Source: Oikopleura dioica
Taxonomy: Eukaryota > Animalia > Chordata
NCBI GenBank assembly: GCA_907165135.1
Contig: OU015567.1
Location: 6,882,001-6,946,000, forward strand
Reading direction: 5' to 3'
Length of the DNA: 64,000 nt
The notes beneath the pieces are model-generated. The model searched no databases, had not been told where the DNA came from, and worked only from the letters and a program-made list of their open reading frames with translations. Position numbers and translations under genes: made by a program. Shown piece by piece: positions 1 to 64,000 of the stretch (the stretch's first letter is position 1; each line of letters starts with the position of its first letter).

Positions 1-76
1 TGATCATTTTTTCTTTTAAAAAATTGACTTTTTGACATCAAATTCTAAAAAAACTCTGAAAAATAGTCTCTTTTCC

Positions 77-300
77 AGGGGCGAAGCCCCTGATTCACCC
101 CCTTTTCCATTATTTTGAATTGCGGGGTAAATCAGGGGCTTTGCCCCTGAAAAGAAACTATTTTACCCCCTCCCAAATCCTTTATTGCGGATTTGGGGTT
201 GAATGAGGGCTTCGCCCCCTGGAACCCCTTTTGATTCACCTCTCTTTTCCTTTATTGTGAATTGGGGGTTGAATGAGGGGGCTTCGCCCCTGGAACCCTT
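77..300. repeat. Cluster of GGGGC-N3-GCCCC mini-hairpins (repeat remnant)
   Basis: aggggcgaagcccct (~77), aggggctttgcccct (~134) and two ggggttgaatgagg(g)gcttcgcccc(c)tggaaccc direct copies (~195, ~266). The same hairpin type recurs at ~8216-8280. Confidence 0.6.
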
Positions 301-870
301 TTGAGGGAAAGTCAAATATTTTTCATTTCGAAGTTGATTTCTAAAAGCAGTCTGGTCGACAAAAATCCTCTGCTTGAAGCTGGACCTTTTCAGGATCCAT
401 GACAAGTTGGGGTTAGCTGACGGAAGCTTCAAAATGAGAATTGTGATTTGAGGTTTCCCCTGGCGCTTCCGCTGAGAAACGATGTGGAGAGCCACGTTCA
501 ATATTTGAATTGACGGTCAAGGGCGATAGTACAGTGTGAGCGAAGCAAGCGCGCGCTAGAATGGAAAGATATCTGGCCGTTGTCAGTTCGTTTGTAAATT
601 GTGATCCGACGGATCTCGCAATCAATGACAGTGTCGCCTTCGAGCACCTTGGGAACCTCTCGAGTCGTGCCTAGCGCATCCCACGTGACCTGGATCGCCG
701 GGAATTGTGATTCTTGCTAATTGACCTTGACGATGCTAGTATCAAAGCGACCTTTTATTTGACTAGCTCCTAGAAGCTCTAAAGTTGAAAAAGAGACTTT
801 TTGAAGTTTTATTTGCAGTTTGACAGTTATTGTAAATTACAGTATATTCGTAAGCAAGAAGAATACTCGG

Positions 871-1161
871 CTCTGATTGGCTGAAAACCCCTATAACGCG
901 TAAATGTCATGATCTGGGCTCGGAATCCTGTGCAGAAAACCTGAGTCAGGATCTGAAAGATCTTTGAAGAAAAGCCGCGTAGCGGCTTTTAAAACAAAGC
1001 CGCAAAGCGGCTTTTTAAAACCAAGCCGCAAAGCGGCTTTGCTAGAATTTCGAGCGGCTTTTCATTAAACATTTTTCAGATCCTGACTCAGGTTTTCTAC
1101 ACAGGATTCCGAGCCCAGATCATGACATTTAGGCGTTATAGGGATTTTCAGCCAATCAGAG
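871..1161. mobile_element. MITE family A, longest copy (~90-bp inverted arms, internal AAGCCGC-N4-GCGGCTT hairpins)
   Basis: Left arm ctctgattggctgaaaa...ctcggaatcctgtgcagaaaacctgagtcagg is mirrored by cctgactcaggttttctacacaggattccgag...ttttcagccaatcagag; three internal aagccgc/gcggctt hairpins. Confidence 0.9.
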
Positions 1162-1934
1162 GTGAGCATTTGTATTTAAACTTTGAGAGCTTAGTGCCTC
1201 AACTGTAGTTACTTGAGAACGCGTGCTAGAATCAAAAATAAGCAAAAAGATGTCAGAACGCGAGGCGATCAACCCAAGGTCGCAGTTTTGACCAACAACA
1301 AGCAGCAAAAATAAACGCAAAGTTGGCAAAAAGTGCTGCCACTTTCTCGTTTTTGAAAATTGATGGAATTTGTCGCTCAGGTTGATCAAACTAATACCGC
1401 GCTTAAATTTTACTAAAAACGGATCAATTCAAATTGGCGAAAGCGGATTTGACAACTCCGAATTCTTGGCGAAATTTGAGTTATTACTTGAAGCTTGCTA
1501 ACGGTCGATTATTCGCCGAGCTAATCAGCAATTATGATCGGTCTTGGTGCCTACAATCGTAAATTTAAAATTAGAAAATAAATTATTTTGAAATTAACGA
1601 CGCTAATTAAAATGTTCAATAACTCTTCAAATTTTTAAAACATCCGGAAAGTTAATTACCGTTTATTACCGATTTTTTATTAATTTTGAGTCATCAAAGC
1701 GGGATTCTAGCGCTTTCTTTTTGCATAGAACGTAATTTCCTAAACACCAATTTCGAGAGCAAGGAACAACGCAAACTGAGTTTGACGTTCCCAGCAATTT
1801 CCACTCGAGTGTTTTTCTCACATTCGAAAGCTAGAAAATCAAGAAAATCAGGACGCTGACATATTCAAACGTTCCATCGTCTCACAAAACAAAACTCACA
1901 ACTTTCAATTTCGGGAAATAAAGTCACCTTTTTA

Positions 1935-2188
1935 AGGGTTTCCCAAGACAAATCATCGAGAAGACCGATTGCGGCTTCGAGTAGAAGAAAGATAGTAGCC
2001 GCGCGAAGCGCACCTTTTCGGTTCTTTTACTCGAAGCCGCAATCGGTCTTCTCGATGATAGGTCTTGGAAACCCTTAAAAGGTGACTTTATTTCGCGAGA
2101 TTGAAAGTTGTAAGATTTGCGGCTTCGAGTTAAAGGTCTGAAAAGCCGCACTTGGCGCGGCTACTATCTTTTTCAACTCGAAGCCGCT
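1935..2188. repeat. Inverted-repeat element(s) with gcggcttcgag/ctcgaagccgc arms
   Basis: ~55-bp arms at 1935-1989 and 2023-2076, plus a second hairpin at ~2120-2188 sharing the gcggcttcgag motif. Confidence 0.75.
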
Positions 2189-2655
2189 TGAAAAGGAAAA
2201 GCTCTATGTTCGAAAATGATCAATTTACGATGAAAACGATCTTCAAAAAGGTAAAGTTAGAAAATCGAATGATCGAATTTTACGATGCATTATTTTGATG
2301 TTGTAGCAGAATTATTCCTTGTTTAGCAAGATTTGAAAAAGATCCTCTTTATTTCAATCAATTGCTTCCAATTCTTTCCTTTTTTTCCTGGTATTGATTT
2401 CAAATTACGTTTTATTCAGCTCGCCGCGGTTATGGGGATAATTCCATTTCTGAAAACTGAAAAGAAACACCCTTGAAAGGCGCGCGGCCTCAATAATCGA
2501 CCCATCTTTTTCCCAACTCTCTTCTTTTGAAATTTTTCTTCAATGCAAGCACTTCAAAGGGATGACTTCAAAATGCTACCAAATGAAAACCACTAAACTT
2601 CCAAAAGAATATTTGATGCTTCTTCTTTTGGATTCAACTTTAAACAGTAACAGAG

Positions 2656-2883
2656 TTCGGCAACCTGTGTAAAAAGCCTGAGTCAGGTTCTAAAGAGCCA
2701 AAATTGAAAGCCGCGTAGCGGCTTTTAAAACGAAGCCGCAGAGCGGCTTCGGAACGTCATTTCTTTAATCTAGTATTATATACTTGCGAAGCCGCTTTGC
2801 GGCTTCGTTTTGAAAAGCCGCTACGCGGCTTTTCATTTTGGCTCTTCAGAACCTGACTCAGGCTTTCGACAAAGGTTTCCGAG
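2656..2883. mobile_element. MITE family A copy
   Basis: tcggcaacctgtgtaaaaagcctgagtcagg ... cctgactcaggctttcgacaaaggtttccgag with four internal hairpins. Confidence 0.85.
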
Positions 2884-3228
2884 CACTGAACTTGTCCTAG
2901 AATGTACTATTTAGGCGCGATTAGTGCCTTAGTGCTTCTGAAAAAGGCATAGTTGGATTAGCGGGCGAGCAGAATTTGTTCCGGATGTTCGGCTGGAGCG
3001 AAGTTCCGCCTTCGGCACGTTTGTTGAAAGCTTCCAGACTTGCCAGAGTCCAGAAACCGATTTATCCTCCAAAATATTTACCGCAGGCACGAGCCAGTAC
3101 AGTACTCAGACAGCTTGGCTCTCTTTTTTGAGTAATCCGTGGCCTCTTTTCCTGTTTGTTATTTTGTGTCCACAACAGTTCTTCTTTTCCGCAAGAAATT
3201 TCTTTTCATCATTTTTTGAGAACAGGGT

Positions 3229-3393
3229 CTGGGCTCAGAAACCTGTGTAGAAAACCTGAGTCAGGTTCTGATGAGCTTTTCATTCAATACTGGCGAAGCC
3301 GCTTTGCCGCTTCGTTAAAAAGCCGCTACGCGGCTTATCATTAGAGCTCTTCTGAACCTGACTCAGGTTTTCTACACAGGTTGCCGAGCCCAG
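3229..3393. mobile_element. MITE family A copy
   Basis: ctgggctcagaaacctgtgtagaaaacctgagtcagg ... cctgactcaggttttctacacaggttgccgagcccag with two internal hairpins. Confidence 0.9.
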
Positions 3394-5562
3394 GAGCGTT
3401 TTTCTGTTTGGGTTAATATTCGTTATCTGTAGAATCAATTCTAAAATTTGATCTGTCAAAATAAACGCCCGGGCGGCTGCGCGCTGTTCTATTTGAATTC
3501 AAAGAGCATTTTAATCGGCCGATAAAAGATTCTCGTAAAGAATCCCTTCCTCGACTAGTGGGGACATGTTATTTCTGATTTAGCCTCCGTTGCGCCAGAT
3601 AAGTCACTTTGCTTTGGATCGGGCCAAAGTTGGACAAATAAACCGGCCTGGAATCTTCATGAAATCAAGGAATGATGGGAAGGAGTCAGAGCTCCCCTGA
3701 ACTTCACGATAATAATAATTGAATGACTCAGCGAAATCGAATTTTGAGGGTTTGAAAGCTCAAGAATCCTGAGTCAGGAATTTCTGGAAATAAATTATTA
3801 CGATTGAAAAAGGGCTGACAAAGGGTTAATCCAATTCACTGCAGCTCGAATCGTCCTGGGCTTGGAAAACAAGGGCGTTTTATTTACAGTTAAAGTAACA
3901 CAATTTGTCGAATTGTCTACAAACTAAGAGAACCTTGGCAGGAACCAAGAGGGCGCGTATTTTTTTAATAACCGACAATAAGGGCTAAAACAACAGTCCA
4001 TTTCAAAATGGGAAGAAAGTTCCCAGCTCTTCAAGCCTCAAATCAAATGTGGATATTATGGTATTTTGAGTCGTCAACCCGCTTTGAAGTTTATATAATG
4101 AACTGCACAAGTAACGATTAAAATAATTAAAATAATAAAACACTGATTATTTTGCTTGTCTTGTTCACTTTCTGGGAATCTTCAAAGATCCAATTAATTT
4201 TACTTGCAATTAAATTATTTTACTATTTTGCATTCGAGCATCTTTTTAATTGCAACAGGGAAAACAAGAGAACTTGCCATACGAGAAAGCGCTCTTTGTT
4301 AACAAAGCAGATCAAGGAATAAAAGCAAAAAGGAGGGAACGAGGGTAGATCTTATTTTGATGGTGTTATGTAATTAATTATTTGACTTTCTATTTTCTAG
4401 CGACACGAAGATTAATATAATTCGCCAGAAAGTTGGAACTGAAAAGCACTCTATTCTATTCGATATTTCGACTGAAAATATTATCACTAACCACCGCTTT
4501 TTTCTCGTTGTTCATCGCTTTCGTCCTTGAGTATTATTTAACCCGATGGTTACATGTTGTGACAAGTTGCTCAATTGGGCCGGAGCAGTCTTTATCGCCG
4601 ATCGCACCAGATAAGGAAGGTTTTTTCATCCGCTCCTCCAGTCCGTTAATTGCTCCATTACGTCCAATTCGTTGTTACATAACAACACGGCAAACGAAAG
4701 TACAGAGAGAAAGCCAAATACTGTTGTATTTCGTCGAAGTCTAATTTGAAGAAGTCCAATTAAGACGGTGAGATCATAAAAAGCGAGGTTTAAATTGGAG
4801 CAGCGTATATGTGACGTAGAAAATGACGTCTTCTGATTGATACCTCACCACTCAATTCTTGGTGCTAGAAATAGATATCGCTCACTACGAACGTACAGGA
4901 AGCGGTCACATTCAGATGACCAGTAAGGGTAGACGCCGTAAAAGAGTAAGGGAATAATTTGAGCATCCTTTCAGTTTGCTCTTTAAAAAACAGGATAAAG
5001 CGTTCCCTTGATAAGGAAGATAAGGATATTGAGACTTTCCCGATGCGAAGAATTTTGGAGAAAAGTCTAACAAGACCATTTCGATGTCTTTTTTTCTTGA
5101 GACAATTGTCTGAATTCGTGTTCTTTTCGATTTGTTACTCGACAAAAAGTTGGCTTGAACCCAAGAGAACTTCCAGGTCGACTTAATCTGCTCGGGTCAA
5201 TGTTTTTGACATTTGAAAATGTCTTGGGCACATTTTCAGTCTCCTCGCTATTGATTTCAATTTTACCGTACTGAACTTGCTTACTATTAGTAATGTTAGC
5301 AAGTAAGGCCTTCCCGGTTTAGGGAAGATGCGATCAATTGAATTAATTTGAAATAATGAGGCATAATAAAACACTTACGCTCGAGTGGGGTCACGATCAG
5401 TCATTTATTCTTTCCGTAATTTTAAGTGCTGCAAAAAGGTGTTATTATGATGGAATAGTGAATAAATTGGATTCTGGGAAACAAAATGCTTTAACTCGCA
5501 GCTTTTCTTTTCCAATTAAAAGCACCTTATCTGAAGCAATGCAACAGGTTAGATCACTTTAA

Positions 5563-5758
5563 CCCGTTGCCGAGCGCGTAGCAGTTTCGCTGCTACGACA
5601 CGCCCCGGGGCTCAAAATACGGCATTCTTATTGCCGTAGAAGGCAACGTTAAGGGTTAACCCGTTGCCAAGCGATAGCCCTAATAAGCCAATAAGCATGC
5701 AGTATTTCTAGTCTCAGGGCGTGTCGTGGAATAAAATTGCAACGCGCGCGGCAACGGG
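5563..5758. mobile_element. piggyBac-like non-autonomous element (TTAA TSD)
   Basis: TTAA (5559-5562) + CCCGTTGCCG ... CGGCAACGGG + TTAA (5759-5762); ~21-bp TIR with 2 mismatches; internal cgacacgccc/gggcgtgtcg inverted pair. TTAA TSD and CCC termini are piggyBac hallmarks. Confidence 0.85.
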
Positions 5759-8003
5759 TTAAGTACTTTTTTAGTGCATTTCCTACGTTTTAGGAATTTG
5801 TTTGGGAAAGTCTTTCTGGCGAAAAAGTACAGTGATTAAATTTCTGATAAGAGCGGATTAAAGACATCACCAAGTGCAAATTTTTTCACTGGCGCTTTAT
5901 GTAAATGTAAATACAGTGTAGACAGGTACTCGTGAATTTGCAAATTTTTTCCTTGGTCGATTTCTGTGATTTCTAAGGGGCTCTTTCTGGCTTTATTTTA
6001 ACAGCGCTTTGGTGAGTGATTCCCATGGAGACCTTGACACTTGCTCGGAGATCAACCCAGCTGCCGGACGACTAGAAAATGTTTGGCTTGCCTGACATTA
6101 TGGAGAATAATAATCTCACACGTTCCTTCTTTGATAAACATCGCATAGCTTTGTTGACTTTCTTGAACAGCTCTTTTTATCGCGCAAGTTGACAAGTTGA
6201 AATTCAAAATAGAAAAAAAAACCTCGAAGACTGTCTACTAGACTTTCTACGGCTAGAATCGTCATCGGCAAGTCCCAAAATTGACAATCCCGGAGGAAAA
6301 TCTTCGATTTTCAAAGAAAATTTTTGCAATATTTTTGAAATTTTTATTCCATTTTTTCCCTCAAAAGCGTTTTTTGGACTAGAGATGAAAGGCATTCCAA
6401 GTCCGATTCGCTAGAATTACGGTAGCACCAACAGCTGATCGGTAGTAAACCTGAAAAAAGCGATAAGAAAAAATGATAAGAATGAACCGTTCCAAGCTGG
6501 CCACGGCAAGAAAGAATGCAACGAAGAGTGTGTTAAATGTTCTGGATAAATATTTTAACATTGAGTTTCACCGATAAGACGGCGTCTGTTATCAGAGACG
6601 GCGGGTAACAAAAAGATAACGTTGTGCTTCCTGATTCGGAAAGCGGAAAAATTTCTTCGCCGAAGCACGTCTAGAATGGACACCGCTCTGACATGATATT
6701 TTGAACTTGATTCCCTTATCGCTCCTAAATAAGGACCGATAGCTCCAGCGACTGATAAAAAATTACTAAATTCAAAGCAGATTCTGACCTAACTAAAGGA
6801 CGAGTTACGTAATCACAAGTTCAAACGAACTTCTATAGAACAGTGGCGCTACTGTAGCAATTTCTCATTATTTTGACGATAGAGAGTACAGTGTCAAGTT
6901 ATTCACTCTCGAGCGGCTTCCGGAAAAGCGCGGTGGCATTCTCCTCGCGCTGGTCGACAGTAAATATTGCCAAACATCACTAAGGCGACCTAAAAGCAGA
7001 AACAACTGCTCGACAGTTAGTAACTCAGGAGGGTAGAAAATACTCTCGCGTTTTTGCTTCGCTGGAACTGCTGGTACAAGCTCGTTAACAAAGAAAAAGC
7101 CTGTGTTTTTTGAAAACAAACGAGAACTTGTAAGTCGAGTTTATAACTAAGAAGATAATTTCAATTTCTATTTTTCGATTATACAAAATGGCAGAACTGA
7201 AAATGGAGGAAACCATGTTTGCCGCTAAATACGAAATAGCAAATTCGTAAATTCGTAAATTCGCTTTTTTTCTTGTTATTTTGGAAATGGACACTAGCCG
7301 CGAAATGGGTACTTCCTTCATGAGCTAATTCAACCGCTAATTTCACCCCGGCCAAAGTAGAAACCAAAAATACACAACAGCCATCGCCAGAACCAGACTC
7401 AGCCTCTGCGGGCGATTATAAAAGACCAGAAGTGCGAATTACTCGCAATTTACTGCCTTTTTTTCAGGTTCTTGCAAGGTTGCCAACGAACACTTCAACT
7501 AAAGAATAAAAAAAATAGACAAGAACCCTATTAAAAACGATAATAAGGCCGGTAAAAGGCGATTTACGCTCAATTAAATTGTAAAAAATGAAGTAAAAAT
7601 GATAAATCGACGCTCAAAGTTCACCTGGTTTCATTCCTAATTGAGGCCTTAAATTTATGGCCTTTTTGGCGAAAAGGGTAAAAATGCGATCTGATCCTGG
7701 AAAATGAAAATTACGGAACTGAAACGATGGCGGAACGACAATATCGCTCGTTATCGCGTATTAGATTCGAGCTATCACTCCGCCAGTGCATATTTGGCTG
7801 AAGGGGTAACAAACAGTTAAAGAGGAACTAATTTACCTCCCTGCCGAAAATGATGGACTTATCTGAAGCTGCTCTAATAGAAATCAAAATCTGCAAATTG
7901 CCTATTTTTATCTTCTTTTGCAAATAAATTCCGTCTCCTACGATTATATAATCAAAGAATGTTGAGAATGAAGAATATTATATTTGCAGCGTTTCTACAT
8001 TTA

Positions 8004-9170
8004 CTAGCAATATGGCGTTCGCATTTGGTCAATTTTTCGTCTGCAACAAGGACATCTTGAATTTTTCATCTTGATTTTTTCCGCGCAGCCTTCGCAAACT
8101 ACCTGATGCCAGCTTTTTCTGGTTCCCTTCTGTTATATTCAAAGGGTTAGGGTTAGGACTCTCAAGGTAGTAGGGGGCTATCATTCGAGCTGCCTCTAAC
8201 CCTAAACCTTACCCATGGGGCTACGCCCCCCCCCCCCGGGACCCCCCACCTAACGCCTAACCAAGGGGGCTTTGCCCCCGGACCAGGGCGGTATAATTTG
8301 CATTCTTGTAAATAATCTCGAAAATTTGCGAGATTAATCTTCTTTGGAAAAAGATTCTGAGATTAGTCAAGACTGGACTAGTTTCGAGATTAATCTTTTT
8401 AGCGAGGGTCGCGTGGCTCGGGGGAAAAATTTTGGTGGCGCTGGCGAGCTGTGAGCAGTGCGAGGCGGCGCGGACAAAATTTCAAGCTGCGCTCCAAGCA
8501 TGTTTGAGTTTCATTTTCTCTCGCGCCGTCGGCCATTGGTCCACCAATCACAGCGCGTTTCAAGATTATTTGAAATAATCTCGGAACTATTTCGAAAATT
8601 TCCCGAATTAATCTTTTATTCAAACAGACTAATCTCGCGTCGAGATTAATCTTATAAGAATAAATGAATAGTCTTCGGAAAAAGACTATTTACAAGAATG
8701 CAAATTATACCGCCCTGCCCCGGACCCCCTTAAGAGTTCTCAGTCCCTAACCCTAACCACTAGCCCAGATTCTAGAGAGATCGGATGGCTCGAATGATAA
8801 CCTCTCTCTACGCTTTTCGATCTAAGAGTCGAGTTCAAAAATTCAGGAACCGAAATCAAGGAAGAAAAACAGTCGCTTTTTGCTTTTCGTGGCAGATTAT
8901 ACACGGCTGTTCGAAAACTGTTCGCTCAAAATCCGCATCTAAAAGCACTTTCTTCTCCGTTTAACCCATTCTCGCAGACCTGTCACATGTGAGCCATTTT
9001 TGTTTCCACCATTTTCGATCGCCACCTTTTCCAGTTTAAAAAGCAGCGGCTCCTCCTTGCTTCCATAAAGAATACTCGTTGTCGACATCTGAAGATAACA
9101 TTATCACTGCTACACTCTTACCTTCTTCTCTTTTACCAAAAAATAGATAAGTGTGGAAATTCTAAAATCA
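8004..9170 (-). CDS. C-terminal C3HC4 RING-finger protein (3' exons; 5' end unresolved; absent from ORF track)
   Basis: Hand-spliced: ...EQPCIICHEKQKATVFLP | C(W)HQVVCEGCAEKIKMKNSRCPCCRRKIDQMRTPYC*. 41-nt GT-AG intron at 8939-8979; the RING motif is split by 8113-8856. Confidence 0.7.
8144..8800. mobile_element. Composite inverted-repeat element with (TTAGGG)2-like termini, host of the nested hAT MITE
   Basis: gggttagggttagg (8144-8157) vs ccctaaccctaacc (8745-8758); tatcattcgagc vs gctcgaatgata; GGGGC-N3-GCCCC hairpins. Confidence 0.55.
8284..8717. mobile_element. Non-autonomous hAT element (family H2)
   Basis: Perfect 31-bp TIR cagggcggtataatttgcattcttgtaaata; 8-bp TSD ccccggac at 8276-8283 and 8718-8725; subterminal gagattaatc repeats. 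Confidence 0.92.
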
Positions 9171-10459
9171 TGGAAAACGCTATTTTTCTCTTTAGTTAGT
9201 TTGGGATCGATCAGAGCACTTTTTCGGCAAAAATCGATGCCAACTTCTGATCATCTCCGCTATCAAGCGTGTTTTAATTAAAATTAATACCCTTTTTTAT
9301 TCAAGTCAAGGGCGGACAGCGCATTCTAGTTGTTGAAAAAGTCCGAAGGCGTTAATTTTTAATTCACTTCACTAAACTGGACTCGTCGAAAAAGACATCA
9401 AAAAAAAAAGAAAGAAGTTAATTTATATTTTTGTTGCTACTATCACTGTACTTGAGCCCTGTTTAAGATCGTCAAGTAAAAATCTCTTTCTCTTACGATG
9501 ATAATTGAGGAGGGAAAATCAAGACCTCTGTCAGGCGTGCTCTGAGGGTTTAAAAGGGTTTGACGTGTTGCACGATAAATTCATATGTTATCGATTTTGC
9601 AGAGCTGAATATTACATCTCTGGACCTGCATGTGGATAAACTCGCCAGACTACAGGCAGAGGATCAATAATACTAAATCTTTCCTGAATACCAACACATG
9701 TCTCTTTTAACAATTTTAATAAATTTTATAAAATCGCTAGAAATCTTAAGGATAATATAAGGGAATATATCGCTGTTTCAAATCTTCATTCCTCGATTTA
9801 TGGGTGAAAACTTAAGGGTATCCCCAAGTAAGCAATTTTTCGCACTAGACCTATATCTGAGCTGTACTTTAGGATACCAATATCGGATAGATTCTTAAGG
9901 GTCTAAAGAGCGAAATAGCTGTTTGAAAATTAAGTCAAGGTCGATGGGGGGATCCTTAAATATAATTTACGAAAAATCATAAATCAAAAATTGAATTTGA
10001 TCTTGTACCTCTGGAAGCATTTCTACTCCTGACAAAAGACAGTTACTGATCTCTCAAGTGTATCCTAAAACAGGCTTAAAAAAAGTATGGGCCCTGAACT
10101 CTCGATGGTGCTTTGTGACCTTGACGAGCGAAATTGCCAAATTAAAGTTGCATGTCTTGTCAATGGGCAGCTAATTTCCTTCTCCTCTTTTTGATTGAGC
10201 CTTCTCCCAAGGCGGTGATTCTGAATTTGCGCCGAGTGTTCTGTAAAATATAAACCTGCCGGTATTGATTGAAAAAGATGATCGTATTCAAAAGGGACCA
10301 AATCTCACTGATCTTCTTCGTCGATAGCGGCGGGGATATTGGTAATTAGCGATTCTTATGAGATTAAATTAGCATAAGAATATTACCACCATTTACCACT
10401 TGAACTTCGGAGCGATCAGGACAGCTTTGAAGGACTTGATGATTCATACGCATTATGAC

Positions 10460-10549
10460 CTGGACTCGGCAACCTGTGCAGAAAACCTGAGTCAGGGTGA
10501 AAGATATTTTTTCCTGACTCAAGTTTTCTACTGATGTTGCCGAGCCCAG
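10460..10549. mobile_element. MITE family A minimal copy (no internal hairpins)
   Basis: ctggactcggcaacctgtgcagaaaacctgagtcagg ... cctgactcaagttttctactgatgttgccgagcccag; flanked by attatgac on both sides (TSD or decayed TIR extension). Confidence 0.85.
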
Positions 10550-10702
10550 ATTATGACCGCGCAATTTTGACAGCTGAAGAAATTTGATGATGCCTGTCTA
10601 TCAGACTCTACTCCAGTCGAAACTGACTCGATTCGAAATCGCGACTTTTCGAGATTCCCGAATATCGTCAGTTTTCTAGACGTTGCCAATTGCAAGCCAG
10701 AT

Positions 10703-13700
10703 GTGCCAGATCAGTCAGAGGAGAAGAAAAAGAGAAAATTCGCCGTGATGGAGATTGAGGATGAGCCAAGACCGAGTCCCAATATTAACGAAAAAAGAGT
10801 AGAAAAACTGGAGATTGAAAGAAAATTCCCTTACTTTGGCAGACTCTCGATCGACTATGAATCCGCCAGAGAACGATTTTCTATGCCGACGAAGGAAGAG
10901 ATCCGGGCTGCAAGAGGAAAAGATGGTGAGAGCAATGTCGCTCTTTATAAATACTGGCTGGACGACGATACGATGAACGCGATCGTCCAAAAAGAGGTCG
11001 AAGAGATGGACGAGAAAGACAAGGATCGATTCTATGTCTTTCCGATTTCTGTGTGGGTTTCTATCAAGTCGACTTCGGAAGCAGAGCATCCTAAGCACCC
11101 GGCGGACAGATATCAGCTCACCAAATCGGCGATTTGGCCGAATAGCAATTTTAAAAAGGTATTCTTGCAGGACCGCGATATGTTTTCAACTGTGTGCTAT
11201 TCAGCTTTTGGAGGGCCAGCGAAAATTCAATCCCTTCGAGCGAAAATACCTCCTCCTTCCTATAATCCACGATGCGCATTGGAACTTGGCAGTGATTGTG
11301 AATCCAATGGCAGCTATTCTCCGGCTGGCGCAGAAAGATCCACCCACAGAGAAGTTTATACGGGTAAGGCCTTTCAGAAACTTCTCTTGTGAAAGAAAGT
11401 TCTAGGGAAAAGAAGACCCATTTTTTGTTGAGAAAATATACGCTAAAATGTTCAATCTATCGGAAAATGAACGAATGGACGCGTCAAAGGTCACTCAAGA
11501 AGCTCCTTCGCTTGATGAGCCGGTGATCTACATTTTTTGTTCAAACAAGAAAAATACTTGGATTCGAAATTGTGAGCTCGCCTGTGAGTTTCTTACTGGA
11601 ATGTTTCTCGGTAAGCCTCACCATCACGGCAACTTTCTAATATTCTTCTGTAGATGAATCAAATCCGGCGTTGAAGAATCTTCAACAAGATTTTCTGAAA
11701 AAGCACCTTCTCGTGCGAAAAACTGTGAAGATGAAAGACACTGAAGGAAAAATTCTTGCTGTGAAGAAAATGCTCTCAATCGTGAATGGAAGAAAACCTA
11801 GAACACTCGTCTGTCCGCCTACAGAATCAGGAAAGCCGTGTCCATTGTGCTTCAATAACGGGAAAAACCATCACGAGAAATTCCTTCCCTTCCGTTATTA
11901 CAAGCCTTCTACTCCGACTCAGTCCAACGACTTCGATTGCGGCACTTACACTCTTTACGCTATTCGGATGTGGATGCAGCAAGAATCATTAGTGACATCT
12001 TCCTTGCATCAGGACTCGACTAGATTGTGGACTCCTGTAGATATCTACAAGTATCGCTACGAATGCAGACGGTACTTGGATAGAATCGCTGGCCGACCCG
12101 ATCGAGAGCCTGTAAATGAATTCGGTACAGCGGAGGAGAATTGCTATCTGCCCTGTCAGAAGAAGTCGTATGATCTGTTCAGGATGGTTGGCGATAATGT
12201 TGATCTGCTCAAGGCCCTTGAGAAGATTGGCAACAGTACAATTGATGATGGAAGCGAAGAAAAGGAAAGCAAGGATGAGAACGGATTGGAAAAGAAAGAG
12301 TCGAACGCGGAAGATACTGCTGTCGACGAAATTAAAGCGCTATCAGTGGGAGAAGTTGGTGAGAGCCTCGCAAACGAGGAAACAGAGAAAGTCAAGGAAA
12401 GAAAAGCTGAAAGTTTGGAGACTTGTTCAATTCAAGAAGCATCGGAGAAAGAGGACCTTCCTGCAGAGAATACTGTGGAAGAAAATAACAATCAAGATCG
12501 ACATGCAGCGGAAGCTGAAGACTCCACGAATGATGCTGCCAAATTTAAAACCATCAATTGTATTGACAGGGAAAAGGAACAGAATGAAATCATCAGTGGA
12601 TACAGAAACGTCCAGGAAGATAAATCTACCGACAGCATCTCGACAGAAGCTGATAATAGCGAAGAGATCGAATTTCACAATAAAATATCGGATAACGAGG
12701 ATGCCGACGATTCATTTCCTATTTACTCGCCTGAAGATATCTCCTCACGATTTGTTCAACTGATGATTGACGACGAGCCAGAAGACATTGAATCGGACTC
12801 CTCCATGATCGCAGAAGTCAAAGGCGTGTTCAATGAAGCTCTCATGGAAGAAAAGCAGTTAGCAAAAAGAGTTGATCCTGAACAAAAAAATTCTCCTGAA
12901 GGAAAACTTGTCAGGATCGAAGAATTTCTTAGTGAGCTGAATGAAGAGGCAGTAGTTGAGAATTCCGAGGTAGAACCAGTCAACTACAACGAAATGCCCA
13001 ATTTGGAAGCGCTTCAGAATTGTAATCAAGCTGTAATCGATGAGAAAATTGGCAGCCTTGACGAAAGTTGTGTGCAGGAAGAAGGGATAAGCATTGATGC
13101 CAGTGACTTCAGCGATAACAGTGCATCAGTTGACAGTAGAACTGTATTCAATCCTGCTACTATCGTTCGAAAAACATGGGCGTTGTAAGTTCACGTTTCC
13201 TTGCAAAGATTTTCATTCAAATTTAGTGATGTGGAAATCGACAGTAGCATTGATAGTAGCAAAGACAGTAGCATGGAAGAAAGTAACGCCAGTAGAGAGG
13301 ATTCCAAAACTGAAGATATCTCCAAGGAAGACGCCAAAAAGTCGCCAGAAGAAGAAGTCGAGAGTGAGAATGAGGTTAAAGAGGAGGAAAAAGAGAACGC
13401 TGAAAACATGGAGGAGTGCACTAATCAAGAGCCATCGACAACAAATGATTCTCCAGAGGACAATGTGAAAGAAAAGAAACCGCCGGCTAATGAAGACACT
13501 GACGATGCTATTTCCGCCAGCGAGCTCCAGAGCAGCGCGAAAAATACCTTGAATGAGACTATACAAGTCGTAGAAGTCATAATTCAAGATGCTACTGCGG
13601 CTTGCAAGAAAGACGAGCAAGTTATCATCATTGACGACAGTCTTGAAGAGGAGAGCACAGACAAACAAGAGCGAACAGAACTTGTTGAGAGCGTTCTATC

Positions 13701-15274
13701 GAGAGATTGTCCAAAAGACTTTACCGAAACGAAACGCGTCTGTGGAACGTAAGTGAATCTCAATTACCTGGTTATCAAAGCTTTAATTGTAAATTAGGGA
13801 TGCGGAAAGTGACAACGAGGTTATCGACTTGACTACAGAAGAAATGCCGGTTCTAGTGCCCAGTTTGAAAAGACAAGCCAAATTGAAGGAAATCAAAGAA
13901 GAACGAATGAGATGTGAGCGGGACTATTCACTTCATCTGGACAATCTTTACGAAAAAGAGCGAAAAGAATTCCAAGAACGGGAATTGAAACTGCATGCAC
14001 CTCATCCCAACAATGTCCGTCGATGGCTTCCTCGAAGAACGAGGATGAACGAAGTTCGTAAGTACTGTTCCATCATCATTCATTTCTTACAGTTTTTTCC
14101 CTAGGCTACAGTGATAAACAAACTCGCAAAGCACCGAAAAGGCCGCGACCGAAGGCTCCTGTAAAGAAAGTTGTAGCAGCGAAAGAACCTGAAAACGAAG
14201 TAGTTGTACCTCTGATGCTTCCTCCATCGAATATACTGAAAAAGGATCCACGTGCGAATGAACCACCTAAGAAGAAAAAGAAGAAGTCATTGGAGAAAAA
14301 GACAACTGGGATAAAACCTCTGCCAAAAATATTCGAGGGCAAAGAGCTCTCGATGTTTGACTGCGAGATCCAAACTGGTGGGATGAGATTTCAATGCAAG
14401 GCAAGTGAAGGACTGCCACCAACAACAACGAAGGAAAAATCGAATGATGAAGATCAAATCCCACGTCGGTGTCAACGAAGAGTGCCTCAAGTAGAAGCAA
14501 CTCCGGCGACTTCAAGTCTTCCATCTTCAGCGGACTCACCAGGGAGAAGAAAGAAGAAGCAGATGCTCGCCGAGGCAGTTAAAAAGAAAAAGGTTTGTAT
14601 TAAAATCTGACTCTTCAACTTAAATTCGAATTAAGGTATGTGGTGAATGCGACCGTTGCCAGCGCTTGGACGATTGTGGTCAGTGCGATTTTTGCCTGGA
14701 CAAGCCCAAGTTTGGCGGACCGAATAAACGCAAGCGTAAATGTCGGCTCCGAACATGCATCTCTGTGGGACGCGGAAAGAACTCGAGAACCAAATCACCT
14801 GTAAGAAAGCCTGTAACTTCGAAGAGACCGATCGCTCAAAAGCAACTTTCGAAGATATTTCCTCAAAGGGAACTTTCACCGCCAAAACGAAAAAGGAGGA
14901 TGAGTTACACGCCCTCAATCAGGCCCGATTTCGGATTCGAAGAAAAGCTGCAGAACCTTGAATCCGATGTTTTGAGCGCCTTCGGAGAAGTCAGGACAGA
15001 AATCCTCGAGGAGTACACAAAAATCTACGGAAAAACCGCCCTGCATTTTCATCAACGTAAATACAGAGGAGCCAGGGATGTTTTGATGAATATCAGAATT
15101 TCAAGAGCTGCTTCACAGAAGAAGGATTGGTCTTGCAGCACTTTGCATGCGAAAATAGACAAGCCTGCAATTAGCATCAAACTAAGGCGGATTCAAAATT
15201 TTGAAAAGCGAAAAAGGACTCGACATACTGCCACTGAAAAAGCCTGGTGCTGCGAAATTAACTCATCAAAATAA
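10703..15274 (+). CDS. SENP6/7-like C48 (Ulp1) peptidase + long acidic region with SIM-like motifs + CXXC zinc finger
   Basis: In-frame introns 11159-11204, 11364-11432, ~11611-11653, 13185-13226, 13749-13797, ~14058-14104 and ~14593-14635 join the ORFs. Motifs LLLPIIHDAHWNLAVIVNP, QSNDFDCGTY and CGECDRCQRLDDCGQCDFCLDKPKFGGPNKRKRKCRLRTC. Confidence 0.8.
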
Positions 15275-16441
15275 GCTGTTTCCTGTTATTCATTTACCAA
15301 TTTGCTTATTTTCCAGCCATTTCACAATAAATAATCAAAAGACAATCACAATTTCTGATTTCAATGATTTTCTTTGCAGGATTTTTTCAAGATAAAGTTT
15401 TCGAGATAATTTATTCAACACAAAAAAGTAGTATAAAATGAAACGTATAAAAGTTGTTTAATAAATATAAATTACAATATGAATTTAGCAATTTTATTAT
15501 GTGAAGCTTTTGGGTAATGAGGTCGCTCCCGAATGTTGGGATATCTATGGAACTTTGAAGCAAAGGATAAACATACGTAACTGTACGTAGAAGTTAAAGA
15601 GTCATGAAATAAAGTGCTATTTCGACGCCAACACCTACCAAGAAAAACAGGCATCTTCTGGGCCCTCTTTCAAGAGCTAAATTGGGCAATTTCTTTCCAT
15701 AAACAAGAGGTCAGTTACTTGCAGTTTTATCAAGAAAGAGACAATTGTGATATCATGGGAGGAAGTTTATTGAAGAATTTTGCAATGCTGGCCATTTATA
15801 AATATTAAAGAAAAAAAGTGAAAATGTCACTTTCTAGCGCCGCCTCGTAGAAATAAGGACCTGGTCCATTACTTTACCGAGGAGCTGCTGATTCAGCTCA
15901 GGCTTCAGCAAGTTTTAGGTACTGTAACAGTTACAGTCAGTACCTGGCTTTTTCTTATTTTTTCTATGAAAAAAATATGATACATAATGTAATATATGTG
16001 GAGATTTGGTACTTTGAGTGTAGATTCTATAATACATGAGTGTGTGTGTAATATTATTAAATACTTAAATAATAATAATAATATTAAAACTGAAATGAAA
16101 CTGATGGCTTTTTGAAGAAAACGGCCAGTAATAGTAATAATTAGTTGTACAGGTATTTAGGTAGATCGGCTGTTTTTTTACGTTACGGACACCTCGTGAA
16201 AAAAGAGGGAGTAGTAGCGAATCGTGAACAAAAAATATTGTGCGTTTTACAGCAGATAAGCTTTTGACGTTTCCGTTTTTGCAGAAAGAGAAAAGGAGAA
16301 AGGGAGTTCTTGAAATTGAAGAGAGTTCCACCAGTAGTCGTTGAATTTCGCGCTCGTTGAAGTCGATTCTTTGGGACTTTTAAAAAATATGTTGAAATTT
16401 GAGTGTTTCCGTTGATGTTTCCGTTTGTTGAAAAGTTTGTT

Positions 16442-19336
<2,895 letters not shown>

Positions 19337-19753
19337 GCAGCGATTTGCTCTACTGTCAGAAGTATTCACCTTCGCGACGATTGAGTAGTCAGCACGTCAA
19401 ACTGAATAGAAGAGAGTAGAACACGGTGATTCGCGGCGCCTTGTCAATCTACGCGAAAATCAACATCCTTAACTTCAATCACGACTTCAACCAAATCTTT
19501 TAGCCGAACAACAAAATCGCCGATAGGATGGGCTTCTAGAAACATTCCCGTTTTTGAAACTTCATCGAAATCATTTGAAAAGAGGACCGAGTCTTCCAGT
19601 TTTCAAAGGCAGGCATTTATTATTTAAAAAGGGCCGAAAAAGAACGTCAAATTAAAGAAAAGGTTGAAAGGCTTAATTGGATGGGCCAGTTCGGGAGAAA
19701 TTTTAATTTTCAAATGAACTTATTGAAGATTGTGTGAATCGAATACTAAGGAT

Positions 19754-19897
19754 CTGAGCTCGGCAACCTGTGTAGAAAACCTGAGTCAGGGTCTAAAAGA
19801 GGATGAATGAAAAGCGGCTTCGTTATAAAAAAGCCGCTTCTCATTCAAGGTGTTTTGGGCACTGACTCAGGTTTACTACACAGGTTGCCGAACTCAG
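19754..19897. mobile_element. MITE family A copy
   Basis: ctgagctcggcaacctgtgtagaaaacctgagtcagg ... ctgactcaggtttactacacaggttgccgaactcag. Confidence 0.88.
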
Positions 19898-20391
19898 CTT
19901 TTTTGATCGAAACCGCAAGTGTCTTTTGGATTGGAAGGAAAAACTCACCTTGTTTAACATTCTCTCTTTTGCATGAAAATTTCTTCGAATGAGTCGATGC
20001 GAGTCTTCGTTGATTTCTTCTGCGAAAAAAGAAAGTTCGATTTCTTTCAATTTGCCTGGCTGATTATTTTTCCTTATCTCAGTCTGAAAAGAAAAGCCGT
20101 TTTTATTTTAGAAAAAGGAGCAGCTAGCTTCTGCAAGAAAAGAGAGAAGGAGTGTTCGCTTTCAGAAATAGTTCGATTCCGATTATTCCACAGGGACCTT
20201 CCATCTCACCCATGCGCCTCTCACCTCACATGCCCATCCCTTTTTTCTTATGAAGCAGACGGGCAGCGTATTATTGCCAATGGGCGCACGTGGCTTTCGA
20301 TTTAATAATAGGGCGAGTCTAATAAAATTTTTAATCCCCGAAAAAGTTATAAACATTTCTTCGAACTTCAATGGAGCCACCCGAAAGTTGA

Positions 20392-20490
20392 ACTCGGCAA
20401 CCTGTGAAGAAAACCTGAGTCAGGGTCAGAGAAATCTTCAATGAAGAGCCTCAGACCCTGACTCAAGTTTTCAACGCAGTTTCCCGAGTC
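20392..20490. mobile_element. MITE family A minimal copy
   Basis: actcggcaacctgtgaagaaaacctgagtcagggtc ... gaccctgactcaagttttcaacgcagtttcccgagt. Confidence 0.82.
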
Positions 20491-21434
20491 CAGAGATCAT
20501 CATTGTCGATTTTTGAGATTTTGACCAATTAGCGCCAGAATCGAAAAAAATTGACAATCTTGAGCCCTATTTCCGAAATTGGACCAATAATGTCGACAAG
20601 GCACCATCTTGGGAAGTGAGAATGTAGCCCTAACCTCAAACAGGAACAGATCATAGCGACAATTTCCTGAAAAGGCCATTGAAACGTTTTTTTCTATTAT
20701 TTGATTCCCAGAAAAGCGTCAACTGACCCAATAAAATTTGGAAAATACTCGGAATTCTATAGTCTTTAATTTTCAGTGAAAGGCCAGGATTAACGAGTTC
20801 AAAGAATCAATTAATCGCATTTAATGACAGCGAATAGTGTTTTTACTGCGGAAGGAATTCGAAAATCAATAGCTAATAATAATTATATTTTTTGATGATT
20901 ATTATCATTTTGGATGAAAAAGAGGCACTTACAGTTTGATTTCTGAGTTTTTCTGATTTTTCTTTTTTATTTCTCTTAATTTTTTCCTTCGAAATAAGCT
21001 TTGAAGCAATTAAAATCAGGAAAAAGTTTTCAAAAGTAGTATCACGTGGTTGCTGAAAATGCGGAATTGCATCGATTTTCGCCTTTGCTTTTTCGGCGAA
21101 AAGAGAGCCACGTGCTCTATCTTTTTGAGATGATAAAGCGGATTTTTTCTGCGAAATTCTTTTGTTTCCCGCGGCGGAAAACAGTTGTTATCCAAGAAAT
21201 TATCCCTTTTGTTATTCCTCGAAAATCTGCCTCTCTCTCTCTCTGTCTCTTGACTTTCCGCTCTAGCTCAGGAAATCATAAAAAATCTTGAGAAACAAGA
21301 ATCTTACGCTTTCTCTTTCGCCTTTGAAAAAGTTAACGATATAAATGTAGAGGAAAAAATAATGGACAGAGAGAAATAGAGGAGAGCCTCGTAAAACAGA
21401 TACAATTGTACAATTACGCGAAACTGTAAATTTA

Positions 21435-21590
21435 GGCTCGGCAGCCTGTGTAAAATAACCTGAGTCATGGTTCTGAAAAATCGCAAATTAAAGCCGTGCA
21501 AGACGGTAAATTTAACCAAACCGCTTGGCTTTTATCTCAATTTTTTTTTCAAACCTTGACTCAGGTTTTCTACACAGGATTCTGACTCAG
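21435..21590. mobile_element. MITE family A copy (degenerate)
   Basis: ggctcggcagcctgtgtaaaataacctgagtcatgg ... ccttgactcaggttttctacacagg. Confidence 0.78.
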
Positions 21591-22696
21591 AATTTCTGAG
21601 CCAATCAGTATGATATCTAAAGAAATATGACTGAAATTTAAATGACCGACGGGCCCGTTTTTAACTGTCATTTTCATCAATAATAATTGGAAATTATAAT
21701 TAATTATTCGAAGGATATTGAACTCTAGTCTTGAGTTCATTAAATGAACCGCGGCTAAAGAGAAAGAGAGATTGTAGGAGATTTCGGAGAAGCCGAAAAT
21801 CAATGATGATTTGGGGCAATTGGCGAAATTAATCATGGATTAGCAAGACTAGTGTCTCGATGACAAGACTGGGTTAACCGGAGATCAATTTTGCCGGCAG
21901 GAAAATCATGAATCAGGATTTAATTTTCGCTACTCAGCCTTTTTTTTCATCAATTTCAAAGGGACTTTTCTCTATTTTTTCTTTCCTTCTTACTGTCTGC
22001 TTTTCTTTTCTCTCTGAAACTATTTTGGAGTGAGGCTGTACTTGCCACATTTCCGGCAGCCTTGAGGAAGAGAAGACTGTAGTTAAATTGCTCATAATTA
22101 ATTTGATGTGGAAAGTAGAGTTACCGAAATGCCGTATTCTAAATATTTAGAAAGAGTTGACCCGGGGCTGATAGTTGCTAAGGAGATCCGTTCGCCAAGC
22201 TGCGCGTATCCGTGGAATATCTATTATTTATCGATTCTCCGTTCTGATTTTCTCTATTTTCTAGCTCTTGGAAATCGTCGAAAATCGAATCGAGAAAGCG
22301 ACAAATCGCCAAAATCTCAGGGCGGCGGGGTATTTTATTTATGCAGCTTCGAGAAAAAAAGCTGGAATTGATTTGCTAGATTGAAATTGAAGGGAGTGGT
22401 AAATTAGCCACAACGAGCTCCTCAAATGAGCCCAGATCAATCAAAATCATCAACTTCAAGTTTCGCTCGTTTTTCTTCTCTCTTTTGGAGTCTTTTCAAA
22501 AACAAGCGGGAAGAAATTCAACCCACTTGAACTTGATTGTTGGCCACGCAGGAATCAAGTTCAAAGTCCGAAAGGGACTGAAAGCGGCGATTATCAGCTG
22601 CGGGTAGTCATACCTAGCTACTCATAGCTTTAATCACGGAAAAATTTTGAAAACCCAATTTTGTCAAATTCGAAAAAAAATGTGTCAAGTCTCTTT

Positions 22697-22769
22697 CTGA
22701 GCTCGGCGACCTGAGTAGAATTCCTGACTCAGATTCTGAAAGGTATTCTACACAGGTTGCCAAGTACAG
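22697..22769. mobile_element. MITE family A collapsed copy
   Basis: ctgagctcggcgacctgagtagaat ... attctacacaggttgccaagtacag. Confidence 0.65.
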
Positions 22770-23758
22770 GTTTTTCAATCGCAGAATAACTCTATTTTCT
22801 TTCGAAAAAAAGGAACGAATTAATTTTTCTTTTCGACAAAACAGATTAAAATTTTACCTTAGATCTTTTTTTCTTATAGTAAGTCTTCAGAAGGCTCTGA
22901 TTATTATGTTTCTTTCTTTTTTTTCGAAAAATGCACAAATCAGCTAGCCATGAGAAGATTGTTGAAAATTAAGATGTACTAAAATTGAGCGCTTGCGGTT
23001 TACGACTAACCAACTCATTAGCCTTTTTGGGCCACGGCCAGGGGCGTCCTTATTCTGATTTCTTATTCAAAGAAGATTAGGCTTTTTGGTCCAGTGAATA
23101 TGGAACAGGGCTTTTTGGTAGGAAGGGGATGAGGGCGAATTTGACCGTTTCTCTTGGAATCTCTTTCTCTTCTGAAGAATCGTCGATAAATCTCTGTATC
23201 AGCAATCCCTGTGACGATAAACTCTTATCCGAAATGGTCAATTTGCCCTTGAGCAAAGTCAGTATTGTGTGCCTGAGGCTGTGGCCCGTGCCCGCAAAGG
23301 CGTGGGCGTCAACCCAATTATATTATTTTCTAATGCGCGTTGTTGTGTGTGCCCAAAAAAGGCCCGCTGCTGTCACTCTCTTCTGAGTCCTCCTGTTAGC
23401 GAAAAGCGAGAAAGCTTCATATTTTGGATTTTGACACGCAGGAAAAGATTAGTTTCGATAATCCGCCGTGAGATGGCGCTAAACTTCGGCTGCTTTAGGA
23501 AAAATCAATTTTACTTATTAGTTATGACCTAATAATTGCCATAAATAGAAAGAGAAGAGAAAGCATTTGAAAGAACATAAATATATATATTTTGTTTCTT
23601 CAGGAACTAGTTCTTGGTCGTGCACAGACTGTGTACTGTTGAAAATTGCAATTGGAGTACTACAGTAGCGAAGTACAGTAATCAGGAGAGAAAGAGGCAA
23701 CTGTTTTCATAATTAAATTACAGCCGGAAAATGAGATTTGAAAGATAAAATAGGGTAG

Positions 23759-23949
23759 CCCCATTTTAACGGTAAATTACTTCGGAAGGTCACCACCTTA
23801 ATGGATCTCACATCCCTCAAAAGGCCCCCTTTTTAACAGGTTTTCAGGGATGTTACATAACAAATTTTCAGAAAATCCGTTAAAAAGGGGCCCTTCAAAA
23901 AGTCCGTCAAGATCAAGACCCTCAAAAATATTTTCCCGTTAAAGTGGGG
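23759..23949. repeat. MITE-like inverted repeat
   Basis: ccccattttaacgg vs ccgttaaagtgggg, plus an inner aaggccccctttttaac / gttaaaaaggggccctt pair. Confidence 0.6.
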
Positions 23950-24758
23950 ACCCCCTTTTTGAGCAAGAAATTTTTAGAATTGTAATTTGTACTTTGAGTC
24001 AGAATTAAAGCGGAAATGGAGGGGTTAATAATCTCGATCATACAAGTCAATAAATCGTAAAAGTTAAAAAGATTGGTGGGCAAATATTTGAGCTTCTGTC
24101 TTGCTACTGGTTGATAAACAGAAAAAGTTGCAAACTGTTTATATCGAAAATATTGGATTTGGGAGTTATGCGCTAAGAATGACCTGAAAATACCGAATAA
24201 AATGCTTGAAATCATAACTGGAAGAAAAAGCTGAAAAGAATTCATGATTCTAGTATAATCTCGAATAATAATAAGACAAAAAGATATTGCAGCGAGTCGC
24301 GGAGAACAGAATATTCGTTTGTTTGAATTTTTGAAAATAAAACAAGAATAGATTTTTCAGAAAATTTTGAAAAGTTTTTTCTGAAGACATAGAAGAAAAC
24401 TGAAGACACTTTTAGTTGGGTCTCGACAAATTCAATATTTGAAAGAGAGAAGCGAAACTTTTTTTTGGAAACGAAAAATAAGAAGAAGATAAGGCTATTT
24501 TTTTGTTAGTGTTGTATTTTTTAGCATCGTTTGTACACTAGTTTGGGTTTTAACTTTGAAGAGAAGTGCGGATTCAATAAAGTTTTAAATAAAAAATAAG
24601 CATAATAATATATATCTCTAGGTTGATTGCTCATTATCAGCTTTTAACATACAGGGCAGCATTACAGTAAGTTTCGTAAGAAAAAGGTTGATAAGAGAAT
24701 CTTCGTTTTTGACTTTTCGGTGGTAGAGAATTGGAAATAAGTTAGGAAAAGAATCTGG

Positions 24759-27708
24759 TTACTCGAGGCCAGGCACGGTCATGTTTCGGAAGGACCATTT
24801 TTGAGCTTCCATGCTTCCATCACACCTCTCCATTCGAGGCTAAAAAGAGGCATATTCTAGTGCTGCCTTATTGATCGAGGTTACCTCGTTAGCTGATCTG
24901 GCAATAGGTTTGGTAAGGCACTGTTTTGAATTTGTATGGATGAGTTGGTTCGTCTGAAAACAGAAATTTACAAAAAATCGAGAAAAAAGATTGATGAACA
25001 AACCTTGATGTTGTATTCCCAGTATTGATTGCCCTTCTGATGGTGGCACTTGACCATCATGACGGGCCCCTTCGAGTTGGCGACATCAAGACAAAGGTCA
25101 TCAATACGGATCTCGTTATCCATTGTGAACGAGAAGACCTAAATCAAACCCAATTATTTCCCCTGTCGAATGTCGGCTCCGCTTTTCAGCTCTACTGTAC
25201 CTGGTTTCCCCCTTGTCCGTGACATTGATAACAGCCGACTTTTTGGTTTTCTTTGCGGCCCATCGTGTCAAGACAAACATTTGCGGCTGTGTTTTTGATT
25301 TCTCCAAGAACCTTGTATCTAAAAAACGAAAGTTGTAACGACCAAGAAAGCATAGAACCAACCTTCTGGGAATCTGGGCATCAGGATAGACATTATCAAG
25401 ATACCACTGGAATGATTTGCACTGGAGGTTGTTTCGGAGTACTTTTCGATCAGATACGTCGCCATACTCGTGTTTCATTACAGTAGGATTCACAATGTAG
25501 AAGAATTTCTTGTAATCGTCCATCCACACCTCGGCTAGAAGAGAAAAATAAGAATCAAGAGGAAAGAAAAGAATTACCAAGGCGGCGGTTGTTTTTGTTG
25601 ATGATTTGCGAAGTTCCTCCAGGAAAAGTATACGGCGTTGCTTTTCGGAAAACGTGACCCACGTGACTGCAGGTGGCGATGAGAACAGTTCCACCGCACA
25701 TCCAGATTCGAAACGACATTTCTAAGTTTTCTCCTCCCCAGATATCCATTCCTGAAGGAAATAAGAGCTTCGCCCGGGGAAAAAGATCTTACCGGAGTCA
25801 TATGAACCAATTTCATAAAAGTAGCTCCTGTCGATTGAAAACAAGCCTCCAGCCATTGTCGGTGTTCTCATGGGAAGAGATCTATCTCCTCCTCGTCTGT
25901 CTACTTCTCTCTGTGGAACTGGGTACCATCTAAACAAGAGAAATTTACGATGGAATCGAGATAATCGGCAGACCTGAAGTTCAGTTTCCAATTGAAGCCT
26001 CCATAAGTCAAATCGGAACCAGTCAAAAACTCGAACGTTTCATCCGAAATCACATCGATAATCGGGCAAATCACATTCGTTCGATCCTTCTTGATTTCAT
26101 ACAACAACGGCTCAAGCCAACCAGGACTGGCTTCGATATGCGCGTCGAGGAAAGTAAGAACTTCTCCTTTTGCAATCTTCGCTCCTTCAAGACGCGCTCG
26201 GATGAGGCCCTCGCGGTGTTTTTGTCTGATGATTTGGATAGGCACGGGCAGATCTTTCACGTAATTGTCCAGCTGCGCGCCAAGGAAGTCTTTTTCACTG
26301 AAGATCAATCGGTAATAATTCTGATCAAAGATTATTAGCTGAGATTTTTCGGGAAACAGCTGCTTCCCTAGAATTTCGGGTATAAATAGAACTCAAAACA
26401 GCATTAGACTCAAACTGCTAACAAAATGAAGCTTTAATGAATAAGAAGTAACAATAAAGAGATTATTTATCTTTTTACTGCTATGTTTTATTGATGGTAT
26501 GAGTTAAAATAAAAAAGAAACGACGCCAAATTCTCTATTCTCAATTAAATTCGCGATGAAAAAATACCTTGCATCGTCGACCATGATAATTTCTTCGAGC
26601 ATTTCCCTTGGCGATCTATTGATGACAGAATGAATCGACCTCAGCAGGGTAGACCATGCTTCGTTGTGGAAGACGAAAATGATGGAAGTCTTAGGAAGCG
26701 CTCCGAGATCCGTGTAGTCGTGTTTTTTGCAGCCAGACATTCGAACATCTAACAATCAGCTTTGAATTTAAAAAAATGAGAGGGGCTACCTTTGAGAGTT
26801 CTGTTGACGGAAATCATGTTACTGGCCATGAGATTGAATTGATTTTCTTTGAACATTTGTTTCGACTCTTTTTCTTTATCTTTTGGAATTTTTACAGCGG
26901 CACCCATTTCGCCAGGGCCCTTGCCAGGAATATGCTTCGCCACAGCTGAAAGATAAAAATGTAAAAAACGATGTCTACTAGACTAAAAGTTCCACCAATT
27001 TTTCTTTCACCAAAATCATAAAAAGCAGCTACCACCAAATTTAATCTCCACCAAATCTACAAAACTTGCAATTTTAAATTTTCCACAAATTTTCATTTTC
27101 GAAAAGTTGAAAGTCGAAATTTTCGAAGCGTTTTTTAAATTTCTTGCGAGAAATTTTTTTTAAAAGAAATAGAAAAAATCACTACCTTCTGTTTTATTCT
27201 TTTTGAGTTTTTTCTTTTTCTTACTACTCTTAGTGCTTTCACTTGTGGCCGCTTTTTTGGTGGTTTTCTTAATAGCCTCGGCATTGAGGTCGACTTTGGG
27301 GTTAAACTTTCCCTTCGCGATTTTCCCGTCTGATAAGAGTTTTTCAGTGGGGAGATTTTCTCCTTCATCCGCCTCGGGAGCGTCAGTTTTTTCAAGCCCG
27401 AAGGGGTCTTGCGGGTCAAAGGCCTCATCCTCATCCGTACCGTCGTTAACTTTGTTGAGGCCATCGCCGATGATGTCGCTCAAGCCGCGCTGGGCAGGCT
27501 CGTCCCCTCCGCCTCTTCCGGGGTTCAAGTCCGATCCTCGCTCGTCCAAGTTGATAGAAGGCGTCTGGCACCAGAGCTCCGCGCCCCAGTAGAAAAATGT
27601 GATCCAGAAAAGAGAAGTCACTGAAACGCCCCGTTTCTTCGTTGTTTTCAAAATGAGTTACTTACAAATTATGACTCTCACGGATCCAGCACGCCGCCTT
27701 AGTATCAT
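24759..27708 (-). CDS. GALNT1: Polypeptide N-acetylgalactosaminyltransferase, GALNT1/13-like
   Basis: N-terminal TM ([17 protein letters not shown]), [63 protein letters not shown], ricin lectin repeats; GT-AG introns. Paralog assignment tentative. Confidence 0.9.
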
Positions 27709-27859
27709 CTCATTTGTTCTGAAAGATTGATTATTGGGGAAGGATTTTTGATAATTATTGAATTTGAAATTATGATTCTGAACGGTTTGAAATTGCAGGA
27801 TTTGAAGAAGATCGGTAGAACAGTTGAATGATGAGCAGTGAAAAACGGACAGCGTTAAA

Positions 27860-28119
27860 AATTTGTCACGACTGTCACGAAAGTCCAGAGAAATTTGTCA
27901 CGAGATTCATCTTCCGTGGTTTTCCTCCGAAGACAGAATCGTGACATTCTTTCGTGACTTCGAATCTTATCGAAGTTCGATAATTTTTGAAGATGTCACG
28001 AAAGAATGTAACGACTCGGATTTTGGAGGAAAAATGACAAGAATGACTTTCGTGACAATTTTTCGAACTTTTCGTCACGACTGGAGTATTTTCTATTTTC
28101 GTGACAATCGTGACAAAAT
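27860..28119. mobile_element. MITE with gtcacg/cgtgac subterminal repeats
   Basis: atttgtcacgactgtcacgaaa vs tttcgtgacaatcgtgacaaaat; many internal gtcacg/cgtgac copies. Confidence 0.75.
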
Positions 28120-28195
28120 CTCATTGTCCGGGGTGAAAACGCAGTATAAAGAAGTTCTGAACAGATTGATATTTAACTTGTTACTTTTTGAAATC

Positions 28196-31100
28196 TTAGA
28201 GCAAATCGGAATCAGGCTTTTTCCGGTAAAAAGCTCGATTGAAATCGATCGCTTCCAAATCAAGTGTTTCACAGTTCGCAGATCAAAGTCAGGGTCGAGC
28301 AGCGTCTCGTTGCACAAAATTTCAATGTTCTGATTTGCCATCTAAATTTTCTCTCTTTTCCCGCTCTAGTGCGCTTTTTTCTTGATACCTTTGTGAGCTC
28401 ATCCTCAGTCGCTTCTTTGATCCTTTCATTTTCGATTGCGTTGATTTTCTCGAAAACGTGCTTCGCTACTTTTCTTATCTGAAGCATGTCGCCCGCCGTG
28501 AGCTTGTCCTAATTTGAGATGTAAGCGGTTTTGATAATGATTATTATAATTTTCAAAAGATAAATTTTGAAAAGTCCTTTTTTCAACTCAATATTCCTTT
28601 TATTTGTTACTAATGCACGACTAGCCGTTTGCGGCTTGGAGCATACACAGAAAGAAGCCGCGCAAAGTGCGGCTTTTATATTTTTTTTCTCGAAGCCGCA
28701 AGCGGCTTCTCGTATCTAAGTAAGAACTAAAGAGAAAAATGAATTGAAAAAACGACTTTTCAAAAATTTTTTCGTCCAAAAAATCGTAAAAATCCGGCTG
28801 TGAATTTCAATATTTCTCGTTTTGTTTCTCTCTTTTTTCACAAGGTCTATTTTACCCGTCTCTGGCTTTGTTATATTACATGCATTGAGCGGCTTGGACA
28901 GCAATAAAGCAAAAAAGGAGCTTTCATAAATAATAGGTTATTTCGACGAATATTTAAAATGCCTTTAGGTGATGGGATGATTCTCAGTCAGCGATTGCGG
29001 CGCGCTACCGGACCGCGCCGCATTTTTAGCAGATTAAATGTCACCGTGCAGAAAAAACCGGCGGCAGAACAATTTGACCGGCGAATTTGCAGTTTTGAAA
29101 ATAGGACCGGAAATATGAACGCCGCGCGAAATTTACCGTAAAGGGGATCTGCGCTCAGCAGCCTGAGTCAGGGTTACGCCTTTGTTCAAAAAAGCCGCAA
29201 TGCGGCTATTATAAAATATCTTTCAAGACCCTGACTCAGATTTCGGCGAGTACACCCAAGCGTTTTTTTTCCTCTTTTTTCCGCAAAAAAATAATATTGA
29301 AACAATGTTTCGAAAGCACTATCTGTATCTGTAAATGACTGAATTTCAAATGAGCTACCATTTCGATGCAACCAGATTTGAAACGATAATGCACCGAAAA
29401 TCAATTATTTTAGCATCCCAGACCTTTTTCAGCGTCGGTAGCGGCCGTTTGATATTGGCAATCATGGGCTGCAAGCAGAATTGAACTAGAATTAGTCTGA
29501 CACCGTTTCAACAAGAAGAAAATGAAAAGGAACCTTTGACGCAATTGTTATTTGGTGTTTTGAGGACTCCATCTTTGACCCACTGAGGAATATTCTCACT
29601 CAAGGTCTTCGCAATATTCTCTTGTCCGATCTAAAAACAAAAACGCTAGAATTCTCGCTTCTCCAAACTCCCAAACCATGTTCCAAACAACTCGGCATTT
29701 CCCAGCGCCATTCGATTCATGAATCAGGATCGGGGTATCTTTTGGAAGGCAGATTCCCTTTTGAAGGATCTTTTTCATGATTGCATGGTCGTTTTCCAGC
29801 TCGTCTTTTAGATCATCGCGGAAGCATTCTGTGTCTGTTTTCGAGCCAGTCTCGGAGCCGGCGAGCGATTCTGGACGCGAGTGAGCTGATTCTAGTGCTT
29901 TTTGAAGATTGCTCCAGTTCTGGAAGACGGAGACGAGCATAAATCGACCTAAGAGCAAATTAAAAGGTGAACATGGACATTCATGTAGCTTTAGTGGGGG
30001 TCCTTAAAATCGAAAAAAGCATCGAGTAATGTACCTAAATTGACGCGTGAATTCTGGTTCCCTTCGAAAAAGTCAAAGTCCAAATCGACATGTTTCGTCG
30101 CAACTTGTCCTTGGAAGCAATCATTCTCTTCGAGAACTAAAAACTCGGTTCAGAACTAAACTTAGCTAAGAAAGTGATGATTCAGCTAGTTACTACGCTT
30201 TATCATTTTCCAAATTCTACGCTTGAATAATTGTCTTTTTACATAAAAAATCATCGAAGCGAAAATGAACCGAACCCTATTTGGAGAAATCCACACTTGA
30301 GATCGACACTGAACCAGCTTGGAACATAAAGCGTTTGTTTGTAACTTTCGATGACCTTTGCGAAATCCGTCGTTTTTCCAAGCTTCTTGACTACTTTTCC
30401 CAAAAGTACATCGTAGAGAGACACGTTGTTTTCCGAGTTTTTCGTGAGGATGTATCTTCTGTTCGGCAGGACCTTGTGGTCGATGATAGGAGGAACGCTT
30501 TTGATGGAGACTTCAGGATTTGAAGAATAAGGAGCGGCAAGTTCTGCATCTGTCTTTCTTGCCAAGCGTTCTGGAGTCACTTGATTGTCAGGAGCCAGAC
30601 GCCATTTGGAAATACAAGTCGTAGTGCTCGTCCAAAGCGTCTTTTCCTTCTGATCCAGGCAGAGGGAAAGGATCGGAGCCGTTTCTCGCCCGACGCAGTA
30701 ATTAATATCCGGCTCAATCAGGAAATCGCCGTTACATCCAGGGATCCGAGATTTTGTCGTCTGGACGATCGCCCACTTTTCAGGCGCGATTTGAGTTATC
30801 GCGCAGGAGCTAAAATTCTGATCGCGCGCTCAAATGCGCAGCGTTTAGGCGCGATGGCAAAAACTCGCTCTCTCGGAGATGGGGCGATGAATTTCGATCG
30901 CGCAGCCCTATCAGGCCGACAAGAAATACTCGCGCGCTCAAATGGGCAGCGTTCAAGCGCGATGGTATAAAATCGCTCTCTCGGCGAGGGGGCGATGACT
31001 TTCGATCGCGCAGCCCTATGACGCCGATAAATAATACTCACACGCTTCAAAAGGGTCGAAAATCTACCGAGCGGGAGTGCGATGGTGGCGCTTGGTTTCA

Positions 31101-32750
31101 ATTTTGCCGACCTAGTCGGCGCACGAATCAAATGATCAGCGTGAGATTGCTGACTTAGTTGACCGATTTTTTTGAAAATTCAATTATTGGATGTCACATT
31201 GTTAACACTTAAATTCGACTAAGTTGTCCATCTCCTCATAAGAGAGCCCAAAAACAAAATGTAAATTTGTACTGACCTCCCGGAACGTTGCCTACAAATA
31301 AGTCGTGCTAATCGCTGACATTGGCGCTTGGCACCGGAAATATCCGTGAAATCTGGCTATTTTTTCAAAAGAAAAATTTTTACAGTAATTGGATTCTAAT
31401 GTTAGGCCAATTTATGACTGAAAAATATCCTTTCATTGGTTTTTGAACATGTAGATTTCGAAAATTTCATAAAAATTATATTGAATATATCAAAATCTCC
31501 TTATAAATGCTTTTTTCTTCTTCAAATTTTGGCTAAACATCACGCACCATTGTTTAATCGTGTAGCTTACTCCAAAATGACAGTGATTTATCGATTATCA
31601 AGGGGTCCCCCCATGTTGAAATTTTCATGGGCGAAAATATAATGTCGCGCGCAGCCAGGGTGACCGAAAATAAGTTATCGCGCTCTTGGGCCCACCGCGA
31701 TGAATAATCATCGCTCCTGAAGCGCGAGGGCGCAGGGAAACTATCGGCATATTTTTGACTAATCCAGCCCGCCGATGGGAATTTTTCGCACTGCGCGCCT
31801 AGCAGCGAAAATGATTATCGCGCGCTGAAGAGAAGCGCTAGGTGCGCGATCGTCCAGACGACAAAATCTCGGATCCCTGGTTACATCAGCTTGCCTGCCG
31901 CCAGCGTACATCCATCGAAAGTGCTCGTCTGTTTCTAGTGCCCAAATTCCATGCTCAGAAAGCTGAAAAACTCGAATCACCCGCTGTTCGCCAATTGACC
32001 AAAGTCGAACGGTTCCGTCCGAACTGGCGGAAACGCATTGAGTTCCATCGCGACTCAGTTTTACGGCTCTGATGTTGTCCTTGTGGCCTCTGAGCTTCAT
32101 GAGCTTTTCTTGTGTTCTTGGGTCCCATAAGCGGATCAGCTTTTCAGTTCCCCCAGCGACGACTAAATTTGCTTGAGGATCCGTGTCGACGCAGTAGATC
32201 GAGTTCGTCGCCCCGTGAAGATTCATACAAGTAACTTCGCTATTATCCACCGTTAGCGTGGCGATCGCATTTACATCCCACAAGTAAATTTGATCATCAA
32301 ACCCAGCCGAGACGAGTTTATTCGTTTCAGGAGCATATGCCAGCGAGGAGACATAATCTTTATGCGTCCGAATCGTGCTCATGCAGTACGCTTTCGTCGA
32401 GTTCCACACTTTGAGACTTTGATCGGAGGAAGCTGAAATCAGAAGTTCTCCGTTGTTCGAGACGACCAAATCGTTGACCCAATCGGAGTGGTGTTCCATC
32501 GCATAACTTTCGTTGAGATTTTTTGGGTCCCATTTTCGAATGACTGAATCGCGCCCTCCAGTGAACACCGATCCGAATTTCTTGCAAATCTTTTGTTGGG
32601 TAATCATCAATGATCTTTTAGCTATTTTTCTGTATGTTTCTCCCATTCCTTTATACAGTTGACCCCGCCGCGATGAACAGACGCGTTCCCATCACGAATT
32701 TGGAAGGAGACATTTGTGCGATGGCCGCCTTGAGTCCGACTCAACGTCAT
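28196..32750 (-). CDS. WDR48: WDR48/UAF1 WD40 protein, exon interrupted by a hAT element
   Basis: [69 protein letters not shown] intron 32590-32648; two -1 shifts in homopolymers (30721-30722, 28228-28232). Confidence 0.92.
28627..28712. repeat. AAGCCGC/GCGGCTT hairpin cluster in a WDR48 intron
   Basis: gccgtttgcggcttggag ... aagccgcgcaaagtgcggctt ... ctcgaagccgcaagcggct. Confidence 0.65.
29149..29250. mobile_element. MITE family A derivative in a WDR48 intron
   Basis: cctgagtcagggtt ... aagccgcaatgcggct ... accctgactcag. Confidence 0.65.
30739..31879. mobile_element. Non-autonomous hAT element (family H3, 1141 bp) in a WDR48 coding exon
   Basis: 34-bp TIR cagggatccgagattttgtcgtctggacgatcgc; 8-bp TSD gttacatc at 30731-30738 and 31880-31887; internal ~105-bp tandem duplication at ~30823-31040. 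Confidence 0.93.
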
Positions 32751-33308
32751 CTAAAACTCAAAAATGAAATAACTAAAAAATTGGGTGTATTAATCTGAAT
32801 GGCCAGAAATGTGGACTCGCACCTTCAAGTCCTCCTGCTCGTTTTGGACGGTGACAGGCTTAATCAGAAGGCTGGGTATATGTATCGGACTTAGGGAGAG
32901 GGAAAGTGAGCATTAGCGCAGGCTTCATCTTTTGCGCCAGTTTTGCTCAGCAGAGCTCAGTCGGGAAACGAGCTATTCGTGCGCGCATAACTCGCTTGAT
33001 TACAGACAGTTCTCCGTCGCCTCCTTGCTGTAACTCCTCAAAAGAGAGACCGAGCCTAACATGGGTAAAATAGAATAATCCACACCCCCTTCCCACTCAT
33101 TTTCGCCCGAAACGCAGATGGCGATGGACAAAAAAGTCCCATCTCGACGGTTATATACTATTTCAGAGAAAAATACAACAACCCAGCAACAATCCAACTC
33201 TACCGCAACTGAGTATACCAAAAGAAGTCTAAGGGGGAGCCTTAGCAGACAAGTAAGCTTTTATCAATCAATCAAGATTATTTGCGTTTTACTAACTTGA
33301 ACCTTCAG

Positions 33309-34268
33309 GCTCCTCTTTCAAGAACTAGGCATCGCAGATGTGGGATCAAAAATAGAACCAGAGGAAGGTTTCCTAAAATAACAAATATATCAAAAATAAG
33401 CACAAGAAAACTTGAAAAGAATTTGTCACTGTTTTCAAAGTATTCGAAGATTTACCGTCCGACGATGACCTGGAAAAATACAAGCAGCTGTTTATTCAGC
33501 AGCAGGAAAAAGGATTCATCGACCGGGCAGGGCTTTCTCTGATTTTGGAAAAGATGGGGAGGCCAATGTCACACGCGGAGATGCGCCATCTTATCAATTC
33601 CATGGATAGCCGACGAATAGGTTTGCATAAATAAGAATATCCAGTTCAATTGAGTTCGATTCTACTTTAAAAGATTTTGTATAAATTTCGTTAATTTCGT
33701 TATTTTTAGACTTTTCGGACTTTTTGTCGATTTTAACCACGGACCAGGTAAAATAAGAGGATCATTTTTTAATCCTGTTTTTGCTTCTTTCAGGTTCGCG
33801 CTGATGAGATGGAATCCATTTTCTCAGAGTTTGACAAGGACAATAATGGGGAGATCTCGTTTGAAGGTTTGTAATTATTTAGTCAGCGGAGATGATTACA
33901 ATCCTTTCAGAGCTTAAATTAGTAATGAAGGAGGTTGATGAGAGTTTGTCAGATGCTGATATCAAAGGAAAGTGAGTTGCAATACAGTATTCGTCGGATA
34001 GCAGTTACAATAGCTCGCGAAAAAAGATATGATGAAAGAAGTGGATCTGAATCAAAATGGCTGTGTAGGAAATTGGATTTCTAGCGCTCTGCGATCAGTT
34101 TTGACACTTTTAATTTCGGGTGTTAAAAATCCACTGATCAGATTTCAAGTCATTTTCGGCAATTACCCGTACTGCTTCTGAAACGCTAAGTTCGATGGCG
34201 GGCCGTTACATCGCTTCAAATCAAATAGGAATCGCGCATTCTCTCTCATCTCTTTTCCTCTTCATTAA
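33309..34268 (+). CDS. Calmodulin-like EF-hand protein (5' end unresolved)
   Basis: Spliced: LEKYKQLF...DFSDFLSIL...IFSEFDKDNNGEISFEELKLVMKEVDESLSDADIKDMMKEVDLNQNGCVDFKSF; GA-AG introns 33968-34026 and 34069-34141. Confidence 0.8.
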
Positions 34269-34703
34269 AGTATTATCTCTATAACTATCACTTTCACGGT
34301 GAATCAGATCGATGGCCATTTTTATTTTGACAGGAAGATCCGTGAATTAGGCCGCTGCTTGTCCCCGAGGCTAAAGCACACGAGCAGAGTACGCGAGCGG
34401 ATCTCTCGAGGAGATACAGTCAACTTAGAAGTGCCAGACGTTCGAAACGCCGACTTTGCGCCCACGAAAAAGAGCACCCCGCCGGTACTCATGAAAAAAT
34501 CAATCATTCATTTAGCACAAATAACTCTCTTTCGCACATTTTTGAGCAAAGATTGATGAAATTCAGGCGCCGAGAAGCTCAGTTACGAAGAAGAATTGAG
34601 AAAAACAGAATGTTTTTTTATGAAAAATAAAACTTTGTTTATTAAAAAAATAATAACAAGACTTCTAAGAAGCGAAAAATGAAGATTCAGAAAAGTTTTT
34701 TCT

Positions 34704-36259
34704 TTATAAAGTCGGGTATTTTCTGTAGTATTCTGCAATCGCCCGTGCTAGGTTCTCACCAAGCTCGCTAAAAAACGATTCTTATATTAAAATTGAGCAA
34801 AAGTACCAGTATGCTTTCTGTGTGTACGGAACGCTTCTCAAATCTTTCTGGTAGTTGTAAAAGGAGACCTCCAAAGTGTAGCTCTTGGGGAAAAGCCCTC
34901 GTAGGACTCTTCTAGCCGTTCCAGATTTCACTGCGTCTTTGTTGAAATTCGTTTTTGACAGCGAAAAGTCTTCTGCAAACGCTGAGAAAATCTTCGGAAA
35001 GGCCTTTTTTCAGTTGAAAATGTAAAAATCATCGAATTTAATCGAATTTCCGTTAACTTGAAATGAAGCAACTGTGCCTGTTGCTCACTTTGTTGATCCT
35101 CAGAGACGACATTTCCATACATAAACGCGCCGGTCGCCAAGGAATGCGCGTGAATGTCAAAGCAGAAGTCAACAGGATGTTCCTTTTCAAGCCCAATTAG
35201 AAACGCTTTGACTGCATGTAGCCCAGGCTGCGCCCAAGGATTCGTATCCCGCCAGTGGCGATTCAAATCTACACTTTTTCAACGAAAAGTTCGCGTTTTT
35301 AGACTTACCAAAACCCATCAACGAGCATCTATAGTTTCCGAGCGCGACACCGTCCGGATTTAACATGGGGATTATCTTGAAGGTAACTTGATCGCGCAAG
35401 TACTCAACAAAGATAACAACAAATAAGCAACAAAAATAAGACAAAAGTTTATACCAAAAACAAGTTGTTGAGTTATCTTTCCTTTGCGATATTACATTCT
35501 TCAGAGGTGATAAAGTCTAAAAATCCATCCATAATGAAGCTCGCTGGACTTTCTCCAGGATGAACTCGGGCCATCACGACTATGTGTCGTTCTCCAGAGC
35601 CGATGGTTAGTAGGTCTATGTTTCTTTCTACCTGGATCATCAACAAGTCGGTAATATATAAATCAAGATTTCTTGAACCAGTTCCTTTTCTGAAGAGTGT
35701 GCGCTAGAACTCGCCGATCGACAAGACTTGACGGCAGTGATTGAATCTTACTCTGCATGCGAGCATAATCGTAAGGAAAGCAATACGCGAATTCGTAGCG
35801 CTCATCAACGTCGAATTTGAAGGTGAAGGAAAGGATGTATCCGCCGCTTTCGCCCTTCCAGTAGTAGCACTGAGACTGAGAAAGGCGCGTCCAATTGACT
35901 CGCGAAGTTGAGCGAACTACTGGGCCCATTCCTTCGCGATACAGGGATCTTCCCTAATCAATGGAGTGAGAAAAATGTTGGTGCTGTAAATGGACCTTTG
36001 AGAAATTGACGATATGGAAGATACAAGTCTGTCCAACTTTCGCATTCGTGACCGAGTAATGAAACCAAAGCCGATATTTCTGGTTGCAGGTGTCCACGCG
36101 AATGTACAGATCGTATTCGTTGTTTCCACAGTACTCTACTTTCCCGAGATTTCCTGATTCAAAGTCCGCATCGAAAATCAAGTGTCCCGGGCTAGTCGGA
36201 AGCTCTTCTTCTTCCGGCGGCTTGATGGTCTGGTGTTTTACGTTTCCGATCACGTCCAT
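34704..36259 (-). CDS. AGBL4: Cytosolic carboxypeptidase 6 (AGBL4-like tubulin deglutamylase)
   Basis: GHLIFDADFESGNLG, FAYCFPYDY, ARVHPGE, PMLNPDGVALGNYRCS, DIHAHS, YTLEVSFY. Confidence 0.88.
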
Positions 36260-36344
36260 TTTTGCTTTTCAACTCGACATTTTCTGAAAAATTCGACATT
36301 GAAGACTGGTAATTGAATGAAGAATTGTCCTGGTTTTTGCAGTT

Positions 36345-36948
36345 TTAGAAAAATTTAACGCCATCAGTTCCGATGAGCTCAGCCTTTCGCTCTTTTTGCA
36401 AGAGCTTGAGCGCGATTATGATGATTTCTTCGGGTACATTTTGGAAGATTTCGCCGCCTGAAAAATGTCTGAAAACAAAATTCTTTTCTCGATTTTCTTA
36501 CTGATTTCTTCGCCTTGCGAGAGCTCGAAAATCGTGCAGACTTGATTTATATGTCCAGACATCTGTGCCCAATTATAAAGTGCCGCCGCGAGCGAGGAGA
36601 AAGTCTGCGAAGAAAGGAGACATTTACTCTTTGATTTGTCTTTCCAAATTGCGTTGCCCTTTTGTACAAGTTGCGAGAAAACAGCCTCGACGAGCTCTAT
36701 ACTCGCTTGGCGCTCGATCTTCGAATTTGTGAATAGAACACTTCGGCGAATTTCGGAAAGGTCGATTGTTGAAGTGCTTGTTTTTCTACTGTGTTCTATT
36801 ACTTAATAAAGAATACTTAGAGACCTCCTTCTTGGGAACAAGACTCACCTAGGGATGACCAAGCATCAAGCTGTTTTTTCCTCGTCTCCTCATTTTTCTG
36901 AAGCGTGTAAAAGGGAGGAAAACTCACTTGCCACGCCTGGCCCGACAT
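36345..36948 (-). CDS. VPS25: ESCRT-II subunit VPS25 (absent from ORF track)
   Basis: Spliced: MSGQAWQVSFPPFYTLQKNEETRKKQLDAWSSL...LYNWAQMSGHINQVCTIFELSQGEE...LQKERKAELIGTDGVKFF*. Confidence 0.9.
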
Positions 36949-37171
36949 TTCTCTCTACACCTCTAGAATGAATCTGCTGCGTCAATCGGTTTTTGCGAAG
37001 AATAAAAGACAAGATTATTTCGGGTTTTATATGGGCTGTATTTTGAATGAAAACGGGGCAGTGCATTAAATTCAACTTTTGCTAAATTCTGGAACTAGTG
37101 GTAACTCGTGGAATACATTTTGTAGGGCGGTTCTGGAACTTGATGCAGCTAAGATTTTTTTTTGGTATTTT

Positions 37172-40100
37172 TTATCCGCCGGAGTTGGATTCGGTTTCTT
37201 GGGACTGGTCGTCTTCGTATTGAGTCAGGTCGAAAGTCATGACCTGAGATTGAATTCCAGTGCGGCCTTGTTTTGCGTAGATGCCGATGAGAGCATCTGC
37301 CTTCGAGTAGAACTCTTCTTTGAGCGAAATGACGATGCACTAGATCGCGAATAAGAAATTTGCAATAGAAGGCGGGCGTACCTGAAGGTCTTCTCGTCGA
37401 CCCTTGATGTAATCCGCAACTTTGCCGATGTTGGTATTGTCAAGCGCGGCGTCTACCTCGTCGAGGACAAAGAATGGCGATGGTCGATACGCATGAACTG
37501 CGAAAATAAGCGCGAGCGCCGCGATTGTCTAAAAGATTTGAAGATGAATTACCATAAGGATTTTTAGGTCAAAAATTTTTTTTCTTATATAAGGGGATAT
37601 TCTTAAAGCCCGTAAAAAGTTAGACAGATTCCCAAAATTCTAGTGCCCGATGACGTCATTATGACGTCATAGGGCCTCTTGAAAATTTTTCGTTTTCGAC
37701 CGTTTTTGAACCGGAAAACGACGGCCGATCCTATTTTTTCTTTTTGGATCTTGTAGCTCAGGACCTGAGCTTTAATTACCCGGGGTTGAAAAATTCTAGA
37801 GGTCACGTGTTATTACGTAATAGGGGCCCCCATAATTTGGTATTATCTTATATTGTCAATTTAACTAAATTTATTGTATAAAGTGATTATATTTTTTAGT
37901 AAAAATTAATCACGTGACCACAGATGACTCATAAAAGTCATCCGGAGGACCTCTCTAGTGGAAGAAAGATGCTGGAAGACTTCGAAAAAAGTCTCTCGAT
38001 TTCAATTTTTTTGTAATTTCAATCTTCTCAGCGCTTCATTCAGACATTTTCTATGGTTTCTTTGGTTTTTATTTTGTTTCTGCAACATTTTATAATAATT
38101 TTTCGAAAAAATCTTTTTTTTTAAATGAATTCTTCCAGCATCTTTCTTCCACTAAAGGGGTCCTCCGGATGACTTTTATGAGTCATCTGTGGTCACGTGA
38201 TTAATTTTTACTAAAAAATATAATCACTTTATACAATAAATTTAGTTAAATTGACAATATAAGATAATACCAAATTATGGGGGCCCCTATTACGTAATAA
38301 CACGTGACCTCTAGAATTTTTCAACCCCGGGTAATTAAAGCTCAGGTCCTGAGCTACAAGATCCAAAAAGAAAAAATAGGATCGGCCGTCGTTTTCCGGT
38401 TCAAAAACGGTCGAAAACGAAAAATTTTCAAAAGGCCCTTATGACGTCATAATGACGTCATCGGGCACTAGAATTTTGGGAATCTGTCTAACTTTTTACG
38501 GGCTTTAAGAATATCCCCTTATCTAAGAAAAAAATTTTTCGACCAAAAAATTCTTATGGTAATTCATCTGAAATTAATTCGAGTAATGAAAAGGTAAATT
38601 ACCTTTTCGCCACCCGAAAGATTATCCATTGGTCTGAAGCGCTTGCCAGGGGCGACGCAGTTGTAGCTGATCCCGTCCAAATACGGCTCATCCGGATTCT
38701 CGACAGAAAGATACGCTTGCGCGCCCGGATTTCGGCTGATGAATTTGTACGTTTCGTCGATTTTCTCTGAGACGAAATTGAAACAGTCCATCAGAGTTCC
38801 TCGGCGGCGCTGTTTGAACTGCTCGAATTGGTGCTGCGCCATCTTGGCTTGTTTTCGGATATCTTCGAACTCGTTCTTTAAAAAAAATCTAATCATAATT
38901 TTACGCAAGGAAGAAAGTACCTTCGTGGACTGATAATTTTCACGGGCATTGTCGAGTCGATTAGCGTTGCGCATTTTCGGCGGGATGCATTTATCCACCT
39001 TTGCGGCCAGTTCTCGCACCAGGGCAGCCATCTCGTCCTTTTTGACTTCTTCCTCGTCTTTGTGGAGGTCGGTGTATTCGTCGTCCAGAGAAGTGAAGTC
39101 AACAGTGATCGAGTTGTCGGTTTGGTAGCGCTGAGAGCCTTTTTAGGGTTAGAAACCTTTGCCGTTCTTATTGGTCGGAGCCATATTTTGACGAATTTTA
39201 TTGATCGAATATAAATCAACATCAAATATTGCAAGAATGAAACCCTTTCCTAGTTGGGACGTATCCATAGCAGACGAGTCCATTCCATTATCAACGACCC
39301 AGCTCAATTCCCCACTGCTGAGAGGCAAGTTGATGCAGTTGACATGGCAGTCGACATAAATCTGATGTCGCTGATCCAATTTCTTGTCGCGACGGATCTC
39401 GACGCCACTGATCTCGTCCTTGATTTCTCCTTGCTCTTTGTTCAGAACTCCGAGTTTTTCTTTGCCTCTTCAGTGGCTTTTGATTGAAGTTTGAGGCGGC
39501 CTTTCACTTCGACTCGTTTTTCGTGGTATTTTTGGAGATCTTTCTCCGCTTTTTGGATTTTCTCCTTTGTCTCTGTCTCTTTTTCCTGAAATCATCGATA
39601 AGTACACCAAATATTAAGAAATAACTGTACCTGGAGATTTTTAAGCTCGACTTCTTCGTTGGCAATCACATCTTTCCACTTGTTGACATGAATGAGAGTA
39701 TCGTTGCTTCTTTCGTATTCCAAGAGATTGGTCAATCGAACAAGCTGATTTTCAAACTCCAATCGCCGCTTGTTTTGCTCAGTCTGTTGGTTGAGCTCTC
39801 CCTGCTCGTACTGTCGGATGTTCTTGACGCCAATGTCGACGCAAAATTGCACGAATACTTCGTCTTCAACCTAAACTCGATTATTTATTTTATCTCTGGA
39901 AAAATCAAGACCTTTTCGTGCTCAGATTTCAACGAGTCCATGCGCTTTTGTCGACCAGCCATTCTTCCTTGGATCTCTTCGATTTCAGGCTGAAGATATT
40001 GAATCTTCTGCTTGAGATTTTTGATCGCATCCAAGACTTCCGCAATGCTTCGATTCTTGGAGCTCTCGATATCTTTCTCGTTGTAGTGGATTCGGTTTTG

Positions 40101-42367
40101 AAGCCCGGTGATTTGAGTTTCAAGTTGATGAAGAAGCGGTTCTTTTCGCTTCAATTTTGTGGCTTCTTTCAGCTAGAAAGAAATATATGAAAATTCGGTT
40201 GCTTTGAAATAACTTACCCGCTCCGCAAGATCATCGCGTTTGGATCGAAGAGAGTCAATCTCCTTTTCTTCCCATTTCGCAGCTTTTCGCTGGAGATCCG
40301 TAGCACCTCCAGAGATAACACCAGACTTTTGAAACAACGTTCCATCAAGAGAAACAGCCTGTTGTCGCCTCCAAGTCCCATCCGGGCGGCGGAAAATGTC
40401 AGCATGCCGGCGCAGCTCGCCAGACGAAACAAGTCGCGCATCGGCAGAGTTTTCGCAGACAAGGGAGTTTCCGCAAGCGTAAATGAGCGCCTTTCGGATG
40501 TTGGGATTTTTCATATTGATCACGTCGAAGACGAGTTTTACGCCCTTTGGTTCGGTGATTTCACGAAGCTGATCGTTGAGAGGCTTTGTTTCGATGTAAT
40601 CAAGTGGGAGGAAGGTCTCGGGTTCGCATCGCTGCTCTTTCATGTATTGAATACATTGCTTTCCAGTCGCCTCGTCTTCTACAACGATTGCTTCCATGTT
40701 CCTCCCAAGGACTTTGGTCAACGCGACGTTGTATCGCTTGTGAGTAGAATCACACAAATCGGAGATTCGGCCAAGAACGCCTGGATACAAGGACTTAAGC
40801 TTCTTGACCAGCTCAGATCGCCGCTGAGCCCGGCGAGATTCTGTTTTCTCGACATTTGCGCTTCCAAGTTGGTGGATGACTTTCTCGAGGTCCTTGTTTA
40901 GCGATGCGATTTGCGAATCAGCGCTTTGGACCTCTTCGCGAATCGCTTCCCGCCGCGTCTCCAGTTGGCTCAGCTGATCTCTTGTCCGCTTGTTGTAGTT
41001 GTCGAGTGTTTCGAGTCGCTTTGCGTGCTCTTCTCGCTCCTGCTCTTTGGATTTGAGAGTTTGTTGAATGTCCATTTGGCGACGCTCCTTGAGCTGGATG
41101 GCTTCTTGATCGTTTTGTTGCTCGCGCTCATACTGGCGGATTTTATCCAAGAGCTCGGAAGACTTGATCTTGACCTTTTCTTTGAGCTGGTGATATTGGG
41201 TCAGTTGGCTTTGCTGCAACTGGATGGTCTTTTCAGTTTCGTCGATTTTCGCTTGCTCTTCGAATAGCTTTCGGCGATTCTCCAGGTCTTCCATTTGCCC
41301 TTCGAGACCCTTGATGATGCTTTGTTTCTGCTCATGCGTCTTCATTGCTGCATCAAGACGTTTCTGCACGATTTCAAGTTTGTGCACCGTGTGCGCTGTG
41401 TTTTCCCGAGCCTTGATGATCGCAGGCTTGAGCTCTTGAATCGCGTTTTGCTTTTCTTCGCACTTTTTCTCGACGCTGTTGACTTCCCGCTGGATTTTGC
41501 CGATTTCGGACTTTTCTTTCTTGATCTCGTCCTCGCAATCGCCTTTCTTTTTCTGCACCTTTTCGAACTTCTTCTTGTGGATTTTAAGCTCTTCCTTGTA
41601 CTTTGTCAGGTCATTGTCGATGATGTACAGCTGAAAGAGCTTTTCTTGAATTTGCGCTTCCTCGAGCTCTTCTTGCAGTTTTTCGTATTGCTGCACCTGC
41701 GCCACTTCCTCCCGAGCTTCCTTTCTTTCTTGGGCAATCCCCTTTTTCTTAATATGCGCCGCTTTCGACGCCTCATCCGCTTCCTGCTGCTCGATCTTGG
41801 CTCTTTCATAATCTTGCTTGTATTCGGCAGAGCCAGAGATTTCCTCAAACATCGTCATCCGCTCTTTTGGATTCTTCATCGCGATTTCCTCTACTTTGCC
41901 TTGGTAGACAAGAAAGTTCTTAGAATTGATGAAAATGTTGAACGTCTCTAGCTTGGAGCGATAATCGGACGCAGACACGCTGCAACCGTCGATGTAGAAA
42001 TGGGTGGAGTTGTCTTTAATGACTCTGGCGAACTCGATCGACTCAAGCAAGCCGTCTTCGTTTTCCATCTTGATCAAGGCAGACACTCGAGCTGTGTCGG
42101 ACACAGGCTCTCCCACTGGCGCACCGTGAATGAGTTGGGAAACTCGCGAGACTCGCATGTTCTTGCTCTTTTCGCCCAAAACAAAAGAGATGGCGTCCAT
42201 GAGATTCGACTTACCGGAACCATTTGGACCTAAAGTATCCGTTCAGCACAAAATCGAGAAGGTCTCTCCTTACCGATAATCGCTGTGAACTTGTGAAAAG
42301 GACCAACTTTGATCTTGCCCTTGTAAGACTTAAAATCTTCGATCTCCAAATACTCAAGAAATCCCAT
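37172..42367 (-). CDS. SMC1: Cohesin subunit SMC1
   Basis: FKSY...[19 protein letters not shown], hinge [31 protein letters not shown]. One -1 shift in the T5 run at 39455-39459. Confidence 0.95.
37542..38569. mobile_element. ~1-kb foldback element in the 1074-nt SMC1 intron (37529-38602)
   Basis: Near-perfect inverted arms ~37542-37979 and ~38131-38569 with a ~150-bp spacer. Confidence 0.9.
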
Positions 42368-43023
42368 TTTCGATCCGTACTCTTGAAAGAAAACAATGAA
42401 GATATTTGGCATTGAATATTAGGCATTTATTCAGCTTTTTATACCAGAAGTTGCATTTGTTGCTAAAAGTGGAACTTTTGTTCGGAATGCAGAACGCATT
42501 GAAATCAACGAGGAAAAATACAGATAGAAATTCGAGGGAGTTATAAAATAAAGGCATTGTTTGGGAAAGAACAGTAGGAGCATTTATCTTACACAAATTT
42601 AAAGTAAAAAAGGCTTTTTGATTCGCACGAAATTCTTTTTGAATTCCTAGAGCATACAGAGGTAAATTTTAAATGATCGAACAGAGGAAGAGAGGCTCAA
42701 AAAGTTGGGAACAAGATAAAAGTTGAGATGAAATAGTTTAGATCATGTGTGGCTCTGGATTATAGTCGTTGGTAGTCATTTCCGAGGGCTGGTGTGATAG
42801 CCTCGTGATTTCGAGATTATCTTCGTCGCGGTTCGAGCTCAGTCTGATGTGGTAGGTTAGTATTTGTTACAGTCAGAAGTAAAAAGGGATGAAGTGGATC
42901 ATGGTGGTGGAGGAATGAGAATAATTGAGGCTGTCGGTGTTTGGTACAAAAAAACTACCAGAAACTAACGGCTTCAACTAAAAACACCTTTGAATAAATA
43001 AAATTTGAAAATGAGGTGAAGAA

Positions 43024-45345
43024 TCAAACAAATTCTATCTTTGCAAATTTTTGCGAATCAGGAGGATCATGGTAATGTCGGTGAATCTGTGGAAGTACTG
43101 ACCGGGATCTTGTATCTGGGTAGGATTGATTGAGTGCGTCTTGCTCGGCGCGTAGTTGGTCTATTCGGCGATTATAAATATCCAATAATTTCGTTAAAAG
43201 AGTCGCGAATGTTGGCCGATTATCAGCATTTCCTGCCCAACAAGACTTCATGACTGAAAATTAAAATGAAAACAACGAAATCAAGAATAAAGAATCTACC
43301 TTTATAAACATTTTCAGGGCAATGTCTCGGCTTTTCCAGACGGTTGCCACTGTCAATATGATCGAGAATGTAAACCGGATCAACTGTGGCGTAAGGCGCG
43401 ACCGCGCGCGTCATTGTTTCCCACATTGTAACGCCGAATGACCAAACATCGGATTTCTCTGTGTAACGATGGTAGCGAATGCTCTCCGGGGACATCCACT
43501 TTAGCGGCAGTTCCGAGTGCTGCGTCGATCTAAAAGCGGATTGGAATCAAGCTCGTAACTCGTTCTTTACCTGTAATAATCGGATTGATTCAAATCGCGG
43601 CTCAATCCAAAATCGCCAACTTTGATAATGTGTCGTTCAATTTCGTCATTGTACGATCCAACGAGGACGTTTCTAGCAGCAAGATCACGATGAACTTTGC
43701 CCTTCGTTGCTAAATGCTCCATTCCAGCGCAAATGTCGACGCAATAGCCGATCAGTTCTGCCACAGTGATTTCGTTGCTTGAATCGCGCTAGAAAAATCC
43801 AAGCTAGAATATTCAGCAACAAAATTCGCTTTACCAAGAAAGATCGAAGATCGCCATTTTCCATGAAGGGAAGAATGATGATGGGATATTCACCAGGAGC
43901 AGTGCAGACGCCATAGATTTTGATGATATTCGGGTGGTTGAATTCTAATTCAGGGCTAATACGAATCGACCCCACGGGAGATTTGACCCTTGAACAAGTC
44001 TATTTATGTTTTTTGTCTGTCCTAAGCAGATTTATTTACTCAAATATTTTCATTGAGCACACATTCAAAAGTCAGAACTAAGAGACCTTCTAGAACCTTG
44101 ATTGAAGCTGAAATGGTAAATATTGAAAATTCTATAAAAATCATTCCACAAAAGCTTTTCAGCAAAAACCATGCTTCATGCATGGGAGGTAATTTATCTC
44201 AAATAGACTGACGCTATTGCTTTTTTTAGGTAGCGATGACAATTTTCTGCACGACAGCCTCACTCACAATTTACCTCATCTTCCTAAAAAGAGCGCTGGC
44301 AGTCGAAAAATCATCAGGAAAAGAAATCAAATGGGTTCAAGACCCCAGGTAAATTTCCTTTGAAGTCTTTTCTATCAAAATTTCTAGCAACCCAAAACGA
44401 TACATCAAAAAATTCATCGAAGAAAGTGAAAAGGATGAAACCGTGGCTCTAGAAAACGTTGCTTTTGAACTACCAGGAAATGCAATTATCGAATCTGAGA
44501 CTGTGTGAATCCGAATAAATTACTGATAAGCCCGTTTTCCTTTCATCATGACTCCTTCTTTCAAAAAATTCTCGAGTTGCTGCTGCGATTCGATATTCTT
44601 CATCGTTTTCGCCGCGACACGACGAGTTCTTTCCGCGCTTTGGTTCCATTTTGCTTCGTAGACCACTCCGAAATTTCCTTCCTTGATTTTTCGTCCTGAA
44701 AAACGGTCAATTTTCCCGCTTTTTCGTCCATTTTACCTAAATGAATTCGATTTCTTTCGATGTAGCAAGAAGCAACAGCTTGTCGCAGCGCTGGATCACG
44801 AATCTTGATCTGTGGCATTTGGCTGTTTCCAGTGTGGAGCACTCCTTGCGCGACTTCATAAGGCGGAGGGGGGCCGGACTCATTCCGGTTCGGATAGTTC
44901 GAGTGGTACTTGGTTCTAGAGCTTCTTTCGGCGGATTTCGCAGCGACTGAAAGACCCCTTTTAGCGTTTTTTCTTGAGTTTGTTACTTACAAATAATAAT
45001 GGCGATGATGATAATAAACGCAATCAATCCGCAGACAACTCCGATGATCACCCCCGTCGGCGTCTTCTTGCTCGTTTTGCTGGGATGGTTAGTCTCCCAC
45101 CATTGAATCGTCTGGTCATGATTTTCGAACACTTCTCGCGCTTCTTCAAAATTGCACACCTCTTCGATGCATTCTCGCTCCAAGTTTCCCTCCGAGATTT
45201 CTTCAATTCCGCCAGAGTTCGCTCTTCTTTGCCGGGAAAGAAATTGGCTCGCTTCTGAGCGTTCTAGAGTTGGTAAAGCCGAGGAGGAAGCAGAGAATAT
45301 GCATATGAGGAGGAGGTGGATTTTTTCTTTCATATTTCTTTTCAA
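43024..45345 (-). CDS. Gla-domain receptor tyrosine kinase (Gla-RTK type): signal/propeptide, Gla, TM, PPxY, MET/AXL-like kinase
   Basis: RQRRANSGGIEEISEGNLERECIEEVCNFEEAREVFE; TM; SGPPPPYE; IKEGNFGVVY, VAAKT, HRDLAARN, DFGLSRD, LPLKWMSPES, joined by in-frame introns including GA-AG 43945-44539. Confidence 0.85.
44171..44508 (+). CDS. Nested antisense 3-exon microgene, 85-aa putative single-pass membrane protein
   Basis: Exons 44171-44188, 44230-44348, 44388-44508 with 41- and 39-nt GT-AG introns give an open frame MLHAWEVAMTIFCTTASLTIYLIFLKR...AIIESETV*. Confidence 0.6.
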
Positions 45346-45753
45346 GGTTTTTTAATTAGATTATCAAAAATAATGTAGAAAAGCTTCGCTTCAACATAAG
45401 AATTTGTTTTCGAGCCGAAAAAAACTTAACTTTTAATTTAATTATCATTCAATCAATATAAAACTTTCCTAAGTTTGCTTCTCAATCATTCTTTTCTCTT
45501 ATCTTTCTTCTTTTTGCTGACTCTATTTTGATAAAAAAAATCTTCTCAAAATCACTCGAAATTAGCAATCACGGATGAGCCGCGCTGAGTGTACGCGCGT
45601 AGTGAAGCGTCTTTTTGAATGATTCATTTTCGCGCGCGCTGATTGGTCGGATTCATTTTGACGCATTTGGAAGAATTGAGAATTGAGGACCGCTTGATTG
45701 CCTCGAGCGGGAAGAACTGGAGGGTTGAAAGAGGAGAATAAGGGCTGAAGAGG
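45346..45753. promoter_or_regulatory. Probable bidirectional promoter (Gla-RTK / DBR1 head-to-head)
   Basis: ~400-bp gap between divergent start codons; CG-rich patch and a gattgg (CCAAT) box near 45640. Positional inference only. Confidence 0.4.
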
Positions 45754-48348
45754 ATGAGAATTGCTGTTGAAGGTAAGAAATTTGTTGATTTATATTTTTT
45801 AATTAATTAAATTAGGACTGAACTAATTTTTCTTTTTTTAAATCTTTGAGAACAAGTGTTCAGGATGGCGGTTTTTAGAAGATTTCTAATTTCTTATCTC
45901 CCGATTAAACTACAGTATTAGTTTCATAATTAAATTTATTACGAATTTATTAATTAAAATGTAATTCCAGGCTGCCTGCATGGCGAGCTGGACATCGTCT
46001 ACAACACGATCAAGTTCATCGAGCAGCAGCACAGCACAAAAATCGACTTGCTTCTTGTTTGCGGCGATTTTCAAGCGGTCAGGAACGAGGCGGATTTGAA
46101 ATGCATGGCCATGCCGCCAAAATACCGCGCAATGCAGCAATTTTGGAAATATTACAAGGTCAGTCTATTTTCCTTTTCGTTTTAGAACTTGTTCATTTGC
46201 GGGAGAATTCGCGAGGCATTTCTTTTATCGTAATTTAGGGCCAGAAAAAAGCGCCAATTATGACTATCGTTATTGGCGGAAACCACGAAGCGAGCAATCA
46301 CATGCAAGAATTACCGTATGGAGGATGGCTGGCGGAGAATATTTATTATCTCGGTTATGCAGGCGTCGTCGAATATGGTGGAATTAGAATTGGAGGCATC
46401 AGTGGCATTTACAAACAACATGACTTCAAAAAAGGTATTTTTTAAGAAGAAAAGCAATTCTAACGGTACTAAGACGTTTTCTCCTTGACAAAAGTTCAGC
46501 AAGATTTGCCGAGAACTGAGAAGCCGCCTGGGGCTTCGAGAAAAGAAGCCGCGCTTAGTTCTTCCTTTGCTCGAAGCCACAAGCGGCTTCTCGGTTCTCG
46601 GCAAATCTTGCTGAATTTTTGTCAAGAAGAAAACGTCTTAGTGACGTTAGAATTGATTTTCTCACAAGCTCATCACTTTTTTTATTGTTAGGTCACTTCG
46701 AGTGCCCGCCATACAACGAAGATACGATGCGTTCTGCTTACCATACGCGCAATGTGGACGTATTTCGCCTCAAGCAACTCAAACTTCCACTGGACATCGT
46801 CATGTCTCACGATTGGCCATGTGGAATCCACAACTTCGGCGATTTGGAACTCCTCCTCAAGAAAAAGCCATTTTTCCGAGAGCAAACTGAGCCTGGCGCT
46901 AGAAGTCAGCTTGGAAGTCCTGCCCATGCGGAGCTTCTTTATCATTTGAGGCCGAAATATTGGTTCGCAGCGCATTTACATGTTAAATGGATGGCGGTTG
47001 TTGATCATGATAAGGTAGGAGAAAAATTCTAGTGTTTTTTCAGCTTTTTAACAGAAAAAAAGAGCACTAGAATCTATTTTCTTTGATCAAAAGAAAAATC
47101 ATCTTTTTAGTGTTTACTTCTAACTTTTAGTTGAACGAAGAAAGCGATTTTGAAGTGGAAGAGAATCTGAACAAAAACCGCTACACGAGATTCTTGAGTT
47201 TGGACAAAGCCCTGCCTCAGCGCGACTTTTTGCAAGTGGTCGATGTTCCAACGAGACATTACGCTCCGTACGAATTCAAATACGACCCAGAGTGGTTGGC
47301 GGTTTTAAGAAATACCAACGATCTTATGTCTCTTACAGTTAACAACACTAGAATGCCGATAAAGGGGATCGACAAGGATTACGATCGATCAGGTACTAGT
47401 CAATATATCTCCTTCCTTTTCATTCCTTTTTCGCAGCGTCGCAAGAAGACATCGAAATCGTCCGAGCAGACATGGACTTTACCATGGAAATTCCGCGAAA
47501 CTTCAAAGTCACTGTCGACATGTACAATCCCAAAGAGCACTGGAAGCAGCGACCAGTAGAGCTCTTTCGAAATTCACAAAATACAGAGTTCTGTCAAAAG
47601 CTACGTCTGGTCGATCCGTTCACGGTTTTCAAAGAAGGCCGTGATCCGACAAAGCCGATGGAGGGACCGGAAGAGACGAATATTTGGACGGATCCAAGTG
47701 AGATTCAATTGGACGACAATGTTGAAAAGTAAGGAATGCCGTGAATCTCCGCTCTACCATTTTTTCAGAGAGAAAGATCCAGACGAAATCGACCTCGATG
47801 ACGATGATGAAGATGACGACTGCTGTCGACCATCGACATCAAAAGAAGAAGAATCTTTTGGAAATAAAGAAGATCCAAATGCCGGACTTTCTATGCCCGC
47901 GATTCAAACGCCAAAAGAACCAGAAAAAGAGGAGCCTTCGAAGAAAGAGGAAGACTCAGATTCGGACTCTGATGACGATGGAGCGCCACAGTCACGGCCA
48001 TTCTCGTAAGTCCTCGTTCACGGTATTCGATAAATGACCGGCTTAAATTAATCCTCGATAAGTGGCAGTGATGCTTGCTCTCCAAATTGCCTTATCTTTT
48101 GAGCGTTCCAGGTTAATGATAGTTCCTTTTTCAGACTACCGTTCTCTCTTCCGCCACCTACTAAAGCTCCAGAAGCAGACGTAAAGATGGAAGAAGAAAA
48201 CGAAGAAAAGAAAATTGAAAAGGCCGAAGCTCCAAAAATGGAAGAAAACGGCGAAAAACCTACCCTGGACTCCGAAAAAGTTCAAAAACCGTCATTCAAA
48301 AGGCGAAATCAAGCAATTTACACCGCCGAAGAAGACGACGATAATTAG
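45754..48348 (+). CDS. DBR1: RNA lariat debranching enzyme
   Basis: [52 protein letters not shown]-terminal KRRNQAIY. Confidence 0.95.
46460..46650. mobile_element. Near-perfect foldback MITE in a DBR1 intron (46435-46691)
   Basis: actaagacgttttctccttgacaaaagttcagcaagatttgccgagaac mirrored by gttctcggcaaatcttgctgaatttttgtcaagaagaaaacgtcttagt; aagccgc/gcggctt core. Confidence 0.88.
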
Positions 48349-48547
48349 TTAAAAGAAAAAGTTCACCCGCTACTGTAGTACTGCCCAGTTTTACTTTGGC
48401 CTGACCTGATAAGACAGAAGACAATACAGATAAACACAGCTTGGTACGAAATATTAATGTTGTATTTCTGAAATTTTGGAAGAAAAAAGCAGTAAAAGCT
48501 GGTGAATGAATATGTGCATTTGGAAAAAAAGAGACAGAAAATGAAGT

Positions 48548-51487
48548 TTACTTTTTCTTGCCTTTTCTGTGATGGCCTCTTGTCATTTTGCTGGAGCCGG
48601 CTCTCTTGGACTTGGTCCCCTTTTTGCCCTTCTGAAATTTTATATTTTAAAATCAGAGTTTGACGAAAATTTTAATCGACCGCGCGAAGGTCTAAAAAAT
48701 TCCACACCTGTCTTAATCTCGTTTCGAAAAAGAAGATAAAAGAACGAGAGGGTTGAACAAATGGGATTCTAATTACCTTGAGCGGCGCTTGCTCTGGCGG
48801 ACTAGCTGGCAGGATGATCGTTCCAGCCTCGCTCATCCCCACAAGTTCCTTTTCTGTCTCCACCTCTTTCGCGCCAAGCGCGGCGAGTCGATCCGCTAAG
48901 CTCATTTCTTTGGGGTCATTAGCGGCTCCTTTGCCGAGTTTTTCAGAAATGGCCTTGACAATGCGTTCCGCTTGTTTTTGCTCATCGTTGACAAGATTAT
49001 ACGCGACGAGCTCCGAATCTGCTAGTAAGTCGATTCCGGAAGTGTCGGCCGCCAACTGTAAATATTTGAAGGAGAGGTGGAACACCGTCCGGCAAAGTGC
49101 CATCCAAATCTCTTTTGGTCCAGCCGTTGAGTCCTAAATACGAAAATAAAGGAAAAATAATTTAGAGCAACGTTTTTTTCGGGTGGTTTTTAGCGGAATT
49201 TATACGGTTTTCTGTCCATAGGAGAGTTTTATGCAAATTCGCATGAGTCACGAAGTTATTCGACCCTTCAAAAACGGAACTGTCTTGAGAGTAGGACTTG
49301 TCTGAAAATCAAGTGCTCCCGGGAGAGATCTGAGCTACTGTGTGATTTACAGTTAGATACACAGAGCTTGCATAAACTCGATAGAACAGTCAGCAAATAC
49401 AGCTTCCCCATCAGGTGTTGATTCGAGTTCAGTTCGAACTCGCAAGCCCTTTCATTTCAAAAATACGGAACTAGCAACAAAGTCGCGACAAAGTCCAAAA
49501 TATTTTCTTTGAAAACAAACGCTCTTATCAACTAAAGAAAAAAGCCCATTACTTCGCTGTTTTCGCTTTCATCAAAAGTTCCCTTCGAAACTTCACTGCG
49601 AAACTTGTCTGGTAAGCATGAACTTTAGGATGACAAGAGTGGATAGAAAATTTGATAGCATCAAATCCGCGAAGTAAACTTGCGCCAGTTCTCACGCAAC
49701 TTGTCAAAGAGGGGCTTTTCTTTCAGCTTTATTGGGAACTTGATCGTGGATTTTTTCGAAGAGACAGGAACCCCTCTCCTTTGAAACAAAATTAACAAAA
49801 GCAGATTTCCGCTTTTGAAAAATCGTCTGAGACAATTTGTTTTTTTCACAGACAGGTGCGATTCTCTTTCCGCCAAATCATCAAAATGATGAATCTTACC
49901 TTCATTGAAATTTGCGAAAGATCGACTCTGGGAAGACACAGGGCTTTCCAATACTTTTGCACTTGAGCTTGATCTTCTAAGCCGGCGACGTTGTTTTTCT
50001 TCAGCGATTTTTGGAAGTCGCCGGCAACAGAAGATAAGTTCTTGAGCCGGCACATCAAGTCCAAGTAAGAAAATATCGGGGAGGGGTCTGGATTCGGATT
50101 CTCCGCTCCTGGAATTGGATGGCCGTATTTGTCCAGGTTCGCTTGATCCGCTTTTTCTAAAAAGAAAAGATAAAGAAGATGACTCTATCAGCCATGAATC
50201 CGTCTGATAAGCCAAAGAAGAGAATGATCGTTTTTACGTTATGTAATCCGGATTGCGCCGGTCATTAACCTTCAGCAAAACATGGTTTTACGCTCAAAGC
50301 CCCACGTGGGATAACTTCGTTTTCGTCTTGAATTTGCACGATCAAATAAGCGCCTTAGCATTTATTTCATTTTACTACTGTAAATCCAGAAGGAAAAAGT
50401 GGATTCGGGACTCTTACGTACCTTTGAGCTCTTTTAATTTCTTGGCCATTTTCTTGAGATCGCTGAGGCTCAACGCGGCACCTTCGAGTTTTTCAATAAA
50501 TTCCAGCGCTCCGCAAAATAAGCTCTCCTCCTCGGCCGCCCAGCTTTCATAACTGAGCGTGATCTGGCTCAGGTGTCGAAGAATAAAGTCGATGAAGCGC
50601 TGCCAGTTCCGGATAACGGAAGGTTTCACGTCTGAAATACCGGTATTTGAAATTATTGGTTTTGAAAGAAAATGTTATTTTGGCACTTTTTCGGCGATGG
50701 TGAAATTTTGGTAGATTTCAAAACGAAAGGTCAAAAACGGGGAAAAACGAAACGTGTCGGGGGAAATCTGAACATGTGTTGCGGATAGAGTATCATGCTA
50801 TTAGAGAAAAACATGATCGCTAGTAGACCAAGTTGCAAAATAGCGGCTAGAATAAGTAATTACTAATTACTAATTACGCCGCAAATTGCATGTAAAAGTA
50901 GCTCTTAGGGAAAAATATATTTCATTAGAAAATTGATTTCGCAATAAATTTTAAATTTACTGTACTAGCTTTTTTACTTACTGGCATTTTTAATTTCTGG
51001 CTCGGCTTTGGGCAGAGTTTCAGAAACTGTTGGATAAAGAACTTCTGTCATCTTCTTTTTTCTGTTTCTGTTTTTATTGATGGCTTTTTCTTTGTTCTAT
51101 TTTCTCTTGAAATTGAAATTGCAATAATCAATTGTGGTAATCTTTTCCAGTAAATTTGGACGAGCGCGGGTAGGGTGCTTAGTTACTTATTATTTTTAGC
51201 AAAGTTGGGCCGCTTTAGCAGTGCGTTTCTGCCCGTTTCCAAGGACAATCGAGCAGATTACACGCGCTGATCTATAGAGCCACAGCTCGCGCAAATATTT
51301 CGGAAACGGAATGGCTCCGCTCGCGCCTCTGGGCAAGTCGTCTCTGCCTGGCGGGCGACGAGCACCTCCGAGTGGCTAGAAGATAAGAGCTTTGCCGAAC
51401 GCTCTTGAGTGGGATTTCTTCCTTTTGATAGGGATTATCCCGTAGTTTTTTCACTGACGTAAACAGTTTGGTTTTGCTTGAGTCCAT
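48548..51487 (-). CDS. Unidentified multi-exon protein with helical segments and a basic C-terminal tail
   Basis: Protein-like ORFs 50414-50629, 49846-50064 and 48672-49103 bounded by splice signals; last exon KGKKGTKSKRAGSSKMTRGHHRKGKKK*. Family not recognised; 5' exons uncertain. Confidence 0.5.
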
Positions 51488-51658
51488 TATTTTCTTTGGG
51501 ATAACAAAGAGAGAGGGGAAGAGAAGACGTCATTTTGAGATATAATTATTTTGAGTTTATTTTATTGAATTTTTGGTAAAATAGATTAAAACAGATAGTT
51601 AGAAGTGTACAGAAAAGATTTTTCTTTTTTGGCAGCTTTGATCTTCTTCCTCGTGAAG

Positions 51659-52393
51659 CTAGTTTTCATCGTCGTCAGCAGGTTCGCCTTTGAGGTTGAG
51701 CAAAGTGACCACGACGTCTTCCTCATCTGATTGATTGTCCTCGTCTCCTGAGAGCTGAATGTCATCGACGGTGGCATTGGTCTTGAGGTTGTCGATCATC
51801 TCCGTCTCCGACTTGTAGATTCCCATCTGCTCTTCGAGTTTCTGCTGAAGCGCCAGGATTTTTTCTTGGAGTTCCATGATTCCTTCCGAACGCTTGTTTC
51901 TTGACCGATTCAGACCCTCGAGTGTTTTCCTGTAGAAAGATCGCTTTTCTGTCTTGCTGTCGACTTCCCCCTTGGGTCGAGGGGTGGAGATGGGAGGTAG
52001 GCGCTCGACTGGTCGGGGAAGAGTAGCAACGGCAAGTTGAATGGACGAAGATGGAGATGGAGAAGAGATGGAAGTTTCGACTTTCTTTGGACGCCCAGGG
52101 GTCCCCGGGGTGACGATTTCTTGACCAGGGAGAGGAATGTTCTCTCGCCTAAAAAATAAGTTAGTTTTGAGTTTTTCTCGATTAATTTAGTGCTTACTTG
52201 TATTTTTGTCTTCGGCTAGACATCCAGTTGTTGATCTTGTTCATCGGCATGTTGACTTCAACGGAGAGCGCCTCTCTTACAGCTCTACTTGGGTAAGGAT
52301 CGTTCATAAAGGCTCTTAGAAGAGCCGTCTGCCTTCTTTTTCTTCATCGGACAAAGATTGAAAGTTTTTGATTTCGACAAAAGTGTTGTCCAT
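51659..52393 (-). CDS. Atypical homeodomain + AT-hook-like + coiled-coil protein
   Basis: RQTALLRAFMNDPYPSRAVREALSVEVNMPMNKINNWMSSRRQKY; one GT-AG intron; PGRPKK; continues into ORF 51659-51877. Needs +1 nt in the T5 run 52337-52341 to join the ATG at 52393. Confidence 0.7.
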
Positions 52394-52918
52394 TTTATGC
52401 TTTTCTTGTTTTATATTTCGTTTTTTTTATCGTTTTACTAGTCCCTTACCTTTAAATACTCCTCCTCCCTAATAGAGGGCGCTGTATCATCATCACCTGT
52501 CCGCCTGGAAACCAGCTGGTGAAAAGTTGTTCCCCCGCTGAGAACTAAAGCTTCCTGCGTCTTATCAGAAAGATCTTAATTTCGGATCCAGATGTAACCA
52601 ATGGCCAATTTGTCTGGACGGCCTTTGCCTTCTTCTTGATCTTCAAGCATCAATTAGAATCACTGTAAAACGTTATTTACAAGAAATGCCAGAACATGCT
52701 TATTAGTGTAAAAAATCTCCTTTTAGACAGGTCTACAGCAAAGATTTATAGCCAGTTCACTGTCACTTTTATGAAATTGTAAATTACGGTATCGAAAGAA
52801 AATAAAGACATGCCATCTTTTTTCTCATAAGAAGAATCATTCTTATTTGAACTTTCACGGACTTTTATTGTACAAAAATACTTATTAAATTTTACAGAAT
52901 CGTTCTTTTCAAATTGAA

Positions 52919-54340
52919 CTAATCATCGCGCAGAAACTTTTTGATCAAAAACGCGGATGCTCCGAGGAGTACCGCGAGGACCAGCAAAGAAACAGGGATG
53001 ATCAGGCTCAAGGACTTCTTTTCTTCTTTTTCGTTCAAAAGCTTTTCGTTTTGCTGTCCCACTGGCTGAATCGGCGCTACTCCGCTGTTTTGAGTGAGAA
53101 TTGGAACTGGCTGTTGATTTTGAATTTGAACAGGAACTGGCTGCTGAATCGGAATCGGAGCTGGACCATAAGGAGCTGGTCTTGGAAAAGCGGCAATAGC
53201 TGGTCGAGGAGCGACAGGTTGAGGAGCTGGATGCATTGCCATATTCGCCATGTTGTGGCTGCCTCCGAAAACACCAGCGCTTGCACGGTGCGCCGGATTT
53301 GGCAACTGATTCGGAACAACTGGAACTCGAGATCGGGGAGAAGGAATTCGCGCGACGGATGTTTTCTCAATCTTTCCGGCGAATGCGTTTGGTGCATATG
53401 TTGATGCTCGCTCTGAAAATGTTGAATAAGTCGAAGATGCTGAAAAAGTGCAAACTTTTTTTTTCGGAGGTCAGTTGTAAGAAGATAATTAAGTGTTGTA
53501 AGTTGCGAGTACTTACCACGTGTTTTTGAGACTTTCAACTTAAACCTCTTGGGCAAAAGTGGATTTGGATCAGAGTCCGCTCTCAAATACAGGGTCGCAG
53601 AGCTCCCATTTGTAATGAAAACTTTCGGATGCTGGCCGCAAAACCGATTGCCGGTCATATTCCAGTCGGCGCTGTCGGTAGTGATGCTCAGAAAGACGAT
53701 CTTGCAATTTGGCGAAACCGGAATGGAAAAGTCTTCGAATTCGATTTTGATGTTGAATCCCGGATCCGCGGTTACTCTATAATTGAAAGTTAGGTCTATT
53801 TTTACTGGACTCTTTGAAGTATGAATTCTGCGGGGTTGTTTTGACCAGCACAAGTCCGGTCAAAAAAGCTTACTCAAGCACTTATTTTTATAGAAAACAA
53901 AAGGCTTTAATTAAAAAAAAGGGATGTGACTCGAACGTGATAAATTTGAAAAGTATCAATCAAAAATTTGGAGTCTAAATTTTATTGAATTTATTTTTCG
54001 ACATACTAAATTGAAGTTGTTTTTCCAACAAGTAGAAAAATACTGTTTTCAATAAAAAGATCTCGCATCACGTCAAACATGTTTTTTTCAATGATAAGAG
54101 GACGTGAGAATTGCTAAAGTTACACTAACGTCCATGAATATTGCGCTTGAGTCGGCATATCTGCTGGATACTTTGGAGTTTTGATGTAGCTCGGGCTTCC
54201 GACGTGAATATTTGAGACTGCATCTTCCTCAGCTGAAAAGAAAGAATAAGCTACTAGAATCTACGGAAAGAAGGGCGTCTTGTTTTATGCACTAGAATTA
54301 ACCCTTGATCTGAAGGATCACGCGTAAGCTCGCAGGTCAA
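52919..54340 (-). CDS. CUB-domain type-I membrane protein (5' end unresolved)
   Basis: IKTPKYPADMP...YSW, FNIKIEFEDFSI...C...FCG...NGSSATLYL (CUB); Pro/Gln-rich stalk; TM LIIPVSLLVLAVLLGASAFLI; short tail. Confidence 0.72.
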
Positions 54341-55087
54341 AATATCAAGCTAGTAATTGGACTTTTTCCTTCGTCAGGAGGTTTTTTCTGACATTCTTGG
54401 GGCATTTTTGAGGCATTTTGGAATTAAATTTATTCAGGGCTTGGAATTTAATGGAGCCAAACGTGACGGTGAAATGCAATTTGAATATTTTCCTCTCTTT
54501 TTTAACGGTCTAAAAATCGTCTCTTTCTATTGAAAAAAAACGAGGTTGATGTTCATTGGATGGAAGGAAACGTGCAAGAATGTGCAGGAGCTCTTTATCC
54601 TCCAATTTCGGATTCTTCAACCGACCCTAGTTATTCAAGAGCAACTGGGAGGTACACGACGAAAGGAATTTCGTTTCGCAGCGCGCTGAATTCCGCCGAG
54701 ATGATCTCCAAAAAAGATTTTTTCATTTCAAAGAAGCCATCTTCTCGGCCCACAAACACGTGTTTAGAGGTTAGGGAAGATCCGCACGGGTCTAGTAGTG
54801 GACGGATTTAGACCGATAGACTGAAAATAAGTCTCTTTTTTTCCGAGGCAAAAGGTAATTCTTGCTATCGCTTCCTACAAGCCGGATTTTGATACGCCAA
54901 AAACAAGCAAGAAGTGGATATTTGTCAAAGTAGTTTATAGTCATCAGAAAGCTTAAACTAAAGCCTGTATAATTTTGCAAAAAAAATCCAATTTTCAAAT
55001 TTCAAGTCAAATAAAGGCGGATTTAAAAAACTTGGAGCTTTTATTTTCCTCAGAAATGAGGCGATTTTACAATGATTTTTTGGTCGA

Positions 55088-55482
55088 TACTGAATATGTA
55101 ACGAATGTAACGAATGTAACGAATGTAACGAGTTTGCTGACAATGTAACGAAAACGGAGACATGTTGTTTTTTTGTTAGCTGATTCTAGAAACTTTTTCT
55201 AAAGAGCGATCTTGGGGAGTTTTACTTTATTCAACAATTGAACATATCGAAAAGAGCAAAAAAAGACAAAAAGAATGCAGAATAGCATAAATATGGTAGA
55301 TTCGTTTTCCAAACCTGCTCTGAATGATTAAAAACGCCCGCTCCGCGGGTAAATTTGTAGGAAACTCAAGGGGATGAAATAAGATAAACAAAAAATCTCT
55401 AGAATTTTACTGACAATGTAACGAGAAAAAGACATGTTTTTGAGTTTTCGTTACATTCGTTACATTCGTTACATATTCAGTA
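55088..55482. mobile_element. TA-flanked MITE with 9-bp aatgtaacg subterminal repeats
   Basis: ta-ctgaatatgtaacgaatgtaacg... vs ...cgttacattcgttacatattcag-ta. Confidence 0.8.
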
Positions 55483-56834
55483 CCGTCGGATTTTTTAGGG
55501 TTAGGGTTAAAGTTAGTCATTTTACCCTCTAAGAATTTTCCAAAAGAACTAGATTAAAATATAAAAATAAAAAATAATTCCGCCTTCTTCGCGAAATATG
55601 GGGAATTTTTGCCAATTAAAAACTTTATTTAAGAAAATTAAGCATATTCAATTTTTACTTACCATAAGCAAAAGAACAAAGCAGCGTTAGAAACTTCATC
55701 ATTCTCCACTGTCTCTTCTTTTCTCCCTCTTCTTTTGCTTATCTCTCGATTTTATTCAAGTCTTTCTGTTCCGAAAAATAGTCCCCGTAGACTGTGGCGT
55801 CGAAGGAGCCCAGGGAAGATAATTGGAGCTACTATCGGTGATATCTTTGCGAGAGGGCGCCGCAGAGCGCGCTCATGAATGCTCAGGCTGCTCTCTGTCG
55901 ACCTATCAATTTGGCGCCATCAGATAAGCTCCACGTTTCCTTTGACTGGTGAAAAAGTACGGAATATCGAAGCCAATTGGCCGTTGTGGCCCTACCCATG
56001 CGTAGAGGACGTGTTCTACTTCTAACGATTACGAGCATTTCGTAAGTAGAAACCAACAACATCTCCAAATTGGAGACTCCAATCTTTCAACCATTGTTTC
56101 GGCATGTCTACTTAATTGGATGAGACAATTATCCAACTTTATTGAATAATTAAACAAAACATTAGTATTTCTAATTAGTAGAGTTATTCTAAAGCAATTA
56201 TTTGAATAAACAAAATGATAAATTAAAATTGCTTAAGGACCCCCACTACGGTTTTTTTTCGATAATTTTCGTGGGAGAAGTCCTTAACTAGAAATCCTAC
56301 TAGAAATCCACTCCGCAGGCGCTAGAATTCTAGGTATTTTGACAAGCTGTCTTAGTTACCGGGGACTTAGGTTTTAAGGATATCATCATCTAGGTGCTCT
56401 AAAAACCCGCAATTTTTGATAATTTCAATCTTTGCTCCCAAAAACATAGGAACGTTTTGCATACTTCTATCGCCAGAAAAAAGCATGTGTAGAACATATA
56501 ATTTATGCTGCATGAAAATTGAAAATTGAACAAGTTCGAAAAAAAAAGAAAGAAATCTAACAAGTGTAAAAACCGTTTGTTTTTTATCTTCGCTAGATAA
56601 AATAAACCACCAGAAGCTTTATAAATAGAGCCCGACCTCATGAACAAGCAAAATCGGCTGCAGTAGATAAGTACTTACCACCGTTACGAATAAGTTTCAA
56701 AACTAGGTAATCAGAACGATTCTGATTACCTTTTTCATTTTGCGGGGGAATAAATGACAAGCGTCTCGTTAAAACTTTTTTTATGATTCGGGTTTGTACT
56801 CGGATTCAGAGAATTCCGTTGATTAATTTTAACC

Positions 56835-59800
56835 ATGGATGATACTTGTCTCGAGCAAAGTAAGAAAATTTTTACGATAACAGAGACTAATGAAGAAGAA
56901 TTGGGACTGCCGAGAAATCATAGCTCACATGATAATTTACACCACCACCATCATCACAATAGCAGAAGGGTTAGTCAAAAACTCATTTGGACATTTAAGG
57001 CTCTTCCGTTCTTCCCACGACAAAATTTGTTGTTTAAGGTTGTAGATATCAAGAATCGCCATTTGGTTGAAGCTATTTCTCCAAAATTTTACGTAGTGAC
57101 ACCCTTATTTTTCTCCGACAACTAATAGTTTAGACCTTTATCTTTTTCTGAGAAGTATTTTGAGCAGAAAAATAAGGGGGTTACTATGTTAAAAATTGGA
57201 AAATAAAAGACTGCAAGAAAATCCGATTCTTGATATCTACACCCTAAAGGAGGTCTGTTAATTCAATTTTCGAAGTGCCAGGGGGTCATCAATTCGATTT
57301 CCTTTTATTTCTAGCACACACAAGCAGCACCCCAGGTGCCGCATTTCCTTGGAACGCTGAAAGGCCGTGATCTAAAAACAGCAAAGCAGCTTTCTGCGCA
57401 CACTCGTCTTGTTGACAAAGGTGGACGAAACCAGGTTCATCTAAAAGATATGGATTGGGGCTCGGCAATTTCAATCAAACCCGCAATTTTCGAGCGCGTA
57501 AAAATACCGCGAGTTCGAAAAAACCATCAATCATAAGGTGAAAAGCGGAGCCCAGTGATAAGAGACCAGTCTCTTCATGAAGGATTATTTTACTTCAATG
57601 ATCGACACGCCTTGGTATTACGTGCTGGTCGGATTCTTCGTTTCGTTTATTGCAATGTGGGTCGCGTTCGGGCTAATTTACTGGCTCGTCGCTTATCAAC
57701 ACGGAGATATAGACCAGGGTGGGGAAAGGTCAACGGCACGGCACGGCACCGCGGCACGGACACGGCACGGCACGTGCCGTGCCGTGCCGCTCCTTTCAGG
57801 GAGTAAAGGTTTGGACACGGCACGGTGCCGCGGCACGAGAAAATGAAGCACCAGCAAATTCTCCTTGAATGATTCGTTTTTGGGCCGGATGATAGGAATT
57901 TTCGATAAGCGCTCTCATTTGGGCGCTGCATTTTGCCATGAACTGATTCATGAATCATCAAAGGGGTGAAAAGGGAAAATGTGAGGGGAGCCCAACAACA
58001 AACTGCTTTATTTTCCTCAGACTTGCTTTCTCAAAAAGAGAAAATGTCTCAAAAATCAATTTCTGATATTTTTCCTCCGCGGAAACGTCCGCGACCAGAG
58101 GACGACGAAGAAGTTTCTGAGGTCGATAATCCCGGACCGCAAAAGGAATGGCGACCGATCAGAGATCAGGCTGAGTCGCTAAGAGAGGAATTTCAGAGAG
58201 ATCCTGCTTTTCTCGGGATGGCTGGTTTCGAGGGAGAATACGTAATTGCCAGCTCGCAATTCACTGGAAATATTCGCTGTACTGCAGAGAACTGTCCGAA
58301 TCGATCTTCTTTCCGTGGCATCGCAAAAGGGAAGCCCAAAAAAGACCGAAGTAAGTTTAAGAAATTTGGGCAGTCTTTTATATAAAATTTCCTGCCCCTT
58401 ATTTTATTCGGGCAGTCTTTATTATAAAATTTCATGCCCTTTAATTTATTCGGGCAGTCCTCACTATAAAATTTCCTGTCCTTTTATACATGTGGGCAGT
58501 ATTATCTATAAAAATTCATGCCCTTTACTAATCATTTTTATAAGTGAGAGATCATCTCAAAGCGCATCATCTGAGATCAACTCGTCCTCAAACTCAGCCG
58601 AGCATCAACCCAATCGTCAACTTGCGCAACAAGAACCCTTTCAAACCGACAGCAAAGCAAAAAGAAGCAGTTGCAGACTGTGAAGCGAAGGCACTTGCGT
58701 CTCTCCATCTTCCACAAGGATTTTTCGGAAGGTATAAATAAATCATTGACTGACAAAAAATTAAACAAAATACAGCCAGCATATCCGTGAGCGCGATCGT
58801 CTTCTCCTGACAATTAGCAACTGCGATCCCAATCAACTCGAGCTTCTTGGCGGAAAAAACAAGAAATCAATGAAGACAAACCTAAACAACAGCTCGCTCA
58901 AAGTGAAAAATGCGATCATTGAAGTCTTGAAGAGGCCTGATTTCTGTTGTTTCAGATGCAAAGCTAGCTGCAGTGGCTCGTGAAACGTGCAAAAAGGAAT
59001 GATGGTAAAGGCAGTGGAGCTCTTCGATTTGCCTAGCAGCTACGGAGACTCCATCAACACTTTCATCGAAAATATGAGGAAGCCAAAAGAAAGACCAGAT
59101 CAAGACAAGCCGAAGAAATGGAATCATTTTCTTGAAGAGAGAGGCGACAATCCTGAAGAAAAAGACAAGATTCAGATCTATAGATTAAAGCATCCAAGCT
59201 CCACTGAGACTGATGAATCGATCAAGAAAAAACTGGAAACAGAAAAAGTCAGCTACACGAAAATAAAATCCCAATACAGAGGCATCCGGTTCAGCAACAA
59301 TTATGACAAATTTGGGACTGTTCTCCAGTACGAACACTTGATTCGCTCGATTCAACACGGAAGCCTGAAAGAGTTCTCTTATCTACTGGAGAATGTTGAT
59401 GTTCCAAACTTCGCATTTCTGAACGCAATCATGTTCATTTACCGACATCTTCATCCACTATTGCGTGCATCAGAAGAAAAAATCAGCTCGGTAAGTCCAA
59501 AAATAAGGGGCAGGAATCTTTATAAAAATCCTGCCCTAATCAATACAAATTAATTATGGGCAGGAATCTTTATAAAAAATCCTGCCCTAATCAATACAAA
59601 TTAATTATGGGCAGGAATCTTTATAAAAAATCGTGCCCTAATCAATACAAATTAATTATGGGCAGGAATCTTTATAAAAAATCCTGCCCTAATTGAACTT
59701 TTGTTATAACGTAAATTAAGGCTGCCGAGACTGTCCAGATACTCGCATCCGTTTGTTCCTTTGCTGCTTCTGTTGAGAAAGAATTGACGATCAAGTTCGG

Positions 59801-62800
59801 CAAGGACTCCTCCGTGACTTCCATTGGGGCGAAGCTGGCGAAAGGGCTCTATTACAAGGCGTCTCAAATGCTGTTTGAAGGATGCTGGCTAGAAAAACGC
59901 ATAAAGAAAAACGGAATTGATGATGGACCCGGAATCTGGAAAGGTCAAGAGCCGAAACGGGTTTGGCCTATTCACCACGCGCTACTTGTGCTCAACTTCT
60001 TCAAAAGAAATTGTAAAATCGTCAAGCTGGAAGATGCACTCAGCGAGGCTGCCAAGACCGACGAGTTCTATCGGGAAAATTTAAATTACGTACAGCAGCA
60101 AACGAAAAAATGGGCTCAATCCGGAATGGAGTATCTATCGGCACTTTCGAAAGTTCTGAACGAAAGCAGTATCGCAGAACCAGAGCTTGAAGAAGAAATA
60201 AACTTGGAAGAGCTCAATATCGCTGGCAATCGAATTGACCCGGAGTTGCTTCAAGAGAGCGAAGTTCGCGAGCCGCCTCCACCGAAAAATGATTTCGAGC
60301 TCGAAGTTGAAGCCTACAAAAAGTTGAACCTCCTTCAACTTGTCGCCTGGCAGAAGAAAATTGAGAAGAAAAACCCTCGAACAAACTGCGAGAGTTTCTT
60401 TCTCCGCGAATTCTGGACTTCCGAATTCACAAAAATCTACCTCTTCTCAAAAAATGCGCGTCGACTGTGAGTTTTTATCTTTTTCGAAAATAATTTGAAA
60501 AATTAAAGCTCCTTAATTGCCCATCGAGCTCTTCTTCCATCGAACGAGTCTTTGCAGAGGCAACTGCCGACTTGGGAAAGAATAAACCACGACTCAAGGC
60601 CCAAACAATTGAGCTCTACCGACAGCGAACCACGGCCGACCAGTTCCTCCAGCTCCTCCGAACAGTCTGCTTCAAGAACGATATCCCTTACACTTTTTAG
60701 CACTGTTCCTTGACATATTCTCTCTAAATAAACGGAAATAATTGGAAAAAAACGCGTTTTTTCGTGGTTTAAAAATCAGGGCAGTATATTTTACAGCAAT
60801 TCCTGCCCATAAAAGGGCACAATTTAGGGGCAGTCAATTTTACAGCAATTCCTGCCCTTAAAAGGGCACAATTTAGGGGCAGTCAATTTTACAGCGATTC
60901 CTGCCCTATTTTTCAAAATAAGAAATTTTTCTAGAACATCTATTGACATTCTGAGGTAGAAATCAAAAAACATTAGTTTAAAAGTGAAAAATGCCGAGAA
61001 AAGACCGCGATCAGATTGATGTTATCTGCCTGGAATGTCATAGCCTGTACCTTGATGGTTGGCGTTACCATATTGAGAGTATCAAGGTATTAATTAACGT
61101 TTATGATTTATAAATATTGTTAAAAGGATCATTTTCTGAAAAAACATTACACGATGATGATGACGAACAATCCTAAGCGTCAGTGGGAAATTATTCATAA
61201 TAATATTGAGATTATTCCAAAAGGCTCTCAATACGACTCGCTTTTCCATGTTTCGGACTACATCATCGGTATTTTTCTCACTTCAATTTATGAAAAAATC
61301 ATTTCAAGATACTTTTCATCAAGTTATCTGGGGCCCAAGACTGCGCATTTCCATACGATTCCGATACAGAGGCAAGCACAGTGCTCACCCTGAGCCCAAC
61401 TATACAATTCTTCCGATTTCGGAACTAAAATGGTCTCAAAAGCTCAAAATGTTCATTGACGCAGCCATTTCGAAGACAAAAGATGACAGGTTATCGATTC
61501 CTCAATTAGTATTTCAATAACAAAAGTCTAGAAAGAAGAGAAAATTAATAAAAACTATGCGCGATCGAAACCGTCATGGATATGACGCCGAAGAGCATCG
61601 AAATCAACGACTTTACTCTGGGTGTGGAGCATGTAATGCTCGTGAGAATCAAGAAGAACCGGCTCAACCTGAAGTCGAGTATTTTTAATAATATCTTTTA
61701 TTAAATAAAATTATATTCAAATAGTTTTGAGTGTTTTTTTACGAGAAAAAAAGGAAAAAACTGTGCCGTGCCGTGCTGTGCCGTGTCCCGGCACGCGTTC
61801 TTAAATTTTTTGCCGTGCCGTGCCGTGCCGTGCCGCGGCACAGGAATTTTTGGCGTGCCGTGCCGTGCCGGTGCCGTTGAATTTTCTTGAGACATTCCCC
61901 ACCCTGATATAGACTATTACAGCAATCCGGCGAACATGAGTGATCATACGTAAGTTTACAAAGCGCCATTTATGCATCGAGGAATGTGGTTTTGTTCATT
62001 GTTGAAATATTATTAGCGTTTGTGTGGACAATGTTTTCGACTTCACGACTGCCTTTTTATTCTCTTTGGAAGGTCAAACCACCATCGGCTACGGATCACG
62101 TGGCCCTACCGTAAGTTAGAAAAATGAGAAATTGTTTATCAGTAATTCAGATAGAGTTGCCTGAAAAACACTTTTTATTTTAGTCTTGTTTCTGTCAAAA
62201 TGCTTTTTACAGCAATTTCAGTGCTTTAAAATCTGATTGGCTTTAGTGCTCACATTTTCGAATCTGATTGGCCAAGAAAGAAACGTTTCTAGAACAAATT
62301 GTTTTTAAAAATTTTCAAAAAAAAAATATTTTTTTTTCCAACTACAACTAAAAAGAAAATTTGAAAAAATAATGATTTTTATCGTAAACAATTTGTTCTA
62401 GAAACATTTATTATAGATATAAGCCAATCAGATTTGAAAATCGGAAAACATAAGCCAATAAGATTTCAGAATTTAAGAAGAAACTTATCGAAAAATAAAG
62501 ATTGATCATGTCGTTGGTATTTTTTTTGTAAATAAAATTTTTAGATTCAATGCTGGTTTGTTGTTGTCGTCCAATTTATCCAGTGGCTCCTCGCTTACGC
62601 CTTCGATTCCCTCGTCGTTACAATCATTTTCACGAAACTAGCTCGCCCAAAATATCGAGCAAAGAGCATCGAGTTCTCAAAAAGCGCGGTCATCAACGAG
62701 CGCGACGGAAAGCTGGTGCTGATCGTCAGAGTCGCCAACCTCCGCGACTCGCTGATGCTGGACGTAACCGTCTCTGGCAAGTTATTGAAAACGCGGCGAA

Positions 62801-63513
62801 CTCCGGACGGCGAATGGCTCGCACTTGAAGAGCGCAACGTCGAATTCGACAATTCTAAGGCCCTTTTCCTCACTCAACCGGTCGGTAAGTGCATTCTTCT
62901 GCATCAAGAGAACTGAAATCATTAAAATTGCAAGACTATATCCACACTATTGACGAGAGATCACCGCTTTACGAGTTGTCGCAGAGTATCCTCGACCGCG
63001 ATGAAGAACCACTTGAACTTGTTGTGATTATGTCCGGTAAAATTTTACTGTCACTGACTTTTACTTACTGTGTTACAGGCATTGTGGAAGGGACTGGAAT
63101 GGCATGCCAAGTGAGAACGTCTTATATTCCCAATGAAATCTTTTGGGGACATAGATTCAGGCCAACGAATTGGGGCTCGAACGCGAAAAGGAAAAGCTTT
63201 ATTTTTCATAAATAAACGATTCAGAACAGGATTGAGCCCCAAAAAGATTACCAAAATAAGACGCTCAATCGATTCCAAGTCGACTACAAAATGTTCCATG
63301 AGCACTATCTGGTAATTAAACATCTCACTAGTCCTTTTGTTACAAAAATATTGGAAGATTGAGCCACTAATGTCTGGAAGAAGCGCAGAAGATCGCGACT
63401 TCGACCGAGAGTCGGAAAGATCGTCAACGACGCAAGAGTATGATACTATCACTCATGAAGTGGCCGTTCGAGCGAATATTCTGGCCAATATGATGACGAA
63501 TACATCCATTTGA
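56835..63513 (+). CDS. Inward-rectifier K+ channel (Kir) interrupted by a 4.2-kb hAT element
   Basis: RLVDKGG, MKDYFTSMIDTPWYYVL...AYQHGDID, CVDNVFDFTTAFLFSLEGQTTIGYGSR, KLARPKYRA...FSKSAVI...RVANLR, EGTGMACQVRTSYIPNEIFWGHRF. Confidence 0.92.
58367..58523. repeat. Tandem array of ~4 GGGCAG...(C/A)TGCCC hairpin units in transposase intron 1
   Basis: ~42-bp period within intron 58351-58544. Confidence 0.85.
59508..59689. repeat. Tandem array of 4 GGGCAG...CTGCCC hairpin units in a transposase intron
   Basis: ~50-bp period gggcaggaatctttataaaaatcctgccctaatcaatacaaattaattat within intron 59491-59720. Confidence 0.9.
60779..60907. repeat. Tandem array of 3 GGGCAG...CTGCCC hairpin units between transposase and cargo gene
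   Basis: ~50-bp period gggcagtcaattttacagcaattcctgccc. Confidence 0.85.
60991..61688 (+). CDS. hAT cargo gene, ~190 aa: CxxC..H..H finger, chromo-like segment, HH..CxxC tail
   Basis: Exons 60991-61086, 61127-61268, 61309-61489, 61532-61688; three 40-42-nt GT-AG introns, all frame-preserving, no internal stop. Confidence 0.75.
62230..62465. repeat. Inverted-repeat element in a Kir intron
   Basis: 2x aatctgattggc vs 2x gccaat(c/a)agatt, with an inner gtttctagaacaaattgttt / aaacaatttgttctagaaac pair. Confidence 0.7.
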
Positions 63514-63617
63514 AAGTTCAATTCTGTACTCTGATTTTCAATAATGTAAAACAAACAATCTCTAGAACGGAAAATATATGCGCATATTTTAATTTTGAGA
63601 TGAAAAGGACTAGAACA

Positions 63618-64000
63618 ATGGATTTTGAAGAGATACAGAAGATACTAGGAGAAGATGATTATCAGAAGTCCCTTGTATGGTTCTTTCTATGTTTTACTCT
63701 TGGTTTAAATGCTGGGAAATATTTCGGCCGTATGATCCGTGCAGCTAAAGAATGTGAGTTCTCAGCTTCAAATTTTATCGAAAACTAAGACTTTTTTAGT
63801 CTTCCTCGATTGCTACGACTTTATTCTCGACTGCAACGATTTCGTTGGACGTAAGTTAATTTTTTAATTCAGAAAACGTTTTTGATGACGAGCTGAATTT
63901 AAATTATTTTGAAGGGATTTTGAAAGGATATCGAGAGCGATGCAACTACATCAAGCAAAAAGAAATAATGCATGATTTGGTGGATCGGTATTACAGGCCT
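63618..64000 (+). CDS. 5' part of a possible SLC22/MFS-like transporter (runs off window)
   Basis: MDFEEIQKILGEDDYQKSLVWFFLCFTLGLNAG resembles the SLC22 N-terminal helix plus TM1; GT-AG introns follow; starts ~105 nt after the Kir stop. Confidence 0.45.

Follow-up and report, generated by a model that had tools for sequence, protein, structure and literature searches.

Elements of the hAT superfamily carry terminal inverted repeats (TIRs) whose consensus start is YARNG, and the TIR of maize Ac, CAGGGATGAAA, begins CAGGG, as does that of the element described here. In the maize Ds/dSpm cases, a hAT-family element lying in an exon is removed through cryptic sites at its ends, and the frame is sometimes restored. 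Among animals, Oikopleura shows, to our knowledge, the most extreme turnover of intron positions. Earlier work has already documented autonomous elements that behave as introns, and also insertions that contribute codons (PMC12130899, PMC9860276). SOS splicing has been reported from C. elegans, where it acts on Tc1, Tc3 and Tc4, and from human cells carrying a mariner reporter (Zhao et al. 2025, PMC12779559).

The locus lies on chromosome 2 of the Oikopleura dioica OKI2018_I69 reference (OU015567.1), in a window of 64 kb, the whole stretch of DNA that was analysed. Genome coordinates are window positions plus 6,882,000, and the window was identical to OU015567.1 across the 12,065 bases compared. 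Short introns and TTTCAG acceptors had pointed to a nematode, a reading rejected on this identity and on protein matches to Oikopleura dioica. The exon of an inward-rectifier K+ channel (Kir) gene is interrupted there by what is most likely an Ac-like hAT-superfamily DNA transposon, an ordinary, recent insertion that leaves the channel truncated. Dated, polymorphic and full-length, set in a coding exon that is conserved, and with its empty-site allele known, this DNA transposon amounts to a natural experiment on intron origin.

Structure and age of the insertion

The element measured 4,192 bp (57715-61906; OU015567.1 6,939,715-6,943,906) and was bounded by TIRs of 12 bp, CAGGGTGGGGAA, exact at both ends. 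The left TIR lay on the plus strand (57715-57726) and the right TIR on the minus strand (61895-61906, TTCCCCACCCTG on the plus strand); these were the only 2 exact matches to the motif in the 64 kb, against 0.07 expected by chance. Directly outside the element ends stood two exact plus-strand copies of an 8-bp target site duplication (TSD), ATATAGAC. The left copy (57707-57714) holds the Kir codons ..D-I-D, and the right copy (61907-61914) was adjoined on its 5' side by the run TTCCCCACCCT. Subterminal GGCAC(G) arrays at the left end (57733-57840, plus strand) were complementary to (C)GTGCC arrays at the right end (61764-61881, plus strand). The TIR fits the YARNG start, and the hAT-type structure proposed in the first-pass annotation was borne out by the 8-bp TSD and the CAGGG... 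TIR. No second copy of the element, whole or in any part, was present within the 64-kb window, and no other copies were found in the sequence collections searched, the host genome being covered as far as the window extends. A scan for the TIR with the subterminal motif returned 5 matches, which were set down to chance because they lay on bacterial contigs of 61-67% G+C without other similarity to the element. No Rfam families were found across 56500-63600.

The empty site was found in a Tara Oceans contig of the same lineage (L004, 93.5% nucleotide identity), which reads …HGDIDYYSNPANMSDHT and carries the 8-mer once at the site (GGAGATATAGACTATTAC), an exact match to the empty-site reading that had been predicted, D-I-D-Y-Y. 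In the two upstream coding exons compared, the window and L004 differed mostly at synonymous codons, and the window showed 67-70% identity with the Bergen and third lineages. Since L004 carries the empty site and the orthologues P0152 and P0171, from two other lineages, are uninterrupted here, the insertion is derived and polymorphic. The presence/absence difference between the window and L004 corresponds to one transposition event, and the insertion is probably recent. The Kir gene was intact apart from the insertion, with no subsequent decay, which fits recency but would fit rescue as well.

That the insertion is an assembly artefact is extremely improbable. The assembly is a Nanopore-based consensus from one heterozygous animal, which speaks for such an error; the 8-bp sequence, however, is single in the empty-site contig and exactly duplicated here, flush with exact TIRs, an arrangement characteristic of transposition rather than of chimeric assembly. 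The reference derives from a single sequenced male with about 3.6% heterozygosity, and the RNA-seq hints of the annotation came from the same culture (PMC8008620).

The interrupted Kir gene and the genes of the element

The host gene was recognised as Kir by matches to IRK (PF01007, E=3e-12 over 57577-57714, and 1e-7) and IRK_C (PF17655, E=6e-17), with IRK and IRK_C falling on the exons downstream and a TIGYG filter present, and by alignment with Kir proteins. As reconstructed, the whole gene spans 56835-63513 on the plus strand, from a start ATG at 56835 to the annotated 3' end at 63513, and is otherwise open. The insertion point fell in the exon that encodes the last part of M1 and the first part of the extracellular turret (the M1-pore loop). 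The part of this exon 5' of the insertion (57565-57714, plus strand; …TSLFMKDYF…AYQHGDID) encodes the M1 helix, and the part 3' of it (61915-61949, plus strand; YYSNPANMSDHT) contains the ATG at 61936 where the annotated gene model begins. Read into the element, the Kir frame meets its first stop at 57844-57846 (plus strand), giving an ORF of 89 aa (57577-57846): the first 46 codons, counted from the ATG at 57577, belong to Kir and the next 43 to the element. Conceptual deletion of the element left a manually built model, at least 394 aa long, open throughout, in agreement with the earlier claim that the downstream exons are intact.

In the AUGUSTUS annotation, for which RNA-seq supplied intron hints, three separate genes appear, with Kir beginning at 61936, 3' of the element. 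The official Kir gene model is 5'-truncated. The Okinawa model also omits the conserved VRTSYIPNEIFWGHRF segment, and the Bergen annotation of the same gene is likewise broken, at a non-canonical intron; the AUGUSTUS annotation is a weak witness on splicing across the element. Two non-GT introns in the same Kir gene, provisionally bounded at 57459-57564 and 63174-63224, had ends that can pair into terminal stems and shared the donor 10-mer TTGGGGCTCG. In a covariation search, 7/7 pairs in the predicted terminal stem of the non-canonical Kir intron were invariant.

The element carries two multi-exon genes, both on the strand of the host gene. The first (58044-60713, plus strand) is annotated with a protein of 690 aa, the presumed transposase. 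Constrained model enumeration gave two solutions reproducing the annotated span and length, and a TGA stands in frame at 58981-83 unless removed by a weak intron. Close to its N-terminus the protein shows a Cys..Cys/His..His stretch, its C-terminus carries a ...PSSS..ERVF... motif, and catalytic motifs were not recognisable in it. A reading frame with a motif resembling the hAT C-terminal dimerisation domain (LLNCPSSSSSIERVFAEA...; 60509-60700, plus strand) gave a sub-threshold match to PF05699 (E=0.2, 11.9 bits against a cut-off of 21.4), confined to 60509-60697, and was out of frame with the upstream exon via the sole GT-AG intron (60467-60508). The remaining exons of this gene had no Pfam domain match, PDB sequence searches returned nothing meaningful, no relatives of 125-399 aa were found for the 228-aa exon, and the AlphaFold model of the 249-aa exon had an unusably low pLDDT of 43. 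The earlier description of the element as transposase-bearing gained little from the sub-threshold dimerisation match, and this copy may be defective. For the second gene (60991-61688, plus strand; 4 exons, 191 aa) only one GT-AG model was obtained, its introns measuring 40, 40 and 42 nt, and the domain search recognised no domain in it. Hairpin units of about 30 nt, GGGCAG...CTGCCC, were arrayed in the introns and 3' region of the element.

Splice arithmetic and possible removal from the transcript

The left TIR holds a GT at 57719-57720 and the right TSD an AG at 61911-61912. Joining 57718 to 61913 gives ...GAT ATA GAC CAG GAC TAT TAC, or DIDQDYY, which is 6 nt longer than the empty-site exon, and direct reading confirmed these positions, the pyrimidine run and the +6-nt D-I-D-Q-D-Y-Y product as proposed in the first-pass annotation. 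The spliceosome could then remove the whole element between CAGG|GT (57719) and TAG|AC (61912), adding Gln-Asp to the turret of a working channel and making the element a nascent transposase-bearing intron; we regard this as very unlikely. The +6-nt arithmetic is correct, and because the TIR is symmetric, the element in either orientation offers CAGG|GT at its 5' end and a C/T-rich tract at its 3' end. Introners with sites from element and TSD, added codons or autonomy are also documented (PMC11282704, PMC9860276, PMC12130899). The M1-pore loop that received the insertion had been described as length-variable, which held across the Kir family, where its length varies widely, yet not among larvacean orthologues, where it is fixed at 15 residues, and this constancy counts against the spliced product.

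Removal by the spliceosome is further weakened by how easily such junctions arise. Among GT-AG pairs near the element ends, 10/40 were in-frame and stop-free, and two others left equally small in-frame scars, 57729/61922 (+6) and 57719/61891 (+27). The latter uses an AG inside the element (61890-61891, plus strand), leaves behind 19 nt from the element together with the 8-nt TSD, and is in frame whatever the insertion site. When the element was inserted in silico at 413 exon positions, an in-frame pair of TIR donor and TSD acceptor appeared at 8% of them and some in-frame GT-AG pair at 97%. The in-frame GT-AG pair does not exceed what chance would give, and at that 8% the layout previously singled out as introner-like loses its special standing. 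With A preferred at position 7 of hAT TSDs, AG should fall more often at positions 7-8, leaving +4 nt, out of frame.

The sites themselves scored poorly on a matrix from 12 local introns, whose own sites ranged over 4.3-12.2 bits. The donor at 57719 reached -1.1 bits against 4.3-11.0 (rank 76/158 GT sites) and the acceptor at 61912 reached 0.6 bits against 6.1-12.2 (rank 99/266 AG sites), both close to the median when every GT or AG in the segment is scored. At 4,194 nt, the would-be intron is some 85 times as long as the median intron of the species, 49 bp (PMC8008620). Over its first 130 nt it is rich in G+C and strongly structured, and within it lie seven AATAAA motifs and two genes on the same strand whose splice sites are strong. 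A weak donor and competing internal sites had been named as a caveat when the junction was proposed. A junction across the element was absent from the RNA-seq-hinted AUGUSTUS annotation, and an empty-site or small-scar junction had 0 matches in the JGI metagenome/metatranscriptome contigs scanned. The want of a copy family in the window and collections searched also stands against this route. With 10 in-frame stop-free pairs, weak sites and an RNA-seq-hinted annotation lacking the junction, nothing indicated that the element acts as a frame-neutral intron, as had been suggested.

Alternatively, the element may leave the mRNA through its base-pairing ends by spliceosome-independent SOS splicing, giving mixed junctions in or near the TIRs, only some of them in frame, and partial rescue; this is unlikely. 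In silico, the ends co-folded at -190 kcal/mol with 92 intermolecular pairs, against -115 +/- 6 for shuffled sequence (mononucleotide shuffle only), and the two non-GT Kir introns likewise have ends that can pair into terminal stems. SOS splicing takes exonic full-length DNA transposons, requires inverted repeats only and is reported to be conserved between nematode and human (PMC12779559); in these respects the element resembles a substrate, being an exonic DNA transposon with inverted ends predicted to pair in RNA. Such removal would further call for AKAP17A, CAAP1 and RTCB in the host and for junctions mostly other than GU-AG. Its perfect TIR, however, is 12 nt long against 54 nt in Tc1, the other pairing comes from short repeat arrays, and the annotated Kir model is truncated. 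A broader proposal, that O. dioica exonic insertions with pairing inverted ends are removed from pre-mRNA with the aid of pairing, via a permissive U2 spliceosome or an SOS-like pathway, appears quite doubtful. If true, the hAT copy would show a new intron at the very start of its formation, while still polymorphic, and the same process would at an earlier time have produced the stem-closed non-GT Kir introns sharing TTGGGGCTCG.

A recent polymorphic hAT insertion in the Kir exon, yielding a null or strong-hypomorph allele with an incidental in-frame GT-AG pair, is probably the correct reading of the locus. An Ac-like element of 4,192 bp with two host-strand genes would have entered the exon coding for M1 and the turret, and this Kir copy would have lost all or most of its function. 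The allele may represent one haplotype of the sequenced male or may have drifted upward in the laboratory culture (generation 47), and the GT-AG pair would be a by-product of the sequence, not an evolved intron. Counted against this reading were the otherwise intact Kir gene, the several in-frame removals and the extensive pairing of the element ends, as well as the tolerance of larvacean spliceosomes for unusual splice sites (PMC8008620, PMC13326754). RNA-seq exists from the laboratory culture of the sequenced animal and could tell a null allele from removal at the mRNA level, and also the kind of junction. If the allele is only null, the locus is an ordinary transposon insertion and a caution on the truncated channel annotation.

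Comparison with described elements and introns

The element resembles the Ac, hobo and Hermes hATs in its 8-bp TSD fitting nTnnnnAn, its short CAGGG TIR, its subterminal arrays of a short motif, and its multi-exon gene with Cys..Cys/His..His near the N-terminus and ...PSSS..ERVF... at the C-terminus. Unlike them, it gave no significant transposase-domain match, its dimerisation-like frame is not reached by a canonical intron, and it has a second gene of 191 aa and the GGGCAG...CTGCCC hairpin arrays. The maize Ds/dSpm cases differ in their plant hosts, their mostly non-autonomous elements and their RNA-level proof.

With the introners of Micromonas, Aureococcus and others (Huff 2016, Gozashti 2022 and 2025), the locus shares a TIR/TSD element in a coding exon, the element contributing the GT and the TSD the AG, here in silico. 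Splice sites from the element and/or TSD that restore the frame were present, but so they are at 8% of arbitrary sites. Introners are by definition many-copy families, near-identical across unrelated genes, demonstrably spliced and tens to hundreds of bases long, whereas one copy of 4.2 kb with weak sites was seen here; in a further difference, removal of this element would always leave a scar, its donor being set 4 nt into the TIR.

The removal of Tc1, Tc3 and Tc4 in C. elegans (Rushforth and Anderson 1996; PMC12779559) likewise concerns an animal gene with a full-length DNA transposon in an exon, the ends of which can pair, and rescue would in both hinge on in-frame junctions and a tolerant protein region. 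The element here belongs to another superfamily and another host, has a short perfect TIR and is known from its sequence alone. The MITE-derived introns of Fritillaria borealis, described by Henriet 2019 and summarised in PMC11282704 and PMC13326754, come from the same animal class and share TIRs, TSDs and species-specific positions. According to those summaries, they are short, non-autonomous, very numerous and of AG-AC/AG-AT type, unlike the element, and are handled by a U2 spliceosome tolerant of unusual ends, to which the two non-GT introns with pairing ends in this Kir gene may be compared; non-canonical introns make up about 11% in O. dioica against >90% in Fritillaria borealis.

The interrupted Kir exon and its empty site

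The frame interrupted by the 4,192-bp element (57715-61906) was that of an inward-rectifier K+ channel (Kir), with Pfam matches to IRK on 57577-57714 (E=3e-12) and on the exon bearing TIGYG (E=1e-7), and to IRK_C on 62545-62880 (E=6e-17). The insertion lies directly after ...AYQHGDID, where the first transmembrane helix (M1) ends and the extracellular loop preceding the pore helix begins. The first-pass annotation described this loop as length-variable, which held across the Kir family (about 9 to more than 40 residues in an alignment of 35 Kir sequences) but not in larvacean orthologues, where it was constant at 15 residues. Reading from the Kir start, the frame continued 43 codons into the element to a stop at 57844-46, and the DNA as it stands would give a peptide with M1 only.

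The predicted empty site was matched exactly by P0170, a 58-aa product (MKDYF...AYQHGDIDYYSNPANMSDHT) found with the open reading frame that crosses the junction of Kir exon and element; its contig, from the Tara Oceans metagenome assembly ERR1726614, has one ATATAGAC. This contig showed 93.5% identity to the window minus the element, while the Bergen and third-lineage loci showed just 67-70% over that stretch, which places it in the Okinawa lineage or one very close to it. The Kir orthologues Bergen P0152 (HNDIEFYKNPANMSDH) and P0171 (HNDIEFYNNPVNMSDH) were likewise uninterrupted at the insertion point. The comparison marks the insertion as derived, and as polymorphic. Across the two upstream coding exons, at 57315-57458 and, read as the empty site, at 57565-57714 + 61915-61949, the window and the Tara Oceans contig differed at 8 synonymous and 2 non-synonymous codons, a mostly synonymous pattern expected for a gene constrained up to the insertion. 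The annotated Okinawa protein (P0151, Oidioi.mRNA.OKI2018_I69.chr2.g5878) matched the window exons exactly, and its locus on OU015567.1 (GCA_907165135.1) was identical to the window across 12,065 compared bases (record position = window position + 6,882,000). HMMER, queried with the largest Kir exon, gave just two close relatives.

Other lineage differences were seen in the same gene. The Okinawa genome has a 50-nt GT-AG intron at 62885-62934 (LTQPV|DY) that the Bergen and third-lineage loci lack, their codons running on without a break; this is a gain or loss specific to a lineage. Nested inverted repeats that look like foldback or MITE-type insertions lie in two Kir introns, at 57034-57248 (arms of 25 nt at 92% and 38 nt at 82%) and at 62225-62466 (44 nt at 82% and 27 nt at 93%); the intron holding the latter measures 434 nt in the window and about 50 nt in Bergen.

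Structure and gene content of the element

The element was flanked by 8-bp direct target-site duplications (TSDs) ATATAGAC at 57707-14 and 61907-14, and ended in exact 12-bp terminal inverted repeats (TIRs) CAGGGTGGGGAA at 57715-26 and, on the reverse strand, 61895-906, with 4,168 bp between them. This 12-mer had no occurrence in the 64 kb beyond the two ends (chance expectation 0.07 matches), and no second copy of any part of the element was found within the window. Arrays of GGCAC(G) units lie just inside the left end and complementary arrays just inside the right end. Elements of the hAT group have an 8-bp TSD of consensus nTnnnnAn and subterminal short repeats, and the TIR of maize Ac starts CAGGG; the present element shares all these features, and its structure fits hAT well. 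Tandem arrays of hairpin units of about 30 nt (GGGCAG-N18-20-CTGCCC) were also observed at 58356-58523, 59502-59693 and 60779-60925, with periods of 42, 51 and 49 nt, placed in two introns and the 3' region of the large gene; no such units occur elsewhere in the window, and Rfam gave no match.

The public annotation places two genes within the element, both on the Kir strand and with no Pfam match recorded for either. The larger (58044-60713) has a 690-aa product, whose length was reproduced by two alternative intron sets; it contains an in-frame TGA at 58981-83 that the annotated length bypasses only with a weak intron. The second (60991-61688; four exons, 191 aa) was reproduced by a single solution with three GT-AG introns of 40, 40 and 42 nt; no domain was detected in it, and two of its reading frames scanned against Pfam gave no match. 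The sole family signal in the element was a hAT C-terminal dimerisation domain at 60509-60697, under the Pfam cut-off (E=0.2). The only available GT-AG intron (60467-60508, 42 nt) does not enter this frame, so the annotated product terminates in another; the motif's frame would be regained through a 41-nt TG..AG intron or the loss of a single base. Nothing usable came from searching the PDB, from word-indexed homology searching or from an AlphaFold model built on a single sequence, and catalytic motifs were not recognised. The labels "transposase-bearing" and "near-full-length" are plausible but provisional, and the transposase of this copy may be defective.

Elsewhere in the window, a 505-aa open frame (11671-13185) gave a marginal Ulp1-protease (Peptidase_C48) match (E=3e-4). 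Some DNA transposons often carry such a domain, so the frame is possibly another mobile element.

Proposed removal of the element from RNA

Removal of the element as an intron had been proposed, with the donor GT at 57719 and the acceptor AG at 61911-61912. The arithmetic was correct, as this join is +6, in frame and stop-free (DIDQDYY). However, within about 50-80 nt of the element ends there were 8 GT and 5 AG sites, and 10 of their 40 pairs were in frame and stop-free, including 57729/61922 (+6, DIDQGGESNP...). Another of the ten, 57719/61891 (+27), has both sites inside the element; as 19 nt and the 8-nt TSD would stay behind, it keeps the frame wherever the element inserts. In silico, the element was placed at each of the 413 usable positions in two Kir exons; an in-frame, stop-free TIR-donor/TSD-acceptor pair arose at 34 (8%), and any in-frame pair ≤20 nt from the ends at 401 (97%) in sense and about 36% in antisense orientation. 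With a crude matrix built from 12 GT-AG introns of the locus, the proposed donor scored -1.1 bits, against 4.3-11.0 in the training introns, and ranked 76th among the 158 GT sites of the would-be pre-mRNA segment; the acceptor scored 0.6 bits, against 6.1-12.2, and ranked 99th among 266 AG sites. Much stronger sites in the segment belong to the element's own introns, and seven AATAAA motifs lie on the same strand. The in-frame GT-AG pair does not exceed chance. Cryptic spliceosomal removal could use this or an equally good alternative pair, and use of 57719/61912 itself is very unlikely.

The public annotations bear on spliced reads across the element. The Okinawa annotation combined AUGUSTUS with RNA-seq intron hints, on an assembly with about 3.6% heterozygosity, a median intron of 49 bp and 11% non-canonical introns (PMC8008620). 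Its Kir model begins at the first ATG past the element (61936, MSDHT...) and ends at 63513, with the upstream Kir exons assigned to no annotated gene, which argues weakly against abundant spliced reads. The argument is weak because the Bergen annotation (L003 1317-2766) splits the Kir gene at an upstream intron without GT, into a 106-aa N-terminal "gene" and a model from MVDTPW, and because the Okinawa model omits the conserved VRTSYIPNEIFWGHRF segment. RNA-seq coverage of the channel was probably poor. Both public Kir annotations look wrong, the Okinawa one being 5'-truncated and the Bergen one in two pieces.

A spliceosome-independent route, excision from mRNA triggered by pairing of the element ends ("SOS splicing"), is also improbable, though a little less so. 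This process strips full-length Tc1, Tc3 and Tc4 from the mRNAs of Caenorhabditis elegans and, in human cells, acts on a mariner reporter; inverted repeats suffice, with several cuts near them, mostly non-GU-AG (PMC12779559). In its favour, the co-fold of the two ends of the present element has an energy of -190 kcal/mol and 92 intermolecular pairs, whereas shuffled ends gave -115 +/- 6.

The simplest reading is a recently inserted element that leaves this Kir copy disabled. Such an allele could be tolerated if heterozygous, if drifted in culture (the assembly is from one male of laboratory culture generation 47) or if redundant. Until RNA shows otherwise, this is an ordinary insertion allele; the proposed anatomy (Kir exon, TIRs, TSD and empty site) was right, but function as an intron was unsupported.

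Non-GT Kir introns and comparison with introners

Two Kir introns, with boundaries inferred from reading frames (~57459-57564 and 63174-63224), had no GT at any frame-compatible donor. Both start inside the 10-mer TTGGGGCTCG, which has no other exact copy in the 64 kb, and a complementary GAGCCC(C), able to pair with it, lies close to the 3' end of either intron. The regions concerned were 57455-57564 and 63170-63242 of the window, together with L004 229-364 (Tara Oceans), L003 1642-1788 (Bergen) and L001 136-294 (third lineage). A terminal stem of the first intron was present in the minimum-energy fold of all four O. dioica lineages and in the RNAalifold consensus, despite 67-70% Okinawa-Bergen locus identity and large gaps in the intron-interior alignment. 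All seven stem pairs are invariant, so the structure is not proved; the two introns modestly raise the prior expectation that paired ends play a part in O. dioica RNA processing.

Introners whose GT or GC comes from the element and whose AG comes from the TSD are textbook examples (PMC11282704), and codon-adding or codon-deleting insertions are on record (PMC9860276). Functional introns from autonomous LTR and TIR elements are known, most introners being non-autonomous (PMC12130899), and in the larvacean Fritillaria borealis MITE-derived non-canonical introns are removed by the U2 spliceosome (PMC11282704, PMC13326754). Introners are defined by many copies and demonstrated splicing, whereas the present element is one copy in the window and its spliced removal is only predicted. 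The proposed intron-like removal, if true, would be a fresh instance, in a notable host, of a kind already known.
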